From assembly GCA_934351835.1 (NCBI GenBank), contig CAKRJP010000007.1:1268-65267 (forward strand): a stretch of DNA of 64,000 nt, written 5' to 3'. Source of the stretch: an uncultured Lachnospiraceae bacterium. Its GTDB lineage: Bacteria > Bacillota > Clostridia > Lachnospirales > Lachnospiraceae. The position numbers and the translations under genes were made by a program. Shown here piece by piece: positions 1 through 64,000 of this stretch (the stretch's first letter is position 1; every line of letters begins with the position of its first letter). A model generated the notes under the pieces. It was not told where the DNA came from, did no database searches, and worked only from the letters and a program-made list of their open reading frames with translations.

Positions 1-192
1 CATTACTTATGAAGATTAGAGAATGGTTAGATGCTTATTATGACAGTTTTAAGATGGTAACATTATAATAATGACAAAATTGTAGTCGACAATTTATTGA
101 AAACAGATTATAGTTCATAAGAGTTCATTACAAATGAGAGGTTGTTATTAAAATAGTGTAGTCATGAGAATAGAAATAATTGAAAATTGGTA

Positions 193-230
193 AAGGGATA
201 CTGCGTTGGTTGATGTGGTATCCCTTTTTG
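193..230 (+). terminator. Rho-independent terminator-like hairpin
   Basis: Arms aagggatac (193-201) and gtatccctt (218-226) are followed by a T-run. It lies upstream of the first complete gene. Confidence 0.5.
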
Positions 231-294
231 TGTGTTGAATATCCTGAAAGAAATGGGGAATACTTTAAGAAAATATGTGATAAGTGGGTAAAAA

Positions 295-1467
295 ATGTTA
301 TTTAGTCAGGATGATATAAAAAAAATAAAACAACTGATTATATTTTCAATATTTATAATTGCAGCTTTGTGGAAATATGAAGTGATTTTCCAGATATTTG
401 CTTATATATTGAAGATATTTTTTCCATTTTTATTAGGTGGGACAATCGCATTTGTATTAAATGTGCCAATGAATTTTATAGAAAGAAAATTGAGTGAAAA
501 AATTAATTCTGAAATTAATTCCGGAAAGAAGAAATCTTCCGGGGGAGTAAAAATCATGAGATCAGTCAGTCTGCTAATTGTGATGGTCAGTGTGTTATGC
601 ATTTTTGGAATGATTTTGTTTGTATTAATTCCAAAACTGATACATACATTTCAGAATGTAGGCGAACAATTAGATTTATTTTTTGAGAAAATTTCGTTGT
701 GTTTTGAAAAAATGGAAAATCAGGATTCTATATTTTCTTTTATGGAATTTAATATAAATGATGTGAGAAATGTGATTCAAAAGTTTTTTATTTCGGGAAC
801 GGGCAATTTATGGGATTCTACATTTAAGATAGCGAGAAGTGTTGCACGGGGAGTGGTAAATACATTGATTGCGATTGTATTTGCGATTTATTTATTGTTG
901 CAGAAGGAGACTATTGGCAGACAAATAAAGAAAGTTTTGTATGCTTTTTTCAGAAAAGGTCGGGTAGATGCATTTTTGGAAGTAATGAGTCTTACTTATC
1001 ATACGTTTTCAGGATTTTTGACGGGACAATGTCTGGAGGCAGTGATTCTGGGGAGTTTGTTTATAGTGGTTTTACTGCTTTTCAGGATCCCTTATGCGTT
1101 GTTGATTGGTATTTTGATTACATTTACAGCACTGGTTCCGGTATTTGGCGCATTGGCAGGATGCCTGATTGGGACATTTTTGATATTTGTGACGGATCCG
1201 ATGAAAGCTTTGGGATTTATTATTATATTTATAATATTACAGCAGATTGAGGGCAATTTTATCTATCCGCATGTAGTAGGGAATTCGGTGGGACTTCCGT
1301 CTATCTGGGTTTTAGCTGCAGTGACATTGGGTGGAAATCTGATGGGGATTACGGGGATGCTGATCTTTATTCCGGTTGTTTCTGTGTTGTATGCGCTTTT
1401 TCGTGAAATTGTCTATCTAAAGCTAAAAAAGTCTGGAATTAAACCGGAAGATATCTCTTATTTTTGA
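295..1467 (+). CDS. AI-2E family (UPF0118/PerM-like) transporter
   Basis: 390-aa polytopic membrane protein. The C-terminal block LQQIEGNFIYPHVVGNSVGLPSIWVLAAV is typical of AI-2E/YtvI-type permeases. Confidence 0.8.
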   Translation: MLFSQDDIKKIKQLIIFSIFIIAALWKYEVIFQIFAYILKIFFPFLLGGTIAFVLNVPMNFIERKLSEKINSEINSGKKKSSGGVKIMRSVSLLIVMVSVLCIFGMILFVLIPKLIHTFQNVGEQLDLFFEKISLCFEKMENQDSIFSFMEFNINDVRNVIQKFFISGTGNLWDSTFKIARSVARGVVNTLIAIVFAIYLLLQKETIGRQIKKVLYAFFRKGRVDAFLEVMSLTYHTFSGFLTGQCLEAVILGSLFIVVLLLFRIPYALLIGILITFTALVPVFGALAGCLIGTFLIFVTDPMKALGFIIIFIILQQIEGNFIYPHVVGNSVGLPSIWVLAAVTLGGNLMGITGMLIFIPVVSVLYALFREIVYLKLKKSGIKPEDISYF

Positions 1468-1486
1468 TATTTTATCTTCTATTTTT

Positions 1487-1515
1487 TTGACATTAAAGGG
1501 GGTGTATGATAAAAT
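1487..1515 (+). promoter_or_regulatory. sigma-A type promoter (TTGACA-17-TAAAAT with TGn extended -10)
   Basis: ttgaca at 1487-1492 and taaaat at 1510-1515, with tg at 1507-1508. It is about 50 nt upstream of the 1563 start. Confidence 0.5.
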
Positions 1516-1562
1516 TTATACGTATAACTATAAGATACCGTAGGTATTGTATTTAGGTTGAG

Positions 1563-4500
1563 GTGAGAGATTTGGATAAATATGAATATAGGGTAAAGAC
1601 GGAGCAGATGCTCGGTTACGTCGAAAAGAAGCAATACAAGAAAGCAATGGAAATTGCTGACACGATTGACTGGCGTAGAGTAAAGAGTGCTTCTATGTTA
1701 AGTTCAGTCAGTGAGATATATGAATACAACGGTGAATATCAAAAGAGTAGAGAGATATTGTTAGTTGCGTTTGACAGATCGCCGGGAAGCAGAAAGATTA
1801 TATATCGTTTAGGAACGCTGGCACTCAAGTTGAATGAGATAGAAGAGGCCTCCGACTGTTATGAGGAATTTGTAAAATTAGCTCCGAGAGACCCTAACCA
1901 ATATATCTTAAGATATAAGATTTTGAAAGCCCAGGAGGCACCGCTTACAGAGCAGATTACTGCTTTGGAAGATTTTAAAAAGGCAGAATATATTGAAAAA
2001 TGGGCCTATGAACTTGCAAAGTTATATCATGAAGCGGGTATGACATCAGAATGTTTGGAAGAATGTGATGATCTGATCCTATGGTTCAGTGAGGGCAAGT
2101 ATGTATATCAGGCGATGGAGCTTAAGATGAAGTATAAACCGCTGACTCCATTGCAGCAGAAGAAATATGACAGCCGCCCGGGAGCGCCTAAGAAAGAAGT
2201 TGTAGAAGAACCAAAACCGGCATCTGTTGCTGAAAAGATTCCGGTTCGTCCGGCAGTTGAAGAGACAACGGTGATTCCGAATCTGCGTCAGGTAATCAAT
2301 GAAGTTGAGAAGGATTCCGTGGAAGAACCGGAGGACGATATCATTATTACAAAGCCTGAGGAGACAGAGAGACATTCAGCAATTACGAATGTTATTACAG
2401 GATCTTCGTTACAGGAAGCGTTGAAGACAGGCGTTGCAATTGCAAGTGGCATTAATATGGAAGAAAAGGCCATGAAAGAGAAGGACGAAGAACTTCGCGT
2501 AAATGGTCAGATGAAGATTGATGAGATTCTTCAGGAATGGGAAGAAAAGCAGAAAGAACATGCTGAAGAGATAAAGAAGCAAAAAGAAAAAGATGAAGAA
2601 CGTCTTCAGAAAGAACGTGAAGAAGCTGAACGTCGAATGGAAGCTGAGCGTTTAGAGGTTGAGCGAAAAGCAGCCGAAGCTGAGGCTGCGAGAAAAGCGG
2701 CTGAGGAAGCAGCAAGAAAAGCAGCTGAAGAAGAAGCCGCAAGAAAAGCAGCCGAGGAAGAAGCCGCAAGAAAAGCAGCCGAGGAAGAAGCAGCAAGAAA
2801 AGCAGCTGAAGAAGAAGCAGCAAGAAAAGCAGCCGAGGAAGAAGCAGCAAGAAAAGCAGCCGAAGAAGAAGCCGCAAGAAAAGCAGCAAGAAAAGCAGCT
2901 GAGGAAGAACCTGCGGAAGATGATTTAGCACAGTTGATGGATCAGATGGAGATTGTAGATGATGAAGATGCGGAAGAGGTTTCTGTAGACGATATTACAA
3001 TTGATGAGGCACTGATCAAAGATGTTATTACCGAATCTGAGGTTGACGAGGACGAGTTCGACGAAGATGAATTCGAAGAAGTAGAGGAAGCTGACGAAGA
3101 CGAGTTCGATGAGGATGAATTCGACGAAGTAGAGGAAGCTGACGAAGACGAGTTCGACGAGGATGAGTTTGACGAAGATGAATTCGAAGAAGTAGAGGAA
3201 GCTGACGAAGACGAGTTCGACGAGGATGAGTTTGAAGAAGTAGAAGAAGCTGACGAAGATGAGTTCGACGAGGATGAGTTCGACGAGGATGAATTCGACG
3301 AAGTAGAGGAAGCTGACGAAGACGGGTCCGACGAGGATGAATTCGAAGAAGTAGAAGAAGCTGACGAAGACGAATTCGATGAGTTTGAGGAAGTAGAAGA
3401 TACTTTTGAAGAATTTGACGATTCAGATGATGAAGATGATATAGATGACTTCGGTGACTTTGGAGATTTCGGAGATTTTGCTGATGAAGATGATCTGGGT
3501 GAAGACGAATTCGAAGAGGACGGATTTGATGAAGATGAATTCGATGAAGATGAATTTGACGAAGATGAATTCGATGAAGACGAATTTGACGAAGATGAAT
3601 TTGATGAGGATGAGTTCGATGAGGATGAGTTCGAAGAGACTGATATTTTAGAGAACAGACCTACGAAACGACTTTCAGCAGAGACTTTGGAGATTGAGGA
3701 ACCTTCTGAAGAAGAGATTCAGGCGAGAATTAAGAAATCAAAAGGCGGCGGAGTTCCATTTGATACAGGATTTGTTGTAACCGGCCGTTATGATCTGAGT
3801 GCAACGAGTGAGATTGGTCTGAAAGCCGGACTTACAGAAGAACAGAAGAAACTGTTTTCATATTTTGTACCTGTAAGAGGTATGAGTGAACAGATTGTAA
3901 GTGTTCTTGATAATGACAGAAGAGCTCAGAGAGAGGGAACTTCTAAGACAGGTAACCTTCTGGTGATCGGACGTAAAGGTTCTGGTAAGACGGTTCTTGC
4001 GGTTGATATTGTAAAAGCGATCCAAAAACAGAGAAACCTTAAACAAGGTAAGGTAGCAATCGTTACCGGAGAGTCTTTGAATAAGAAAGAACTTACTAAT
4101 ATCATGCAGAAACTTCGTGGTGGAGCGATCATCATTGAGAAAGCTGGTAAGTTAAATTCCAGAACAATCAAAGAACTGAATTACTTAATGGAGAAGAAGA
4201 CCGGAGAGTTGTTATTTGTTCTGGAAGACCAGAGAAAACCGTTAGAGCGTATCATGACAGCCAATCCGGATTTCAAGAAGAAATTTACTTCAAAGCTGGA
4301 GCTTCCGGTATTCATTAATGATGAACTGGTAACATTTGGTCAGACATATGCAAAAGAGAATGGATATAAACTGGATGAGATGGGTATCCTGGCACTGTAT
4401 AGCCGTATTGATATGATGCAGAGAGAAGATCATTCCGTATCTGTAGCTGAAGTAAAAGAGATTATGGATGAAGCAATCGAGCATTCTCAGAAAGCAACTG

Positions 4501-4586
4501 CAAAGCATCTGGCTCGAAGAGTATTTGGTAAAGGTACAGATGAATCTGACAGAGTTATCCTGAAAGAAGAAGATTTTAAGATCTGA
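1563..4586 (+). CDS. Large TPR / coiled-coil / poly-acidic repeat protein with a C-terminal AAA-like P-loop domain
   Basis: 1007-aa ORF with a GTG start. The N-terminus has TPR-like helices. Next come AAEEEAARK x8 repeats, then about 200 aa of [11 protein letters not shown] repeats. The C-terminal part carries Walker A GRKGSGKT and resembles SpoVK/CbbX-type ATPases. Confidence 0.7.
2671..2908 (+). repeat. In-frame 27-bp tandem repeat (about 8 copies, encodes AAEEEAARK)
   Basis: The unit gcagccgaggaagaagc(c/a)gcaagaaaa is reiterated with few substitutions inside the CDS 1563..4586. Confidence 0.9.
3044..3638 (+). repeat. In-frame acidic tandem repeats (15-nt DEDEF units and about 48-nt [16 protein letters not shown] units)
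   Basis: gacgaggatgagttc / gaagaagtagaggaagctgacgaa units are reiterated many times. The region codes for an almost pure D/E/F segment. Confidence 0.9.
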
Positions 4587-4614
4587 TAGGATTCGACAGA
4601 TTTGAGAATTTCAG

Positions 4615-4656
4615 AGAAAGAGTTTTGATATTTTGATATCGAGACTCTTTCTTTTT
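4615..4656 (+). terminator. Rho-independent terminator
   Basis: Arms agaaagagt (4615-4623) and actctttct (4644-4652) are followed by tttt. Confidence 0.6.
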
Positions 4657-4739
4657 ATATTGTGATATTGTATAATATGAATAATAATATTGCGGTTTTT
4701 TGGTGAAAACTGTATAAAATGATCGGAAAGGTGAATTAT

Positions 4740-6650
4740 ATGGCTTCAAAAAAATATAAACCATATGAAGTGGGGGAACTTGATCAGTATTTGTTTGGTC
4801 AGGGCAATCATTACGAAATTTATAAAAAACTGGGTGCACATAAGGCTAAGAAAGGTAAGAAAGATGGCGTGTATTTTGCAGTCTGGGCACCGCATGCAAA
4901 ATCTGTATCCGTGGTAGGCGAATTTAATGACTGGGATCGTACAGCTGATCCGATGGAGCGCCTGGGGGACGGAGGCATTTATGCGTGTTTTGTTCCTGAC
5001 GTTAAAAAATATGCCATGTACAAGTATTCCATAGAGACCTACAGCGGAGAGTTCATTATGAAGGCTGATCCGTATGCGACACATGCTGAGCTGCGACCGG
5101 GCACGGCGTCTAAGTATGTGGATATTTCAGATATCAAATGGTCCGATGGTGCATGGATGGAGCGTCGTAAAGAGTGGGATCATAAGACGAATCCGATGTC
5201 TGTCTACGAGGTACATATTGGTTCATGGAAGAGACATCCGGGACGCGAGGATGAAGGATTCTACAGCTATCGCGAATTTGCAAAAGAGGCTGTGAAATAT
5301 ATCAAAGATATGGGATATACCCACATCGAACTTATGGGTATTGCGGAGCATCCGTTTGACGGTTCCTGGGGATATCAGGTGACTGGTTACTATGCACCGA
5401 CTTCCAGATATGGAACGCCACAGGATTTTGCGTGGATGATCAATTATTTCCATAGGAATAAGATTGGCGTTATTCTTGACTGGGTACCGGCGCATTTCCC
5501 GAAGGATGCCCATGGCCTGGCTGATTTTGATGGCACACCGACGTATGAATATGCAGATCCGAGAAAAGGAGAGCATCCGGACTGGGGAACCAAGATTTTT
5601 GATTTTGGTAAACATGAGGTGCAGAATTTCCTGCTTTCCAATGCATTATACTGGATTGAACAATTCCATGTGGATGGGCTTCGTGTGGATGCGGTGGCGT
5701 CTATGTTGTATCTGGATTATGGAAAGAAAGACGGCGAGTGGGTGGCCAATGAGTATGGCGGCAATAAGAATCTGGAGGCAGTTGGATTCTTTAAACATTT
5801 GAATTCGGTAGTGCTTGGGCGTAATCCGGGGGCAGTGATGATTGCGGAAGAATCTACAGCGTGGCCGAAGGTTACCGGCGATGTGGAGGATGACGGACTT
5901 GGATTCAGCTTAAAATGGAACATGGGATGGATGCATGATTTTACCGAATATATGAAATTAGATCCTTATTTCCGTAAGGATAATCATCATGCAATGACGT
6001 TTGCCATGAGTTATGCGTATAGTGAGAATTATATTTTGGTGCTTTCCCATGATGAGGTTGTGCATTTGAAATGTTCGATGTTGAATAAGATGCCTGGTCT
6101 GGGATTTGATAAATATGCGAATCTGAAAGCCGGTTATGCGTTCATGGCAGGACATGCAGGAAAGAAACTGCTCTTTATGGGACAAGAGTTTGCGCAGCTT
6201 AGAGAGTGGAGCGAGGAGCGAGAACTTGACTGGTATCTGCTGGAAGAGCCGGAACATCAGGCTATCCAGAACTGGGTAAGGGATCTCTTACATCTTTATA
6301 AGCGCAATAAAGCGATGTATGAGCAGGACTGTGACTGGCAGGGATTTGAGTGGATTAATGCAGATGACGCTTATAGAAGTATTTACAGCTTTGTCAGACA
6401 TTCTAAGGCGAATAAGAAGAACCTCCTGTTTGTATGCAATTTCACACCGATGGAGCGAGATGACTACCGTGTAGGTGTTCCAAGGAGAAAGCAGTATAAG
6501 CTGATCCTGAACAGTGATGATGAGAAATACGGAGGAACGGGTGCCGAGAGGCCGTTGGTATATAAAGCCGAGAAAAAGGAATGTGACGGAAGACCATATT
6601 CATTTGCATATAAGCTACCGCCTTATGGAGTAGCAGTGTTCGAGTTTTAG
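4740..6650 (+). CDS. glgB: 1,4-alpha-glucan branching enzyme
   Basis: The ORF has GH13 branching-enzyme blocks (YFAVWAPHA, GYTHIELMGIAEHP, GVILDWVPAHF, GLRVDAVASMLY, MIAEESTAWP). I place the start at ATG 4740 (MASKKYKPYE), which follows ggaaaggtg. Confidence 0.95.
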   Translation: MASKKYKPYEVGELDQYLFGQGNHYEIYKKLGAHKAKKGKKDGVYFAVWAPHAKSVSVVGEFNDWDRTADPMERLGDGGIYACFVPDVKKYAMYKYSIETYSGEFIMKADPYATHAELRPGTASKYVDISDIKWSDGAWMERRKEWDHKTNPMSVYEVHIGSWKRHPGREDEGFYSYREFAKEAVKYIKDMGYTHIELMGIAEHPFDGSWGYQVTGYYAPTSRYGTPQDFAWMINYFHRNKIGVILDWVPAHFPKDAHGLADFDGTPTYEYADPRKGEHPDWGTKIFDFGKHEVQNFLLSNALYWIEQFHVDGLRVDAVASMLYLDYGKKDGEWVANEYGGNKNLEAVGFFKHLNSVVLGRNPGAVMIAEESTAWPKVTGDVEDDGLGFSLKWNMGWMHDFTEYMKLDPYFRKDNHHAMTFAMSYAYSENYILVLSHDEVVHLKCSMLNKMPGLGFDKYANLKAGYAFMAGHAGKKLLFMGQEFAQLREWSEERELDWYLLEEPEHQAIQNWVRDLLHLYKRNKAMYEQDCDWQGFEWINADDAYRSIYSFVRHSKANKKNLLFVCNFTPMERDDYRVGVPRRKQYKLILNSDDEKYGGTGAERPLVYKAEKKECDGRPYSFAYKLPPYGVAVFEF

Positions 6651-6715
6651 ACTTCGGAGAGGAGATTTCTTTGAAGGCATAAAATTGAGAGTTATAGATA
6701 TATGAAAGCAGAACA

Positions 6716-6740
6716 ATAGCCGGGCGTAATGCCCGGCTAT
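6716..6740. terminator. GC-rich hairpin between convergent genes
   Basis: Arms atagccgggc and gcccggctat flank the loop gtaat. The hairpin lies between the glgB stop and the stop of the minus-strand gene. Its T-tracts are poor. Confidence 0.45.
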
Positions 6741-6768
6741 CTGCATGTCTTGAATTATTTAATTAAGA

Positions 6769-8004
6769 TTATTCGGCATTCTGAGAAGTGTTGTCTGTCT
6801 CAGAAGTATTGTCGCTATAGGAAGAACTGTTGTCTGAAGATTCTGTGCCTGTGTCAGATTCATCTGAAGATTCATCGGAATCATAGCTGTCGGAATAAGT
6901 ATTGTCTATAGCATCGTTTTCATCATCGGAATCATAGCTGTCCTGTGACTGCTCGACAGTATTTGCATCATTGCGCACAGAGGTGTCAGAAGATTCTGAG
7001 GATGATTTACTTCCACCGAAAAGATTTTTGAAGAAGTTGGAAATCTTAGCAAAAAATCCTTCGTTGTCATTGTCATTATCATTGTCTGATGAATCAGAGT
7101 CTAAAGTACTGTTGATGATAGTACCACTTCCGAATGTATCGTCGTTTGTGTCGTTGATGATACCACCTTCAGAGTCCCCGCCAAAGGCACTTTTGATGGA
7201 ATCCCAGAGTCCTGCAAAAAATCCTTTGTCTTTTCCACCGGTGAGATTATCAAGAGTCGTCTGTAATGATTTTACATCATAATCATACTGTGAAATCTTT
7301 TCCATCAGATCAGTGATCTGAGCAATCTGATCTTCTGTCAGAGTTACACCGGCTTTGTCTGCGGCATCGTTAATGCTGTCCTGGATATCAGAAGGATCTG
7401 TGATATCATTTTCAATGACATCTTCTTTTATCTGGTTCATGATGTCAGTTGCGGCATCATTACCAACAGAGTCGGACAGGTCTGTAGTGGTTACAAGTTC
7501 CTGTGTAGCAGCTTCTTTCTGGCCTTCATCAAGTGTCTTGCCGCTGGCTTTCTCGTAAGCAAGCATGATTCCTGTGAGAGCTCCCGTTCCGGATACTGCA
7601 AATGGTGCAGCAGCAACGACATTACAGTTCTCGACACCGGAAGTCGTCAGTGTACTTGCAATCATGGAACTGGTGACATATGTAAGGTTCGCTGTCTTCA
7701 CCTGGATACCACCGCTGGTAGTAGGTTCTACATAAGCACAACTGTAAGTTCTGCTACCGATCTGTTCTTCCGGTGCGACACCTTCCAGATACTGACGTTC
7801 CTGTGTGTTATTGACTTCGATTGTATCGACCTTGTCTGAGGAAGTTCCAAAGTACTCATACATGGAATTTCTCTGATCCTCTGTAAGATCGGCACCGAGT
7901 GTTACGACATTTGCAGCACTGTCAGCGTATACAACTGCAGGCATGGCGGTACATGTCATAACAGCAGCTAAAGTAACTGGTATTAATTTTTTGAACTTTT
8001 TCAT
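6769..8004 (-). CDS. Secreted DUF1002-like protein with Ser/Asp-rich low-complexity C-terminus
   Basis: There is a signal peptide MKKFKKLIPVTLAAVMTCTAMPAVVYA. The N-terminal block VVTLGADLTEDQRNSMYEYFG is characteristic of DUF1002. The C-terminal 120 aa are S/D/N-rich. Confidence 0.75.
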   Translation of the reverse strand: MKKFKKLIPVTLAAVMTCTAMPAVVYADSAANVVTLGADLTEDQRNSMYEYFGTSSDKVDTIEVNNTQERQYLEGVAPEEQIGSRTYSCAYVEPTTSGGIQVKTANLTYVTSSMIASTLTTSGVENCNVVAAAPFAVSGTGALTGIMLAYEKASGKTLDEGQKEAATQELVTTTDLSDSVGNDAATDIMNQIKEDVIENDITDPSDIQDSINDAADKAGVTLTEDQIAQITDLMEKISQYDYDVKSLQTTLDNLTGGKDKGFFAGLWDSIKSAFGGDSEGGIINDTNDDTFGSGTIINSTLDSDSSDNDNDNDNEGFFAKISNFFKNLFGGSKSSSESSDTSVRNDANTVEQSQDSYDSDDENDAIDNTYSDSYDSDESSDESDTGTESSDNSSSYSDNTSETDNTSQNAE

Positions 8005-8155
8005 AATGTTTGATACTATCCCCTTTCGAATGAATCAATATCCCCTTGTTTGTGAGTTTCTTATTTTATGAAAGGGGACAGAAAATTGTTCTGTTCCCTT
8101 TCCAGAACCGTTCACAGTATACCATATTTTTTTGAAATGAAACATAAAATATATC

Positions 8156-8494
8156 TTAACTAATTCTGAATATTTGCCGTAAGCGTTTCTCAAATTGTGA
8201 CTGACTGATGATTCCCTGCATAAATCCGGTACATTGTCCGTTTTTGAAAAAGACAAAGGTCGGAACAATATCTGCGCCATAAGTGGCAGAAAGTTCCGGA
8301 AACTGGTCAATATCTATCAGGAAGAAATGCGCTTTGTGCCGATATTTCTTTTCAAGGCTTTCTACCATAGGTTTCATCATGGCACATTTGCCACACCAGG
8401 CAGCATAGAACATTACCATGACAGGGAAAGAACGGTTGATTTCTGTTTCAAATGTTTCAGATGTCAGATGCAGCATATGAAAACCTCTTTTCAC
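8156..8494 (-). CDS. Thioredoxin family protein
   Basis: 112 aa. The active-site variant WCGKC sits in the context VMFYAAWCGKCAMMKP. RBS agagg is upstream. Confidence 0.85.
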   Translation of the reverse strand: MKRGFHMLHLTSETFETEINRSFPVMVMFYAAWCGKCAMMKPMVESLEKKYRHKAHFFLIDIDQFPELSATYGADIVPTFVFFKNGQCTGFMQGIISQSQFEKRLRQIFRIS

Positions 8495-8506
8495 GGGATT
8501 CTTTAC

Positions 8507-8641
8507 CTAGCATCTGGGGTTCAGGATTCGAATGACTTCGTCCATGGATCTGTGAAAATGGTGACAGCATTTGGCAAGTCGTTTATTATAGTAGGTATAT
8601 TCACAGATTTTTTGTCTGATACATTTCCTTTTACGCCCCAT
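8507..8641 (-). CDS. Possible 44-aa Cys/His-rich small protein (below the ORF-track cutoff)
   Basis: My translation of the minus strand gives MGRKRKCIRQKICEYTYYNKRLAKCCHHFHRSMDEVIRILNPRC. gaaagg lies 7 nt upstream of the ATG. The stop is 12 nt before the thioredoxin start. No family recognised. Confidence 0.3.
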   Translation of the reverse strand: MGRKRKCIRQKICEYTYYNKRLAKCCHHFHRSMDEVIRILNPRC

Positions 8642-8729
8642 ATATATGCCTTTCAAATAGAAACTCTTTCATAATAATATATGCCGGAAATGTGCGTTTG
8701 GTTATTCTGTCATTGGCATTATCGGCAGA

Positions 8730-9407
8730 TCAGATACCGGCAGCAGTTTTTCTTTTGGCAATTAGTTTGCAGATCGGATTGCCCTGTGAGGAAAATTTCT
8801 CCTCATATTCGGTCATGATGTTGCCCTGGTTTAAAACTTCGTCATGGTGCAGATCGTAAGTACAGTCCGTCATGGTAAATGTCTCCAAATCTGCAAGTTC
8901 TTCCACAGAAAAATCAAATAAGTCACGGTTATCCGTCTTAAATTCAACACTTCCGTCCGCAGTGAGTATTTTATCATATAAGGCAAAAAATTCACGGGAA
9001 GTTAAACGTCTTCTGGCGTGGCGGGCCTTTGGCCACGGATCAGAGAAGTTTAAGTAAATGCGGGCAACTTCACCCGGTGCAAATACTTCACAGATGTCAT
9101 TGGCATCCATGCAGATAAAACGGATATTTGTCGGAGGTATAGTTCCTTCTGTTTCTAAAGACTGATATTTCTCAACGGCACGGAGTAAAACGCTGGAATA
9201 GCGCTCGATGCCGATGTAGTTGATATCAGGATTCTTAGTGGCCAGCTTAAGTAAGAACTGTCCCTTCCCCATACCAATCTCGATGTGCAGTGGATGGTCG
9301 TTATTAAAGATGGCGCTCCATTTTCCTTTGTAAGAGGTCTCATCTTTGATGACCTGCTCACATGCGGCGAGAACACCTTCGGCTCTAGGTATATTTCTTA
9401 ATCTCAT
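8730..9407 (-). CDS. trmB: tRNA (guanine46-N7)-methyltransferase
   Basis: 225 aa with the TrmB pattern: MRLRNIP..., HIEIGMGKGQFL, INYIGIE, NFSDPWPK. Confidence 0.9.
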   Translation of the reverse strand: MRLRNIPRAEGVLAACEQVIKDETSYKGKWSAIFNNDHPLHIEIGMGKGQFLLKLATKNPDINYIGIERYSSVLLRAVEKYQSLETEGTIPPTNIRFICMDANDICEVFAPGEVARIYLNFSDPWPKARHARRRLTSREFFALYDKILTADGSVEFKTDNRDLFDFSVEELADLETFTMTDCTYDLHHDEVLNQGNIMTEYEEKFSSQGNPICKLIAKRKTAAGI

Positions 9408-9519
9408 AAATCCTCCATCTGAGTGTTATCATAATCATAAGTTTTTTGACGTTATCTACGCTAATATAACATAAAGAAAGAAAAAATTCAATTTTTTGGA
9501 TTTTTTTGCGGAAAAGGTC

Positions 9520-9548
9520 TTGCATTTTTGTGACAGGTATTATATAAT
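9520..9548 (+). promoter_or_regulatory. sigma-A promoter for tRNA-Lys (TTGCAT-17-TATAAT)
   Basis: ttgcat at 9520-9525, a 17-nt spacer, and tataat at 9543-9548. It is about 45 nt upstream of the tRNA. Confidence 0.6.
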
Positions 9549-9593
9549 CAATCTTGCGTTGTGAGAGACACAACTTTTAGTTTAATAAGATGT

Positions 9594-9666
9594 GCGCGAT
9601 TAGCTCAGCTGGCAGAGCACCTGACTCTTAATCAGGGTGTCCAGGGTTCGAACCCCTGATCGCGCA
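9594..9666 (+). tRNA. tRNA-Lys (anticodon CUU)
   Basis: 73 nt fold by hand into a cloverleaf. The acceptor stem is GCGCGAT/ATCGCGC and the D arm is GCTC-AGCTGGCA-GAGC. The anticodon stem is CCTGA/TCAGG with loop CTCTTAA. The T arm is CAGGG-TTCGAAC-CCCTG. Confidence 0.9.
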
Positions 9667-9671
9667 GTATT

Positions 9672-9719
9672 AATCACTGTTTTTGCAGACTTAGGAGCTG
9701 CGGGGGCGGTGATTTTTTT
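9672..9719 (+). terminator. Terminator-like hairpin after tRNA-Lys
   Basis: Arms aatcactg (9672-9679) and cggtgatt (9707-9714) include one G-U pair and are followed by T5. The loop is long and has an inner stem. Confidence 0.5.
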
Positions 9720-9867
9720 GCGTTATAAACTGTTATGCAGACCGGCGGGGTTTGCCAACTTGAAATGATTGTCGACAGGATGTGTAATGCTTTCGGTATA
9801 AAACCTTGTTGTGTAAAGGTAATTCGTGATAAAATGAAAAATATAATCAGCAGGGAGTTTTGAGGCT

Positions 9868-10305
9868 ATGTTAAAAATATTTTATGGAGATATGCCAGAT
9901 GCAGTCTATAATACGGCGGCATATTTTAAATATGATTATGAGGAAGAATGGATTACAGATCCATTTGTAAAAGAAATGATTCTGGATGTGGACAAATCAA
10001 AGGTTATTGATGGAGGAGTGATTGATAGTCCGATATTAGGAAAGATTTCACCGCTTGGATTATCAGGTGGTGTAAAGACTTTGATTTTGGTCAAATTTAA
10101 TACTGAGAAAATTTTTAATGTATCTACTTGCGGAGATAATTGTGCCAAATGGCTTCTTGAAATTGCTAAATATGAAGATCGGACGGTAAATCTTCATCAT
10201 TTAATGGATTTCGGAGATGGGGCGATAGAAGTAGAGATTTTAAATACGGGCGAAGTGGTTCATTCTATGGAAGAACTGGTTTATATTGCCGGGGAATTTG
10301 TTTAG
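9868..10305 (+). CDS. DUF4869-like small protein carrying an ABC-type signature motif
   Basis: 145 aa from an AT-rich gene. The segment SPLGLSGGVKTLILV...IFNVSTCGDN mirrors the ABC/SMC signature (LSGG) followed by a degenerate Walker-B/D-loop strand. No Walker A is present. Confidence 0.7.
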   Translation: MLKIFYGDMPDAVYNTAAYFKYDYEEEWITDPFVKEMILDVDKSKVIDGGVIDSPILGKISPLGLSGGVKTLILVKFNTEKIFNVSTCGDNCAKWLLEIAKYEDRTVNLHHLMDFGDGAIEVEILNTGEVVHSMEELVYIAGEFV

Positions 10306-10321
10306 AGACGGGTGAGTAATA

Positions 10322-11296
10322 ATGAAGGGAAGACATAGCGTGCACGTAAGCACAAAACATCTTCGATATGATTTTGAATTGAAACGAAATATTACGATAA
10401 TTCGTGGAGATAGCGCGACAGGAAAAACTACGTTGGTAGATTTGGTAAGAGTGTATTCTAATGATCCTTCAGGAAGTCCGGTAGAACTTGTCTGTGATAA
10501 GAATTGCTTTGTAGTAGAAGGTGTATTATGGAAACAGCAATTGACCGGGATACAGGATAGTATTGTGTTTATCGATGAGGGAAATGAATTTGTAAAGTCA
10601 AAAGAGTTTGCATCTGTAGTTCAACAGACAGATAATTATTATGTTATAGTAACCAGAGAAAGTTTACCGACATTACCTTATAGTGTTGAGGAAATTTATG
10701 GAATCAGAACTTCTGGAAAATATGCTACTTTAAAACAGAGTTATCATGAATTTTATAGAATCTATGGGGATACCAAATTAAAAACAAATGTAAAACCAGA
10801 AAAAATTATTACAGAGGATAGTAATTCGGGATATCAATTTTTCAAGGAGAGTTGTTCTGATGATATTTTGTGTCAATCGGCAAATGGAAAATCAAATATT
10901 TTTCATTTACTAAAACAGCAAACGAATGAAAAGATATTAGTAATTGCGGATGGAGCAGCTTTTGGACCAGAAGTAGATAGAGTTATACAGTTGTTAAAGG
11001 TGAAAAAGAACGTAATATTGTATTTACCAGAATCATTTGAGTGGCTTATTCTACTGTCTGATATATTAAAGGACAATGAGGTCCGAAAGATTTTAAGTGA
11101 TCCGTCAGAATATATAGAAAGTCAGGAATGTTTTAGCTGGGAACGATATTTTACAAGACTGTTAGTAGAAAAGACACAGGATACATACCTGAGTTATTCT
11201 AAAAAGACGTTAAATAAAGCGTATTTGAATGATAATATAAGAAACGCTATTTTTAAAGAGATAAAGGGAATAATATTTGAGGATATACGAAAATGA
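10322..11296 (+). CDS. Minimal P-loop ATPase fused to a Toprim/DUF4435-like C-terminal domain (OLD/AbiL-like)
   Basis: 324 aa. Walker A is GDSATGKTT and Walker B is IVFIDEG, only about 45 aa later. The C-terminal half has IITEDSNSGYQFF, LVIADGAAFGPE and LPESFEWLIL, which resemble Toprim acidic motifs. Confidence 0.7.
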   Translation: MKGRHSVHVSTKHLRYDFELKRNITIIRGDSATGKTTLVDLVRVYSNDPSGSPVELVCDKNCFVVEGVLWKQQLTGIQDSIVFIDEGNEFVKSKEFASVVQQTDNYYVIVTRESLPTLPYSVEEIYGIRTSGKYATLKQSYHEFYRIYGDTKLKTNVKPEKIITEDSNSGYQFFKESCSDDILCQSANGKSNIFHLLKQQTNEKILVIADGAAFGPEVDRVIQLLKVKKNVILYLPESFEWLILLSDILKDNEVRKILSDPSEYIESQECFSWERYFTRLLVEKTQDTYLSYSKKTLNKAYLNDNIRNAIFKEIKGIIFEDIRK

Positions 11297-11574
11297 ATAT
11301 ATTAAGTGAATTTGGAATGATCGGGTTATATTATCTTTGCATGAATATCATAGCCTTTATTTTATACGGTCTGGACAAGAAATACGCCAGGGAGGGCAGA
11401 TGGAGGATCCCGGAGAAGACATTGCTTGGTATTGCGATGATCGGCGGGGCAGCAGGTGCCTGGATAGGGATGCAGACATTCCGGCATAAGACAAAGCATC
11501 TGTCGTTTCGGGTGTTGGTGCCGGTGTTTATCGTGGTGCATGTGGGGATAATTTATAAATTGATGTGCTTATAG
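11293..11574 (+). CDS. DUF1294 family small membrane protein
   Basis: 93 aa containing YGLDKKYAREGRWRIPEKTLL...GGAAGAWIGMQTFRHKTKH. Its start overlaps the preceding stop (ATGA). Confidence 0.8.
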   Translation: MNILSEFGMIGLYYLCMNIIAFILYGLDKKYAREGRWRIPEKTLLGIAMIGGAAGAWIGMQTFRHKTKHLSFRVLVPVFIVVHVGIIYKLMCL

Positions 11575-11586
11575 TGGGGATTTGAG

Positions 11587-11633
11587 ACCTTCGTTTTTAC
11601 AGTTTTATGAGACCGTAAAAACGAAGGTTTTTT
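11587..11633 (+). terminator. Rho-independent terminator
   Basis: A 14-bp stem, accttcgtttttac / gtaaaaacgaaggt, is followed by ttttt. Confidence 0.8.
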
Positions 11634-11730
11634 GATGTCCCCAAATTAAAAAAATTTTTTTCAAAAATATAAAACCGAACCGATAACTTATTCGTCTTAA
11701 GAGTATAACAAACGAAAAGGAGAAAGAATC

Positions 11731-12183
11731 ATGGAAAAAATGATAAGTAAACAGGAAATAATGACAAGTAGACAAGGCATGGAAAAGTATCTGGAGGATG
11801 TGTATACGATGGAGAAGAATTTGTATACGTTGAGAGAAGAGAAAGATCGTTTAGAGTATAGGATTAAGCATACGGGAGAGGCGAGAATAACACCGGTAAA
11901 AAAACCAAATTTAGGAACTGAAATAGGGGGGCAAATGGGAACATGGGTGTATTATCTTTTTAAATTTATCATAGGTGGGGCAATTGCAGGTTTCCTTTTT
12001 AGCGTATATGTATTTTTTTCCAGCAACAATTTTTGTGTATGGAGATTGACTGGAATAGGAGCTGAATTGGGGTTCGTATTAAGCTTTTTGGTGCCTATAT
12101 ATTATGGTTACAATAGTTATAAACAAAAAGACTACGAATATGAGTACAATAAAAAGGCTTTAGCAAGAGATGTAATGCAATGA
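11731..12183 (+). CDS. Hypothetical membrane protein
   Basis: 150 aa with RBS aaggag. The N-terminus is coiled-coil-like and is followed by 2-3 hydrophobic helices. No family recognised. Confidence 0.55.
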   Translation: MEKMISKQEIMTSRQGMEKYLEDVYTMEKNLYTLREEKDRLEYRIKHTGEARITPVKKPNLGTEIGGQMGTWVYYLFKFIIGGAIAGFLFSVYVFFSSNNFCVWRLTGIGAELGFVLSFLVPIYYGYNSYKQKDYEYEYNKKALARDVMQ

Positions 12184-12986
12184 AATTACAAAAGGGTGAC
12201 TATGCAGATCATGAGTATCAGCTTCAAAAAGAAAACCAGGCAACGTGTACAGAAGATGGTTATAAATACTATAAATGTAGACAATGCGGTGCAGAAAAGA
12301 GTGAAAAGACAGCATCGAAACTGAACCATGATTTCTCTGTATTGATAGAGCATAAAGATGGAACTTGTACGACTAAGAGCTATGATTTGTATAAATGTAC
12401 AAGATGTGATCAGACTCAGAAGATGGAAGGCGATTATGGAGAACACTCATATGTAGAGACATCCGGTAACGATGCGGAAACTACATATACTTGTAGTGTA
12501 TGTGGGGCCACAAAAGTAGAATCTAATGATCGGGAATATACCATAGATCTTGGAAATGGACAAACCACGACGGTAACGGGACACTTTGAACGCTCAATGG
12601 AGGCAGAACTCTTTGATATGTTAAATGAGTATAGAGCGGAAAATGGAGTGGAAGCACTTGAGGAAGGCAGTGAAGCACTTAAAAATGCGGCAGATATCCG
12701 TGGTTATGAAATTGCTTATTCGTTTAGCCATACAAGACCGAATGGTGAAAGAGCACTTACATCATTCAATGCTACAACAAACTGTTGTGCAGAGAATATT
12801 GCCAAATATCAAACTTCAGCAGAACAGGTAATGGAATCGTGGAAGAATTCAGCGGGGCATAATAGTAATATGATTTCGAAATATCCGCAAAAGGTTTCGA
12901 TCAGTGTATTCGCGAGATATGAAAGAACACGTAATGATGGCAGTAATGTATATAGCTATCATTTCGTTCAACTTTTTAGCTGGTAA
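12180..12986 (+). CDS. CAP (SCP/YkwD-like) domain protein with Cys-rich N-terminal repeats
   Basis: 268 aa. There are three CxxxxYxxYKCxxC-like units. The C-terminal CAP block is HTRPNGE...AENIA...SWKNSAGHNSNM. The start overlaps the upstream stop. Confidence 0.75.
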   Translation: MKLQKGDYADHEYQLQKENQATCTEDGYKYYKCRQCGAEKSEKTASKLNHDFSVLIEHKDGTCTTKSYDLYKCTRCDQTQKMEGDYGEHSYVETSGNDAETTYTCSVCGATKVESNDREYTIDLGNGQTTTVTGHFERSMEAELFDMLNEYRAENGVEALEEGSEALKNAADIRGYEIAYSFSHTRPNGERALTSFNATTNCCAENIAKYQTSAEQVMESWKNSAGHNSNMISKYPQKVSISVFARYERTRNDGSNVYSYHFVQLFSW

Positions 12987-13163
12987 CAACTGAAAACTAT
13001 TCAATTTTTTGAACTATTTCTACCCGTTTTCTCAGATTGTTGTAAATTTATCTAAAAATGTATTGAATTAAATGCAATATGATGGTGAAATGGCACAAAT
13101 TATATGATATGATAGTAGAAAAGTGTCGAATGAGACAATCTGAGAGATGTAGTGGGGTTGCAC

Positions 13164-13979
13164 ATGGGAAAAATTATATTTGTGGATGTGGATGGTATTA
13201 TTAAGGACATGGGTGGAGAATTTTCACCATTGTTGATTGAGACTATCCGAAAGGTCAGGGAGAACGGACACGAGATCTGTCTGTGTACAGGAAGAACATA
13301 CCAGCAAATTGATCCGGATATTCTGAATATCGGATGGGATGGAGTGATCGCCAATTCCGGCGGTTATGTAGAGTATAAGGGCGAATGTCTGAAGCACCGT
13401 TTGTTTACTCAGCTGGCATATATTGAGTTTATGAATGACCTGCTGACAGAGCCTTGTGTTGTGGAGATTGAGACAAAGAATGATGTCTATGTTCTCAGGA
13501 AAGATCTGAGGGAATATCTGACGCTCAGAGTACGGCTTTTAGATGGAAAGCGCCGTGCACTGAAGCCACCAAAGAATCCGATTCCGGTAGATACGGTATT
13601 AGATGTGCCGGAAGTGGAGAAACTGATGGTGTTCGGAGATAAGGCGCTTGGAAAAGAAATTCTTGATAAATGGAGTTATGCGTTTTTAGTCAGGGAAGCA
13701 AGGATGTCCTGTGCAGCCTGCTGGGCAGGAGAGATCACGCCGAAGGATATTAATGAGGTCAAAGGAATCCGGAAGGTTTTATATGCGGCGGAGAAGAAGC
13801 AGAAAGATGTTGTAGTGATCGGAGATGGCACGGAGGATCTGGAGATGTTACAATTTGCAGAGACCGGCGTGGCACTTGCGAATGCGAAGGAAGAAGTAAA
13901 AGCAGTTTCTGACTATGTGACTAAGGCAGTTTTGGATGAAGGAATCCGGGAAGCTTTTGTGCATTTAGACCTGATTTAG
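13164..13979 (+). CDS. HAD-IIB (Cof-type) hydrolase
   Basis: Motif I is FVDVDGII and there is a late GDGTEDLEM motif. I prefer ATG 13164 to the upstream GTG 13152. Confidence 0.8.
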   Translation: MGKIIFVDVDGIIKDMGGEFSPLLIETIRKVRENGHEICLCTGRTYQQIDPDILNIGWDGVIANSGGYVEYKGECLKHRLFTQLAYIEFMNDLLTEPCVVEIETKNDVYVLRKDLREYLTLRVRLLDGKRRALKPPKNPIPVDTVLDVPEVEKLMVFGDKALGKEILDKWSYAFLVREARMSCAACWAGEITPKDINEVKGIRKVLYAAEKKQKDVVVIGDGTEDLEMLQFAETGVALANAKEEVKAVSDYVTKAVLDEGIREAFVHLDLI

Positions 13980-14030
13980 AGTGGATTTTTGATGGAACAG
14001 ACTCTGAAATTTGAAGAAAAAAATTTTTAT

Positions 14031-14079
14031 GAGCGCGAAAGCCTTAAAACTGGGCATTCGCGCTCTAAGTACGTTTTTT
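14031..14079 (+). terminator. Terminator-like hairpin
   Basis: Arms gagcgcgaa (14031-14039) and ttcgcgctc (14057-14065). A T-run begins 8 nt later, so the geometry is imperfect. Confidence 0.4.
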
Positions 14080-14241
14080 GTGAAAAATTAACTCTTCCAT
14101 TTTGTCTGGATATGGTGTACTATATTAATTGTCACGGCGCAACATCTTGTGCCTTGAAAAGTTAATAATAACTATATTTAGTATGTCGAGCAACTGATAT
14201 AGCATAATATAAACTAAAATGAAGCAGAAAGAGGGAGAATA

Positions 14242-16431
14242 ATGAGTTTAGACGTTAAGACAAAAGTCATTAAGCGAAACGGCGAGGAGGTACATTTTGA
14301 TCTTCAGAAAATAGAGAATGCGATCAATGCTGCAAATGCGGAAGTTGATAACATTTATAAGATGAATGAGTATCAGATCCGTGCAATTGCAGATGACATT
14401 GCCTTACAGGTGAGCCAGATGCCTCATGCTGTCCATGTGGAGGATATTCAGGATATGGTAGAGACCAGTATCATGGGTATGCGTGGATATGAGGTAGCAC
14501 AGAAGTATGTGCGTTATCGTTATAAGAGAGAGCTTGCACGTAAGTCTAATACAACAGATAATGGGATTCTCGCTCTGATCGATCATATTAACGAAGAGGT
14601 GAATCAGGAGAATTCGAATAAGAATCCAGTGATTAACTCTACACAGCGTGATTACATGGCAGGAGAGGTCAGCAAGGATCTGTCTAAGCGTGTTCTTTTG
14701 CCGGAAGAGATTGTAGAGGCACATGAGGAAGGAATTATTCATTTCCATGATTCCGATTATTTTGCACAGAAGGAGCACAACTGTGATCTGATCAACCTGG
14801 AAGATATGTTACAGAATGGCACGGTCATCAGCGAGACGATGATCGAGAAGCCGCACAGTTTCTTTACCGCATGTAATGTTACCACTCAGATTGTAGCGCA
14901 GGTTGCCAGTAACCAGTACGGTGGACAGTCATTTACACTGTCACATCTTGCACCATTTGTTGATGTCAGCAGAAAGAAGATCCGTAAGCTGGTAATTGAA
15001 GAGCGTCAGGAATGCGGTGAGAGCATGGATGAGGCAATTATCGATAAGATTACAGAGAAGCGTCTGAAAGAAGAAGTTAAGAGTGGTATCCAGACGATCC
15101 AGTATCAGCTGATTACTCTGATGACATGTAATGGACAGGCACCGTTTGTTACGGTATTTATGTATCTGGATGAGGTTCCGGAGGGACAGACCAGAGAAGA
15201 TCTTGCGATGATCATTGAAGAAGTGATGAAGCAGAGAATGCAGGGCGTTAAGAACGAGAAGGGTGTATGGATTACACCGGCATTCCCGAAGCTGATTTAT
15301 GTATTAGATGAAGATAATATTACAGAGGATTCCAAGTACTGGTATCTGACAGAGCTGGCAGCAAAGTGTACTGCTAAGCGTATGGTTCCGGATTATATTT
15401 CTGCGAAGATCATGAAGGAACTGAAGCAGGGCAATGTTTATCCATGTATGGGATGCCGTTCCTTCCTGACTGTAGAGGATTCCCAGAAGAATGCAGACGG
15501 AAGTGCGAAGTTCTACGGAAGATTTAACCAGGGAGTTGTTACAATCAACCTTGTAGATGTAGCTTGCAGTTCAGAGGGCGATATGGACCGTTTCTGGGAG
15601 ATTCTTGAGGAACGCCTGGAGTTATGCCACAGAGCACTTAGATGCCGTCATGAGCGCCTTTTAGGCACAATTTCTGACGTGGCACCGATCCTCTGGCAGT
15701 ATGGTGCACTGGCACGTCTGAAGAAGGGTGAGACGATCGATAAGCTGTTGTTTAACGGTTATTCAACAATCTCACTTGGATATGCAGGACTTTATGAGAT
15801 GTGTGTACGCATGATCGGAAAGACACATACAGATCCTGAGGCAAGACAGTTTGCTCTGGATGTTATGCAGAAGTTGAATGACAAATGTAAAGAATGGAAA
15901 GAAGCAGAGAATATCAGCTATTCTGTTTACGGAACTCCGATGGAGTCTACCACATATAAGTTTGCAAAATGCTTACAGAAGAGATTCGGTATCATCAAAG
16001 GAGTTACAGATAAGAACTATATTACGAACAGCTACCATGTCCATGTCACAGAGCCGATCAATGCTTTTGATAAATTAGAGTTTGAGGCAGATTTCCAGAA
16101 ACTTTCACCGGGTGGTGCGATCAGTTATGTGGAAGTACCGGATATGCAGAATAATATTCCGGCAGTATTGTCAGTTATGCAGTTTATTTACGAGCACATT
16201 ATGTATGCGGAGCTGAATACCAAGAGTGATTACTGTGAAGTGTGCGGATATGATGGGGAGATCCAGATTAAGGAAGACGAATCCGGCAAGCTGATCTGGG
16301 AATGCCCGAACTGCGGTAACAGAGATCAGGATAAGATGTCTGTAGCAAGAAGAACTTGTGGATACATCGGAACGCAGTTCTGGAATCAGGGCAGAACCCA
16401 GGAGATTAAAGACAGAGTATTGCATTTGTAA
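14242..16431 (+). CDS. nrdD: Anaerobic ribonucleoside-triphosphate reductase (class III)
   Basis: 729 aa with an N-terminal ATP-cone. The C-terminal Zn ribbon is CEVCGY...CPNCG and the glycyl-radical motif is RRTCGYIG. Confidence 0.95.
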   Translation: MSLDVKTKVIKRNGEEVHFDLQKIENAINAANAEVDNIYKMNEYQIRAIADDIALQVSQMPHAVHVEDIQDMVETSIMGMRGYEVAQKYVRYRYKRELARKSNTTDNGILALIDHINEEVNQENSNKNPVINSTQRDYMAGEVSKDLSKRVLLPEEIVEAHEEGIIHFHDSDYFAQKEHNCDLINLEDMLQNGTVISETMIEKPHSFFTACNVTTQIVAQVASNQYGGQSFTLSHLAPFVDVSRKKIRKLVIEERQECGESMDEAIIDKITEKRLKEEVKSGIQTIQYQLITLMTCNGQAPFVTVFMYLDEVPEGQTREDLAMIIEEVMKQRMQGVKNEKGVWITPAFPKLIYVLDEDNITEDSKYWYLTELAAKCTAKRMVPDYISAKIMKELKQGNVYPCMGCRSFLTVEDSQKNADGSAKFYGRFNQGVVTINLVDVACSSEGDMDRFWEILEERLELCHRALRCRHERLLGTISDVAPILWQYGALARLKKGETIDKLLFNGYSTISLGYAGLYEMCVRMIGKTHTDPEARQFALDVMQKLNDKCKEWKEAENISYSVYGTPMESTTYKFAKCLQKRFGIIKGVTDKNYITNSYHVHVTEPINAFDKLEFEADFQKLSPGGAISYVEVPDMQNNIPAVLSVMQFIYEHIMYAELNTKSDYCEVCGYDGEIQIKEDESGKLIWECPNCGNRDQDKMSVARRTCGYIGTQFWNQGRTQEIKDRVLHL

Positions 16432-16466
16432 GATGCATGTTCAGACATGATGAAAAGATAAAAATA

Positions 16467-16509
16467 AAGAGGGAAGATGTGAGTGGATGACCGTCACATC
16501 TTCCCTCTT
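16467..16509. terminator. Bidirectional terminator between convergent nrdD and paaK
   Basis: A 16-bp perfect stem: aagagggaagatgtga / tcacatcttccctctt. Confidence 0.75.
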
Positions 16510-16529
16510 AAGTTATACATGAATCGTGA

Positions 16530-17780
16530 TTATTCTATACGATAATCGGTTACTCGTTTGGTCTTCTTTTCGCTTCTTGGCAGAGTTCCAATCGGCACGA
16601 TGATTACTTTTGGCGATACGCTGACACGGGATTTGAACAGGCTCTTGATCTGAGAGGCCATCCATTCGAAGTCTACCCGACCTTCGCCTTCTACGGTTAC
16701 GAGCATGACATCGCGGTTGCTGTCATCGTCATGGGCAATGGTGATAGTGTATTCGCTGGATGCACCGTCCACATCACGGAGAATATCTTCTACCTGGTTA
16801 GGGAACATATTTACACCGTGTACTTTGAACATATCATCGCTTCTTCCTTTTATCGTGTCGATACGTGGATAATGGCTTCCGCATGCACATTCACCCGGAA
16901 TGATGCGGGAAATATCATGGGTACGGAAACGAAGAAGCGGAGCTCCTTCTTTTACCAGTGTAGTGATAACAATCTCACCTTCTTCGCCGTCCGGAACAGG
17001 CTGACCGGTGATTGGATCGATGATTTCAATATAAACATAGTCATCCCAGTAGTGGATACCACAGTCCTGTTCACAGGTAATACCGATACCAGGACCATAG
17101 ATTTCTGTCAGTCCATAGATATCGTAGAGCTCAATGCCCAACTGTTCTTTGATACGGGCACGCATCTTATCGCCCCAACGTTCGGAACCGATGACACCTT
17201 TTTTCAGATTCAAACGGTCTTTTAATCCACGACGGTCAATTTCTTCTGCAAGTAATAATGCATAAGAAGAGGTGGCAGTAATAACGGTTGCCTGCAGATC
17301 CTCCATCATTTTTAACTGTTTCTCCGTATTACCAGGTCCCATCGGAATAGCCATGGCACCGAGTTTTTCACAACCATTCTGAAAACCGATACCGGCTGTC
17401 CAGAGTCCATAGCCGGGAGTGATCTGGATACGATCCTTGTTTGTGATTCCGGCCATTTCATAACATCTTGCGAACATAATTGCCCAGTCATCTACATCTT
17501 TTGCTGTATAAGGGATGATGACCGGAGTTCCGGTGGTTCCGGAAGAGGAGTGGATGCGTACAATCTCTTCTTCCGGAACTGCAGCAATCCCCAGTGGGTA
17601 TGCATTTCTCAGATCATCTTTGCTGGAAAATGGAAGCTTTTCGAAGTCTTCCTGAGTCTCTACTTTTTCAATACCATGTTCTTTTAACACTTTTCCATAA
17701 TAGCTTTCGGAGTGGAGCAGGCGTTTGATCTGTGCATCTACCTGTTCCAGTTGTGTCTTAGTTAATTGCATATGCTTCAC
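16530..17780 (-). CDS. paaK: Phenylacetate--CoA ligase family protein
   Basis: 416 aa containing the adenylate-forming motif SSGTTGTPV, plus YGLTE and the PaaK-type C-terminal domain. An alternative ATG start is at 17771. Confidence 0.9.
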   Translation of the reverse strand: MKHMQLTKTQLEQVDAQIKRLLHSESYYGKVLKEHGIEKVETQEDFEKLPFSSKDDLRNAYPLGIAAVPEEEIVRIHSSSGTTGTPVIIPYTAKDVDDWAIMFARCYEMAGITNKDRIQITPGYGLWTAGIGFQNGCEKLGAMAIPMGPGNTEKQLKMMEDLQATVITATSSYALLLAEEIDRRGLKDRLNLKKGVIGSERWGDKMRARIKEQLGIELYDIYGLTEIYGPGIGITCEQDCGIHYWDDYVYIEIIDPITGQPVPDGEEGEIVITTLVKEGAPLLRFRTHDISRIIPGECACGSHYPRIDTIKGRSDDMFKVHGVNMFPNQVEDILRDVDGASSEYTITIAHDDDSNRDVMLVTVEGEGRVDFEWMASQIKSLFKSRVSVSPKVIIVPIGTLPRSEKKTKRVTDYRIE

Positions 17781-18357
17781 CTATTTCCCTTCCGGCATTA
17801 AATACCTGTATGTTTGTTTCGCGGAACTTTTCCGGGACACGATGTTCGATTTCTTTTAAAATAGCTTCTGCAGATAATCCCAGACGTCCGCTTCCTGTGG
17901 CAACGCCGAGGAGTGCGACATTTAGATATTTGGCAGAGCCATAGTTATGTACGAAGGATTCGCCGTCCAGTGTGATAAGGTGCGGACAGTGTTCTTTCAT
18001 ATAATTAATCAGTTCTGTGCCGTCGTAACCAGTGTCTTTCAGAGATTCTGTAACTGGTTTTACGGGCATTTTATTTACGATGATCATGCTGTCTTTTTTC
18101 AGATAGCTGAGATTACGTGCGGCTTCTGCAGGCTCAAAGGCCAGGATCAGATCGGCTTTCCCGCTTGGAATGAGTGGTGAGTAGGCGTGGGTTCCGATAC
18201 GCACATGGCTGGTTACGGATCCGCCACGCTGTGCCATTCCGATGGTCTCGGCAGAATGTACAATGTCACCGCTGCTCATGGCAGCAGCAGCAATCAGGTT
18301 TGATGCGAGGACGGTTCCCTGGCCGCCGACTCCACATAATAAAATATCTTTATTCAT
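17758..18357 (-). CDS. iorB: Indolepyruvate ferredoxin oxidoreductase subunit beta
   Basis: The N-terminus is MNKDILLCGVGGQG. ATG 18357 follows ggagg and overlaps the iorA stop. Confidence 0.9.
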   Translation of the reverse strand: MNKDILLCGVGGQGTVLASNLIAAAAMSSGDIVHSAETIGMAQRGGSVTSHVRIGTHAYSPLIPSGKADLILAFEPAEAARNLSYLKKDSMIIVNKMPVKPVTESLKDTGYDGTELINYMKEHCPHLITLDGESFVHNYGSAKYLNVALLGVATGSGRLGLSAEAILKEIEHRVPEKFRETNIQVFNAGREIGEAYAIN

Positions 18358-20146
18358 GAGTGACACCTCCTATTGCGTGAGTCGGACAGATCTGACTGCA
18401 CAAACCGCAGCCGGTACATAAACTTTCATCGATAGAAACTTTTCCGTTTTCAATGATGATCGCCGGGCAGCCAATCTCACGGATACATTTTTTGCACTGG
18501 ATACATTGAGCATTGATGGAAACTTTTCCATATGGTTTGATCAGTGCGATACAAGGAGCTTTGAAAATGATTGCTTTCACACCTTTTTCAGCAGCGCATT
18601 CCTGAATAGCTGCGATGGAGGCCGCCTGATCGTAAGGATTTACGGTAAGGATTTTCTTTACGCCCATACCTTCCAATACTTTCTGGATATTGATTTTATC
18701 TACGATGTGTCCCATCATATTTTTGCCGGTACCAGGATGCGGCTGGTGCCCCGTCATTGCTGTGGTGGAATTATCCAGTACACAGAGAATAGTATCAGCT
18801 TCGTTATAAATGGCGTTGACTACGCCGGTCATGCCGGAGGCAAAGAACGTAGAATCTCCGATAAAGGAAAAACTGACGGCATTCGGATCTGTCCAGTGAA
18901 GCCCTTGTGCCATGGTAACACCGGCGCCCATGCACAGACAGGTGTCGACCATATCTAATGGCATTGCGTTCCCGAGGGTATAGCATCCGATATCTCCGCA
19001 GAAGTAAGCGGTGCGTCCTTTCATGGCCTGCTTTACCGCATAAAATGCTGCGCGATGTGGACATCCGGCGCAAAGAACCGGCGGACGTACCGGAAGTTCA
19101 GGTATTTCGGAAATATCCATAGAATCTTGTTCTGGCGTCTCTCCAAGGAATTTCTGGATAGCGGCTTTGGTCCAGTCGGCGTTATTTTCTCCGGCTAATT
19201 TGCCATGTCCGGTTTTCTTTCCAAGAACCTGGATATTCAGATGCTTTTCTCCCGCAAGCTGTAACAGGCGTGTCTCCAGGTACGGACTTAATTCTTCGAT
19301 ACAAAGCACTTCATCTACGCCTTTTAGTGCTTCCAGAATAAATTCTTCCGGGAATGGATAAGGTGTCGCAATACGACAGACTTTGATATCTTCCCGGTCC
19401 TGTAAGTATTCTTTGACATAAGAATAACTGATGCCTCCGGTGAGGATGGCTTTGGTGCCATGACCTGTAACAGTATTCTTCTTATATGTAGAAAAATCTT
19501 TTCCAATCTGAGGATTTCGTTTTTCGATCATCTCGTGATTCATGAAAGACAAACGTGGGAAGATGACCCAGCGGTTAGAGTTTTTCTTGAATCCGTTATA
19601 TTCTTTCGGTTTAAAATTTTCATCAAATTCAATGGATGCATAGGCATGACAGACTCTGGTGGTTGGACGAAAAAGTACCGGTGTGTGATATTTCTCAGAG
19701 TAGTCGAAAGCATCCTGGATCATCTGGTAGGCATCCTCCGGAGAAGACGGATCAAATATCGGAATTCTGCAATATTCTGCAAACATGCGGGTATCCTGCT
19801 CGGTTTGTGAGGAAATCGGTCCCGGATCATCTGCGGAAACAATGACCATACCACCCTCTACACCAACGTAGGCGAGTGACATTAAAGGATCAGAAGCAAC
19901 ATTGAGTCCGACTTGCTTCATGGTTACTAAAGTGCGGGCGCCTGAATATGCGGCACCTGCGGCAACTTCCATAGCTGCTTTTTCATTCACGGACCATTCC
20001 AAATGTGTTTTTCCCTGATGATATTTGGCAATGGTTTCTATAATTTCAGAAGATGGGGTTCCAGGGTAGCCGGAGACGACATTTACATCTGCAGCAAGTG
20101 CTCCGAGGGCAATCGCTCCATTCCCCATAATATATTCTTTTCTCAT
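18350..20146 (-). CDS. iorA: Indolepyruvate ferredoxin oxidoreductase subunit alpha
   Basis: A TPP-enzyme core is followed by two C-terminal 4Fe-4S motifs (CIQCKKCIREIGCP, CTGCGLCSQICP). I set the start at ATG 20146 (MRKEYIMGNG, RBS aggaaagga). The 70 upstream codons of the tracked ORF look non-coding. Confidence 0.9.
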   Translation of the reverse strand: MRKEYIMGNGAIALGALAADVNVVSGYPGTPSSEIIETIAKYHQGKTHLEWSVNEKAAMEVAAGAAYSGARTLVTMKQVGLNVASDPLMSLAYVGVEGGMVIVSADDPGPISSQTEQDTRMFAEYCRIPIFDPSSPEDAYQMIQDAFDYSEKYHTPVLFRPTTRVCHAYASIEFDENFKPKEYNGFKKNSNRWVIFPRLSFMNHEMIEKRNPQIGKDFSTYKKNTVTGHGTKAILTGGISYSYVKEYLQDREDIKVCRIATPYPFPEEFILEALKGVDEVLCIEELSPYLETRLLQLAGEKHLNIQVLGKKTGHGKLAGENNADWTKAAIQKFLGETPEQDSMDISEIPELPVRPPVLCAGCPHRAAFYAVKQAMKGRTAYFCGDIGCYTLGNAMPLDMVDTCLCMGAGVTMAQGLHWTDPNAVSFSFIGDSTFFASGMTGVVNAIYNEADTILCVLDNSTTAMTGHQPHPGTGKNMMGHIVDKINIQKVLEGMGVKKILTVNPYDQAASIAAIQECAAEKGVKAIIFKAPCIALIKPYGKVSINAQCIQCKKCIREIGCPAIIIENGKVSIDESLCTGCGLCSQICPTHAIGGVTHE

Positions 20147-20324
20147 AGAGGTCCTTTCCTGCTTGGATAAGCATGTATTTTTTCTGTATTTACTATTGTA
20201 CCAATTTACAGCATTAAAGACCAGACCGAAAAGGCAGTATTTAGACTTTTTTTCGTATCCGAAAAATGATACAATATTTTTTAAAGGTGAAAGAAAAATC
20301 ACAAGAGAAAAAGAGGTTTTGAAG

Positions 20325-21419
20325 ATGAATATTAATAAAGTAAATGACGTATACAAAGAGATTGCCTGGCTGACACAGGAGCAGAAGAATGCCGATCAGA
20401 GAAATATGCAGATTGAGGAGTGCATCATGCAGCGTCCGGCTGTTCCGTTTGACAATGATCAGCTTAACAATGCATCCAGAGGGATTGCAAAGATTCTCGG
20501 AGCTGCACCGCTTGAGATCATGGCACTGGCGACTCTCAGTTCTATGATGGGGTTGAGTCGAGATGAGAACTCTCAGTTTATTTCGGATCTGGTTCCTTAT
20601 ACACTGGAGTATAAAGCAAAAGAAGTGAAGGAGAATCCTTACTATAAGAACATTAAGTTTCCGACGACAGAGATCGGACGTTTTAAAGCGGTCGATATGG
20701 AGATGAGAAAAGGCGAGATCTTCCTGGATCAGGAACCGGTAGCAAGAGGTTATCACAGAACGGATTGCATTGGTGTATTTGATGATGGGTTTGCTTATCC
20801 ATGTATCTTTGAGGGAGATATGTGCTGGATGAGCATTACTCCGAATGAGATCATTACGATGGAAGAGGATGTCGATAAGGCTACGGGAGATGTGCTCACT
20901 ATTGGTCTGGGTCTGGGATATTATGCGTACATGGTACATCTGAAAGATGATGTGAAGTCTGTGACGATTGTTGAGCGCCAGCCGGAAGTGATCGAGATTT
21001 TTGAGAAATATATTCTGCCACAGTTTGAGCATCCGGAGAAGATCCATATTGTGAATGAAGATGCGTTTGAGTATCTTGAGCAACTGGAAGATGGCAGGTT
21101 TGATTATTGTTTCTGTGATATCTGGCAGAATCCGACGGATGGCATGGAAGATTATCTGCATATTAAGAAATTAGGTAACCGTTTCGAGAAGACTACATTT
21201 TCATACTGGATCGAGGAGAGCTTCTTAGGACTGCTACAGACCGGTATGACGAAGGTATTCCAGGTGGAGTGGCTGGATGCAGAGGATGATGATCTGCAGG
21301 AGTTTATTGAATACAGAACAATGAAAGAACTGTTAAAAGATGTAGATGTGGAGTGCGGTATGGATGTAAGAAAGATGTTCACGAGCCAGTATCTGCTGGA
21401 GACTTTGAAGAAACTGTAG
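20325..21419 (+). CDS. Spermidine-synthase-like / class I SAM-methyltransferase-fold protein
   Basis: GDVLTIGLGLGYYA (Gly-rich motif I), VTIVERQPEV and CFCDIW fit the spermidine-synthase-like fold. I use ATG 20325 (MNINKV). Confidence 0.6.
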   Translation: MNINKVNDVYKEIAWLTQEQKNADQRNMQIEECIMQRPAVPFDNDQLNNASRGIAKILGAAPLEIMALATLSSMMGLSRDENSQFISDLVPYTLEYKAKEVKENPYYKNIKFPTTEIGRFKAVDMEMRKGEIFLDQEPVARGYHRTDCIGVFDDGFAYPCIFEGDMCWMSITPNEIITMEEDVDKATGDVLTIGLGLGYYAYMVHLKDDVKSVTIVERQPEVIEIFEKYILPQFEHPEKIHIVNEDAFEYLEQLEDGRFDYCFCDIWQNPTDGMEDYLHIKKLGNRFEKTTFSYWIEESFLGLLQTGMTKVFQVEWLDAEDDDLQEFIEYRTMKELLKDVDVECGMDVRKMFTSQYLLETLKKL

Positions 21420-21431
21420 AAGGAGTAAGGT

Positions 21432-21656
21432 ATGTTCGAGATTGAGGATAATACTTATAATGAGATCCGTGAAAAATCTGTAAGGCAGTGGCTGGAGGAG
21501 ATGTCTGAACATGAAGATGTGGCGGTCCGTTGCGGTGTGAAGGTGACGTTGGAATATCTGGAGCATTTAAAGGACGAGATCCGGGAATTAAAAGAAAGCA
21601 ACGAGTTGAAGAAGACGTATCTGAAGAAACTGAAGGAAAAGCAGAGACAGAATTGA
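21432..21656 (+). CDS. Hypothetical small protein
   Basis: 74-aa charged helical protein, tightly spaced between flanking genes. No family recognised. Confidence 0.45.
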   Translation: MFEIEDNTYNEIREKSVRQWLEEMSEHEDVAVRCGVKVTLEYLEHLKDEIRELKESNELKKTYLKKLKEKQRQN

Positions 21657-21683
21657 CAGGTAGTTTATTGCGGGGTGTGACGT

Positions 21684-22193
21684 ATGAATTATGGTGAGAT
21701 TAAAAAATATGATATCGCAGATGGTCCGGGAGTGCGTGTGAGCTTGTTTGTATCTGGATGCAGACATCACTGTAAGGGCTGTTTCAATGAGGAGACCTGG
21801 GCGTTTGATTTTGGAAACCCTTATACGAAAGAGACGGAAGCTGAGATTCTGAAGGCACTGGATCATAATTATATTGCAGGATTTACGCTTCTTGGCGGGG
21901 AACCGTTTGAGCCGGAGAACCAGCCGGTGCTGGTGGAACTTCTGCGTACAATAAAAGCACGTTATCCGGAGAAAAATATCTGGTCGTACACGGGATTTAT
22001 ATATGAGAAAGATCTGTTGGAAGGTGGAAGAGCGCATACGGAAGTAACCGATGAGATGCTTTCTTATATTGATACGCTGGTGGATGGACCATTTATAGAA
22101 GATCTGAAGGATATTACACTGCAGTTTCGTGGCAGCAGTAATCAGAGGCTGTTGGGAAGAGAAGAACGGATGGCTCTGCAACAGGAAGGATAG
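21684..22193 (+). CDS. nrdG: Anaerobic ribonucleotide reductase activating protein (radical SAM)
   Basis: 169 aa with the N-terminus DIADGPGVRVSLFVSGCRHHCKGCFN (CxxxCxxC). Confidence 0.9.
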   Translation: MNYGEIKKYDIADGPGVRVSLFVSGCRHHCKGCFNEETWAFDFGNPYTKETEAEILKALDHNYIAGFTLLGGEPFEPENQPVLVELLRTIKARYPEKNIWSYTGFIYEKDLLEGGRAHTEVTDEMLSYIDTLVDGPFIEDLKDITLQFRGSSNQRLLGREERMALQQEG

Positions 22194-22196
22194 TAA

Positions 22197-23744
22197 ATGA
22201 AAAAGTTTATTTGCAAATATAAAAAGAGTATTGTGGCGGCAAATTTGTTTGGTTTTCTTTGTTTTGGATTTATGCTGACACATTTTTCTCTGACCATTGA
22301 TGAAGAGTCATGGATACTGGCATCTAAGAATCTGACGATGTGGCTGTATCAGGGACGATATTCGATCTGGCTGCTGGAACTTTTATTTACGCATGGTGGG
22401 GATTATGCTCCTTTCTTATGGGATTTCCTGGGTATTCTTTTCTGGAATTTTTCAGGAGTTATATTTTCTTATACATTGTTTGAGAAGAAAGAACTCGATG
22501 GGAAACTCCTGTTTGTGATGCTGGCATATTATGGTTCGATACCTTTGGTATTGGCAGATGTACTTTCATTTACTATGTATTCTGTATGGATCGGTCTTGC
22601 GGTTATTGCAGTGTCAGTGGCATTTTTACTGACAATCCGGTATGTAGAAGATGCGGATAAGAAAAAAATATTTTTCATTTATTTACTTCTGGTATATGCG
22701 TTTGGAACTTATCAGGCATTTATCTGTGTCTATGTGACTGCGATCGTAGCAGCCTGTGCAGTGATTTTTCTGGATGTGCCGGCTGGTACTTCTGGAAATC
22801 TGGTAAGCAGCCTGACTGATGGCCGAAAGAATCTGGTGCGGACGATTATCACCGGCGCAGCGGAATGTATTGTGGCGATTTTTTCTTACTGGCTGATTAA
22901 TTTCCTGGTGGGGATACTGATCGGAAAAGAGGCCTATCTTGAAAATTATATCGGATGGAAGGAAGCGGACCCATTCAGGCAGTTTGTTCTTTCACTGGCA
23001 AATATACCGAGAACGTCTCTGGGAATCGGAGTGCCGGGAGCAGTATCTGTCTGTGTGATCACGGTACTGTTTGCGATTTTTGCAATCCGCAGATTTTTTA
23101 AGGCTAAAGGATGGAAAGAAAAGCTGGGAGTATTTTTCTTTACCGTTGTGTTGTGTGCGGCACCGTATAGTCTTTATATAGCGATGGCTTCCCACAATAC
23201 CCAGGGAAGGATGTTACTTGGGATTCCGTTGGTAGTGAGTGTACAGGTATATTTCTTATATAAAGAATGCAATAAGCAATGGATAAAGCGGGTACTGGCA
23301 GTGATCGTAATCTGGACATTATTTATTAATGCCAGAGATATGAATCAATATTTTTATTATAGTAGTATTATGTATGATAAAGATTGTGGCGTTGCTGCCC
23401 AGATTATGTATGATGTGCAAAAGACAGGAGCAGACTATCATATAAAGCCGATTGCGTTTATCGGAATGTTGGAAGCCGATGAATTAAATATTAAGCAGGT
23501 AGGGGTTCTGGGAGCTTCGTTCTTTTCCTGGGATGATGGAAATAATTCAAGGATTAGAGATTTTCTGGAGACGAGAGGATACGTGGTGCAGCAGCCGACG
23601 GCGGAACAGTTTGTGGAAGCCCTGGAGGAATCTGAGACGATGAGTACCTGGCCACAGGAGGGCAGTGTGGTAGAGTTGGATGACGTGATCGTGGTGTATC
23701 TGTCAAAACCGACGGATACCTGGCATATGACAAATGGGATTTAA
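22197..23744 (+). CDS. Polytopic membrane protein, possibly a GT-C type glycosyltransferase
   Basis: 515 aa with about 10 hydrophobic helices followed by a soluble C-terminal domain. The family assignment is uncertain. Confidence 0.6.
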   Translation: MKKFICKYKKSIVAANLFGFLCFGFMLTHFSLTIDEESWILASKNLTMWLYQGRYSIWLLELLFTHGGDYAPFLWDFLGILFWNFSGVIFSYTLFEKKELDGKLLFVMLAYYGSIPLVLADVLSFTMYSVWIGLAVIAVSVAFLLTIRYVEDADKKKIFFIYLLLVYAFGTYQAFICVYVTAIVAACAVIFLDVPAGTSGNLVSSLTDGRKNLVRTIITGAAECIVAIFSYWLINFLVGILIGKEAYLENYIGWKEADPFRQFVLSLANIPRTSLGIGVPGAVSVCVITVLFAIFAIRRFFKAKGWKEKLGVFFFTVVLCAAPYSLYIAMASHNTQGRMLLGIPLVVSVQVYFLYKECNKQWIKRVLAVIVIWTLFINARDMNQYFYYSSIMYDKDCGVAAQIMYDVQKTGADYHIKPIAFIGMLEADELNIKQVGVLGASFFSWDDGNNSRIRDFLETRGYVVQQPTAEQFVEALEESETMSTWPQEGSVVELDDVIVVYLSKPTDTWHMTNGI

Positions 23745-23761
23745 AGAAAGAAGGGATCTTG

Positions 23762-24925
23762 ATGCGTGCATTTTGGATTGTATTAGACAGTGCCGGAATC
23801 GGAAAAGCACCGGATGCAGCTCGGTTTGGGGATGAAGGGAGTAACACCTGGAAGACCTGTTATGATTCGGGAAAATTAAATATCCCGAATATGGAGAAAC
23901 TGGGGATTTATTGTATCAATGAGATGGATTATGGTGACAGACCCGGGGATGTGATTGGATGCTATGGACGACTGCATGAAAAATCTCAGGGAAAAGATAC
24001 TACCATCGGACATTGGGAGATGGCGGGGGTTGTATCGCCGAAACCATTTCCGGTATATCCGGACGGTTTTCCGAAAGAGGTGCTGGAAGAATTTACGAAG
24101 AAGACCGGAAGAAAGGTCTTATGTAATAAGCCATATTCCGGAACAGAAGTCATCCATGATTATGGTCAGGAGCATGTAAAGACGGGAGATCTGATTGTGT
24201 ACACTTCTGCGGACAGTGTATTTCAGATTGCAGCTCATGAGGATGTGGTTCCGGTAGAGCAGTTATATGAGTACTGTAAGATTGCAAGAGAGATCCTGAT
24301 GGGAGACCATGCGGTTGCGAGAGTGATTGCGAGACCGTTTATCGGAGAATATCCAAATTATACAAGAACGGACCGCAGACATGATTTTTCATTGGTACCG
24401 CCACGTCCGACGATTCTGGATCAGTTAAAAGCTGCCGGAAAAGATGTGATCGGAGTGGGCAAAATTTACGATATCTTTGCAGGACAGGGACTGACAGAGA
24501 CAACGCCGAACCATGGAAATGACAAGAACATGGAGAAAGTCTTTGAATTACAGAAGAAACATTTTGATGGACTGTGTTATATCAATCTGGTAGATTTTGA
24601 TATGATCTACGGACATCGTAGAAATATTCCGGGCTATACAGAGGCATTGAATAAATTTGACAAAGATCTTGAGAAATTTATCGAGGGAATGTCAGCGGAG
24701 GATGTACTGTTTATCACGGCAGATCATGGCTGTGACCCGGGATATAAGGGAACTGACCACACCAGAGAATCCGTACCGCTTCTGTGCTATGGTGCACCTT
24801 TGAAAGAAGGAGTGAACATTGGAACAAGAGACAGCTATGCAGATATTGCGGCTACGATCGCAGATTTGTTCCGGATTTCTTATGAAGGTGACGGAGTAAG
24901 TTTTGCAGACGAGATTTTAAAATAA
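23762..24925 (+). CDS. deoB: Phosphopentomutase
   Basis: Blocks MRAFWIVLDSAGIG, TTIGHWEM and ITADHGCDP are typical of DeoB. Confidence 0.9.
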   Translation: MRAFWIVLDSAGIGKAPDAARFGDEGSNTWKTCYDSGKLNIPNMEKLGIYCINEMDYGDRPGDVIGCYGRLHEKSQGKDTTIGHWEMAGVVSPKPFPVYPDGFPKEVLEEFTKKTGRKVLCNKPYSGTEVIHDYGQEHVKTGDLIVYTSADSVFQIAAHEDVVPVEQLYEYCKIAREILMGDHAVARVIARPFIGEYPNYTRTDRRHDFSLVPPRPTILDQLKAAGKDVIGVGKIYDIFAGQGLTETTPNHGNDKNMEKVFELQKKHFDGLCYINLVDFDMIYGHRRNIPGYTEALNKFDKDLEKFIEGMSAEDVLFITADHGCDPGYKGTDHTRESVPLLCYGAPLKEGVNIGTRDSYADIAATIADLFRISYEGDGVSFADEILK

Positions 24926-24970
24926 GGAGTTGGGGTAAAAGCCCAAGTTATGCTATCTAAATATGCATAG

Positions 24971-25022
24971 AAAAATACCGCTACATCGGAAGGTATGTAA
25001 CCTTGATGTGGCGGTATTTTTT
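24971..25022. terminator. Bidirectional terminator between convergent deoB and the permease gene
   Basis: Arms aaaaataccgctacatc and gatgtggcggtatttttt, with an A-run on the left and a T-run on the right. Confidence 0.75.
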
Positions 25023-25045
25023 ATGCAACAGTACTTGGTGAGGTT

Positions 25046-26401
25046 TTAGAAATATCTCACAAAAATACTGATCATAGAGATCATAACGACGATCAGCGTA
25101 GCCGGTACGGAATATTTGCAGTAAGTTCCCCAGCTGATTGGGTGGCCTTCTTTTGCGGCAATAGATGTTCCGACAACGTTTGCGGAAGCACCGATTGGTG
25201 TTGCGCTTCCACCGATATCAGTACCCATGGCCAGTGTCCATGCCAGAACAGAAAGATCTGCACCGGTGGTAGCTGCCAGAGATTTGATAACAGGGATCAT
25301 CGTGGCTGCAAATGGAATATTGTCAACAAATGCACTGGCAATTGCAGATACCCAGATGATAATAGCAACCATCACTTTCATATTTCCACCGCTGACTTTG
25401 CCGATAAATCCGGCGATCACTTCCAGGATACCAGTCTGTTCCAGTCCCCCAACGACTAAGAATAAACCGATGAAGAATAAAATCGTTTTGTAATCAACAC
25501 CTTTTAATATGTTGAGAAACTCTTTCCCTGAAGTGATGAGTGTGATCAGCGCAATGAATACACCAATCAGTGCAACTGTCAGACCGGTCTGTGCATGGGT
25601 GATCAGAAGAACGACTGCACAGAGGAAGATCACACAGCTAATTGCAAACGCCTTTTTGTCTGTGATAGCAGCTGTAGGTGATGCCTCTTCGGTATTTATG
25701 TTGGCAGTGCCGGAAGACACACTCAGTTCTTTCTTAAAGCATAAGTAGAAATAGAGCATGATCACAACTAATGAGATTGCTGCAATCACACCAGTATTTG
25801 TGATGAAATCTGTAAATGTATAATGTAAAGAAGTTCCAATGATGATATTCGGAGGATCTCCGCACATAGTAGCAGAACCACCAAGGTTAGCGCAGAATAT
25901 TTCCGACAGGATCAAAGGCACCGGATTAAACTTCAGCAACGATGCAAGTTCTGCAGTGACGGCCGCTAAGAATAAAATAACGGTGATGCTGTCGATAAAC
26001 ATAGCCAGTATAAAGGACATCGCCATAAACGTCATAAAAATAGGAATAACCTGATAATGGACGATCTTTGCAATGGTCATACATAACCAGCGGAAGAAAC
26101 CGGCTTTTGCCATTCCTTCTACCATGATCATCATACCGAGCAGGAAAAGGATTGTTGCCCAGTTGACTCCGGAAGCACTTTCAGTGACAGTTCCGGCTTC
26201 ATACCAGAAATCCGGAGTAAAGATTTGCCTGATATTGATTGTCTCCATAAATGCTTTCGTACTCTGCATAGCAACTCCAAATACGAGTACGAGTGTAGCA
26301 GCACCACAGGAGAGGGTGACCAGATGACGTTCGAATTTCTCAGAAATGATCAGTGCGAACATCACGATGAAGATGGCAAGTGCCAAAATTTTTGCTATCA
26401 T
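25046..26401 (-). CDS. ArsB/NhaD (SLC13-like) superfamily permease
   Basis: 451-aa protein that is hydrophobic throughout. It shows an internal repeat architecture and GGSAT(M/P) motifs in both halves. Confidence 0.75.
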   Translation of the reverse strand: MIAKILALAIFIVMFALIISEKFERHLVTLSCGAATLVLVFGVAMQSTKAFMETINIRQIFTPDFWYEAGTVTESASGVNWATILFLLGMMIMVEGMAKAGFFRWLCMTIAKIVHYQVIPIFMTFMAMSFILAMFIDSITVILFLAAVTAELASLLKFNPVPLILSEIFCANLGGSATMCGDPPNIIIGTSLHYTFTDFITNTGVIAAISLVVIMLYFYLCFKKELSVSSGTANINTEEASPTAAITDKKAFAISCVIFLCAVVLLITHAQTGLTVALIGVFIALITLITSGKEFLNILKGVDYKTILFFIGLFLVVGGLEQTGILEVIAGFIGKVSGGNMKVMVAIIIWVSAIASAFVDNIPFAATMIPVIKSLAATTGADLSVLAWTLAMGTDIGGSATPIGASANVVGTSIAAKEGHPISWGTYCKYSVPATLIVVMISMISIFVRYF

Positions 26402-26626
26402 AAGTTCCCTCCATAACTAATAACATACTGTATGATTGGACAAAAAAAGGACGATAAATAAACCCTTACCCGTCAGACTTGGATAAGCGACATTTATAGT
26501 CCATAATCTCTCCAAAAACATCTTATAAATACTTTTCAAGAATATCATGCACGCTAAGAAAATGTCAAGAAAAATGGAGAATATTTGGTGGAAAAAGGAG
26601 AAAAAATTGTATATATAGTACATAAA

Positions 26627-27088
26627 TTAGCTTTTGCGTTCAAAAAGGCCAAACAGATTACGCACAAATGGTCCGGCGAAAAATGTCTGCCAGCAGAGTG
26701 CCATCGGGAAATTCAGTGCTAATTTCTGGATCCAGACAGCAATGATCTGTGAACCTGGATGAGCGAATAAGATAGTAGCGATCATACTCATGGTAGGACA
26801 CATCAGACATACGATCATGGTAGAGATACCGAGAGTGATAAATAACGGGTTGTCTCTTTCAGGATTTACAAAACGGAAAGCAAGTTTGATTGCCAGTTTC
26901 TCAAAGACAAACATCTCTAAGATGATTGCGATTGGCCACATGATCGGAATCTCGTGGAAAGCGATGAGGAAAATCTCATTACTCATACCACCTTTGTCAA
27001 TTGCAATGTTATAACATACCATGGCATATACCATAATAAAAGCCATGATACATGTGAAAATAAATGTTTGGAATTTTGTTCTTTGCAT
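26627..27088 (-). CDS. DUF2798-like small membrane protein
   Basis: Start at ATG 27088 (MQRTKFQTFIF) after aggaga. The protein has four hydrophobic helices. Confidence 0.6.
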   Translation of the reverse strand: MQRTKFQTFIFTCIMAFIMVYAMVCYNIAIDKGGMSNEIFLIAFHEIPIMWPIAIILEMFVFEKLAIKLAFRFVNPERDNPLFITLGISTMIVCLMCPTMSMIATILFAHPGSQIIAVWIQKLALNFPMALCWQTFFAGPFVRNLFGLFERKS

Positions 27089-27270
27089 AATAAATCTCCT
27101 TTTAATACTTAAAAATGGGCATAAAAAATACATGAGTGTTGTTCGTTAGTCATGCGGCAATGAGCAATACACATGTGTCGTTTCCAATAAGTACCTGTTG
27201 ATTTTTATGCAGTTACGGTTAAATATTCTAACATAAGAATTTAGAGGATGCAAGAAAAATATTCAGAGCC

Positions 27271-27299
27271 TTGACAAATCATTAGACGCACAGTATAAT
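27271..27299 (+). promoter_or_regulatory. Consensus sigma-A promoter (TTGACA-17-TATAAT)
   Basis: ttgaca at 27271-27276 and tataat at 27294-27299. It is about 55 nt upstream of ATG 27355. Confidence 0.7.
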
Positions 27300-27354
27300 C
27301 CATAAACATACAAAACATATAAAAATAATAGGAAAATAAAAGGGAGGAATTCTT

Positions 27355-28269
27355 ATGGGATATACAGGAGAAGAGCTGGAAAGATTTTGTACATATTTTG
27401 AGGTACCGGTTCAGTTCATTACTTATGTGGAACGTTTCTTTTCGAAAGAGGAGCTTGATTTTGCGCTGAAACAAGGCACGGAAGAATTTACGGAAAAAGA
27501 CTGTGGAGAGGAGTTTGTCTGTCAGGAGTATCATAAGGGATTCATTTCCAAGGTAGATGAGACCTCCGGCAAATATAAATTAAATAATTTCTATGGAATG
27601 CTGGATGTTTTTGCAGTGTCCAGAAAAGCAGAGTTTGACGAGAAGTTTTCCAAAGAAGAGCGGGTACTCATGGACGAATGGTATTTTAATGAATATTTCG
27701 AATGGCTGAAATCTGTGGAAAGTGAGGAACCGACGCAGGACAAAGTATTACCGCTGGAAGAGATGCTTCAGTTTATTGATGACCAGAAGGATCGCCCGGT
27801 TTATTTAAATAACTGTGACTGTAAGAGTCTGACCGGTGATTGTGGTCTGCCGGTAAGAACCTGCATTACATATAAGGATGGAATCAATACATTTGCAGAT
27901 CGAGGATTATCTGAGCGAATCGATGCGGAACGCGCAAAGGAGATCATCCGGGAGACAGACAAGGCGGGACTTATGCACACCTGCAATCCAAATGGAATCT
28001 GCAACTGCTGTGATGACTGCTGTTATCTGTTCCGTGGACAGAAACTTCTGGATTCTTATGCAGTGTGGCCGCTCACCGATTATATCGTTTCCTTTGATGA
28101 GGATAAATGTGTGGGTTGCGGACTGTGTGTGAAACGCTGCCGCATGAAGGTATTTGAGAAAGACGGAAGAAAGATTACGGCGGATACGGCTCACTGTGCA
28201 GGCTGTGGATTATGTGTCAATACCTGTCCGAAGAAAGCGTTGACGCTGGTTTCCAGAAAGACTAATTAA
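27355..28269 (+). CDS. 4Fe-4S dicluster domain protein
   Basis: 304 aa. The C-terminus has CVGCGLCVKRC and CAGCGLCVNTCP, and CNCCDDCC lies upstream. Confidence 0.7.
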   Translation: MGYTGEELERFCTYFEVPVQFITYVERFFSKEELDFALKQGTEEFTEKDCGEEFVCQEYHKGFISKVDETSGKYKLNNFYGMLDVFAVSRKAEFDEKFSKEERVLMDEWYFNEYFEWLKSVESEEPTQDKVLPLEEMLQFIDDQKDRPVYLNNCDCKSLTGDCGLPVRTCITYKDGINTFADRGLSERIDAERAKEIIRETDKAGLMHTCNPNGICNCCDDCCYLFRGQKLLDSYAVWPLTDYIVSFDEDKCVGCGLCVKRCRMKVFEKDGRKITADTAHCAGCGLCVNTCPKKALTLVSRKTN

Positions 28270-28354
28270 GAAGAACGATAGAAAGAAAAAGAGTTATAAA
28301 ATAAATTTATAACTGACTATAGTTTTTTGCGATATAGCAATAACAGTATTTCTA

Positions 28355-28383
28355 TTGACTTTAATCTCGTAGTAGATTATAAA
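28355..28383 (+). promoter_or_regulatory. sigma-A promoter (TTGACT-17-TATAAA)
   Basis: ttgact at 28355-28360 and tataaa at 28378-28383, upstream of the ABC operon. Confidence 0.55.
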
Positions 28384-28443
28384 TATAAACATCAACCATA
28401 CAAAACATACCTGTTAAGTATGAAAAGGAAAGGGAGTTTGATA

Positions 28444-29076
28444 ATGGATAGAATTATCACATATTTTCAAACAAACTGGCAGGAATATTTAGGGCTGTTA
28501 GGACAGCATCTGGAGATCACGCTGATTGTAGTTGTGATAGCAATTGTGATAGCCGTTCCGCTTGGGATTATCTGTTCGAAATACAGAGGTTTTCAGGCAG
28601 GATGTGAAAGATTCTTCGGATTTTTGAGAGTTGTCCCCAGCCTGGCGGTATTGATCGCATGTATCCCCATCGTGGGAACAGGAGTCCTGCCGGCGGTGAT
28701 CGCGCTTGCCATATTGGCAATACCACCGATTTTATTGAACACGGCACAGGCATTTATCAATTTGCCGGAGCAGACCATAGAGGCAGCCATCGGCATGGGA
28801 ATGAGCGAACGATGTTGTTTCTTTAAAATAAAGATGCCATTGGCATTTCCATTAATATTTACGGGAATCCGTACAGCAGTAGTTGAAGTGATCGCCAGTG
28901 CGACGCTTGCAGCGTATATAGGAGCCGGAGGGCTTGGAAGTATTATTTTTACAGGTCTTGGACTGATGAGAACAGACCTTTTGATTATCGGAGGAGGATC
29001 AGTAGCAATCCTGTCATTGTTTACCGGATGGCTGCTGGATAGTTATTACAAGAGAAAGACGAGGTATTTGGGATGA
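28444..29076 (+). CDS. ABC transporter permease (OpuC/osmoprotectant-type)
   Basis: Start at ATG 28444 (MDRIITYF) after aagggag. It belongs to the binding-protein-dependent permease family. Confidence 0.85.
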   Translation: MDRIITYFQTNWQEYLGLLGQHLEITLIVVVIAIVIAVPLGIICSKYRGFQAGCERFFGFLRVVPSLAVLIACIPIVGTGVLPAVIALAILAIPPILLNTAQAFINLPEQTIEAAIGMGMSERCCFFKIKMPLAFPLIFTGIRTAVVEVIASATLAAYIGAGGLGSIIFTGLGLMRTDLLIIGGGSVAILSLFTGWLLDSYYKRKTRYLG

Positions 29077-29975
29077 GAAGAGCAGAACAGTTTAAAAAGG
29101 TATTTACAGCAGGAACAGTTGTGGCACTGGCAGCAGCACTTACCGTAGGATGCGGAAGTAAAAGCGCCAGTAGCGATAAAGTAGTGATCGGTTCTAAAAA
29201 CTTTACAGAAAATGAGATCGTAGCAGAGGTTTATGCATTGGCTTTAGCGGATGCGGGAATCGATGTAGAGAGAAAATTTGACATCAGTTCATCAGTTGTA
29301 CATACAGCAATCACAAGTGATGAGATTGATCTTTATCCGGAATATACTGGTACAGGGCTGATCGCAGTACTGGAGGAAGATCCGATCACCGATGCGCAGG
29401 AAGTATATGACGAAGTTAAGAAACAGTATGAAGATAAATTTCAGATCACATGGCTGGATTATTCCCCGGCAAATGACGGACAGGGACTTGTCATCCGTAC
29501 AGCAGCCGCGGAGAAATATGGTATTTCTACTATTTCTGATCTGCAGAAACATGCAACAGAACTTAGATTTGCATCTCAGGGAGAATTTGATGAGAGAGCA
29601 GATGGTATTCCGGCACTGGAAGCAACTTACGGACCATTTGACTGGAAGTCATCTACTGTATATGACAACTCTCTGAAATATCAGATTCTGGAAGAGGATA
29701 AAGGGGATGTTATCCCGGCATCTACTACAGAAGGTAACCTTGTGGATGACCAGTTTACATTACTTGAAGACGACAAACATGTGTGGCCTCCGTACAACCT
29801 TGCACCAATCGTTCGCGATGAAGTATTAGAAGCACATCCGGAGATTGCAGACACTTTGAACAAGATCAGTGCAAAAATCACTACAGAGGAGATTACAAAG
29901 CTGAATGCAAAGGTAGATGTGGACAAGGAGAGTTATAAAGATGTTGCAAAAGAATTCTACGACAGTATCAAATAA
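29073..29975 (+). CDS. Glycine-betaine/choline-type ABC substrate-binding lipoprotein
   Basis: Lipobox LTVGC. The block GSKNFTENEIVAEVYALAL...YPEYTGTG is typical of OpuBC/OpuCC-type binding proteins. Confidence 0.85.
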   Translation: MRRAEQFKKVFTAGTVVALAAALTVGCGSKSASSDKVVIGSKNFTENEIVAEVYALALADAGIDVERKFDISSSVVHTAITSDEIDLYPEYTGTGLIAVLEEDPITDAQEVYDEVKKQYEDKFQITWLDYSPANDGQGLVIRTAAAEKYGISTISDLQKHATELRFASQGEFDERADGIPALEATYGPFDWKSSTVYDNSLKYQILEEDKGDVIPASTTEGNLVDDQFTLLEDDKHVWPPYNLAPIVRDEVLEAHPEIADTLNKISAKITTEEITKLNAKVDVDKESYKDVAKEFYDSIK

Positions 29976-30753
29976 GAAAACAGAAGCACTTCGATTTGAA
30001 CATGTGAATAAGCAGTTTGCAAATGCAAGCTACAAGGCGTTGGATGATATTACATTATCTATCGATGAAGGCGAGTTTGTTACGATTCTCGGAACTTCAG
30101 GATGTGGAAAGACGACACTGGTAAAAACTGTTAACCGTTTATATGAGCCGGACAGTGGGGAAATCCTGCTGTTTGGCAAAAACATTAAAGACAGCGATCC
30201 GATCCAGCTCAGGAGAAGCATCGGATATGTAATCCAGCAGGCAGGATTATTTCCGCATATGACGGTCTATGAAAATGTAGCTGTGATCCCACACATTTTA
30301 AAATGGGATAAGAAAAAGACCGATGAAAAAGTAAAAGAAATGCTCCATCTGGTAGGTCTAAAACCGGAAGAGTTTGAAAAACGTTATCCGGCACAGTTGT
30401 CCGGTGGGCAGCAGCAGAGAGTAGGTCTGGCGAGAGCACTTATCACAGATCCGAATGTTATGCTGTTTGATGAGCCTTTTGGTGCCATTGATGCGATTAA
30501 TCGAGAAAAATTGCAGGATGAGTTAAAGAAAATTCACAGTCAGTCAGCAAAGACATATCTGTTTGTAACCCATGATATCAGGGAAGCATTTAAACTTGGA
30601 ACGAAAATTATCATTATGAATAAAGGAAAAATTATTCAGTATGGAACTCCGGATGAGATTAAACGGAATCCAAAAGATGATTTTGTAATCGAACTATTGA
30701 AGACGACAGGAGATAATTCCTTTATTATGACGGGAGAGGGAGAAGGTATTTAA
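29941..30753 (+). CDS. ABC transporter ATP-binding protein
   Basis: Walker A is GTSGCGKTT, the signature is LSGGQQQRV and Walker B is MLFDEP. There is no CBS tail. The start is either ATG 29941 or ATG 29917; both overlap the upstream gene. Confidence 0.85.
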   Translation: MLQKNSTTVSNKKTEALRFEHVNKQFANASYKALDDITLSIDEGEFVTILGTSGCGKTTLVKTVNRLYEPDSGEILLFGKNIKDSDPIQLRRSIGYVIQQAGLFPHMTVYENVAVIPHILKWDKKKTDEKVKEMLHLVGLKPEEFEKRYPAQLSGGQQQRVGLARALITDPNVMLFDEPFGAIDAINREKLQDELKKIHSQSAKTYLFVTHDIREAFKLGTKIIIMNKGKIIQYGTPDEIKRNPKDDFVIELLKTTGDNSFIMTGEGEGI

Positions 30754-31364
30754 TGGAATATTTAGAAGCATTTGAACAGCATCTGATGCTGGTGATTGTA
30801 TCGTTGGCAATTTCATTTGTGCTGGCAATTGCGATATCTTATATCCTTTTAAAGTTGCCGAGAGCACAGCGGATTGTGGAAAACTTGTTTGGTGCGATTT
30901 ATTCGGTTCCGAGTCTGGCACTTTTTGCATTGATGATCCCAGTTACGGGACTTGGAGATGAAACTGCGATCATTGCACTGGTTATTTACAATCAGTATCT
31001 TTTGATTCGAAATATTCTGGCAGGGATTAATGGGATTGACAAGAGTATTTTGGAAGCCGGTACAGGAATGGGCATGAGTCAGGGACAGATTTTTTCCAAA
31101 GTGATCCTTCCGCTGGCGGCACCATCGATTATTGCGGGAGTAAGACTTGCGGTGGTATCCACGACGGGAATTGCAACAATTGCAGCAAGCATTAACGCAG
31201 GTGGTCTGGGAATCGTATTATTTTCGGGTATGCGTACAATGGATTCGCAGAAAATATTTATCGGAACATTGCTTTGCATCGTCATCGCGCTTGTTGCCGA
31301 TATCGGAATAAAATGTATCGAAAATAAAATTGATTGGAGAGTAAGGGGTAAAAATGAGTTATAA
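30753..31364 (+). CDS. ABC transporter permease (second OpuC-type permease)
   Basis: 203-aa paralogue of the 28444 gene. Its start abuts the ATPase stop. Confidence 0.85.
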   Translation: MEYLEAFEQHLMLVIVSLAISFVLAIAISYILLKLPRAQRIVENLFGAIYSVPSLALFALMIPVTGLGDETAIIALVIYNQYLLIRNILAGINGIDKSILEAGTGMGMSQGQIFSKVILPLAAPSIIAGVRLAVVSTTGIATIAASINAGGLGIVLFSGMRTMDSQKIFIGTLLCIVIALVADIGIKCIENKIDWRVRGKNEL

Positions 31365-32658
31365 GGCGTATGACAACAAAGAATTAGGATTTACAACAAG
31401 ACAGCTTCACGCCGGTTACAATCCGGCGGATCATTATCGTTCAAAGGCTGTTCCGATCTATCAGACAGCAGTATTCGAACTGGGAGATTATGAGAGATGT
31501 CTGAGATTATTTGAGTATGCGGAAGAGGGACATTCTTATGTAAGATTTTCCAATCCGACAAATGATGTGCTGGAGAAGAGACTGGCTTCCCTGGAAGGCG
31601 GAGCGGCAGCAGTTTCTTTTGGTTCGGGAATGGCGGCTATCTCAAGCACACTTTTGAACCTGGCTCACGAAGGCGATGAGATCGTTGCTGTACAGACACT
31701 GTACGGTGGAAGTACAACATTGCTTGCAAAGACATTACCGGATTATGGCATCACAGGAAAATTTGTGGAGGATGAGACCGATATTGAGTCTTACCGTAAA
31801 CTGATCACAGACAAGACAAAGGCAATTTATCTTGAGTGTATCGGAAATCCAAAGATTAATATCATTGATGTGGACAAGGTCACAGAGCTTGCTCATGAGT
31901 ATGGAATCCCGGTAGTTATGGATAACACGTTTGCTACACCATATCTGTTCCGGCCGTTTGAGCACGGCGTGGATATTGTATGCTATTCAGCGACAAAATA
32001 TCTGGCAGGCCACGGCGTAGTTATTGCCGGAATGGCAGTGGAAAAGGGCGGATTTAACTGGTTAAACGGAAGATTTCCAGAGTTTGAGACATTCTACGAG
32101 GCCAATAAGAAAGACATCGGAGAAGATGTACTGAAAGAGGTAATGTTTACAAAACGTCTGAGAATGCGTTATCTGACAGACCTCGGCGGACACATGAGTC
32201 CTCAGACAGCATTCTATGTACTGCAGGGAATGGAGACGCTTTCTCTTCGTATGGACCGTCATGTACAGAATGCGCAGAAACTGGCAGAGTTTTTGGAGCA
32301 GCATCCGGCAATCAAGGAAGTATCATACCCGGGATTGAAGTCAAGCCCATACTATGACCTTGCCAGGAAATATTTCCCGAAAGGACCGGGAGCAATGATG
32401 GCAATCCGCGTCAAAGGCGGATTAAAAGGCGCACTGCAGGTACTTAAGAAAGTAGAAGTATTTGATTATATGGTAAATGTAGGAGATGCAAAATCACTGA
32501 TCGTACATCCGGCGTCATCCACTCATTTCGGACATTCCGTGGAAGAGCAGGCAAAAGCAGGCGTGTACGAAGATACCCTCCGATTATCCATTGGAATTGA
32601 GGATATTGATGACCTGATTGCAGACCTGGATCAGGCATTGGAAGGAATAACAGATTAA
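31354..32658 (+). CDS. metY: O-acetylhomoserine sulfhydrylase (aminocarboxypropyltransferase)
   Basis: 434-aa PLP enzyme with SATKYLAGHG and the MetY-type N-terminus TRQLHAGY. It overlaps the permease gene by 11 nt. Confidence 0.9.
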   Translation: MSYKAYDNKELGFTTRQLHAGYNPADHYRSKAVPIYQTAVFELGDYERCLRLFEYAEEGHSYVRFSNPTNDVLEKRLASLEGGAAAVSFGSGMAAISSTLLNLAHEGDEIVAVQTLYGGSTTLLAKTLPDYGITGKFVEDETDIESYRKLITDKTKAIYLECIGNPKINIIDVDKVTELAHEYGIPVVMDNTFATPYLFRPFEHGVDIVCYSATKYLAGHGVVIAGMAVEKGGFNWLNGRFPEFETFYEANKKDIGEDVLKEVMFTKRLRMRYLTDLGGHMSPQTAFYVLQGMETLSLRMDRHVQNAQKLAEFLEQHPAIKEVSYPGLKSSPYYDLARKYFPKGPGAMMAIRVKGGLKGALQVLKKVEVFDYMVNVGDAKSLIVHPASSTHFGHSVEEQAKAGVYEDTLRLSIGIEDIDDLIADLDQALEGITD

Positions 32659-32696
32659 GTTTGTATAGATTTGTGTGTTTTATTTGTAAAAGAATG

Positions 32697-32730
32697 ACGG
32701 CAGACCGGGAAACCGGGCTGCCGTTGTTCT
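32697..32730 (+). terminator. Terminator-like GC hairpin after metY
   Basis: Arms acggcagaccgg and ccgggctgccgt are followed by tgttctt. Confidence 0.5.
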
Positions 32731-32750
32731 TATGATGTTTGAGATAGAGA

Positions 32751-33126
32751 TTATACGATACCAAATTCTGCAAATAATTTTTTCTGATAAGTGCTATCTT
32801 TTGCAGCTTTGATAATATCATCAAAACGGCCAACTTCAGAAAGCTTAATATTTAAGGTGTTTACTTGTTGTTCACCAATTTGTTCTCTTTCATTTAATTC
32901 ATCTTTCATAAGTTCTAATAATGCGTTACACATATGTTTTACCTCTTCGAAATTTTCTTTGTTTGCATTTACAATGATTTCCATTACTGCCTGATATAGA
33001 GTATTCTTCTTCAAAGGTCAGCTTATCAGCTTCGTCTTGTAGTTCGATCTGCATCCCTGCATAAAACGCCGGATGCCAGTGAAGTAGCTGGTTATTTTCA
33101 GTACCAGGTGCTTCTGATCTTTCCAT
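32751..33126 (-). pseudogene. Remnant of an Rpn/YhgA-like (PD-(D/E)XK putative transposase) gene, frameshifted and internally deleted
   Basis: Two overlapping ORFs lie in different frames. The N-terminal piece is HWHPAFYAGMQIELQDEADKLTFEEEY. The C-terminal piece is ...NFEEVKHMCNALLELMKDEL.... Together they resemble the two ends of the roughly 300-aa family, with the nuclease core missing. Confidence 0.45.
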
Positions 33127-33410
33127 ACGAGACCTCCTTATTTGGTTGTGTCAGGAGTCCTCACTTTTCGAAAACTCCTGCTGTTAAATGTGATTTTAAA
33201 GCATGAATTTTCTGAAAAGGCAAGTCTTTTGAACTTGCATATGAAATCTCGGTTAGATAATCAGATATATAAGAAAATATGCTTTTTCTTATGATAACAC
33301 AGGTAAGAAGGAGAGGCAAGAAGATATTGGACAGTCGCTCCGGAACTACGCCATGCCCATTCATAGACCTGCGGTCTATTTCATGTACGGCTACCGCCGT
33401 ATAAAATAGC

Positions 33411-33455
33411 AAAAATAAACGCCCTTACAAGTAAACTTGCAGGGCGTTATTTTTA
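33411..33455. terminator. Terminator hairpin downstream of the rubrerythrin gene
   Basis: Arms aacgccct (33418-33425) and agggcgtt (33441-33448) are flanked by an A-run and a T-run. Confidence 0.65.
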
Positions 33456-33476
33456 CCATTTTGCATGGCTTGTTGC

Positions 33477-34019
33477 TTATCCAAAGTATCTCTTTAATAA
33501 TCCTTCGAAGGCTTTTCCGTGACGTGCTTCGTCTCTTGCCATCTCGTGTACTGTGTCATGGATTGCATCTAAGTTTGCTGCTTTTGCTCTCTTTGCGAGA
33601 TCGAATTTTCCTTCTGTTGCGCCGTGCTCCGCATCTACACGCATCTCAAGGTTTTTCTTTGTGCTGTCTGTTACTACTTCTCCGAGTAACTCAGCGAATT
33701 TTGCTGCATGCTCAGCCTCTTCGTAAGCTGCTTTTTCCCAGTAGAGCCCGATCTCAGGGTATCCTTCTCTGTGTGCAACTCTTGCCATTGCAAGATACAT
33801 TCCTACTTCTGAACACTCTCCTTCAAAGTTTGCTCTTAAATCTGCAAGGATGTCTTCGCTAACGCCCTGTGCTACGCCTACTACGTGCTCAGCAGCCCAG
33901 GTTTTCTCGCCTTCAACCTTTTTGAATTTCTCTGGTCCTACATGACAGACTGGACATTCAGCCGGTGCAGAGTCTCCTTCGTGAACATAACCACATACTG
34001 TACATACAAATTTTGCCAT
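33477..34019 (-). CDS. rbr: Reverse rubrerythrin (N-terminal rubredoxin-like domain plus ferritin-like diiron domain)
   Basis: The N-terminus is [15 protein letters not shown]...CPVC. It is followed by two EGE...EEAEH-type diiron helices. Confidence 0.9.
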
Positions 34020-34062
34020 AATAATGATCTCCTTTTCTTTTTAAGTTTTGAATTTATATTAT

Positions 34063-34089
34063 TAATATTAGTAACTATTACTGATATTA
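34063..34089. promoter_or_regulatory. Fur/PerR-box-like AT-rich inverted repeat upstream of rubrerythrin
   Basis: TAATATTAGTAAC / TATTACTGATATTA matches its own reverse complement at 11 of 13 positions. It lies between the perR stop and the rbr start. Confidence 0.4.
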
Positions 34090-34132
34090 AAATAGCATAT
34101 ATATTTGGAAATGTCAATGCTATTTTTTATTT

Positions 34133-34540
34133 TTAAGAGTTTGTCTTCGGGTTCTTTTTACACGCATCGCACGTACCGTAAAACAGTGTTGTGTGTGCAT
34201 CTATCGTGCCGTTAAAATGAGCATCTGCCAGTGCATTGATCTCGTCTATCTGGGTCTGTTCTAACTGCAAGTCGTAAATCTTCCCGCAAGTGGTGCAGAT
34301 CACATGGTAGTGTGGAGTGGTATCTCCGTCAAAGTGTGCACCGCCATCGGGGGTTGAGATCTTGAGGGCCTCTCCTGTATCAGCGAGTAAGTTTAAATTG
34401 CGATATACGGTTCCAAGGCTGATGTTAGGAAATTCTTCTTTTACATGAAGATATACACTATCGGCAGTCGGATGGGATTTTGTGCTGCTAAGATATTCTT
34501 TAATAGCTTCTCTCTGTCTGCTGTATTTTAGTGTTGCCAA
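34133..34540 (-). CDS. perR: Fur family peroxide-responsive repressor
   Basis: 135 aa with HPTADSVY...GTVYRNL (winged helix), HYHVICTTCGK and CDACK (structural Zn). It sits adjacent to rubrerythrin. Confidence 0.8.
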   Translation of the reverse strand: MATLKYSRQREAIKEYLSSTKSHPTADSVYLHVKEEFPNISLGTVYRNLNLLADTGEALKISTPDGGAHFDGDTTPHYHVICTTCGKIYDLQLEQTQIDEINALADAHFNGTIDAHTTLFYGTCDACKKNPKTNS

Positions 34541-34620
34541 GTTGCGCCTCCTTTATTAATTTGTAATAATAATAACAATTACTATAATTAATATAAACGA
34601 AAAGAATGGTTTTGTCAATA

Positions 34621-35133
34621 TTATTTTGTATTTAATTTTTTATAGAATATACATCGTGGCCATCCACCATATTTTATCTTTTCGTTGATTTTTTTATAAT
34701 GAAGTTTTAAAAATGTATTTACACTGGGGGCATTGTCTGGATGGGCGGTACCAAGCAAATGGTAGAAGTTCTGCTCCTGTAAAATGTGTTCGGCTTTCTG
34801 CATCAGCTGATACTGCAATCCTTGCCCGCGCCATGCCTGGCGTACCATGGCGACTTCCATATGTGCAACTTGATTCAATTCTTCTTCGGAAAGCTTCAGT
34901 TCTTGTCCGAGGTTTTCGCTTCCAAGATTATTTGTCCGTGCAATGAAAATACCGGCAAGTATGCCGTCGCTTTCTGCTTTTAGTGCAAAACCTTCTTTTA
35001 TAATATAGGTAGCAAGATTTTCATCGGTGTCTTTGCTGAACCAGGTTTTATCAGGAAGTTCATCATAAACTTCTGTTACAAGTTCCAAAATGTTATCAAT
35101 ATCTTTTTCGTTTGCAATTGTAATTTCTATCAT
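34621..35133 (-). CDS. GNAT family N-acetyltransferase
   Basis: 170 aa with the acetyl-CoA motif VRQAWRGQGLQYQLM. Confidence 0.8.
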   Translation of the reverse strand: MIEITIANEKDIDNILELVTEVYDELPDKTWFSKDTDENLATYIIKEGFALKAESDGILAGIFIARTNNLGSENLGQELKLSEEELNQVAHMEVAMVRQAWRGQGLQYQLMQKAEHILQEQNFYHLLGTAHPDNAPSVNTFLKLHYKKINEKIKYGGWPRCIFYKKLNTK

Positions 35134-35218
35134 ATTATTGTCCTCTTTTTTATATGTAGTAATTTCAATATATCAAATACTTGAGTACTTTGCAAAGATT
35201 CGCCGGATTTCTGCAAAA

Positions 35219-35235
35219 TGTAACATTTCTGTAAC
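35219..35235 (+). promoter_or_regulatory. WalR-type direct repeat TGTAAC-N5-TGTAAC (upstream box)
   Basis: tgtaac at 35219-35224, spacer atttc, tgtaac at 35230-35235. This matches the WalR consensus TGTWAH-N5-TGTWAH exactly. Confidence 0.55.
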
Positions 35236-35309
35236 AAACAAAACCGGTAAAATGTATAATTCTGTTATTATAACACATAATATGGCGAGCGAATCTAAGG
35301 ATGGTTTGC

Positions 35310-35337
35310 TTGACAAAGTAATAGAAGGTGGTATAAT
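35310..35337 (+). promoter_or_regulatory. sigma-A promoter (TTGACA-16-TGgTATAAT)
   Basis: ttgaca at 35310-35315 and tataat at 35332-35337, preceded by tgg (extended -10). Confidence 0.65.
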
Positions 35338-35351
35338 AACACTGTAACATA

Positions 35352-35368
35352 TGTAACAATTCTGTAAC
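35352..35368 (+). promoter_or_regulatory. WalR-type direct repeat TGTAAC-N5-TGTAAC (downstream box)
   Basis: tgtaac at 35352-35357, spacer aattc, tgtaac at 35363-35368. A third tgtaac is at 35343-35348. The box lies just downstream of the predicted -10. Confidence 0.55.
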
Positions 35369-35405
35369 ATTTACTAAAGATAAGAAAGCATATAGGAGGG
35401 AGTTT

Positions 35406-36308
35406 ATGAATTCTATTTTTAGGAAAGGATTGTTCCTGGTTACTGTTTCCGGATTTATGACAGCTCTTCCGGTGACTGCACAGGCAGCGGAGGGAACGAC
35501 TGATACAGTGGCACCGAAGGTTGGTATAGAGAAGATGCTGAATAATCTGAAACTAGAAGAACAAGATGATATACAGGTATCAGCGTATCTGGTACCGGAA
35601 GAAAAGGGTGAGTATTTAGATATGGCGTTCGCTGATGTGGATTCATTTTTATATGTAAGAAGTGAACCATCAACGGACAGTGAATGGGTAGGTAAGTTAT
35701 ATCCCGGCTATGCCGCAAAGATTGACGGACCTGTAGGAGAATGGACGAAGGTAGAATCAGGGCCTGTATCCGGATATGTTTATTCTGAGTATATTCTGGT
35801 AGGAACTCAGGCAGAGTCGAAAGCACAGGAATTGATGAATGCTTCGGACTCGAAGGATCCGGATCAGGTATTTTCCTATGCAGAACCGAGAGCGGAAGAA
35901 CCGGCGCAGGAAAGTACCGTTGCGGAACAGAAGACAGAAACTGCGCAGACATCGGCGGGACAAAGTTCGCTGGGACAGCAGGTTGTAGATTATGCATGCC
36001 AGTTTATCGGAAATCCATATGTCTGGGGTGGTACAAGCCTGACGGACGGGGCCGACTGTTCGGGGTTTGTGCAATCCGTATTTTCACATTTTGGAGTCAG
36101 CCTTCCAAGGACGACCTGGGATATGGAGAGCAGTGGAACAGAAGTAAGTTATGACCAGGCAGTTGCAGGTGACATTATCTTATATGATGGTCATGTAGGA
36201 ATTTATATGGGAGATGGCCAGATCGTCAATGCGATTAATGACGAGATGGGAATCGGGATTTTACCTGCCACATTCACTAATATAGTAACTGTACGAAGAT
36301 TATTATAA
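35406..36308 (+). CDS. NlpC/P60 (C40) cell-wall peptidase with SH3 domain
   Basis: The protein has a signal peptide and an SH3-like segment (YVRSEPSTDSEWVGKL...GYVYSEYI). The catalytic block is GTSLTDGADCSGFVQSVF...H. Confidence 0.85.
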   Translation: MNSIFRKGLFLVTVSGFMTALPVTAQAAEGTTDTVAPKVGIEKMLNNLKLEEQDDIQVSAYLVPEEKGEYLDMAFADVDSFLYVRSEPSTDSEWVGKLYPGYAAKIDGPVGEWTKVESGPVSGYVYSEYILVGTQAESKAQELMNASDSKDPDQVFSYAEPRAEEPAQESTVAEQKTETAQTSAGQSSLGQQVVDYACQFIGNPYVWGGTSLTDGADCSGFVQSVFSHFGVSLPRTTWDMESSGTEVSYDQAVAGDIILYDGHVGIYMGDGQIVNAINDEMGIGILPATFTNIVTVRRLL

Positions 36309-36325
36309 ATAAAGAAGAGAGGAAG

Positions 36326-36362
36326 ACCGGAGATATTCTGAAAATGAAATCTCCGGTTTTAT
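36326..36362 (+). terminator. Rho-independent terminator
   Basis: Arms accggagat and atctccggt are followed by ttttattt. Confidence 0.65.
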
Positions 36363-36431
36363 TTACGCGAGCAACGAGCCAAAGTCCGAATCTTTGTACA
36401 AATATAGGATAAATTTATTGTTGTAAAACTC

Positions 36432-36642
36432 TTTGGATAAGTGCGTACACAATTGAAAAATGAAGGTGGAATGGTAGATTGTGAAAAATTTGCAGGCCGA
36501 ATGTGCAATATGTACAAAAATGTAGAAATTTGTAAAAATATGCAAAAGTGGATAAAATAGACTTATCCAAGTTATCCACATCGAAAACCACGAAAAAGGT
36601 GGAAAAATTGATGTTATTTTAAAATTATCCACATTATCCACA
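36432..36642. promoter_or_regulatory. Cluster of six DnaA boxes (three perfect TTATCCACA)
   Basis: Perfect boxes are at 36572-36580, 36625-36633 and 36634-36642. One-mismatch boxes are at 36563-36571 (ttatccaag), at 36547-36555 (agtggataa, reverse orientation) and at 36432-36440 (tttggataa, reverse orientation). Confidence 0.75.
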
Positions 36643-36855
36643 TTGAATGGTGGGAAAATGGGGGATTACTCAAGGGTATAAAAAAGAACGAGTGTTTTGT
36701 GAAGTTATAATAAAAATAGATTTTTGTCGAAAAAAAACGAAAATAATGTTGACATTTAAGTATTCAAATATTGGGAATAAATTTACAGAAAATGTTTACA
36801 CAATGATAAAAACCGATTATAATGGAAACACTGAAAAGAAAAGGAGGTGTCAAGC

Positions 36856-37077
36856 GTGGCACAAATCACAAAAGACATGACATTTGGCGAATTGCTTAAT
36901 AAATATTATGAGAAGTGTCCTGATATTGTCAGAGTCCTTATGGAAGCTGGTATGGGATGCGTTGGTTGTCCTCATTCTCAGATGGAGACTATCGAACAGG
37001 GCGCATTTGGACATGGTGTTGATCCGGAACCATTGGTAGCTCAGATCAATGAATTGCTGAAAGATATCGAGGATTAA
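36856..37077 (+). CDS. DUF1858 (hybrid-cluster-protein-associated redox disulfide) domain protein
   Basis: The sequence is MTFGELLNKY...GMGCVGCPHSQMETIEQGAFGHG. I use GTG 36856, which lies 9 nt after ggagg. An in-frame upstream GTG 36847 is also possible. Confidence 0.7.
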   Translation: MAQITKDMTFGELLNKYYEKCPDIVRVLMEAGMGCVGCPHSQMETIEQGAFGHGVDPEPLVAQINELLKDIED

Positions 37078-37108
37078 TAAGTCTAAGCAGTTTATAATGC
37101 ATATAAAG

Positions 37109-37136
37109 ACAAGACAGCAAATGCTGTCTTGTTTTG
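37109..37136 (+). terminator. Rho-independent terminator
   Basis: Arms acaagacagc and gctgtcttgt flank the loop aaat and are followed by tttg. Confidence 0.7.
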
Positions 37137-37216
37137 CGTTGCAGGGGAAATTTGAGTAAAATAAGAAAAAGGCCCTGTGGACCTTTTTCATGCCATATCT
37201 TCAGATACGGATATTA

Positions 37217-37957
37217 TCAGATTGTAGCAAGCTGCTGCACTGCGTCAGTGCTAAGGATAACCTCGCAATGTTCCTCTAAAAATGCGAGATTAGCGCCGGA
37301 AGCTTTCTCAATGTTACCATATTCGGATAACATATTGCACAGACGATTGAAATCATTGATTGAATGATCAGACTGTGTCAGTGCGAGGAGAAACAAATCT
37401 TCCGCTGGATCCTTATATAAAGTATTGGAACCATGGTACATCGGTGTAAGTACCTGAGATGCCTTTAATACATTATCTATGGTAGAGAATGAAAACAGCC
37501 GGAGTGCCGGTGCAGATGGTTCATTTTCAGAAACTTCTGCTTCAGCAGTCTGGGCGTCTTCGGAAATCCCCAGTTTTTCATTTAATTTTCCGAGAAGATC
37601 CATCAAAGTCTCAGCGCCTTCGAGCTTCGCAGGAGTGGCCGCTTTCTTCGAAAGATTGTCATCACCGTTGGACGGTGCAAATTTCGAAAATCTGGTGTCC
37701 AGTTCCTCTGGGTCCTCTACTTTAGTAATTATCAGCACGATTGAATCAGAAGAAGCCGGAATGGCTTCAATCATCAGCGGGATATCATCCGCCTCAAATC
37801 CAAATTCGTAGGCTGCCTGTTGCATCATATCGTGGAAAAGTGATTTCGCTTTTTCGGTTCCATACGCAAGTTCGCTAAGTTGAAGCTGGCGTTCAGCCAG
37901 ATCTGCGTGGGTTAAAGTGCAGCGAATCTGATTATCATTGAGCTTTTCAATCTTCAT
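37217..37957 (-). CDS. mecA: Adaptor protein MecA
   Basis: MKIEKLNDNQIRCTLTHADLAERQLQLSELAYGTEKAKSLFHDMMQQA is the classic MecA N-terminus. ATG 37957 follows ggaaggaag. Confidence 0.85.
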   Translation of the reverse strand: MKIEKLNDNQIRCTLTHADLAERQLQLSELAYGTEKAKSLFHDMMQQAAYEFGFEADDIPLMIEAIPASSDSIVLIITKVEDPEELDTRFSKFAPSNGDDNLSKKAATPAKLEGAETLMDLLGKLNEKLGISEDAQTAEAEVSENEPSAPALRLFSFSTIDNVLKASQVLTPMYHGSNTLYKDPAEDLFLLALTQSDHSINDFNRLCNMLSEYGNIEKASGANLAFLEEHCEVILSTDAVQQLATI

Positions 37958-38038
37958 ATATATCACTTCCTTCCCGCTTAGTATAGCATAGAAAATAGAA
38001 GATGTTCAAATAAAATAAGTGTAAATTAAAAAAAGTGC

Positions 38039-38067
38039 TTGCGTGAGAAATAGGCATCCATTATAAT
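38039..38067 (+). promoter_or_regulatory. sigma-A promoter (TTGCGT-17-TATAAT)
   Basis: ttgcgt at 38039-38044 and tataat at 38062-38067. The first ORF with a good RBS begins about 350 nt downstream. Confidence 0.55.
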
Positions 38068-38419
38068 AGCATTTACCAGAAGATAGTTTTCCCGGATAAC
38101 TGTGTTCTTAGAACAGGGAGGGAGAATTTCCAGAATTAATTTAATATATCTACTTTGTTTTTCAAAATGTAAAATCTGTGGATCTATATAAAACAATCAG
38201 AACAGCCATTTCAGGCAAAGATAATCACAAGAGTTATAATTTATGAAAATCATGAATGTTATTGCAACGCAAGAACTGTCTTCTGTTGCAAGTCAGCTGT
38301 AGCGCATTTTTATAGTAAAGACCAATGTATCACAGCATCTCCTATTGCTATCAGTATATGCATTTACAGCCACAGTTATCATCGATTTTGCAATAACAGC
38401 AAAATAAGGAGGAAACAGC

Positions 38420-38641
38420 ATGGGAAATAATGAGGATCAAGTTCTTTTCCGTGAACTGACAAATTATGAAAAGAAACAAGTGGGTTTAAAGATGAATGGA
38501 ATGCCTGCGAGCCCCATGCAGATCGTGCATGCGCATATGATGAAAGAAGAAAATCTTTATATGAGAGACTATGTGCTGAATGATGACGGAGATATTAAGG
38601 AAGTTGATTTTAACAGTATTTATCCGATGAGATTTAGTTAA
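38420..38641 (+). CDS. Hypothetical small protein
   Basis: 73 aa with a strong RBS (taaggagg). No family recognised. Confidence 0.5.
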   Translation: MGNNEDQVLFRELTNYEKKQVGLKMNGMPASPMQIVHAHMMKEENLYMRDYVLNDDGDIKEVDFNSIYPMRFS

Positions 38642-38737
38642 TTGAGGAAATGTGTATACCCCGCATGAATCAGTCGAAAATAAATAATGACGTGTGTCGA
38701 ATGGTTTGTTATAATGATATCTAATAGGAGGTTTAGT

Positions 38738-40513
38738 ATGAGCCAGGGAATAAAAGACAGACAGGCCGCAAGACGCAAGAGTCAGATCGCAAAGCGGAAA
38801 AGAGCCCGTCGAAGAAGAAAGATAAGAAGAATCATCACGATCATGCTTTTGTTCATATTGATTGTTGCAGCTGCTTTAGCAGCATTTGTGTGGAAAAGAT
38901 ATAGTCCGACAAAAGAAAAGTATGATTTGAACGAATATTATGGTATAGAAAAAGAAGGACAGATGGCAGTAATTGTCAATAATCATGTAGCAGGAGCGGC
39001 CGGAATGATAGCAGACGGTAAGGCATATGTGCAGTATGATACCGTGAGGGATTCGGTGAACAGCCGGTTCTATTGGGATTCGGAAGGGCAGACGCTTTTG
39101 TATACTTTGCCGAATGATATTGTTTCAGCGGAAGCTGACAGTAAAGAGTATGCAGTGTCTAAGGACAAGAAGAGCGAAGATTACGTCATTGTGAAGATGG
39201 ATGGAGATACACCTTATATCGCATTAGATTTTATTCAGCAGTATACGAATATTGATTATGAAGTATACGAGAGTCCGAGCAGGGTGATGATCGAGAGCGA
39301 CTGGGGAAAAGTTTCAGTTGCCGATGTAAAGAAGGATTCTCAGGTGCGTTACCAGGCTGGAGTTAAGAGCCCGATTTTGACAGAAGTTAAAAAGGGCGAT
39401 GAAGTAACATGGTTAGAAGATGAAGGCAGATGGAAGAAAGTAAGAACCAGTGACGGTTTCATAGGATATATCAAGCAATCCGCCCTGAAAAAGGTCGAGA
39501 AAAAGACGAAGAGCAGAGACTTTGAGGAACCGGTTTATACGAACATTTCCAAGGATTACACGATCAATCTGGCATGGCATAATGTAACGAATACAGATGC
39601 CAACGATTCTGTAGAGACATTGGTTGAGCAGACAAAAGGACTGACAACGATCGCACCGACATGGTTCCATGTGGTGAATACCAGCGGAGATATTGAATCC
39701 ATTGCTTCATCAGATTATGTAAGCTATGCACATATGAAGAAATTAGAAGTGTGGGCGACTGTCAGAGACTTTGACAGTGAAGATGGTATTAATTCTTTCG
39801 ATGAATCTTATGAATTGTTGAAGAGTACAGAAGCCAGAAATAATATGATCGACCAGTTGATCAGTGATGCGGTACAGTTGGATCTGGATGGTATTAATGT
39901 GGATTTTGAGAAGATTTCTACAGAGTGTGGAGAGCACTATATTCAGTTTATCCGTGAACTGTCCGTAAGATGCCGACAGAATAATATCGTACTTTCTGTG
40001 GATAATTATGTCCCTAAGAGTTTCAATTTGCAGTACAATCGTGAAGAGCAGGGGGTTGTGGCAGATTATGTGATCATCATGGGATACGATGAGCATTATG
40101 CCGGTTCCGAAGAGGCCGGATCGGTTGCATCATATGATTATGTAAAAGAAGGCATTGATGAGACATTGAAAGAAGTACCTGCAGATAAAGTGATCAGTGC
40201 AATACCATTCTTTACCCGTTTGTGGAAAGAATCTTCAGGAAGTATAGACAGTGATGCGCTGGGTATGGATGATGCAAAGGCAACAGTGGATGCGGCCGGT
40301 GCGCAGGCGGCATGGGACGAGACTACAAAGCAGAACTATGCGACCTGGAAAGGATCAGATGGAACGAAGTATGAGATCTGGCTGGAAGATGCGGATTCTC
40401 TGGAGCCGAAGTTAGAGCTTATGAAGAAGAATAAACTTGCAGGTACCGCAGAATGGGCACTTGGACTGGAAAATCAGGATATCTGGACTTTGATACAAAA
40501 GTACACAAAATAG
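38738..40513 (+). CDS. GH18 glycoside hydrolase with SH3 domain (YaaH/YdhD-like peptidoglycan hydrolase)
   Basis: Start at ATG 38738 (MSQGIKD). There is an N-terminal basic segment plus one TM helix and an SH3-like segment. The GH18 catalytic motif is LDLDGINVDFE. Confidence 0.8.
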   Translation: MSQGIKDRQAARRKSQIAKRKRARRRRKIRRIITIMLLFILIVAAALAAFVWKRYSPTKEKYDLNEYYGIEKEGQMAVIVNNHVAGAAGMIADGKAYVQYDTVRDSVNSRFYWDSEGQTLLYTLPNDIVSAEADSKEYAVSKDKKSEDYVIVKMDGDTPYIALDFIQQYTNIDYEVYESPSRVMIESDWGKVSVADVKKDSQVRYQAGVKSPILTEVKKGDEVTWLEDEGRWKKVRTSDGFIGYIKQSALKKVEKKTKSRDFEEPVYTNISKDYTINLAWHNVTNTDANDSVETLVEQTKGLTTIAPTWFHVVNTSGDIESIASSDYVSYAHMKKLEVWATVRDFDSEDGINSFDESYELLKSTEARNNMIDQLISDAVQLDLDGINVDFEKISTECGEHYIQFIRELSVRCRQNNIVLSVDNYVPKSFNLQYNREEQGVVADYVIIMGYDEHYAGSEEAGSVASYDYVKEGIDETLKEVPADKVISAIPFFTRLWKESSGSIDSDALGMDDAKATVDAAGAQAAWDETTKQNYATWKGSDGTKYEIWLEDADSLEPKLELMKKNKLAGTAEWALGLENQDIWTLIQKYTK

Positions 40514-40534
40514 CAAATAATAAAATATAAAAAT

Positions 40535-40583
40535 TCCTCCGGAGTCATATATTACAGTAATGGTGGCTTCCGGAGGATTTTTT
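40535..40583 (+). terminator. Hairpin plus T6 that contains the cwlD ribosome-binding site
   Basis: Arms tcctccgga (40535-40543) and tccggagga (40569-40577) are followed by tttttt. ATG 40584 comes immediately after. Confidence 0.55.
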
Positions 40584-41264
40584 ATGTATAAAAAAATAGA
40601 ATTTTTGTTTTTGATCATTTTACTGATTGCATTGATCACGGTGAGTGGAAAGATGGAGGATTATGTTTCCAGTGGCGCGGTGGAAGCAAAAAAGGTGGAA
40701 GTTGTATTGGATCCGGGACATGGGGCATCAGATCCGGGGAAAATAGGAATCAATCAGGCGCCGGAAAAAGATATTAATTTGAAAATAGCGAAGAAAGTAC
40801 AGAGTCGATTGGAAAAAGAAGGAATACAGGTAGCAATGACCCGAGAAAAAGATGAGATGCTGGCCCAGGAAAGCGACACTAATAAAAAAATCCAGGATAT
40901 GAAAGCTCGAGTACAGTTGATGAATGAAAGTTCACCCAAACTGGTGGTAAGTATCCACCAGAACAGCTACACTGATGAGAAGATACATGGGGCCCAGGTG
41001 TTTTATTATGCGCAGTCTGCAGAGGGAAAACAGGCAGCAGAGATTATGCAGAAAGCGTTGCTCAAAGTGGATGCAGATAATAAACGGCAGGCAAAAGCGA
41101 ACAGTACATATTATATTTTGAAGCGGACAAAGCCGCCGACGATTATTGTCGAATGCGGATTTTTAAGTAACCCGGAGGAAGCAAAATTACTGGTTTCGGA
41201 TGCGTATCAGGAGAAACTGGCAGATGCGATTGAGGAGGGAATATTGGCTTGTCTGTCAAAATAG
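40584..41264 (+). CDS. cwlD: N-acetylmuramoyl-L-alanine amidase (Amidase_3, CwlD-like)
   Basis: An N-terminal TM helix is followed by VVLDPGHGASDPG, SIHQNS and ECGFLSNPEE. Confidence 0.8.
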   Translation: MYKKIEFLFLIILLIALITVSGKMEDYVSSGAVEAKKVEVVLDPGHGASDPGKIGINQAPEKDINLKIAKKVQSRLEKEGIQVAMTREKDEMLAQESDTNKKIQDMKARVQLMNESSPKLVVSIHQNSYTDEKIHGAQVFYYAQSAEGKQAAEIMQKALLKVDADNKRQAKANSTYYILKRTKPPTIIVECGFLSNPEEAKLLVSDAYQEKLADAIEEGILACLSK

Positions 41265-41313
41265 AGTGTGGTAAACTAAAACACAGAATAAAGCACCAGA
41301 AAGGGGAATTTAG

Positions 41314-41802
41314 ATGGGAAGCCAGAGAACAGATTATATCAGTTGGGATGAATATTTTATGGGAGTTGCCAAATTATCTGGCATGCGCTCGAAAGATCCG
41401 AATACACAAGTGGGATGCTGCATTGTGAGCCAGGATAATAAGATTTTGTCTATGGGATATAATGGATTTCCAATCGGATGTTCCGATGAAGAATTTCCGT
41501 GGATACGCGAGGGTGAAGATCCGTTAGAGACAAAGTATGTTTATACGGTACACAGCGAGTTGAATGCGATTTTAAATTATCGTGGCGGCAGCCTGGAAGG
41601 TGCAAAATTGTACGTTTCATTATTTCCGTGTAATGAATGTGCAAAAGCAATCATTCAAAGTGGTATTAAAGAAGTGATTTATGACAGTAATAAGTATGAG
41701 GGGACAGCGGCAGTTCTGGCATCGATGCGTATGTTTAAGGCAGCCGGAGTCAAATATCATAAGTATCAGAGATCAAACAGAGAAGTGAAGATTGAGTTGT
41801 AG
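41314..41802 (+). CDS. comEB: dCMP deaminase
   Basis: Zn-deaminase motifs HSELNA and PCNECAK are present, as is the N-terminus ISWDEYFM. Confidence 0.9.
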   Translation: MGSQRTDYISWDEYFMGVAKLSGMRSKDPNTQVGCCIVSQDNKILSMGYNGFPIGCSDEEFPWIREGEDPLETKYVYTVHSELNAILNYRGGSLEGAKLYVSLFPCNECAKAIIQSGIKEVIYDSNKYEGTAAVLASMRMFKAAGVKYHKYQRSNREVKIEL

Positions 41803-41807
41803 GGAGT

Positions 41808-42029
41808 GTGATAAATGCGATGTCAGATGGTAAATCTCATATTTTGATGAACTTTCTGATAAGAGCCGTTGTAGGGATGGCGATCATATTTTTTACAAAT
41901 GACTTTTTAGCGTCGCAGGGTATTAATGCTGCAGTGGGATTGAATCCGGTAAGTTTTATTGCTTCCGGCACTATGGGAATGCCGGGTGTGGCGCTTTTGT
42001 ATGGAATTGTTTTTTATCGTATGTTATAG
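41808..42029 (+). CDS. bofA: Pro-sigma-K processing inhibitor BofA-like protein
   Basis: 73-aa two-TM protein. The sequence ...NFLIRAVVGMAIIFFTN...GLNPVSFIASGTMGMPGVALLYGI resembles BofA. The start may be GTG 41808 or ATG 41820. Confidence 0.65.
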   Translation: MINAMSDGKSHILMNFLIRAVVGMAIIFFTNDFLASQGINAAVGLNPVSFIASGTMGMPGVALLYGIVFYRML

Positions 42030-42079
42030 ATGAGATGAGGATCAGGATGGTTTTACATACGAACGAGGAGGAATGACAG

Positions 42080-43159
42080 ATGGATACCATCGTAGGAATA
42101 ATAGACAAAGAGTTTATGCACAGTGAATCCGAGGAGATAAAGCAGCAGGCAAAGGAAGTACTGGAAACTGCCGGAGAGATTTTAAAAAATGGCGGACTGG
42201 TTGCATTTCCGACAGAGACGGTTTATGGATTGGGGGCAGATGGACTTAACGAAGATGCGTCTAAGAAAATTTATGCGGCGAAAGGCAGGCCGTCTGACAA
42301 TCCGTTGATCATCCATATTACCAATATGGATGCGCTGGAGAAGATCGTGAAAGAGGTTCCGGAAGTTGCCAGGGTTGTTGCGGATAAATACTGGCCAGGA
42401 CCGCTGACGATGATTTTTAAGAAAGCCGACTGCGTGCCGTATGGAACGACAGGAGGTCTGGATACGGTTGCAGTCCGTATGCCGGTCCATGAAGTGGCAA
42501 AGGCAGTTATAGATGCAGGGGGCGGATACATTGCAGCACCGAGTGCCAACACTTCGGGACGACCGAGCCCGACAACTGCAGAGCATGTAAAAGAAGATCT
42601 GACAGGGAAGATAGATATGATCGTGGATGGGGGACCGGTCGATATCGGGGTAGAGTCTTCGATTTTGGACGTGACCGTTGACCCACCGATGATTTTAAGA
42701 CCGGGCGCAATTACCAAAGAGATGTTTGAAGATCTGATCGGAGAAGTTACGATCGATCAGACATTGATTAAACCTGACAGCAAAATCGTGCCAAAAGCAC
42801 CGGGAATGAAGTATCGCCATTATGCACCGAAAGCGGATCTTACGATTGTAGAAGGTTGCATGGAAAATGTGATTGACAGCATTAATCATCTGGCAGATGA
42901 GAAGATCCGGGAAGGTTTTAAAGTGGGAATCATCGGAACCGAAGAAAGTATTGATAAATATGTGCAGGGAGACATCAAATGTGTGGGAACCCGCGAAGAT
43001 GAGGCTACAATTGCAAACCATCTGTATGGAATTTTGAGAGAGTTTGATACAGATAAAGTAGAGTATATTTTCAGCGAATCTTTTGACAGAGATGGAATAG
43101 GAAGTGCTGTGATGAATCGTTTGCTGAAAGCGGCGGGACATCATGTGATGCATGTATAG
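42080..43159 (+). CDS. tsaC: L-threonylcarbamoyladenylate synthase (Sua5/YwlC type)
   Basis: The YrdC domain has FPTETVYGLGADG and SANTSGRPSP. A Sua5 C-terminal domain follows. Confidence 0.9.
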   Translation: MDTIVGIIDKEFMHSESEEIKQQAKEVLETAGEILKNGGLVAFPTETVYGLGADGLNEDASKKIYAAKGRPSDNPLIIHITNMDALEKIVKEVPEVARVVADKYWPGPLTMIFKKADCVPYGTTGGLDTVAVRMPVHEVAKAVIDAGGGYIAAPSANTSGRPSPTTAEHVKEDLTGKIDMIVDGGPVDIGVESSILDVTVDPPMILRPGAITKEMFEDLIGEVTIDQTLIKPDSKIVPKAPGMKYRHYAPKADLTIVEGCMENVIDSINHLADEKIREGFKVGIIGTEESIDKYVQGDIKCVGTREDEATIANHLYGILREFDTDKVEYIFSESFDRDGIGSAVMNRLLKAAGHHVMHV

Positions 43160-43270
43160 GATGAAATAAGTTGGGATGTTGTATACGTGTCGTCAAAATG
43201 TGTCACGCTGTAGCATAAGCGTCACATAAATGTGTCATATCAGCACGCGAAAATTGTATATTTGACATCG

Positions 43271-43298
43271 AAAAACCGCGGAATATCGCGGTTTTTTT
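43271..43298 (+). terminator. Rho-independent terminator
   Basis: Arms aaaaaccgcg and cgcggt are followed by tttttt. Confidence 0.7.
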
Positions 43299-43539
43299 GA
43301 TATGCTGTTGTCAAAAATTCTGGAAATTTGTAAGGCTTGCACAAAAAAAGACAATTTCCAGAAAAGGGATAGACAAACAAAAAGCTGGTGGTTATAATCA
43401 TCCTACAAGTTACGAATTGGTAACTTATCTGATTGTTTTATTCTATAAAGATTCACGAATTCTTATAAGATTCTAACTGTCATTTCGACGTAGATTCAAG
43501 TAAGTAACAAGATAAAAGCTCTTAAAGGAGGGATAATAT

Positions 43540-44454
43540 GTGAGCAGCCGAAGTTTGGTGATCTGCGATAAGGAGGAAGGATATGCCACAGCACTTGCGA
43601 CATATTTAACACAACAGAAGGAAATTGCATTTCAGGTGCAGGTTTGTAATGATCCGGCACAGTTGGTTGAGATGCAGAGGCTACAGAAGATAGACATTTT
43701 ATTGATCAGCGAGATATACAGCAGAGATAAAAAGAAAGAGATTACAGCCGGAAAGATATTGATATTGACTGAGCGGTGTGTAAGGACATCGCAACAATCA
43801 AAGAAAGTATTGTATAAATATCAGTCGGGAGATACACTGCTTGCACAGATCATAAGTTATTGCAATGCAGAAGGAAAAGGACATTTGCTTGCGCAGAGGA
43901 AGAGGATTTCTACCAGAAAGATTATAGGGATTTTCTCACCGGTTCACAGATGTGGCAAGACGAGTTATGCATTACGGATCGGGAAAGAGATGGCTATATC
44001 AGACAGAGTATTGTATCTGGGGATGGAACATTATGGTGGAAAAGAAGGATATTTCCCGGAAGGCGTTCAGACAATTTCAGATGCTTTATATTATGCAAGG
44101 CAGGAAGGCGAGAACCTGGGGATGATGCTTCCGGGGATGGTGGATCATATGGATGGTCTGGACTATCTTTCACCGGCGAAAGTATCTGAGGATATCAGGG
44201 AAACTACAGCAGAGGACTGGAAAGTTTTTATCGAAAAGATTCTGGGATCAAGTCCGTATAATATAATACTTTTGGACATAGGCGAAGGAATCCGCGGAGT
44301 ATATGAGATTCTGAGGATGTGTACAGAGATTCATGTACTGACGTTAAACGATAAAGTGTCGGCCGGTAAGATTTTTCAGTTTGAGGAAGAACTACATTTG
44401 CTCGGATATGATGATATAAGAAGAAAGATCATAAAGAAGGAGCAGGCGCTATGA
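43540..44454 (+). CDS. CpaE/TadZ-like (receiver-like N-terminus plus degenerate MinD/ParA P-loop) pilus assembly protein
   Basis: GTG start. The segment IIGIFSPVHRCGKTSYALRIG is a deviant P-loop. The gene is the first of the Tad operon. Confidence 0.6.
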   Translation: MSSRSLVICDKEEGYATALATYLTQQKEIAFQVQVCNDPAQLVEMQRLQKIDILLISEIYSRDKKKEITAGKILILTERCVRTSQQSKKVLYKYQSGDTLLAQIISYCNAEGKGHLLAQRKRISTRKIIGIFSPVHRCGKTSYALRIGKEMAISDRVLYLGMEHYGGKEGYFPEGVQTISDALYYARQEGENLGMMLPGMVDHMDGLDYLSPAKVSEDIRETTAEDWKVFIEKILGSSPYNIILLDIGEGIRGVYEILRMCTEIHVLTLNDKVSAGKIFQFEEELHLLGYDDIRRKIIKKEQAL

Positions 44455-45683
44455 TTTCGGTGGAGACACTCCATGCAAGAGTGTTAAGAGAGCTGGATAT
44501 GACGAAAGATACTTCGGATGAAGAACTGACGAGATTGATCTACCGGATATTGAAAGAAGCATCGGAAGAAGAATATCTGTCATTGGAACAGCGGACTGCA
44601 TTGGGGAGAGAATTGTTTAATGCATTTCGAAAACTTGATCTGTTGCAGGAGTTTTTAGAAGATGATGATGTCACGGAGATTATGATCAATGGGACGCAGG
44701 CGATTTTCTACGAAAAGGGAGGACGTATCTATCAGTCGGATAAGAGATTTTTATCAAAAGATAAACTGGAAGATGTGATCCAGCAGATTGTTGCAGGATC
44801 AAACCGGTTGGTGAATGAGGCTTCACCTATTGTAGATGCAAGGCTTTCAGACGGTTCACGGGTGAACATAGTATTAGCTCCGATTGCACTTGACGGGCCA
44901 ATTGTAACAATCAGAAAATTTTCCAGAGAAGGCATCACTATGCAGAATCTAATTGCATGGAATTCTATAGATCAGAAAACCGCAACATATCTTACCACTC
45001 TGGTGGCAGCGGGATACAATATATTTATCAGTGGTGGAACCGGGTCCGGTAAGACCACATTCTTAAATGCACTATCAGAATACATTCCAAAGTACGAAAG
45101 AATAATTACAATTGAAGATAATGCTGAATTACAGATTCGTGGCGTTGCCAATCTGGTCCGCCTGGAATCCAGAAATGCGAACGTGGAAGGAACAGGAGAG
45201 ATATCTATCAGAGATCTGATTAAAGCAGCACTCAGGATGCGGCCGGACCGGATTATTGTGGGAGAAGTGCGGTCTGCGGAGGCTATCGATATGTTACAGG
45301 CACTTAATACAGGGCATGACGGAAGTTTAAGTACAGGACATGCCAATAGTCCGGGAGACATGCTTTCCAGGTTAGAGACAATGGTATTGATGGGGATGGA
45401 TCTGCCGCTTGCGGCAATTCAGAGACAGATTGCATCGGGGATAGATGTTATCGTCCATTTAGGCAGGTTGCGTGATAAGAGCAGAAAAGTTCTGGAAATT
45501 GTGGAAGTCCTGGGCTATGCAGAGGGTGAAATTCAGTTGCAGACATTGATTCAATATCAGGAGAAGGGAGAACAGAAAGGAAAAATTACAGGGGAATGGA
45601 GGAATATGCATGAACTTGTGCATAGACAAAAGCTGGAGGCAGCAGGATATCAAAAAGGGAGAATGGATACAGATCATTATTAA
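44451..45683 (+). CDS. cpaF: CpaF/TadA family secretion ATPase
   Basis: Walker A is ISGGTGSGKTT. Other blocks are ITIEDNAEL, RPDRIIVGEVR and NTGHDGSLSTGHAN. Confidence 0.9.
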   Translation: MISVETLHARVLRELDMTKDTSDEELTRLIYRILKEASEEEYLSLEQRTALGRELFNAFRKLDLLQEFLEDDDVTEIMINGTQAIFYEKGGRIYQSDKRFLSKDKLEDVIQQIVAGSNRLVNEASPIVDARLSDGSRVNIVLAPIALDGPIVTIRKFSREGITMQNLIAWNSIDQKTATYLTTLVAAGYNIFISGGTGSGKTTFLNALSEYIPKYERIITIEDNAELQIRGVANLVRLESRNANVEGTGEISIRDLIKAALRMRPDRIIVGEVRSAEAIDMLQALNTGHDGSLSTGHANSPGDMLSRLETMVLMGMDLPLAAIQRQIASGIDVIVHLGRLRDKSRKVLEIVEVLGYAEGEIQLQTLIQYQEKGEQKGKITGEWRNMHELVHRQKLEAAGYQKGRMDTDHY

Positions 45684-46365
45684 ATCCTCAGGAATTTACA
45701 TAATCACGGCATGGCTTTATTACCGCTCTTTTTGGGCATTGATCCCGCTTTTTCCAGTATGGGCGTGGCAGCTTAAGATGATGGCAGAAGAAAAGCGTCA
45801 AGGAAAAGTTCTGGAATTTCAGACTCAGTTTAAGGAGGCTGTGCAGGCGATTTCTTCAGCGTTGAATATCGGATATTCTGTAGAGAATGCAGTGTGTGAG
45901 GCGCAGAAAGAATTGCTGTTGATCTATCCGGAGCAGGCAAGGATATCGAAAGAGTTGCAGCTCATGGTCCGGCAGATGCGTTTTCAGATGCCGGTGGAGC
46001 AGGTATTTACAGAATTTGCGGACCGCATGGAGATAGAAGATGTAAGCAATTTTGCAGATGTGTTTATTTCGGCAAAACGAAGTGGTGGAAATATGGTGTC
46101 AATTATTCAGAATACGGTAAAGCAGATCAGTGACAAGATAGATGTTCGACGGGAGATTGAGACGATACTGGCTGCAAAAAAGTATGAATTTAAAATAATG
46201 GCGATAATACCATATGCCATTATCGGATACATGACATTTAGTTTTCCGGAATTTATGGACAATCTATATGGAAACTTACTGGGGATTGGAGTGATGACAC
46301 TGTGTCTGATAAGTTATTTAGCAGCATATTATATGGGGTTAAAAATAATAACGATAGACATATAA
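45610..46365 (+). CDS. tadB: Type II secretion system F family protein (TadB-like)
   Basis: 251 aa with a T2SSF-type helical domain followed by C-terminal TM helices. The start is uncertain, because the only ATG overlaps cpaF by 74 nt. Confidence 0.65.
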   Translation: MNLCIDKSWRQQDIKKGEWIQIIIKSSGIYIITAWLYYRSFWALIPLFPVWAWQLKMMAEEKRQGKVLEFQTQFKEAVQAISSALNIGYSVENAVCEAQKELLLIYPEQARISKELQLMVRQMRFQMPVEQVFTEFADRMEIEDVSNFADVFISAKRSGGNMVSIIQNTVKQISDKIDVRREIETILAAKKYEFKIMAIIPYAIIGYMTFSFPEFMDNLYGNLLGIGVMTLCLISYLAAYYMGLKIITIDI

Positions 46366-47573
46366 AAGTAGCTTTGGTAGTTGCAATCTTAGTATTTGGA
46401 GTTGGATTAATCCTATATGACTGGAGAGTATCGATGACAGAGCTGGATGAGAACAGATACCGGAACAGTTATGGAAAAGGCAGTAAAACAGAGCAGTTTG
46501 AAGTCCTTCCGGAAGGGGATGACCAGAAAATCCCGATGGAGATAGAAGTGTCCGAGCAGCAGTATACGGAGAAAGAAGCAAAGAAGATGTTTGACCGCTT
46601 GGTCCGGCGGCTGGATAAACTGATTCTTGGGGAGAATAAAACCCTGGATCATGTGGATAAAAATCTGAATTTATTAACAAATGTGGAAAACGAGCCGGTG
46701 ACGATCAGATGGGAACTGGATGATTATCAATGGATGAATGTCCGAGGAGAATTGACTGAAAATGAGAAACCGGCGGATGGGGCAATTGTAAATCTCAGGG
46801 CAATTCTGACATATACGGAGAACGAGACAATACAGACTGTATATGAAAGAGCGGTCTGTATCTATCCGGAGAAAAAATCTAAGAACCAAAAGAAGAAAGA
46901 TTCGATAAAACAAATGGTGACAGAGGCTGAGTCGGAGAACAAAACGAATATTATATGGAAACTTCCAAAGACATTTAACGGGAGGGAAATACATTATTAT
47001 ACAGCGTTCAACCAACGGGGGATTGTTGTGATAGTAATGGCGGTTTTGATAGCGGTGTTGTTGATCCTGCAGCAGAAACAGAATCAAAAAGAGTATGCAA
47101 ATGAGCGGAGAGAGCAGATGATGCTGGATTATCCGGAGATTATTAATAAGCTGACGTTGTTTCTGGGGGCCGGGATGACTGTAAAGAGGGCCTGGAAAAA
47201 GATTGTTCAGGACTATGAACTGCAAAAGGAAGAACGGGGACAGCGATATGCTTATGAAGAGATGAAGCTAACCGTCAGAGAAATAGAAAGCGGTGTTCCG
47301 GAGACAGAAAGCTACGAGAATTTTGGAAAGAGATGTGAAGTACAGGCGTATATGAAACTTGGGGCACTGCTCTCACAAAATCTGAGAAAAGGCGTCAGAG
47401 GATTGGGAGAAATATTACGTTGGGAATCTGTTCAGGCATTTGAAGAAAGAAAAGCAAGAGCAAAAAGAAAAGGTGAAGAAGCGGGAACAAAATTATTATT
47501 ACCAATGTTCCTTATGCTGACAATAGTTTTGGTGGTCGTGATTGTACCGGCGTTTTTATCTGTACAGATTTAA
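46302..47573 (+). CDS. tadC: TadC-like type II secretion system F family protein with an extra N-terminal domain
   Basis: 423 aa. One N-terminal TM helix is followed by a domain of about 200 aa. The T2SSF-like region (LTLFLGAGMTVKRAWKKIV) and terminal TM helices come last. The start is uncertain. Confidence 0.6.
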   Translation: MSDKLFSSILYGVKNNNDRHIKVALVVAILVFGVGLILYDWRVSMTELDENRYRNSYGKGSKTEQFEVLPEGDDQKIPMEIEVSEQQYTEKEAKKMFDRLVRRLDKLILGENKTLDHVDKNLNLLTNVENEPVTIRWELDDYQWMNVRGELTENEKPADGAIVNLRAILTYTENETIQTVYERAVCIYPEKKSKNQKKKDSIKQMVTEAESENKTNIIWKLPKTFNGREIHYYTAFNQRGIVVIVMAVLIAVLLILQQKQNQKEYANERREQMMLDYPEIINKLTLFLGAGMTVKRAWKKIVQDYELQKEERGQRYAYEEMKLTVREIESGVPETESYENFGKRCEVQAYMKLGALLSQNLRKGVRGLGEILRWESVQAFEERKARAKRKGEEAGTKLLLPMFLMLTIVLVVVIVPAFLSVQI

Positions 47574-47597
47574 ACAAAGAAAAGAGGAGTGAAACGT

Positions 47598-47726
47598 ATG
47601 TGGAGAATTTATTATATCAGACAGATTTTACGAGAAAAAAGTGGAGTTGGGGTAGTGGAAGTTATATTGATTCTGGTCGGAATATTAACCACCTATTATG
47701 AGGTGATTATAAGGTGTATAGGGTAA
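47598..47726 (+). CDS. Flp1-like pilin ORF, possibly 3'-truncated (below the ORF-track cutoff)
   Basis: My translation is MWRIYYIRQILREKSGVGVVEVILILVGILTTYYEVIIRCIG, with RBS agaggag. G-VVEVILILV matches the Flp prepilin cleavage and hydrophobic core motif. The tail after ILILV does not look pilin-like. Confidence 0.45.
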   Translation: MWRIYYIRQILREKSGVGVVEVILILVGILTTYYEVIIRCIG

Positions 47727-47777
47727 AAATGTGTGGACAAATAGAACTGGATATACAGTGAGAGGTGGAAAGTGTGT

Positions 47778-48083
47778 ATGAGGTCAAAGGGAAAAATAAC
47801 AAAAGAAATTGTATTGATTAGATACTACAATGTATTATTTTATTTGTTTTTTGAGATAGGGATAGACGATTTTAAGAAACAATGTTTAGTAAGCTGGGTG
47901 GCGTCAGCAGAAGGTATGAGAATGAAACAGATAAAGGAATGGTGCTATTTCCAGCATATTTCATTTAAGACTAAATTTATTTATAGAAAAGATTTCCCAT
48001 TTAGAGCTAATTTATGGAATTTATATTCATATGTAAGATTTAAGATTGGTTTAATGCATAGAAAAATATTTTGTTTGTTTTAA
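47778..48083 (+). CDS. Hypothetical protein (weak call)
   Basis: 101 aa from ATG 47778 after gaggtgg. The composition is aromatic-rich and no family is recognised. It could be non-coding. Confidence 0.3.
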   Translation: MRSKGKITKEIVLIRYYNVLFYLFFEIGIDDFKKQCLVSWVASAEGMRMKQIKEWCYFQHISFKTKFIYRKDFPFRANLWNLYSYVRFKIGLMHRKIFCLF

Positions 48084-48280
48084 ACTAAAAGACATTGAAA
48101 AACCACTTTTTTTATAAGATAATGATAACATGATTTATTAAGGATTAAAATTTTGGAGCATCTTCAATTAAAGTGAAAGATTCAGAGAAATCTTGTATTA
48201 TGTACTAAGTGGATATAATGTTAAAAGAAGTTGTGTGTGCAATTATTAATATAGAGTGAAGAGAGATAGGAGCTGATTTT

Positions 48281-50419
48281 GTGAATAGTAATTTGACAAT
48301 TCTTGGTGCGTTTGAATCGGGAATTAAAACCGATGTTGCAGAGCAATTTGTTCAGAAATTTTTGGAAAAATATGAGAATGTTGAAGGTGAGTTATATTTA
48401 GGATATCCAATATATATTGATGAGGTAGCGAATAGAAGAATATGTGTGGATATGGCATTAGTGTCTAAAATTGGAGTTTATATCATCAATATTTTAACAG
48501 AGCCTGTAGTGAAATATGGGGAAATTCAAGATGATATTTATGCTAAAGTAGAAACTAAATTTAAAAAGCAGAACTTTTTATTTAAAAAGAGAAAACTCAT
48601 TTTTGATTTTTATACTTTAACGTATTCTGTAACACCGATTAAAGAAGAAGAAGATTACCCATTAGCTCAAAAAGTCGATGATATAATGGATTTTATTGAG
48701 CAGACAAGAGAAGAACAAGAATATGGGGATGATTTATACAGAAAAATTTTGTCGGGACTTCAGGAAGCATATGGTATCAACACCTATAAAGAAAGAGAAA
48801 ATGTAGAAGAAGGAACCAAAGCCTATGCAATTAATCAGATGGCATCGTTAATCGAAAAATATGATAGTGCACAAATGGAAGCTATTTTATCGGATGCTAC
48901 GGGAATTCAACGTATTAGAGGGATGGCAGGTAGTGGAAAAACAATTATTTTGGCAAGAAAAGCGGTAGAATTGCATACAGCACATCCAGAATGGAATATA
49001 GTTGTCACGTATTCAACTCGATCTCTTAGAGGACAATTGGAAGCTCTAATAGCAAGGTTTTATGCCGCTAAAAATGAAGGCGCTAAATATAATCCAGAAA
49101 AACTGAAAATTATGCAGTCGTGGGGCTCAGCGACTTCTAAAGGAGTGTATTATGAAGTATGTTTGCGTCATGGCATTGCACCGTTGAATTTTTCAGAAGC
49201 CAGAGCAAAATATGGGAGAAGTGTCAATCACTTTTCGAGGTTATGCGGAGAATTATTATCATCAATTAAAAATTTCCAAAAAATGTATGATTGTATTTTG
49301 ATAGATGAAGCACAGGATTTTGATAAAAATTATTTACAATTGTGTTTGAAAATATTGGATAAGAATCAGCGGTTAGTATATGCATATGATGAGTTGCAAA
49401 AGTTGAATGAAGAGGCAATGCCAAATCCAGAGCAAATATTTGGGAAAAATATTGATCATGATACGCCATTGGTTGTTTGTTATAGAAACCAAGGAAATGC
49501 AATAGTAACTGCACATGCTATTGGCATGGGGTTATATCGAAAAGAAGGGTTGTTGCAATTACCGAGTTCTTCATCTGTGTGGGAAGCAATTGGATATGTT
49601 AGTGATACGCCTATTACAGAGGGACAAGAAGTAACTTTGTATCGGACAAAAGAAACAAGTCCAGAGTTACTAAAAACCAATCCTAATGAGGTTATTCAAT
49701 TTTTGGGATATGAAGATTATAAAAAAATGTATAAATCTCTTTTAGATATGTTGAAATCAGATTTGGAGAAGGAACAATTGATTCCAAGAGATATCATGAT
49801 TATTGATATGGATACGTTTGAATATGGTAAAAACTGTATGCGATTATCTAATATCCAGTCAGAATATAATTCAGTTGCTTGGGATGATGAATTTAATTAT
49901 GATGAGGATAAAGAAATATATAAATTTAAAATTCATACAGCAGGAGCAGCAAATCCAGAAGATTTTTTCAGAGAAGATTCGGTCGTGTACTCTAGTGTAA
50001 GAAGAGCAAAAGGTAATGAAACATATATGGTATATATTGTAAATGCTCAAAAATGTGTTAATTCTTTGCAGAGAAGGTCAGATAGAAATGCGCTGTTTAC
50101 TGCAGTTACACGCTCTAAGGGATGGGTGAAAGTTTTGGGATATGGAGAAGATATGATGGTCTTGCAAGAGGAATTTGAAGAAATAAAGAGACAAGATTTT
50201 AAACTCCATTTTGATAAATACCCAACTAAAGAAGAACAAAAGCAAATTTTCTTGAATAACAAAGATGTAGCGGCGAAAGACATACAGACTATCGATAAAA
50301 CAAAAAATTTAATTGGAAAGCTTACAGGAAATGGAAACGTTACAAAAATCCAATTAATGCAAGAGTTATTTGGAATGAGTAAAGAGGAATTGGCTAAACT
50401 CCTTGAAGGAGGCGAATAA
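48281..50419 (+). CDS. SF1 (UvrD/AAA_19-type) helicase with a NERD-like N-terminal region
   Basis: 712 aa with a GTG start after aggag. Walker A is GMAGSGKT and Walker B is ILIDEAQDF. The late motifs are VRRAKGNETYMVYIV and LFTAVTRSKGWVKVLG. The N-terminal CVDMALVSKIGVYIINIL resembles the NERD core strand pair. Confidence 0.8.
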   Translation: MNSNLTILGAFESGIKTDVAEQFVQKFLEKYENVEGELYLGYPIYIDEVANRRICVDMALVSKIGVYIINILTEPVVKYGEIQDDIYAKVETKFKKQNFLFKKRKLIFDFYTLTYSVTPIKEEEDYPLAQKVDDIMDFIEQTREEQEYGDDLYRKILSGLQEAYGINTYKERENVEEGTKAYAINQMASLIEKYDSAQMEAILSDATGIQRIRGMAGSGKTIILARKAVELHTAHPEWNIVVTYSTRSLRGQLEALIARFYAAKNEGAKYNPEKLKIMQSWGSATSKGVYYEVCLRHGIAPLNFSEARAKYGRSVNHFSRLCGELLSSIKNFQKMYDCILIDEAQDFDKNYLQLCLKILDKNQRLVYAYDELQKLNEEAMPNPEQIFGKNIDHDTPLVVCYRNQGNAIVTAHAIGMGLYRKEGLLQLPSSSSVWEAIGYVSDTPITEGQEVTLYRTKETSPELLKTNPNEVIQFLGYEDYKKMYKSLLDMLKSDLEKEQLIPRDIMIIDMDTFEYGKNCMRLSNIQSEYNSVAWDDEFNYDEDKEIYKFKIHTAGAANPEDFFREDSVVYSSVRRAKGNETYMVYIVNAQKCVNSLQRRSDRNALFTAVTRSKGWVKVLGYGEDMMVLQEEFEEIKRQDFKLHFDKYPTKEEQKQIFLNNKDVAAKDIQTIDKTKNLIGKLTGNGNVTKIQLMQELFGMSKEELAKLLEGGE

Positions 50420-50420
50420 T

Positions 50421-51077
50421 ATGCCTGCATCTAAGATGGTAAAGCATATCTTAGATGATATGAGAAAAACAAATGAAGAATTATGGAAAAAGGGAATTGT
50501 GCGTGATGAAAAAGGCGCATCTGTAAAGCAAACAGGAAATGATTCTTGGGAAATATCTTTTTCGGGGAAAAATGATAGTGGAAGCATTATATTGGATAAG
50601 CACATAACAGCAACAAGAATTATAGATGTATTACTTGAAAACCTACAGTATACATTGCTACTATATGATAAAGGTATAATTCAAGCAGAATATGAGATTT
50701 CAAATGATAAAATTGTAAAAGAACGATTAGTTTTTATGAAGAAGCATAATAAAATTTGGGACTTCAAAGAAATTGAAGCATGTGAAGCAGAAGATAAAGA
50801 TTGGTTTATGGAGGAAGAAGGAGTCCCGATTATGCTTAGAATTGATTATGCTCCAGATGATCATATTGAAGGCGAACATGCAGCCACTCATTTAACATTA
50901 TCCAATCATGAATGCTGTAGAATTCCAATTAAAGGAATTGTGACGTTCTCCGAATTTGTTAGGTTTGTTTTATTACATTTTTATGATATAAAACTGGATA
51001 AAGCGGTTTTCCGTTTTGATGAAGAAGATACGATTACTGGTTTGGAAAAACAAATGATGCATATAAATTGGATTTGA
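50421..51077 (+). CDS. Unrecognised 218-aa protein coupled to the helicase
   Basis: ATG 50421 follows gaaggagg by 8 nt and begins 1 nt after the helicase stop. The His/Cys-rich block DDHIEGEHAATHLTLSNHECCRIP is notable. No family recognised by eye. Confidence 0.7.
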   Translation: MPASKMVKHILDDMRKTNEELWKKGIVRDEKGASVKQTGNDSWEISFSGKNDSGSIILDKHITATRIIDVLLENLQYTLLLYDKGIIQAEYEISNDKIVKERLVFMKKHNKIWDFKEIEACEAEDKDWFMEEEGVPIMLRIDYAPDDHIEGEHAATHLTLSNHECCRIPIKGIVTFSEFVRFVLLHFYDIKLDKAVFRFDEEDTITGLEKQMMHINWI

Positions 51078-51374
51078 TTATGGCTCTTGTGATAGGAATT
51101 ACATAGCGATTAAAACAAAGAGATATTTCTGTATGATGAGATATCTTTTTTATAAAAGATTTCGGAAATTTAGATGGAGGATTTAGGGGTTGGTAAACGC
51201 CAAACCATTCGTCTCGTAATCTGCGTAAATGCTAGTTTTTCCTATATTTTCAAGTAGTTTTCAACTTTTATTGAGTTGCACTTATTTCTGGAAATTTATA
51301 CTAATCTGCTGGTTTCAAATTTTGCATAATTTGTAAATGAAAATTTTAATGGTATCTGGTATCAATGCTAGACT

Positions 51375-52094
51375 TTACTTACGCTTATGCGAGATATTTA
51401 TCTTTTTATTTTTTAGTATAGATAATATAAATGAAAAAATGAATAAGAATATTACTTCTCCCGTTGCTATTCCATAAATAATTTGATTTACAATATCATT
51501 GTATGATGAAAAGCAAAGAAAGAGCAAAATGACAAAAACAAAGCTACTTTCTAAAATCATTTTGACATCTTTTGATGTCTTTTTAACACTATCGATATAT
51601 TCCGTTAGTAATACTATAAGAGATTTATTTTTTAAAAAAGTTTCTACAGAAATATACGAACCAATCAAAACACTTATAGCAATACTGGAAACAGTTAGGT
51701 ATTCACTTGAACCACATTGTATAGATATGATTCCTCCCGATATTGCAACACAAATATAAGATAAAATTATCGCCCAATGCTTATCGCTCACTTTTAATTC
51801 GTTTTTGGGACATATCTTTTCAAAAAATATATTAACTGTCCAAATACTAAACAACAAGTATAATGCACTGAATATGGAACTAAGTTCACTACATACATCA
51901 TTTAATATCAAAGAAATAAAGATATATGCAAATGAAGACATAAACATAAAAAAACAATATAGTATTTTTTGTGTCGGTGCTTTGATACAATTAATCAGTC
52001 TATAGACTATTTTTACCTTTTGAAAAACGCAATAGGTAAATAAAAACATTATAAATATTGTTATTATCAGTGATATGAAATAATATTTATTCAT
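51375..52094 (-). CDS. Polytopic membrane protein, unknown family
   Basis: 239 aa from ATG 52094 (MNKYYF, RBS ggagtg). There are about 6 hydrophobic helices and no sizeable soluble domain. The gene is very AT-rich. Confidence 0.65.
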   Translation of the reverse strand: MNKYYFISLIITIFIMFLFTYCVFQKVKIVYRLINCIKAPTQKILYCFFMFMSSFAYIFISLILNDVCSELSSIFSALYLLFSIWTVNIFFEKICPKNELKVSDKHWAIILSYICVAISGGIISIQCGSSEYLTVSSIAISVLIGSYISVETFLKNKSLIVLLTEYIDSVKKTSKDVKMILESSFVFVILLFLCFSSYNDIVNQIIYGIATGEVIFLFIFSFILSILKNKKINISHKRK

Positions 52095-52423
52095 ATATCT
52101 ACACTCCATTCGCTATAAATACTATCTGAATACGGTAACAACTATAAAGTAAGTTTTTAAATGATCAATATGGATAAGTATATCATTTTCGATTTACAAC
52201 TACCATAAAAATCCTTATAAATAGCTTATTTTTTTCGGTGTTCTCTGCAACGTATAGCTTTGTGAATTGTCTGCGTTTTGGTTGCTTTTATTCTTCAACA
52301 CAACATCTTCTTGCCTTTACACACCATTCACCATCTGCATCCATATAGAGTTGTTTCTAATAGTTTTTTAGAATATCTCAGAAATGTGCAGATTAGGTCT
52401 AGGCGAGTGGTTTGTCGTTTATA

Positions 52424-52452
52424 TTGTTTGGGAGCTTAAAACATAGTATAAT
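52424..52452 (+). promoter_or_regulatory. sigma-A promoter (TTGTTT-17-TATAAT)
   Basis: ttgttt at 52424-52429 and tataat at 52447-52452, about 35 nt upstream of ATG 52487. Confidence 0.55.
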
Positions 52453-52486
52453 TTTTAGAAATATTTTAGAAAGGAGAGAAATTTAT

Positions 52487-53218
52487 ATGGAACACAAATT
52501 TAGAAAAGTAGTGGTAATATTTATTGATATATTAGGTTCTCAAAGTAGGAGTAACTTTGAAGAATGGTATAATATTATGAGCATTTTTAATAAAATGGTG
52601 GAACGAGAAAAAGCCTTAGACGAAACTCATACAAGGGTTATTTATAAGAGAGAAATTCATGTTTTTTCTGATTGCGCATATATCATTTATGATTATAAAG
52701 ATGGCATTGAAGAGAGTCGAAAAAATATGTATGAGTTAATGGGAATTGCTTGTTATAACACTGAAAAAGTATTGTATGAATTTTTGAAAAATGAATTTAT
52801 TGCTCGTGGTGCAATTACATATGGTGAGATGTTTTATGATACTGAAAAGAATATTTGGTTTGGACCGGCAATGAATCGGGCTTATTTTTTGGAATCTAAG
52901 AAAGCAAGTGTGCCAAGAGTAATTATAGATCCGGAATATGCGGAAGAATTGTATGCATTTAACGAAAAAAAATATCGAGGAGATAGTATATTAAAGATGG
53001 ATAATGGTGAAATTCTTCTTCGTGATATAGATGGGAGCATATATTTGAACTATTTAAATACTGTGAAGCAAGGAATAAATCGGGTGGAAAGCGAATGGGT
53101 TATAGAAAAAGCACTTGAATTGTGTAACAGGGAAAGAGCTATAAAGAGAGATTCAGAAGAACTACAGCAATCTATTCAGAAAAAGTATGATTGGTTAGAA
53201 AGATATTTATTACAATAA
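52487..53218 (+). CDS. Class III nucleotidyl-cyclase-like (palm domain) protein with an uncharacterised C-terminal extension
   Basis: 243 aa with RBS aaaggagag. Four ordered motifs are present: VVVIFIDILGSQS, HVFSDCAYIIY, ARGAITYGEMFY and WFGPAMNRAYFLES. They parallel the FxDIxGF(T/S), GD, RxGIHxG and GxxVNxAxRLES motifs of class III cyclases. Confidence 0.7.
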   Translation: MEHKFRKVVVIFIDILGSQSRSNFEEWYNIMSIFNKMVEREKALDETHTRVIYKREIHVFSDCAYIIYDYKDGIEESRKNMYELMGIACYNTEKVLYEFLKNEFIARGAITYGEMFYDTEKNIWFGPAMNRAYFLESKKASVPRVIIDPEYAEELYAFNEKKYRGDSILKMDNGEILLRDIDGSIYLNYLNTVKQGINRVESEWVIEKALELCNRERAIKRDSEELQQSIQKKYDWLERYLLQ

Positions 53219-53244
53219 ATAAGAAAGAGAAAGAATCACAAAGG

Positions 53245-53273
53245 CAGACTTCGATTAAGAGGTCTGTTTTTTT
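53245..53273 (+). terminator. Rho-independent terminator
   Basis: Arms cagacttc and gaggtctg form an 8-bp stem including one G-U pair, followed by T7. Confidence 0.6.
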
Positions 53274-53298
53274 CTGGTCTTTTGGGAGGTGATAAGAG

Positions 53299-53631
53299 GT
53301 GGAAGTAAGTATTTATGAACTCTTGGCGGCAGCAAGAGAATCGGCTAAATCCGATTATATAAAGGGGGACAGCATTTTGTGTGAGAAGAGATTTCATCCA
53401 GATATCCATTACATGGTGGAAATGGAGCTGTTAGAAAATGATAACCGGCTGGGAGAAAAGGAAAATTATATACGGAAGTTTCTGACAGAACCGGAGTATT
53501 TTCCCATTTTACAAAAGCAGGAAAAACATCTCATAAAAATAAAAAGACAGGCAATTGTTCAAAAAGGAAACTTGCGATATATCCCTCCTCCGGACAGGCT
53601 GGACAGCCGCCGGGAGAGGGATATTTTATAA
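53299..53631 (+). CDS. Hypothetical protein
   Basis: 110 aa with a GTG start. No family recognised. Confidence 0.35.
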   Translation: MEVSIYELLAAARESAKSDYIKGDSILCEKRFHPDIHYMVEMELLENDNRLGEKENYIRKFLTEPEYFPILQKQEKHLIKIKRQAIVQKGNLRYIPPPDRLDSRRERDIL

Positions 53632-53808
53632 CCGGCTGGGAAGAAATAGTAGTGTTCCTCTGGCGATAGTGGTATAAAAAAGCCAGATTTTCCGCAGGTT
53701 TTGGGACGCTGGAACATAGAAAAGTGTTCACGAATGACACTTTTGCAACAATCCGTTGCAGCAGTGAAAACATTTTTGGATTTACGTTAAACAGAAAAAT
53801 GAAAGGAT

Positions 53809-54726
53809 GTGATTGCGATAATCATAGGAATTGATCATGGCTATTATGCCATTAAAACAAGACAAGTGTCTTTCCCAAGTGGAATTATTGGGTATGATTA
53901 CGAGCCGTATACCATGCAGAATGTTCTGCAGTATCAGGGAAAGTATTATGTCTGTGGTACAGGGAGACAGACACTGGTAAAAAATAAAACGTCCAATGAT
54001 AATTATTATCTGCTGACGTTGGCAGCCATTGCGGAAGAAATCAAGCATCGGAAAGCGGAACGAAAGACAGAGGTAATTCTGGCTGTCGGACTTCCGCTTT
54101 CAAGTTTTGGAAGAGAGAAACATGGATTCAGGGAGTATCTGTTGCGGAAAGAGCAGCCAGTGCGATTTTTATATGAAAGTGAATTATATGAGATAACAAT
54201 AAAAGATGTGAAACTGTTCCCACAGGGATACTCTGCGCTTGCTTTGCATCCAGAGTACCTGAAGAATGAACCATCTGTTCTGCTTGTTGATATTGGTGGC
54301 TGGACCGTTGACCTTATGAGGCTGGACAATGCTGTTCCGAATGCAGCAACGTGCAGGAGTCTGGAACTGGGTGTGATCCGGTGTATTGACGAGACGGCAG
54401 AACAGGTGCGGAGAAATACCGGACTGTCTGTAACGGAAACACAGATCGAACGTGTGCTTCGTGGGGAAACCTGCAGCATGGCAGAAGATGCAAGAGTTGT
54501 CATACAGGAAAACGGACGGAAATACATCGAAAGAATCCTGTCTGCGGTAACGGAATCCGGGTTTGATCTCAGGGCAGTGCCGAGCGTATTTATGGGTGGA
54601 GGTTCTGCGATTTTAAAACGCCACGTGACCGCACAGGATGCGATTTGCCGCCCTGTTTTTATCGAGGACGTCCATGCGAACGCTGCCGGGTATGAACGGA
54701 TTGTAGAGCAGATGTGGGCGAAATGA
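53809..54726 (+). CDS. parM: ParM/StbA family actin-like segregation ATPase
   Basis: The phosphate-1 motif is IIGIDHGYYAIKT and the phosphate-2 motif is LLVDIGGWTVDL. The adenosine motif is FMGGGSA. Confidence 0.8.
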   Translation: MIAIIIGIDHGYYAIKTRQVSFPSGIIGYDYEPYTMQNVLQYQGKYYVCGTGRQTLVKNKTSNDNYYLLTLAAIAEEIKHRKAERKTEVILAVGLPLSSFGREKHGFREYLLRKEQPVRFLYESELYEITIKDVKLFPQGYSALALHPEYLKNEPSVLLVDIGGWTVDLMRLDNAVPNAATCRSLELGVIRCIDETAEQVRRNTGLSVTETQIERVLRGETCSMAEDARVVIQENGRKYIERILSAVTESGFDLRAVPSVFMGGGSAILKRHVTAQDAICRPVFIEDVHANAAGYERIVEQMWAK

Positions 54727-55013
54727 CACGTCCGGTATATTCGTTCCGTCCAAACCTGAAAAATCCGGAACACCAGAAAGCATGGGAGAAATTCCAGAGT
54801 GTTCCGGAAGGACAGAAAAACCAGTACCTTGTTCAGGCGATTCTGGAAAAAGAGGACCGGAAGTGGATGGAAGAGGTCATCCAAAAGACGATCAAAGAAA
54901 GTGTTCGGGAATTAAACATTTGTGGCGGTGCGGAACAAAGTGGAACAAATCCACTGGCTGAGGATATCCCGGATCAGATGATGGATTTCCTATCTCAGAT
55001 GGAAAATATGTAA
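54723..55013 (+). CDS. Small protein downstream of parM (possible ParR-like adaptor)
   Basis: The ATG overlaps the parM stop (ATGA). The N-terminal segment YSFRPNLKNPEHQKAWEKFQ...YLVQAIL is ribbon-helix-helix-like. Confidence 0.45.
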   Translation: MTRPVYSFRPNLKNPEHQKAWEKFQSVPEGQKNQYLVQAILEKEDRKWMEEVIQKTIKESVRELNICGGAEQSGTNPLAEDIPDQMMDFLSQMENM

Positions 55014-55167
55014 AGGGGGTGAGGCCTATGATTGTGCGATACATACATTGTTGGATCTGCTAGGGGCAGGAGCAAAACAGCATCGATATCTTTGGTAGGT
55101 ATCGTGAATAGCTTTCCATGCATCTTTGGAGTATGTTGTGTGTAGCGAAACGGAAAGGAGAAACGCT

Positions 55168-55686
55168 ATGACAGAGATGAAGAACATATGCGGAAAGATC
55201 CCGAAGGACTTACACGAAAAAGTAAGAGAAGAGATTGAACTGACAGAAAGCAGCACACAGAAATTTATACAGCAGGTCATCGAAGAACATTTTGAAAGAC
55301 TTGCAGGAAAAGGAGAAATGAGCATGGGAACAGCAAGAACAATCGCAGTACAGGTATCAGAGGAATTATTCCAGAGATTAAAAACAGTCATCGCAAAAAA
55401 AGGCATGAAACAGAAAGACTTCTTAATTCAGATCATCGAAGAGGCACTGGAAAAGGCAGAGACCGAATGGCAGAACAAAGACAGCATGGAAGAAACGGAA
55501 CCTGTAACCGGAGAATCTGGAACAGAAGAGACTCAACCGGACGAGGAAACCGAACCGGAAGGAGAAAACGAACCGAGCGAGGAAAGCGAACCGGACGAGG
55601 AAGCCGAACTGAAAGAAGAAAGTGAACCGGACGAGGAAACTCAACCGGAAGAAGAAACCAAAGCAGAAGAACCAACAGAATGGTAA
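55168..55686 (+). CDS. Tandem RHH-like protein with a poly-acidic repeat tail
   Basis: ATG 55168 follows aaaggaga. There are two RHH-like units (IPKDLHEKVREEIE...FIQQVIEEH and VSEELFQRLKTVIA...FLIQIIEEA). About 65 aa of (S/T)EP(D/E)EE repeats follow. Confidence 0.55.
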   Translation: MTEMKNICGKIPKDLHEKVREEIELTESSTQKFIQQVIEEHFERLAGKGEMSMGTARTIAVQVSEELFQRLKTVIAKKGMKQKDFLIQIIEEALEKAETEWQNKDSMEETEPVTGESGTEETQPDEETEPEGENEPSEESEPDEEAELKEESEPDEETQPEEETKAEEPTEW

Positions 55687-57053
55687 CAAACAGACACAGA
55701 GAAACCAACAGGCGGTATGAGAAAAATCATGCCGCCTGTTTTTATCAGCAAAGGAGGTTGATAACCGCAACCATTCAATTTTTTGATCTCTTTAGCGGAA
55801 TCGGCGGATTCCGTGAAGGCTTAAGACGTGCAGGGGGATTTACCTGTGTCGGACACTGCGAGGTGGATACTTATGCGGATAAGAACTACCGATTGCTGTT
55901 TGACACAGAAGGGGAGTGGTATTGTAGTGATGCACGAACAATTGAACCAGAACGAATGCCGGATTTTGATCTGCTCTGTGCAGGATTTCCTTGCCAGGCA
56001 TTCTCTATCGCCGGAAAGCGAGAAGGATTTGCAGATGCAAGAGGAACCCTCTTTTTCGAGATTGCCCGGCTTCTTAAAGCTAAAAGACCCCAGTATTTTA
56101 TCCTTGAAAATGTTCCCGGCCTGCTTTCGCATGACAAGGGGCGGACATTTTGCACCATCCTCAGTACGCTTTCGCAACTGGGGTACCATGTCGAATGGAA
56201 AGTGCTTAACAGCAAGGATTTCGGAGTCCCCCAAGCAAGGAAACGGGTGTATATTGTCGGATATCTTGATTTCAGATGTGCCGGAAAAATATTACCTGAA
56301 CCAGAAACAAATGGAGCAGCTCTTATTCAAATCCGGGCAGGAAGTCAGGGGAAAAGAGTCTACAGTCCCAAAGGACTAAGCTGTACCCTGACATCACAGG
56401 CAGGTGGAATGGGCGGCAAGACAGGATTATATGATGTGGGTGTTCCAATTAAAGAAAATACAAAGCTCGGCTACAAACTTGCAAGAGAGGGTGACAGCAT
56501 CGATTTAGGCTATGCGAATCTCAACAGCAGGAGAGGAAGAGTCGGACATCAGATAGCACACACTCTGACTACAGGTATTCAACAGGGAACACTTCATTTC
56601 GTAGATTTGTCTCCACCACCACTGGTAACTGAAGAATGCAGAAGCCTTAATACCCGACAATGCGGAATCCACAAATACAAAGGAGAATGTTCCGGTGTAT
56701 TAAGAGAAGAAGGGGCAAGAGCAGTCCTTACACCAGCCAAAGAAAATGTCCGTCAGAACGGCAGACGTATGAAAGAACCAGAAGAACCGATGTTTACAAT
56801 TACTGCAACCGATCGTCATGGCATCTTGTATCACGGCAGAATAAGAAGGTTAGTTCCGAGGGAATGTCTGCGTCTGCAGGGTTATTACGACTGGCAGATT
56901 GATAAGATCATAGACAGCACTTCTGACGCACAGCTTTATAAACAGGCTGGAAACGGAGTAACTGTCAATGTTATCGAGGCAATTGGCAGATTGTTACAAA
57001 AGGCAGACTCCGAACTCAACACACAGGAAGTGTCTGAGAAAGGAATCTATTAG
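55680..57053 (+). CDS. dcm: DNA (cytosine-5)-methyltransferase
   Basis: Motif I is FDLFSGIGGF, motif IV is GFPCQAFS, motif VI is ENV and motif VIII is QARKRVYIVG. A long variable region follows, then motif X QAGNGV. The true start is uncertain because the tracked ATG lies about 30 codons before motif I. Confidence 0.9.
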   Translation: MVTNRHRETNRRYEKNHAACFYQQRRLITATIQFFDLFSGIGGFREGLRRAGGFTCVGHCEVDTYADKNYRLLFDTEGEWYCSDARTIEPERMPDFDLLCAGFPCQAFSIAGKREGFADARGTLFFEIARLLKAKRPQYFILENVPGLLSHDKGRTFCTILSTLSQLGYHVEWKVLNSKDFGVPQARKRVYIVGYLDFRCAGKILPEPETNGAALIQIRAGSQGKRVYSPKGLSCTLTSQAGGMGGKTGLYDVGVPIKENTKLGYKLAREGDSIDLGYANLNSRRGRVGHQIAHTLTTGIQQGTLHFVDLSPPPLVTEECRSLNTRQCGIHKYKGECSGVLREEGARAVLTPAKENVRQNGRRMKEPEEPMFTITATDRHGILYHGRIRRLVPRECLRLQGYYDWQIDKIIDSTSDAQLYKQAGNGVTVNVIEAIGRLLQKADSELNTQEVSEKGIY

Positions 57054-57055
57054 GC

Positions 57056-58012
57056 ATGATCGGTATAAAAGACCAATACTTTGGCACAGAAATCGAAATG
57101 ACAGGGATTACCAGACAACGTGCTGCAGAAGTTGTTGCTGAAATGTTTGGAACAGAAGCATATTATGACGGCACTACTTATGGAGTCTGGTCAGTGATAG
57201 ATCTGGAAGGAAAAAAGTGGAAATTTATGTCTGATGGGAGCATTTATACACAACGAAAAGTATACGGTCGAATTGTAGACGCAGGTGGAGAATATTCAAC
57301 AGAAATGGTATCTCCGAAATTATCCTATGATGAAATGGGTAAGTTACAGGAAGTAGTACGCTGTCTGCGACAGCATGGCGGTTTTGTAAATGAGTCCTGT
57401 GGTCAGCATGTTCATGTAGATGCATCGAATCATACACCGCAGAGTCTGAAAAATGCACTGACAATTATGTATGCAAAGGAAGATATCCTGTTCAAAGCAC
57501 TGAAAGTGCAGGAGAGAAGAGCAAATAGTTATTGTCAGAGGGTGCGACCGGAGGTATTAGAGAAAATCCGAAAAATACCAAATAGATCAATCACTATGGA
57601 TCGAGTAAGAAATGTCTGGTATGGAGGTAGGGATGGAAGTCATACCCATTATGATCATACCCGTTATTATGCTCTGAATCTTCATGCTGTGTTTTCCAAA
57701 GGAACTTTGGAATGGCGCTGTTTTGAAAGCACACTTCATGCAGGAAAGGTAAGAGCAAATATTACTCTGGCATTAGCCATTTCCGCACAGGCGATCAATC
57801 AGAGATCGACACAGATGAAAAAGACACTGATATCAGAAAACCCGGCATTTACATTTCGTACATTTTTATTGAGACTTGGGTTAATTGGAGACGAATATAA
57901 AAATGTCCGAAAACATCTGCTGGCAAATCTGGATGGTGATCTTGCGTGGCGATATGATAAAAGCACGTATGAGTGTCTGAAGAAAAATCAAAGGACGGAA
58001 GAAGTCAGATAG
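57056..58012 (+). CDS. Amidoligase family protein (Amidoligase_2-like, GS-fold)
   Basis: 318 aa with FGTEIEMTGI, STEMVSPKL, CGQHVHVD and LEWRCFESTLH. These match my recollection of the putative amidoligase family found on conjugative elements. Confidence 0.7.
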   Translation: MIGIKDQYFGTEIEMTGITRQRAAEVVAEMFGTEAYYDGTTYGVWSVIDLEGKKWKFMSDGSIYTQRKVYGRIVDAGGEYSTEMVSPKLSYDEMGKLQEVVRCLRQHGGFVNESCGQHVHVDASNHTPQSLKNALTIMYAKEDILFKALKVQERRANSYCQRVRPEVLEKIRKIPNRSITMDRVRNVWYGGRDGSHTHYDHTRYYALNLHAVFSKGTLEWRCFESTLHAGKVRANITLALAISAQAINQRSTQMKKTLISENPAFTFRTFLLRLGLIGDEYKNVRKHLLANLDGDLAWRYDKSTYECLKKNQRTEEVR

Positions 58013-58022
58013 AGGTGAAAAA

Positions 58023-58505
58023 ATGGAAGAAAGATATTATTTTGCTTATGGCAGCAACATGAATCTGGAGCAGATGAAGTACAGGTGTCCGGCTGCGGAA
58101 GTTGTGGAAAATGTCCGGCTTGAAAATTATCGGCTGGCATTTCGAGGAAGGGCTCCGGGCAATGGAGTAGCAACGGTGCTTCCGGAAAAAGGAAGCTGTG
58201 TGGATGGAGTCTTATGGAAAATCACAGAAGCTTGTGAAAAGAATCTGGATTTTTATGAAGGATTTCCGAATTTTTATGGGAAAGAAACCATTCAGGTAAA
58301 GGATCAGGCTGGAACTGCAAGGGAAGTATTCGTATACACGATGAACTCTCCTCATAAGGATGTTCCGGCAAGACCATCGAAATTTTATCTGGATGGAATT
58401 CTGGAAGGATGTCTGGAAAACGGTTTACCGACAAAGTCGGTGATGGATGCAGTAAAACGCACCAGAAAGGAAATGAAAAAAGCAGAAAAGCAATATACAA
58501 GATAA
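58023..58505 (+). CDS. Gamma-glutamylcyclotransferase (AIG2/GGACT-like)
   Basis: The N-terminus is YYFAYGSNMNLEQMKYRCP, with an E in the downstream YEGFP block. Confidence 0.8.
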   Translation: MEERYYFAYGSNMNLEQMKYRCPAAEVVENVRLENYRLAFRGRAPGNGVATVLPEKGSCVDGVLWKITEACEKNLDFYEGFPNFYGKETIQVKDQAGTAREVFVYTMNSPHKDVPARPSKFYLDGILEGCLENGLPTKSVMDAVKRTRKEMKKAEKQYTR

Positions 58506-58577
58506 ATGTTACCGCAGAGGGAGAGCCTTCTGCGGTATTTTACTGAACAATATATTTATTATAGGAAGGGAACATAC

Positions 58578-61500
58578 ATGAAGGTGAAGAATTTAAAAAC
58601 CAGAATCGCAGCCTTTGGACTGGCTGTCCTGATGGGCGTCAGTACCTTAAGTAGTGCCAATGCGTTTGCTGCCGAACAGACGGATGTAGGGCAGGAGGTA
58701 CAGGCATCCGAACAGGCGGTTACGAGTCAGAAAGAAAAGGCAGTTACGGCAGACGATATCACGAAAGAGATTTCGGATGAAACATTTGCAGCGGAAACCA
58801 GTATGGAAGGAATCCATTATGATGCAGAAAAAGAGGATGTTACGCTTATCAGCATCCAAGATGAAAATGGTGGGGAATACCATCCGGACAAAGCCGGAAC
58901 TTACATTGCCTCTTACATGGTTGTACCAAAGGATCAGAGTGACAGCTATACCATCAACCGAAAGGTGATCCTGACGGATACGGAAGGTCAGGCACATGCA
59001 CAGGACAATGGTGGGGAAAAGCAAAAATCAGATACAAAATCTGAAGATGATTCGGACTCGCCTGTGCAGAACTATACCGATGTAGAAATCGAGGCATCCG
59101 GGGAAGATGCATCTGCACAGGCAATCGAAGAATTCAAAGAGGACATCGAAGAGGGAAATGTCATGGTACTGTCTGCGGCTGAAAGAGCCACAAGCAGCGG
59201 TTCAACAGTCACACTGACAAAAGGAAGAACGATCTATTATCCAAGTTATCTTGGAAATTATCTTACTTGCCTGTTCACAGTCAATGGAAAGATTGCATAC
59301 TGTCTCCAGTCCCAGAAAGCATCCCCACCGAGTGGAAGTTATGTAGCACAGGTACTGGACAGCAATAAAAATTTGCAGAAAGTTCTTTATTATGGTTATG
59401 GCGGGGCAGGAGATCTGACAGGAAGTTATCTGGCTGGAAAAACGGAAGATGAAAAGTATGTGTATACACACATTGCAGCCAGCTACGCTTATGCAGGAGA
59501 AGCCGGATTTACCGGATGTAATTATAATGACCTTGTAAATGCAGGGGTTATCGCATATATCAATTATCTGTTCGGACAGGAAGAACCGCCAAAAGGTGAA
59601 CTGAGCCTTTCAAGCACAAAGCTGAATGCAGTACGGGATGGAAACTTCCAGAAAACACCAAATATCACACTGTCTGGAGATCACAGAAACTATGTGACAT
59701 TGAGTGTACCGGAAAATGTGACTGCACATAATCTTTCTAAAGGAACAAGTGTTACAAATGGAAAAATCCAGATTTATGGTGGAGATACATTCTATCTGTC
59801 TGCGGATTTATTACTGACAGGCAGTTATGCTTCCGGCAGCTTATATGGTTCTGTCGGAAAGACATGGAGAACGCTGGTGCTGACAACCGGAGATTCCAAG
59901 CAGGATATCGGTGTATTTGAAAGCGAAACAGCAGCTCCGGTAAGTTTCAGTGTACAGTGGCTTAATATGACACGCATTGAACTTATGAAAAAAGATGTCA
60001 ATACACAGAATCCGCTGTCGGGGGCAGTTTATGGTATTTATACTGATAAGAAGTGTGAAAACCTGCTTATGACAATGTCAGCAACCGGAACAGACGGAAA
60101 AGCAGTCAGTGATTATTTTGATTCCGCACTGAAAACTGTGTATGTAAAAGAGGTTACTGCTCCGACAGGGTACAAACTGAATACAGAAGTATATAAAGTA
60201 GATGTTGCAGCCGGAAAGACATTGACTGTAACAGCAACCGATGAGAGAGTCACCGGAAGGGTAAAAATCGCAAAGATCGATAAAGAAACACTTGCATTTA
60301 AAGCACAGGGGGACAGTGTTCTTCGTGGTGCGGTGTATGGTCTGTATGCCAAAGAGGACATCGTGCATCCGGATGGAACAACAGGAGTTCTGTATAAACA
60401 GGACAGCCTGATCGCGCAGGGAGTCATCGGAGATGATGGAACACTGGAGTTTTCAGAATTATACCTTGGAGAAATGTATGTAAAAGAAATCACTCCACCG
60501 GAAGGATATACACTGGATACTACAAGATATGAGGTATCCGTAACCTATGAGGGACAAGATGTTGCAGAAGTGACAAGAGACCTTACGGTAAAAGAGCAGG
60601 TAAAGAAACAGGCATTCCAGTTGATCAAAGTCAGTGAAGATGGAGAGCAGACAGAAACAGACCTGGTTGCAGGAGCAGGATTTAAGGTATATCTGATCAG
60701 CGACCTGACACAGGTGAAAAATGGGAAACTGAAACCGTCCAATGGAGAAAGCTATACAGCAAGTGATTTCAAGAATTATGACTTCAGCAAAGAGCAGGTT
60801 GCAGTTACTTATGAGAACGGAACCGCCGTACCAGTACCGGAACTGATCACGGATACCAAAGGATATGTAGTCAGCCCGGAACTGCCGTATGGAAGTTATG
60901 TTGTAGTGGAAAGCACTACCCCGGAGAATCTGAAAACCATTGATCCATTTGTTGTAAATGTGGAAAATGACAGCAGAGAACCAATGCAGTGGAGAGTATT
61001 TGATGACCGTCTGTTTGAATTCTTGTTGAAAATTGTAAAGAAGGATGCACAGACTGGAAATACAGTTTTAAAGGCTGGTGCCTCTTATAAGATTTACGAT
61101 GTGACAAATAAGAAATATGTGGAACAGGTTGTTCAGTATCCGAAGAAAGAAAAGATCAGTGTATTCGAAACAAACGAGGAAGGATATCTGATCACACCGC
61201 AGGAACTGAAGTGCTCTACCTATCGAATCGAAGAAGTGAAAGCACCGGAAGGATTTGTAAGACAGGGAAGCGAAGAGTCCCTGTATGATGGAACAACGAT
61301 TATTTCACCATTAGAGCAGACTACAAAAGGAACATATAAAGAAAATCCACAGAGCGGTATTGTAATTACAGTATCCTCAAACACTGCACATCAGATTGAT
61401 CCAGATACAGGAGCAGCGATCGTAGAGGTAGAACAGAAAAACGATGAACAGGTGGGAAGCCTGCTCCTGACGAAAAAAGGAGAACAGCTTACCGAAGTAA

Positions 61501-62948
61501 CAGGAGATTCTGTTCTGGAAAAAGTAAAGACGCTTGTGTCAAAGATAAAAAATGCGGTATCCGGGAAAGAAGAAACAGGTATCTATAAAGATTTTAAATA
61601 TGAAGAAACCGGAGTAGAAGGTGCCCAGTTTGAAGTATATGCTAAGGATACCATTTATTCACCGGATGGGGCAAAGGACGAGGAAGGAAATCTGCTTGTC
61701 CGTTACGAGAAAAATGACCTGGTAGCCAAACTGACTACAGACGAAAAGGGAATGGCAGTACTCAATAATCTGCCACTGGGAACGTATTATCTGAAAGAGG
61801 TTGTAGCAGGAGAGAATTTTGTCCTGAATACAGAACAGAAAGAATTTACCCTGACAGCAGAGGATGATACACAGGCAGTTGTTTATGAAGGCGTTACCTA
61901 TAAAAATGAAAGACAGAAAGTTTCCGTATCGGTAGAAAAGAAGGATTCTGTCACAGGAGAAAAGCTCGAAGGTGTTATTTTTGGACTGTATGCTGCGGAA
62001 GATATTCTTTCTAATCAGGGAGAGGTTCTCGTAGAGAAAGATACCCTGCTGGAAAAGAAAGCAACAGATACAAAGGGAACACTTACTTTCGACAGTGATC
62101 TTCCACATGGAAAATACTATGTCAAAGAGGAAGTCAGAAAAGCCGGATATCTTCCAAATGAAGAAGTAAGGAATGTAGACGCAACCTATGAAAATCAGAA
62201 TCTTGCAAAGATTGAACTGAACAAAGAAGTTGAGAATCAGCCGACAGAAACACGTATTACCAAAACAGATGCAACAACCGGAAATGAGCTGGAAGGAGCA
62301 AAACTGCAGGTCATTGATAAAGACGGAACTGTTTTGGAAGAGTGGATTAGTACGAAGGAAGAACATGTCATTTACGGACTGCCGGAAGGAAGTTATACCT
62401 TACATGAAGAACTGGCTCCTTATGAAGATGGTTATGTGTCTGCCAGCGATGTGACGTTTGAAGTCAAAGAAGATGGCAGTGTGACAAAGGTTGAGATGAA
62501 AGATGAATATTCCAAAGTGGAAATTTCAAAAACAGACCTAACAACCGGAAAAGAACTGGAAGGGGCAAAGCTTCAGATCATCCGAAAAGACGGAACTGTT
62601 CTGGAAGAGTGGATCACGGACGGAAAGCCACATTCTGTTGCGAAGCTTCCGGTCAATGAGGAACTTACCTTGCGTGAGATCACAGCACCGGATGGGTATG
62701 AGATTGCCGAAGATGTTACATTTACATTGAAAGATACGATGGAAGTGCAGAAAGTAGAAATGAAAGATGCCAGAACACCGGAGAAAACAACCGAAAAGAC
62801 CAATGCACCAAAAACAGGTGATAACCAGAAAGTATGGCCGTTTGTTCTGCTTGCACTGGCATCTGCCGGAACAGCTACAGGAGTGACTGTATACCGCAGA
62901 AAGAAGTCAAAAATGACAGACAACAAAGAAGAAACAGAAGAAAAATAA
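58578..62948 (+). CDS. Sortase-anchored giant surface adhesin with SpaA/Cna-B-type repeats
   Basis: ATG 58578 begins a signal peptide (MKVKNLKTRIAAFGLAVLMGVSTLSSANAFA). There are many repeats of the G(A/V)x(F/Y)x(L/V)Y...G(S/T)Y...E...AP.GY type. The C-terminus has APKTGD, a hydrophobic helix and RRKKSK. Confidence 0.85.
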   Translation: MKVKNLKTRIAAFGLAVLMGVSTLSSANAFAAEQTDVGQEVQASEQAVTSQKEKAVTADDITKEISDETFAAETSMEGIHYDAEKEDVTLISIQDENGGEYHPDKAGTYIASYMVVPKDQSDSYTINRKVILTDTEGQAHAQDNGGEKQKSDTKSEDDSDSPVQNYTDVEIEASGEDASAQAIEEFKEDIEEGNVMVLSAAERATSSGSTVTLTKGRTIYYPSYLGNYLTCLFTVNGKIAYCLQSQKASPPSGSYVAQVLDSNKNLQKVLYYGYGGAGDLTGSYLAGKTEDEKYVYTHIAASYAYAGEAGFTGCNYNDLVNAGVIAYINYLFGQEEPPKGELSLSSTKLNAVRDGNFQKTPNITLSGDHRNYVTLSVPENVTAHNLSKGTSVTNGKIQIYGGDTFYLSADLLLTGSYASGSLYGSVGKTWRTLVLTTGDSKQDIGVFESETAAPVSFSVQWLNMTRIELMKKDVNTQNPLSGAVYGIYTDKKCENLLMTMSATGTDGKAVSDYFDSALKTVYVKEVTAPTGYKLNTEVYKVDVAAGKTLTVTATDERVTGRVKIAKIDKETLAFKAQGDSVLRGAVYGLYAKEDIVHPDGTTGVLYKQDSLIAQGVIGDDGTLEFSELYLGEMYVKEITPPEGYTLDTTRYEVSVTYEGQDVAEVTRDLTVKEQVKKQAFQLIKVSEDGEQTETDLVAGAGFKVYLISDLTQVKNGKLKPSNGESYTASDFKNYDFSKEQVAVTYENGTAVPVPELITDTKGYVVSPELPYGSYVVVESTTPENLKTIDPFVVNVENDSREPMQWRVFDDRLFEFLLKIVKKDAQTGNTVLKAGASYKIYDVTNKKYVEQVVQYPKKEKISVFETNEEGYLITPQELKCSTYRIEEVKAPEGFVRQGSEESLYDGTTIISPLEQTTKGTYKENPQSGIVITVSSNTAHQIDPDTGAAIVEVEQKNDEQVGSLLLTKKGEQLTEVTGDSVLEKVKTLVSKIKNAVSGKEETGIYKDFKYEETGVEGAQFEVYAKDTIYSPDGAKDEEGNLLVRYEKNDLVAKLTTDEKGMAVLNNLPLGTYYLKEVVAGENFVLNTEQKEFTLTAEDDTQAVVYEGVTYKNERQKVSVSVEKKDSVTGEKLEGVIFGLYAAEDILSNQGEVLVEKDTLLEKKATDTKGTLTFDSDLPHGKYYVKEEVRKAGYLPNEEVRNVDATYENQNLAKIELNKEVENQPTETRITKTDATTGNELEGAKLQVIDKDGTVLEEWISTKEEHVIYGLPEGSYTLHEELAPYEDGYVSASDVTFEVKEDGSVTKVEMKDEYSKVEISKTDLTTGKELEGAKLQIIRKDGTVLEEWITDGKPHSVAKLPVNEELTLREITAPDGYEIAEDVTFTLKDTMEVQKVEMKDARTPEKTTEKTNAPKTGDNQKVWPFVLLALASAGTATGVTVYRRKKSKMTDNKEETEEK

Positions 62949-63033
62949 AATAAAAATTACAGGATAAACCAATCTGACAGGGCAGGAGATGTGCATAAAG
63001 CAGCTTCTGTCCTGTCTGTATATAAGGAGAAGA

Positions 63034-64000
63034 ATGATGAGACGTTTTTATACAGCAGAATCAGTAACAGAAGGACACCCAGACAAAGTATGCGATCAGA
63101 TAGCAGATGCAATCTTAGATGAATGTTTGCATTACGATCCATCTTCGAGAGTGGCGTGTGAAGTCCTTGCTACAAGAGGAAATGTGTTTGTAGCAGGAGA
63201 AATCACCAGCGAATATGAACCACCAGTGTTTGAAGTGATCCGAAAAGTTTTAGAAGAGTGTGGATATTGTACAGATGGGATAGAAATGGATACGTTTGTA
63301 CACCAGCAGAGTCCAGATATTGCGAAAGCAGTGAGTGTGTCGAAAGAATTTCGGGATAATATCGGCGCAAAATTAAGAGATAGAAGCAGGGGAGCTGGAG
63401 ATCAGGGTGTTATGGTCGGATATGCGTGTGATGATACTCCGCAGCTTATGCCAATGCCGACTGTTCTGGCACACCGGATCACACGTGAACTTTCGGCTTG
63501 CAGAAGAAGCGGATATATCAAAGATATCTTTTCGGATGGAAAAGCACAGGTAACCGTAGAATATGAAGATGGAAAACCAGTGAGACTGGAAAGTGTTGTT
63601 GTTTCCTGCCAGCATGGTGCAGAAAAGAACCTGAAGAAGTTAGATGCCGAGATCAGAGAGAAAGTGCTTCGCTCAGCACTCAGATTACTGCCGCCGGATG
63701 AGGATACGAAGATTCTGATCAATCCGTCAGGAAAATTTGTGTGCGGAGGATTTGATGCAGATACCGGACTGACCGGAAGAAAGCTGATGGTGGATACTTA
63801 TGGCAGTATGGTTCCGCATGGCGGCGGTGCATTTTCGGGAAAAGACTGTTCGAAAGTAGACCGTTCGGCAGCTTATATGGCAAGGTATATCGCCAAAAAT
63901 ATAGTAGCTGCTGAGTTTGCAAGCAAGTGTCAGGTGTCTTTGGCTTATGCAATCGGAGTAGCAGAGCCGGTTATGATTGAGGTAGACACCTTTGGTACAG
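63034..64000 (+). CDS. metK: S-adenosylmethionine synthetase paralogue (3' end outside the window)
   Basis: This is an open frame that is absent from the ORF track because it has no stop inside the window. It contains MMRRFYTAESVTEGHPDKVCDQIAD, GAGDQGVMVGYA, DTGLTGRK and GGGAFSGKDCSKVDRSAAY. The start is ATG 63034 or 63037. Confidence 0.85.
   Translation, partial: MMRRFYTAESVTEGHPDKVCDQIADAILDECLHYDPSSRVACEVLATRGNVFVAGEITSEYEPPVFEVIRKVLEECGYCTDGIEMDTFVHQQSPDIAKAVSVSKEFRDNIGAKLRDRSRGAGDQGVMVGYACDDTPQLMPMPTVLAHRITRELSACRRSGYIKDIFSDGKAQVTVEYEDGKPVRLESVVVSCQHGAEKNLKKLDAEIREKVLRSALRLLPPDEDTKILINPSGKFVCGGFDADTGLTGRKLMVDTYGSMVPHGGGAFSGKDCSKVDRSAAYMARYIAKNIVAAEFASKCQVSLAYAIGVAEPVMIEVDTFGT

Follow-up and report, generated by a model that had tools for sequence, protein, structure and literature searches.

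Does the small cyclase-like protein encoded at this locus work together with the polytopic membrane protein encoded divergently beside it, or does it work alone? An earlier note on the window (the whole stretch of 64,000 nucleotides that was analysed) had proposed a two-gene nucleotide-signalling defence on the Pycsar/Panoptes pattern, with the membrane protein as effector, and had kept action of the cyclase-like protein alone, through its C-terminal extension, as a fallback. The described cyclase-based bacterial immune systems all pair a nucleotide synthase with a receptor-effector. Our results favour the fallback. At a probability of about one half, we read the protein, here called CycL, as a member of a family of mobile, single-gene enzymes of class III cyclase homology, dimeric and NTP-using, that are likely carried as defence or exclusion cargo and to which the membrane protein is unrelated. 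The features needed to place the two genes are the following.

52487..53218, plus strand: cyclase-like gene (CycL), 243 aa, from the list of open reading frames.
52424..52476, plus strand: promoter and RBS of the cyclase-like gene, from direct reading of the sequence.
53240..53278, plus strand: intrinsic terminator of the cyclase-like gene, a hairpin (dG −22.4 kcal/mol, z = −4.26) followed by a U-run.
51375..52094, minus strand: polytopic membrane protein gene, 239 aa counted from M6, start placed by its homologues.
51176..52422, no strand: 1,247-bp indel cassette with the membrane gene and the greater part of the "intergenic" stretch; L048 and L041 lack it.
48281..51077, plus strand: adjacent known defence candidate, helicase (712 aa) and DUF2290 (224 aa), from PADLOC and Pfam.

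The open reading frame of CycL and its 243-aa product are present in the sequence as the note had described them, and so are the promoter, the strong RBS and the terminator that it had claimed. The −35 element TTGTTT (52424-52429) and the −10 element TATAAT (52447-52452) are separated by a 17-nt spacer, and the RBS AAAGGAG (52470-52476) lies 10 nt ahead of the ATG; a consensus scan missed this promoter, in which TTGTTT agrees with TTGACA at 3 of 6 positions only. The same promoter is kept in L048 and L041, both of which are without the membrane cassette, and a relative in a Fusobacterium prophage likewise has a promoter and a terminator of its own. The segment 52487..53218 forms a transcription unit of its own, set in an AT-rich cargo island (GC 0.30, compared with 0.43 in the flanks) and near an orphan C5 methylase and the partition genes of a conjugative element. 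Public assemblies contain the identical 243-aa protein in over 1,000 contig blocks. An Rfam search of the window returned a distant tRNA only.

Immediately upstream in the same AT-rich island are the helicase and DUF2290, which PADLOC recognises by separate strong matches (Helicase, E = 1.5e-170; DUF2290, E = 9e-28) with no cyclase component, and Pfam also assigns DUF2290 (E = 4e-24). CycL could be read as a third component of this system: it is encoded on the same strand, directly downstream, and begins ~213 nt after DUF2290 in the variants without the cassette. Nevertheless, a terminator and a separate promoter stand between DUF2290 and the cyclase-like gene, and a homologue of the helicase or of DUF2290 occurs in no other cyclase-family locus. 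We rejected the third-component reading for this lack of co-occurrence elsewhere and consider it highly improbable; the helicase and DUF2290 form a separate recognised system.

Next to be considered is the membrane gene. Its open reading frame extends over 51375..52109 on the minus strand, but M6 (ATG at 52094) is the start in all homologues and in the gene calls of public records, and with this start both the divergent 239-aa product and the 392-bp gap of the earlier note are correct. That note had counted about six transmembrane helices and no soluble domain; we count ~7 hydrophobic helices, while the lack of a soluble domain holds and the protein leaves no room for a nucleotide-binding domain. 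Searches against Pfam, NCBIfam, PADLOC and PHROGs gave nothing usable, the PADLOC result being a weak CARF_TM match (E = 0.004) that falls on the hydrophobic helices, and the AF2 model (pLDDT 49) is unusable.

The pair model draws on the adjacent and divergent position that the two genes have in most copies of the element, the window included, on the CARF_TM match, and on the well-established precedent of a cyclase coupled to a membrane effector (PMC12657230, PMC13577387). The comparative evidence runs the other way. Only 8 homologues of the membrane protein were found among 5.8 billion proteins, compared with thousands for the cyclase family, and neither the membrane gene nor any other multi-pass membrane neighbour was present in any of ~20 diverse cyclase-family loci. 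In two near-identical elements, L048 and L041, the 1,247-bp cassette is absent altogether, DUF2290 being followed by the ~213 nt and then by the cyclase-like gene, and in such sister elements the cyclase gene is 99-100% identical. At locus L036, which encodes an 82%-identical membrane homologue (P0269), the DNA homology to the window ends at 52358, and a 49% homologue adjoins a GT2 glycosyltransferase at a place with no cyclase gene. Moreover, the two genes of the window are divergent, with separate promoters and no operon, and the effector would lack room for a nucleotide-binding domain. The indel and the missing co-occurrence effectively refute the pair model, to which we leave hardly any probability. 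By sequence comparison, the membrane protein is unrelated, dispensable cargo and no partner of CycL, and the lead of a membrane "effector" is thereby removed.

The note had also pointed to a repeat in the gap as a possible shared operator. The element TTTTTAGAAWAT occurs exactly once; the window contains 4 copies of a looser 10-mer of the repeat where 2 are expected, a number reached by 10 of 100 shuffles. Furthermore, the first copy (52365) lies inside the cassette that the sister elements lack, and in those elements the second copy is mutated. The TTTTAGAA repeat was rejected as an operator on these statistics and on the cassette boundary.

What, then, is the cyclase-like protein by itself? 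Its AF2 model (pLDDT 91, pTM 0.89) was compared with the PDB by Foldseek, and the best 50 matches were all class III adenylate or guanylate cyclases, with E values from 1e-5 (best 1.1e-5) to 1e-3 and TM scores by target of 0.5-0.63. The model has the beta-alpha-alpha-beta-beta-alpha-beta palm of the class III cyclase homology domain. Congruently, the top 8 matches of a profile search of the PDB were adenylate cyclases, with a motif-for-motif alignment to Rv1625c of M. tuberculosis, and hhalign gave a probability of 81% (E = 1.3e-5). UniRef labels the Dorea members "Guanylate cyclase domain-containing protein", an automatic label of UniProt. The cyclases were reached by profile searches only, phmmer of CycL against the PDB giving zero matches, and no Pfam, NCBIfam or PADLOC match of CycL itself reached threshold. 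Among 87 family members, PF00211 was the sole Pfam family matched by more than one (5 of 87, all below threshold, best E = 0.0017), and the PycC models were the sole recurrent PADLOC match (4 of 87, weak, E from 4e-4 to 0.011). Against PHROGs, CycL matched only phrog_23933, a family of unknown function (E = 1.3e-15), and a Foldseek search of viral structures (BFVD) returned nothing at E <= 0.001. On the evidence of the modelled structure, profile comparison, the automatic label and the invariant catalytic residues described below, CycL has the palm fold of class III adenylate/guanylate cyclases, which bears out the class III cyclase-like reading of the note.

The protein divides into a palm core (residues ~1-147) and a conserved helical C-terminal module (residues ~148-243), within which we placed five motifs. 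The first four are set against Rv1625c and the last comes from an alignment of relatives.

52520..52537, plus strand: FIDILG, residues 12-17, with the first metal-binding Asp, D14; aligns with FADIVGF of Rv1625c.
52664..52681, plus strand: FSDCAY, residues 60-65, with the second metal-binding Asp, D62; aligns with SGDSYM of Rv1625c.
52805..52825, plus strand: RGAITYG hairpin, residues 107-113; aligns with LRVGLATG of Rv1625c.
52859..52918, plus strand: FGPAMNRAYFLES...PR, residues 125-144; aligns with WGDAVNVASRMES.
53180..53194, plus strand: KKYDW, residues 232-236, last helix of the C-terminal module.

The four cyclase motifs that had been claimed are all present, and the HMM alignment sets them on the canonical motifs of Rv1625c. 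This includes the second metal Asp in an SD rather than a GD context, FSD aligning with SGD. By the same alignment D14, in beta1, and D62, in the beta2-beta3 hairpin, correspond to D256 and D300 of Rv1625c, and R107 of the hairpin corresponds to the arginine of its RxG. We then counted residue conservation over 125 diverse relatives. D14 is found in all 122 that align there, D62 in 124 of 124 and S61 in 123 of 124, while R107 and G108 are kept in every one of the 125. Further along, E136 (123/125), P143 (125/125) and R144 (112/125) are also retained. The invariance or near-invariance of D14, S61, D62, R107, G108, E136, P143 and K233 points to catalysis under selection.

Other parts of the canonical active site differ. 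N130 occupies the position of the ribose/transition-state Asn and is kept in 69 of the 125 relatives (55%); F134 occupies the position of the canonical transition-state Arg, which is variable and is Arg in 11 of 125, so that CycL has the Asn of the alpha4 N-x-x-x-R pair but not its Arg. The base-specifying pair (Lys/Asp for ATP, Glu/Cys for GTP) is absent from CycL as well, H58 aligning with K296 of Rv1625c at a position that varies across the family (F, T, Y, H, S). With the canonical Arg missing and the Asn conserved in no more than 55%, 3',5'-cyclisation cannot be taken for granted.

Set beside a class III cyclase homology domain such as that of Rv1625c (PDB 1yk9) or of soluble guanylate cyclase (PDB 4ni2), CycL thus has in common the palm fold and, in the same order and spacing, the metal Asps, the RxG Arg and the G..A...E helix. 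It is unlike them in lying below all curated sequence thresholds, in lacking the base-specifying pair and the transition-state Arg, in being mobile and devoid of a sensor domain, and in carrying an extra conserved helical module of ~100 aa, marked by a K-[YH]-x-W motif. Of the relatives, 121 of 122 have K233 and 114 of 125 have W236; both residues are near-invariant, and the module is a family-specific, integral and conserved part of the protein. The evidence favours the fallback of a protein acting alone with its extension.

Panoptes consists of mCpol and a 2TM-beta effector or, in type II, a CARF-TM effector (PMC12657230, PMC13577387), and the window resembles it in that a minimal palm-domain protein adjoins a membrane protein. 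However, the active site of mCpol is a Cas10-type di-Gly di-Asp (PMC12657230), whereas CycL has an F-S-D-C motif, and its structural neighbours are cyclases and not Cas10. The membrane gene in turn differs from the Panoptes effectors by its ~7 helices, the lack of a CARF or beta domain, its divergent rather than operonic position and its dispensability. Pycsar, in which the pyrimidine cyclase PycC is paired with a TM or TIR effector that binds cyclic nucleotides, is like CycL in its small class III-type cyclase and its defence contexts, but the protein of the window has no PADLOC PycC match, its gene is always solitary, and no cyclic-nucleotide-binding effector adjoins it in ~20 loci.

Three tandem-duplicated relatives (P0127, P0183 and P0198) bear on how the active site may be assembled. 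In each, the D62 position is intact in one half and degenerate, being changed to Asn, in the other, and the degenerate copies have also lost the KKYDW motif. R107 is lost as well from the degenerate half of P0127 and P0183; in P0183 the degeneracy of N130 is complementary between the halves, and the degenerate half of P0198 has an Arg where the canonical transition-state residue would be. In C1/C2-type cyclase pseudo-heterodimers, too, an intact catalytic set is combined with a degenerate one.

These data also weigh on the reading of CycL as an ordinary physiological cyclase of the cAMP/cGMP type, or else a structural relic without catalytic activity, in either case uninvolved in conflict. The class III fold and the guanylate cyclase label agree with an ordinary cyclase, and the missing transition-state Arg could mean a non-enzyme. 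But an ordinary cyclase is at odds with the lack of any sensory or regulatory domain, with the AT-rich, foreign island and with a sporadic, mobile-element-tied spread across phyla, and a dead protein with the strict invariance of D14, D62, R107 and K233 and with tandem forms that keep exactly one intact set. We regard both versions as improbable.

The spread of the family was then examined. It comprises ~9,021 clusters at 50% identity, distributed sporadically in Bacillota, Fusobacteria, Spirochaetes and Proteobacteria. Members occupy accessory slots of prophages in C. perfringens and Fusobacterium and are found on plasmids, including conjugative ones, of Bacillus, Acinetobacter and Rhizobiales; one locus lies on a conjugative element next to a zeta toxin and ParB, and another is bounded by transposases. 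No neighbour of the cyclase-like gene is conserved, the integrase being the only neighbour family common to at least three loci. A tblastn search of GenBank phages gave 0 matches to the family and IMG/VR contained 3 loci, indicating that it is rare in phage collections. Searches of the literature on standalone cyclase defence, on the accession numbers and on phrog_23933 turned up no account of the family. Taken together, the CycL family is a very large, uncharacterised group of standalone class III cyclase-homology enzymes that travel as single-gene cargo of mobile elements, transposons among them.

Defence-type genes recur among the neighbours. One relative lies near DUF4238, an AAA pair and VapBC, another near a BglII-type restriction enzyme, an HNH protein and a MazG-like protein, and in Ruegeria an AbiEi/AbiEii toxin-antitoxin pair is located 14 nt upstream of the CycL-family gene; the neighbour census added type I specificity subunits, AbiH and MADS proteins. 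The association of the family with defence islands, drawn from ~25 loci, is anecdotal.

Carriage on mobile elements equally fits an anti-defence or addiction role, in which CycL would make or consume nucleotides and so blunt the nucleotide-signalling immunity of the host, or would stabilise the element as an addiction toxin. The carriers (prophages, conjugative plasmids, the conjugative element beside zeta toxin and ParB), the orphan C5 methylase and partition genes near the gene in the window, and the position of the Ruegeria gene directly after AbiEi/AbiEii are consistent with such a role. On the other hand, the neighbours are mostly host-protecting (restriction enzymes, the helicase with DUF2290, DUF4238, AbiH), no conserved antitoxin-like partner was present among the loci compared, and both here and in the Fusobacterium prophage the gene is equipped with a terminator and a constitutive-type promoter of its own, as accessory genes expressed in lysogens are. 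We consider anti-defence or maintenance unlikely, although it is the strongest of the competing explanations.

Under the preferred reading, that of a single-gene defence or exclusion enzyme, CycL would be a homodimer with its subunits arranged head to tail, as in other class III cyclases. At the dimer interface Mg/Mn-NTP would be held by D14, D62 and R107 from one subunit, and the partner subunit would complete the active site with N130, where present, and perhaps K233; a two-metal nucleotidyl transfer on the NTP would be catalysed there. The product could be a cNMP formed by cyclisation or, given that the canonical transition-state Arg is missing, a different or intermolecular one. Biologically, CycL would most likely serve as an abortive-infection-like module of defence or exclusion that benefits the mobile element, its output being either the consumption of NTP or a nucleotide signal read by something encoded elsewhere.

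More tentatively, and with rather more doubt than confidence, we suggest that the family is a widespread single-gene anti-phage system in which one protein is both sensor and effector and, lacking a receptor gene of its own, would stop infection by draining or converting NTPs or by making a nucleotide that host-encoded machinery reads, with the K-Y-x-W module gating the dimer and the Dorea inversion described below perhaps switching the gene. The family is large, unnamed, mobile and always solitary, with a conserved metal site and no canonical transition-state Arg. If it is defensive, a cyclase fold could act without a dedicated effector, through nucleotide depletion or signalling in trans, and a common cargo gene of gut Firmicutes would join the defence catalogue.

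Finally, an inverted-repeat scan revealed a further feature inside the gene.

52624..52737, no strand: 10-bp perfect inverted repeat, arms at 52624-52633 and 52728-52737.

Between the arms lies a 94-bp segment (52634-52727) with the codons for residues 50-80 and thereby for FSDCAY. In Dorea hominis NSJ-36 (L005) this segment is cleanly inverted and the reading frame broken, as seen by alignment and by a re-inversion test, and the same allele is uninverted in L043 and L044. The cyclase-like gene of this Dorea hominis is switched off by the inversion. In the metagenome collection we counted 0 inverted and 7 uninverted junctions. The truncated homologues P0085-P0087, P0277 and P0290 do not derive from inverted copies; they are explained by the ends of contigs, gaps in scaffolds, a nonsense codon, a deletion of 5 bp or other truncations. 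Loss-of-function alleles recur, the inversion being joined by the nonsense codon, the deletion of 5 bp and truncated forms, some of the apparent ones from low-coverage metagenome contigs where they may be assembly errors. The inverted repeat shrinks to 6-7 bp in other homologues, and no recombinase for the inversion was detected among the element's ORFs that were scanned (part of those in 43-64 kb). With a single inverted instance, repeats that are not conserved and no cognate invertase among the ORFs scanned, the segment is unlike the intragenic invertons; it resembles them in its perfect inverted repeats and in the occurrence of both orientations in nature, one of which breaks the frame.

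Since M6 is the start used by 8/8 homologues of the membrane protein and by every public gene call, the two divergent reading frames of the earlier note are present as it had claimed, with products of 243 aa (the cyclase-like protein, CycL) and 239 aa and an intergenic gap of 392 bp. The promoter, ribosome-binding site and terminator that it gave to the cyclase-like gene are also all readable in the sequence, although a consensus promoter scan overlooks the first because TTGTTT agrees with TTGACA at only 3/6 positions. The features are:

51375..52109, minus strand: membrane-protein ORF, most likely start M6
52424-52429 and 52447-52452, plus strand: promoter of the cyclase-like gene, −35 box TTGTTT, 17-nt spacer and −10 box TATAAT, read from the sequence
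10 nt 5' of the ATG, plus strand: ribosome-binding site AAAGGAG, read from the sequence
52487..53218, plus strand: cyclase-like ORF, 243 aa
53240-53278, plus strand: terminator, a hairpin followed by a U-run (dG −22.4 kcal/mol, z = −4.3)

The repeat tttttagaa(t)at, put forward as a shared operator, was unconvincing: the 12-mer has a single exact copy, and the 10-mer TTTTAGAAWW has four copies in the window against two expected, a count equalled in 10/100 shuffles.

Scans with Pfam, NCBIfam and PADLOC returned nothing for CycL, and PHROGs matched it only to a family of unknown function (phrog_23933, E = 1.3e-15). We built an AlphaFold2 model from an alignment of 36 homologues (pLDDT 91.2, pTM 0.89); its best 50 PDB structural matches were all class III adenylate/guanylate cyclases (E 1e-5 to 1e-3, TM by target 0.5-0.63). 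A PDB search with a profile of 87 diverse relatives had adenylate cyclases as its top eight matches (E 0.009-0.1). When these relatives were scanned, PF00211 was the sole Pfam family matching more than one member (five members, sub-threshold) and the PycC models were the sole recurrent PADLOC match. In the HMMER alignment to Rv1625c, an adenylate cyclase of M. tuberculosis, FIDILG corresponds to FADIVGF, FSD to SGD, RGG..G to LRVGLATG and FGPA.N.AY.LES to WGDAVNVASRMES, and hhalign of the family profile against the Rv1625c stretch gave a probability of 81% (E = 1.3e-5). Structure, PDB profile, hhalign and family libraries thus converge, and the four cyclase motifs had therefore been mapped correctly; by model and alignment, CycL is a class III cyclase-like palm protein. 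The fold assignment is already implicit in the automatic UniProt label (the Dorea members stand in UniRef as 'Guanylate cyclase domain-containing protein'). Our searches of Pfam, NCBIfam, PADLOC 2.0 and the accessible literature turned up no account of these proteins, which form a mobile family, unnamed and very large, of class III cyclase-fold enzymes encoded by solitary genes.

At a cut-off of E <= 1e-3, an exhaustive HMMER search recovered 9,021 clusters (50% identity), of which 3,516 remain at E <= 1e-10. Most members have 240-290 aa and span the whole profile, so the C-terminal 100 residues are integral to the family and not an appendage. We counted residue conservation over 125 diverse full-length relatives. 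D14 (122/122 aligned), D62 (124/124 aligned), R107, G108 and P143 (125/125 each) are invariant, and K233 (121/122 aligned), S61 and E136 (123 of the 125 each), W236 (114) and R144 (112) nearly or largely so. N130, the canonical ribose/transition-state Asn, is kept in 69 of the 125, the canonical transition-state Arg at position 134 (F in the window protein) is found in 11 of the 125, and the base-specifying Lys position, H58 here, is variable. By these counts, the metal and phosphate half of the class III site is under strict selection and the half that normally stabilises cyclisation under none such. We take this as evidence of a genuine enzyme that uses two metals and an NTP, with a reaction that may be other than textbook 3',5'-cyclisation. 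The family is marked by this non-canonical half of the site and by its distinctive C-terminal module. We regard both an ordinary signalling cyclase and a dead relic as improbable; the invariant metal residues speak against the latter.

Three tandem-duplicated relatives, P0127, P0183 and P0198, were aligned half by half to the family model. In the first halves of P0127 and P0183, D62 is replaced by N and R107 by K or C (P0127 has lost E136 and K233 as well), while the second halves are intact. In P0198 the first half is intact and the second lacks both aspartates (D14 to Q, D62 to N). These changes were read manually, since the model alignment of the second half begins only at profile position 90. 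In that half an Arg stands precisely at the canonical transition-state position (AARLES). On manual reading, the degenerate half of P0183 retains the Asn of the FGP..N..AY helix and the intact half is without it, but the hmmalign table places V in the N130 column of the degenerate half, so that complementarity at N130 hinges on a one-residue alignment shift. Pseudo-heterodimeric class III cyclases of the C1/C2 type are recognised by just this combination of a complete site with a degenerate one, and its presence in these proteins implies that single-domain members probably form head-to-tail homodimers. TPR repeats, typically a protein-sensing add-on, occur in three relatives (C-terminal in P0127 and P0159, N-terminal in P0193).

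The window holds chromosomal housekeeping genes to ~43.2 kb, among them MecA, an amidase, dCMP deaminase and Sua5, and then a conjugative-element-like region. That region (~43200-64000) starts just past the chromosomal Sua5/TsaC gene (42080-43159); a tRNA gene (9594-9666) was the sole Rfam match in the window. The element region encodes a T2SSE/TadBC-type ATPase with membrane proteins, a ParM-like ALP, DUF5720, an amidoligase, a GGACT-family gene, an orphan C5 cytosine methylase and a 1,480-aa thioester-domain SpaA-type adhesin; Pfam found no integrase or recombinase among its scanned ORFs. Within it lies an AT-rich island (~47.5-53.3 kb, GC ~0.30 vs 0.43 in the flanks) made up of three independent units, namely the membrane cassette, the cyclase-like gene and, directly upstream:

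48281-51077: helicase + DUF2290 candidate defence pair (PADLOC E = 1.5e-170 and 9e-28)

Public gut assemblies contain the exact cyclase-like protein in over 1,000 contig blocks, with the same context at 8/8 sampled places. The nearness of the helicase + DUF2290 pair might suggest that the cyclase-like gene is a third component of that system; as the other cyclase-family loci examined have no helicase or DUF2290 homologue, we hold this to be highly improbable.

Neither does the membrane gene behave as a partner. In two sister elements (L048 and L041) whose cyclase gene is 99-100% identical, DUF2290 leads to the cyclase gene in ~213 nt, and window positions 51176-52422 (1,247 bp) are replaced by ~49 nt, with the −35 and −10 boxes of the cyclase gene kept. 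Within those 1,247 bp lie the membrane gene, the greater part of the 'intergenic' region and the supposed operator's first copy. The cassette is present in most copies of the conjugative element and missing from some, and its cyclase-side junction lies just upstream of the −35 box. Only eight homologues of the membrane protein were found among 5.8 billion proteins. Beside an 82% homologue (P0269, locus L036), DNA homology to the window ends at 52358; a 49% homologue (L035) adjoins a GT2 glycosyltransferase, and the cyclase gene is absent there. A tblastn search that covered 17 genome loci together with further loci of the cyclase family found the membrane protein only in the near-identical Dorea element; no multi-pass membrane neighbour was present at the other cyclase-family loci examined, and tyrosine integrase was the only neighbour family common to at least three loci. 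The AF2 model of the membrane protein was unusable (pLDDT 49); the protein has no soluble domain, as had been stated, and about seven hydrophobic helices rather than about six. By these comparisons, the membrane gene is a separate indel cassette. The signalling pair of cyclase and membrane effector, proposed in the earlier note, is refuted by the few homologues, the lack of co-occurrence and the cassette's absence from sister elements, and we give it next to no credence.

Elsewhere the family gene was solitary in every case, in these settings:

C. perfringens prophage: flanked by recombination/replication genes and terminase
Fusobacterium polymorphum prophage (L032): between a DUF722-family gene and small terminase, a moron-like arrangement
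Conjugative element: between zeta toxin and ParB
Locus of a 73% homologue: transposase genes on both sides
S. meliloti plasmid: adjoining DUF4238, an AAA pair and VapBC
B. mycoides plasmid: between a MazG-like protein + HNH and a BglII-type restriction enzyme
Ruegeria plasmid: 14 nt past an AbiEi/AbiEii pair
Rhizobium plasmid: near a RelA/SpoT-domain gene

The L032 gene has a promoter-like site, TTGTAA-17-TATAAT (6816-6844), and a terminator right after its stop codon (7816-7834). In a census of 124 neighbours, phage integrases were commonest (6), and type I specificity subunits, AbiH, ResIII and MADS proteins also occurred; as a pattern of raw counts over 18 loci, these neighbourhoods resemble accessory defence-type cargo. 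The analysis establishes the fold with its metal site, a C-terminal module conserved in the family, carriage as a lone gene, and neighbours of defence type. On this footing we propose, with a probability of about 0.5 for the whole mechanism, a single-gene, mobile-element-borne enzyme with a candidate role in defence or exclusion. The protein would form a homodimer, use an NTP and yield a nucleotide product or drain the NTP; sensing or regulation would fall to the C-terminal module or, in certain relatives, to the added TPR repeats. An anti-defence or addiction function, for which the prophage, zeta toxin/ParB and AbiEi/AbiEii settings might speak, is unlikely beside the restriction and AbiH neighbours. 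As a proposed defence or exclusion enzyme, CycL is a good candidate for experiment, not a demonstrated system.

Finally, several close homologues appear inactivated. The Dorea hominis NSJ-36 copy (L005) is ~97% identical to the window over this region, except that window positions 52634-52727 (94 bp, residues 50-80 including the catalytic FSDCAY motif) appear as the exact reverse complement. Bounding this segment are the two arms of a perfect inverted repeat of 10 bp, AACTCATACA and TGTATGAGTT; segment and repeats together span window 52624-52737 and L005 10138-10251. The inverted form stops after 63 codons and is annotated at NCBI as two hypothetical proteins of 63 and 159 aa; re-inversion in silico regains an intact conserved ORF, and metagenome contigs L043 and L044 carry the allele uninverted. 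Because a junction-specific search of the metagenome collection gave 0 inverted vs 7 uninverted (L005 being the one inverted instance in all), the repeat is down to 6-7 bp in other homologues and there is no recombinase among the scanned element ORFs, we read the inversion as probably a recent event in which the repeats mediated loss of the gene's function, and not as a conserved inverton, though the segment may be phase-variable in the Dorea lineage. Other close homologues carry a CGA-to-TGA nonsense codon (L044, ~1870-1880), a 5-bp deletion on a low-coverage contig (L042, ~250) or truncations at various points (L022, 300-330; L023-L027; L045, 1-80). These independent, apparent loss-of-function alleles, some of them possibly assembly errors, are consistent with a costly gene. 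In L022 the truncation coincides with the right-hand inverted repeat, and a gene fragment carrying a DUF4368 domain adjoins it.
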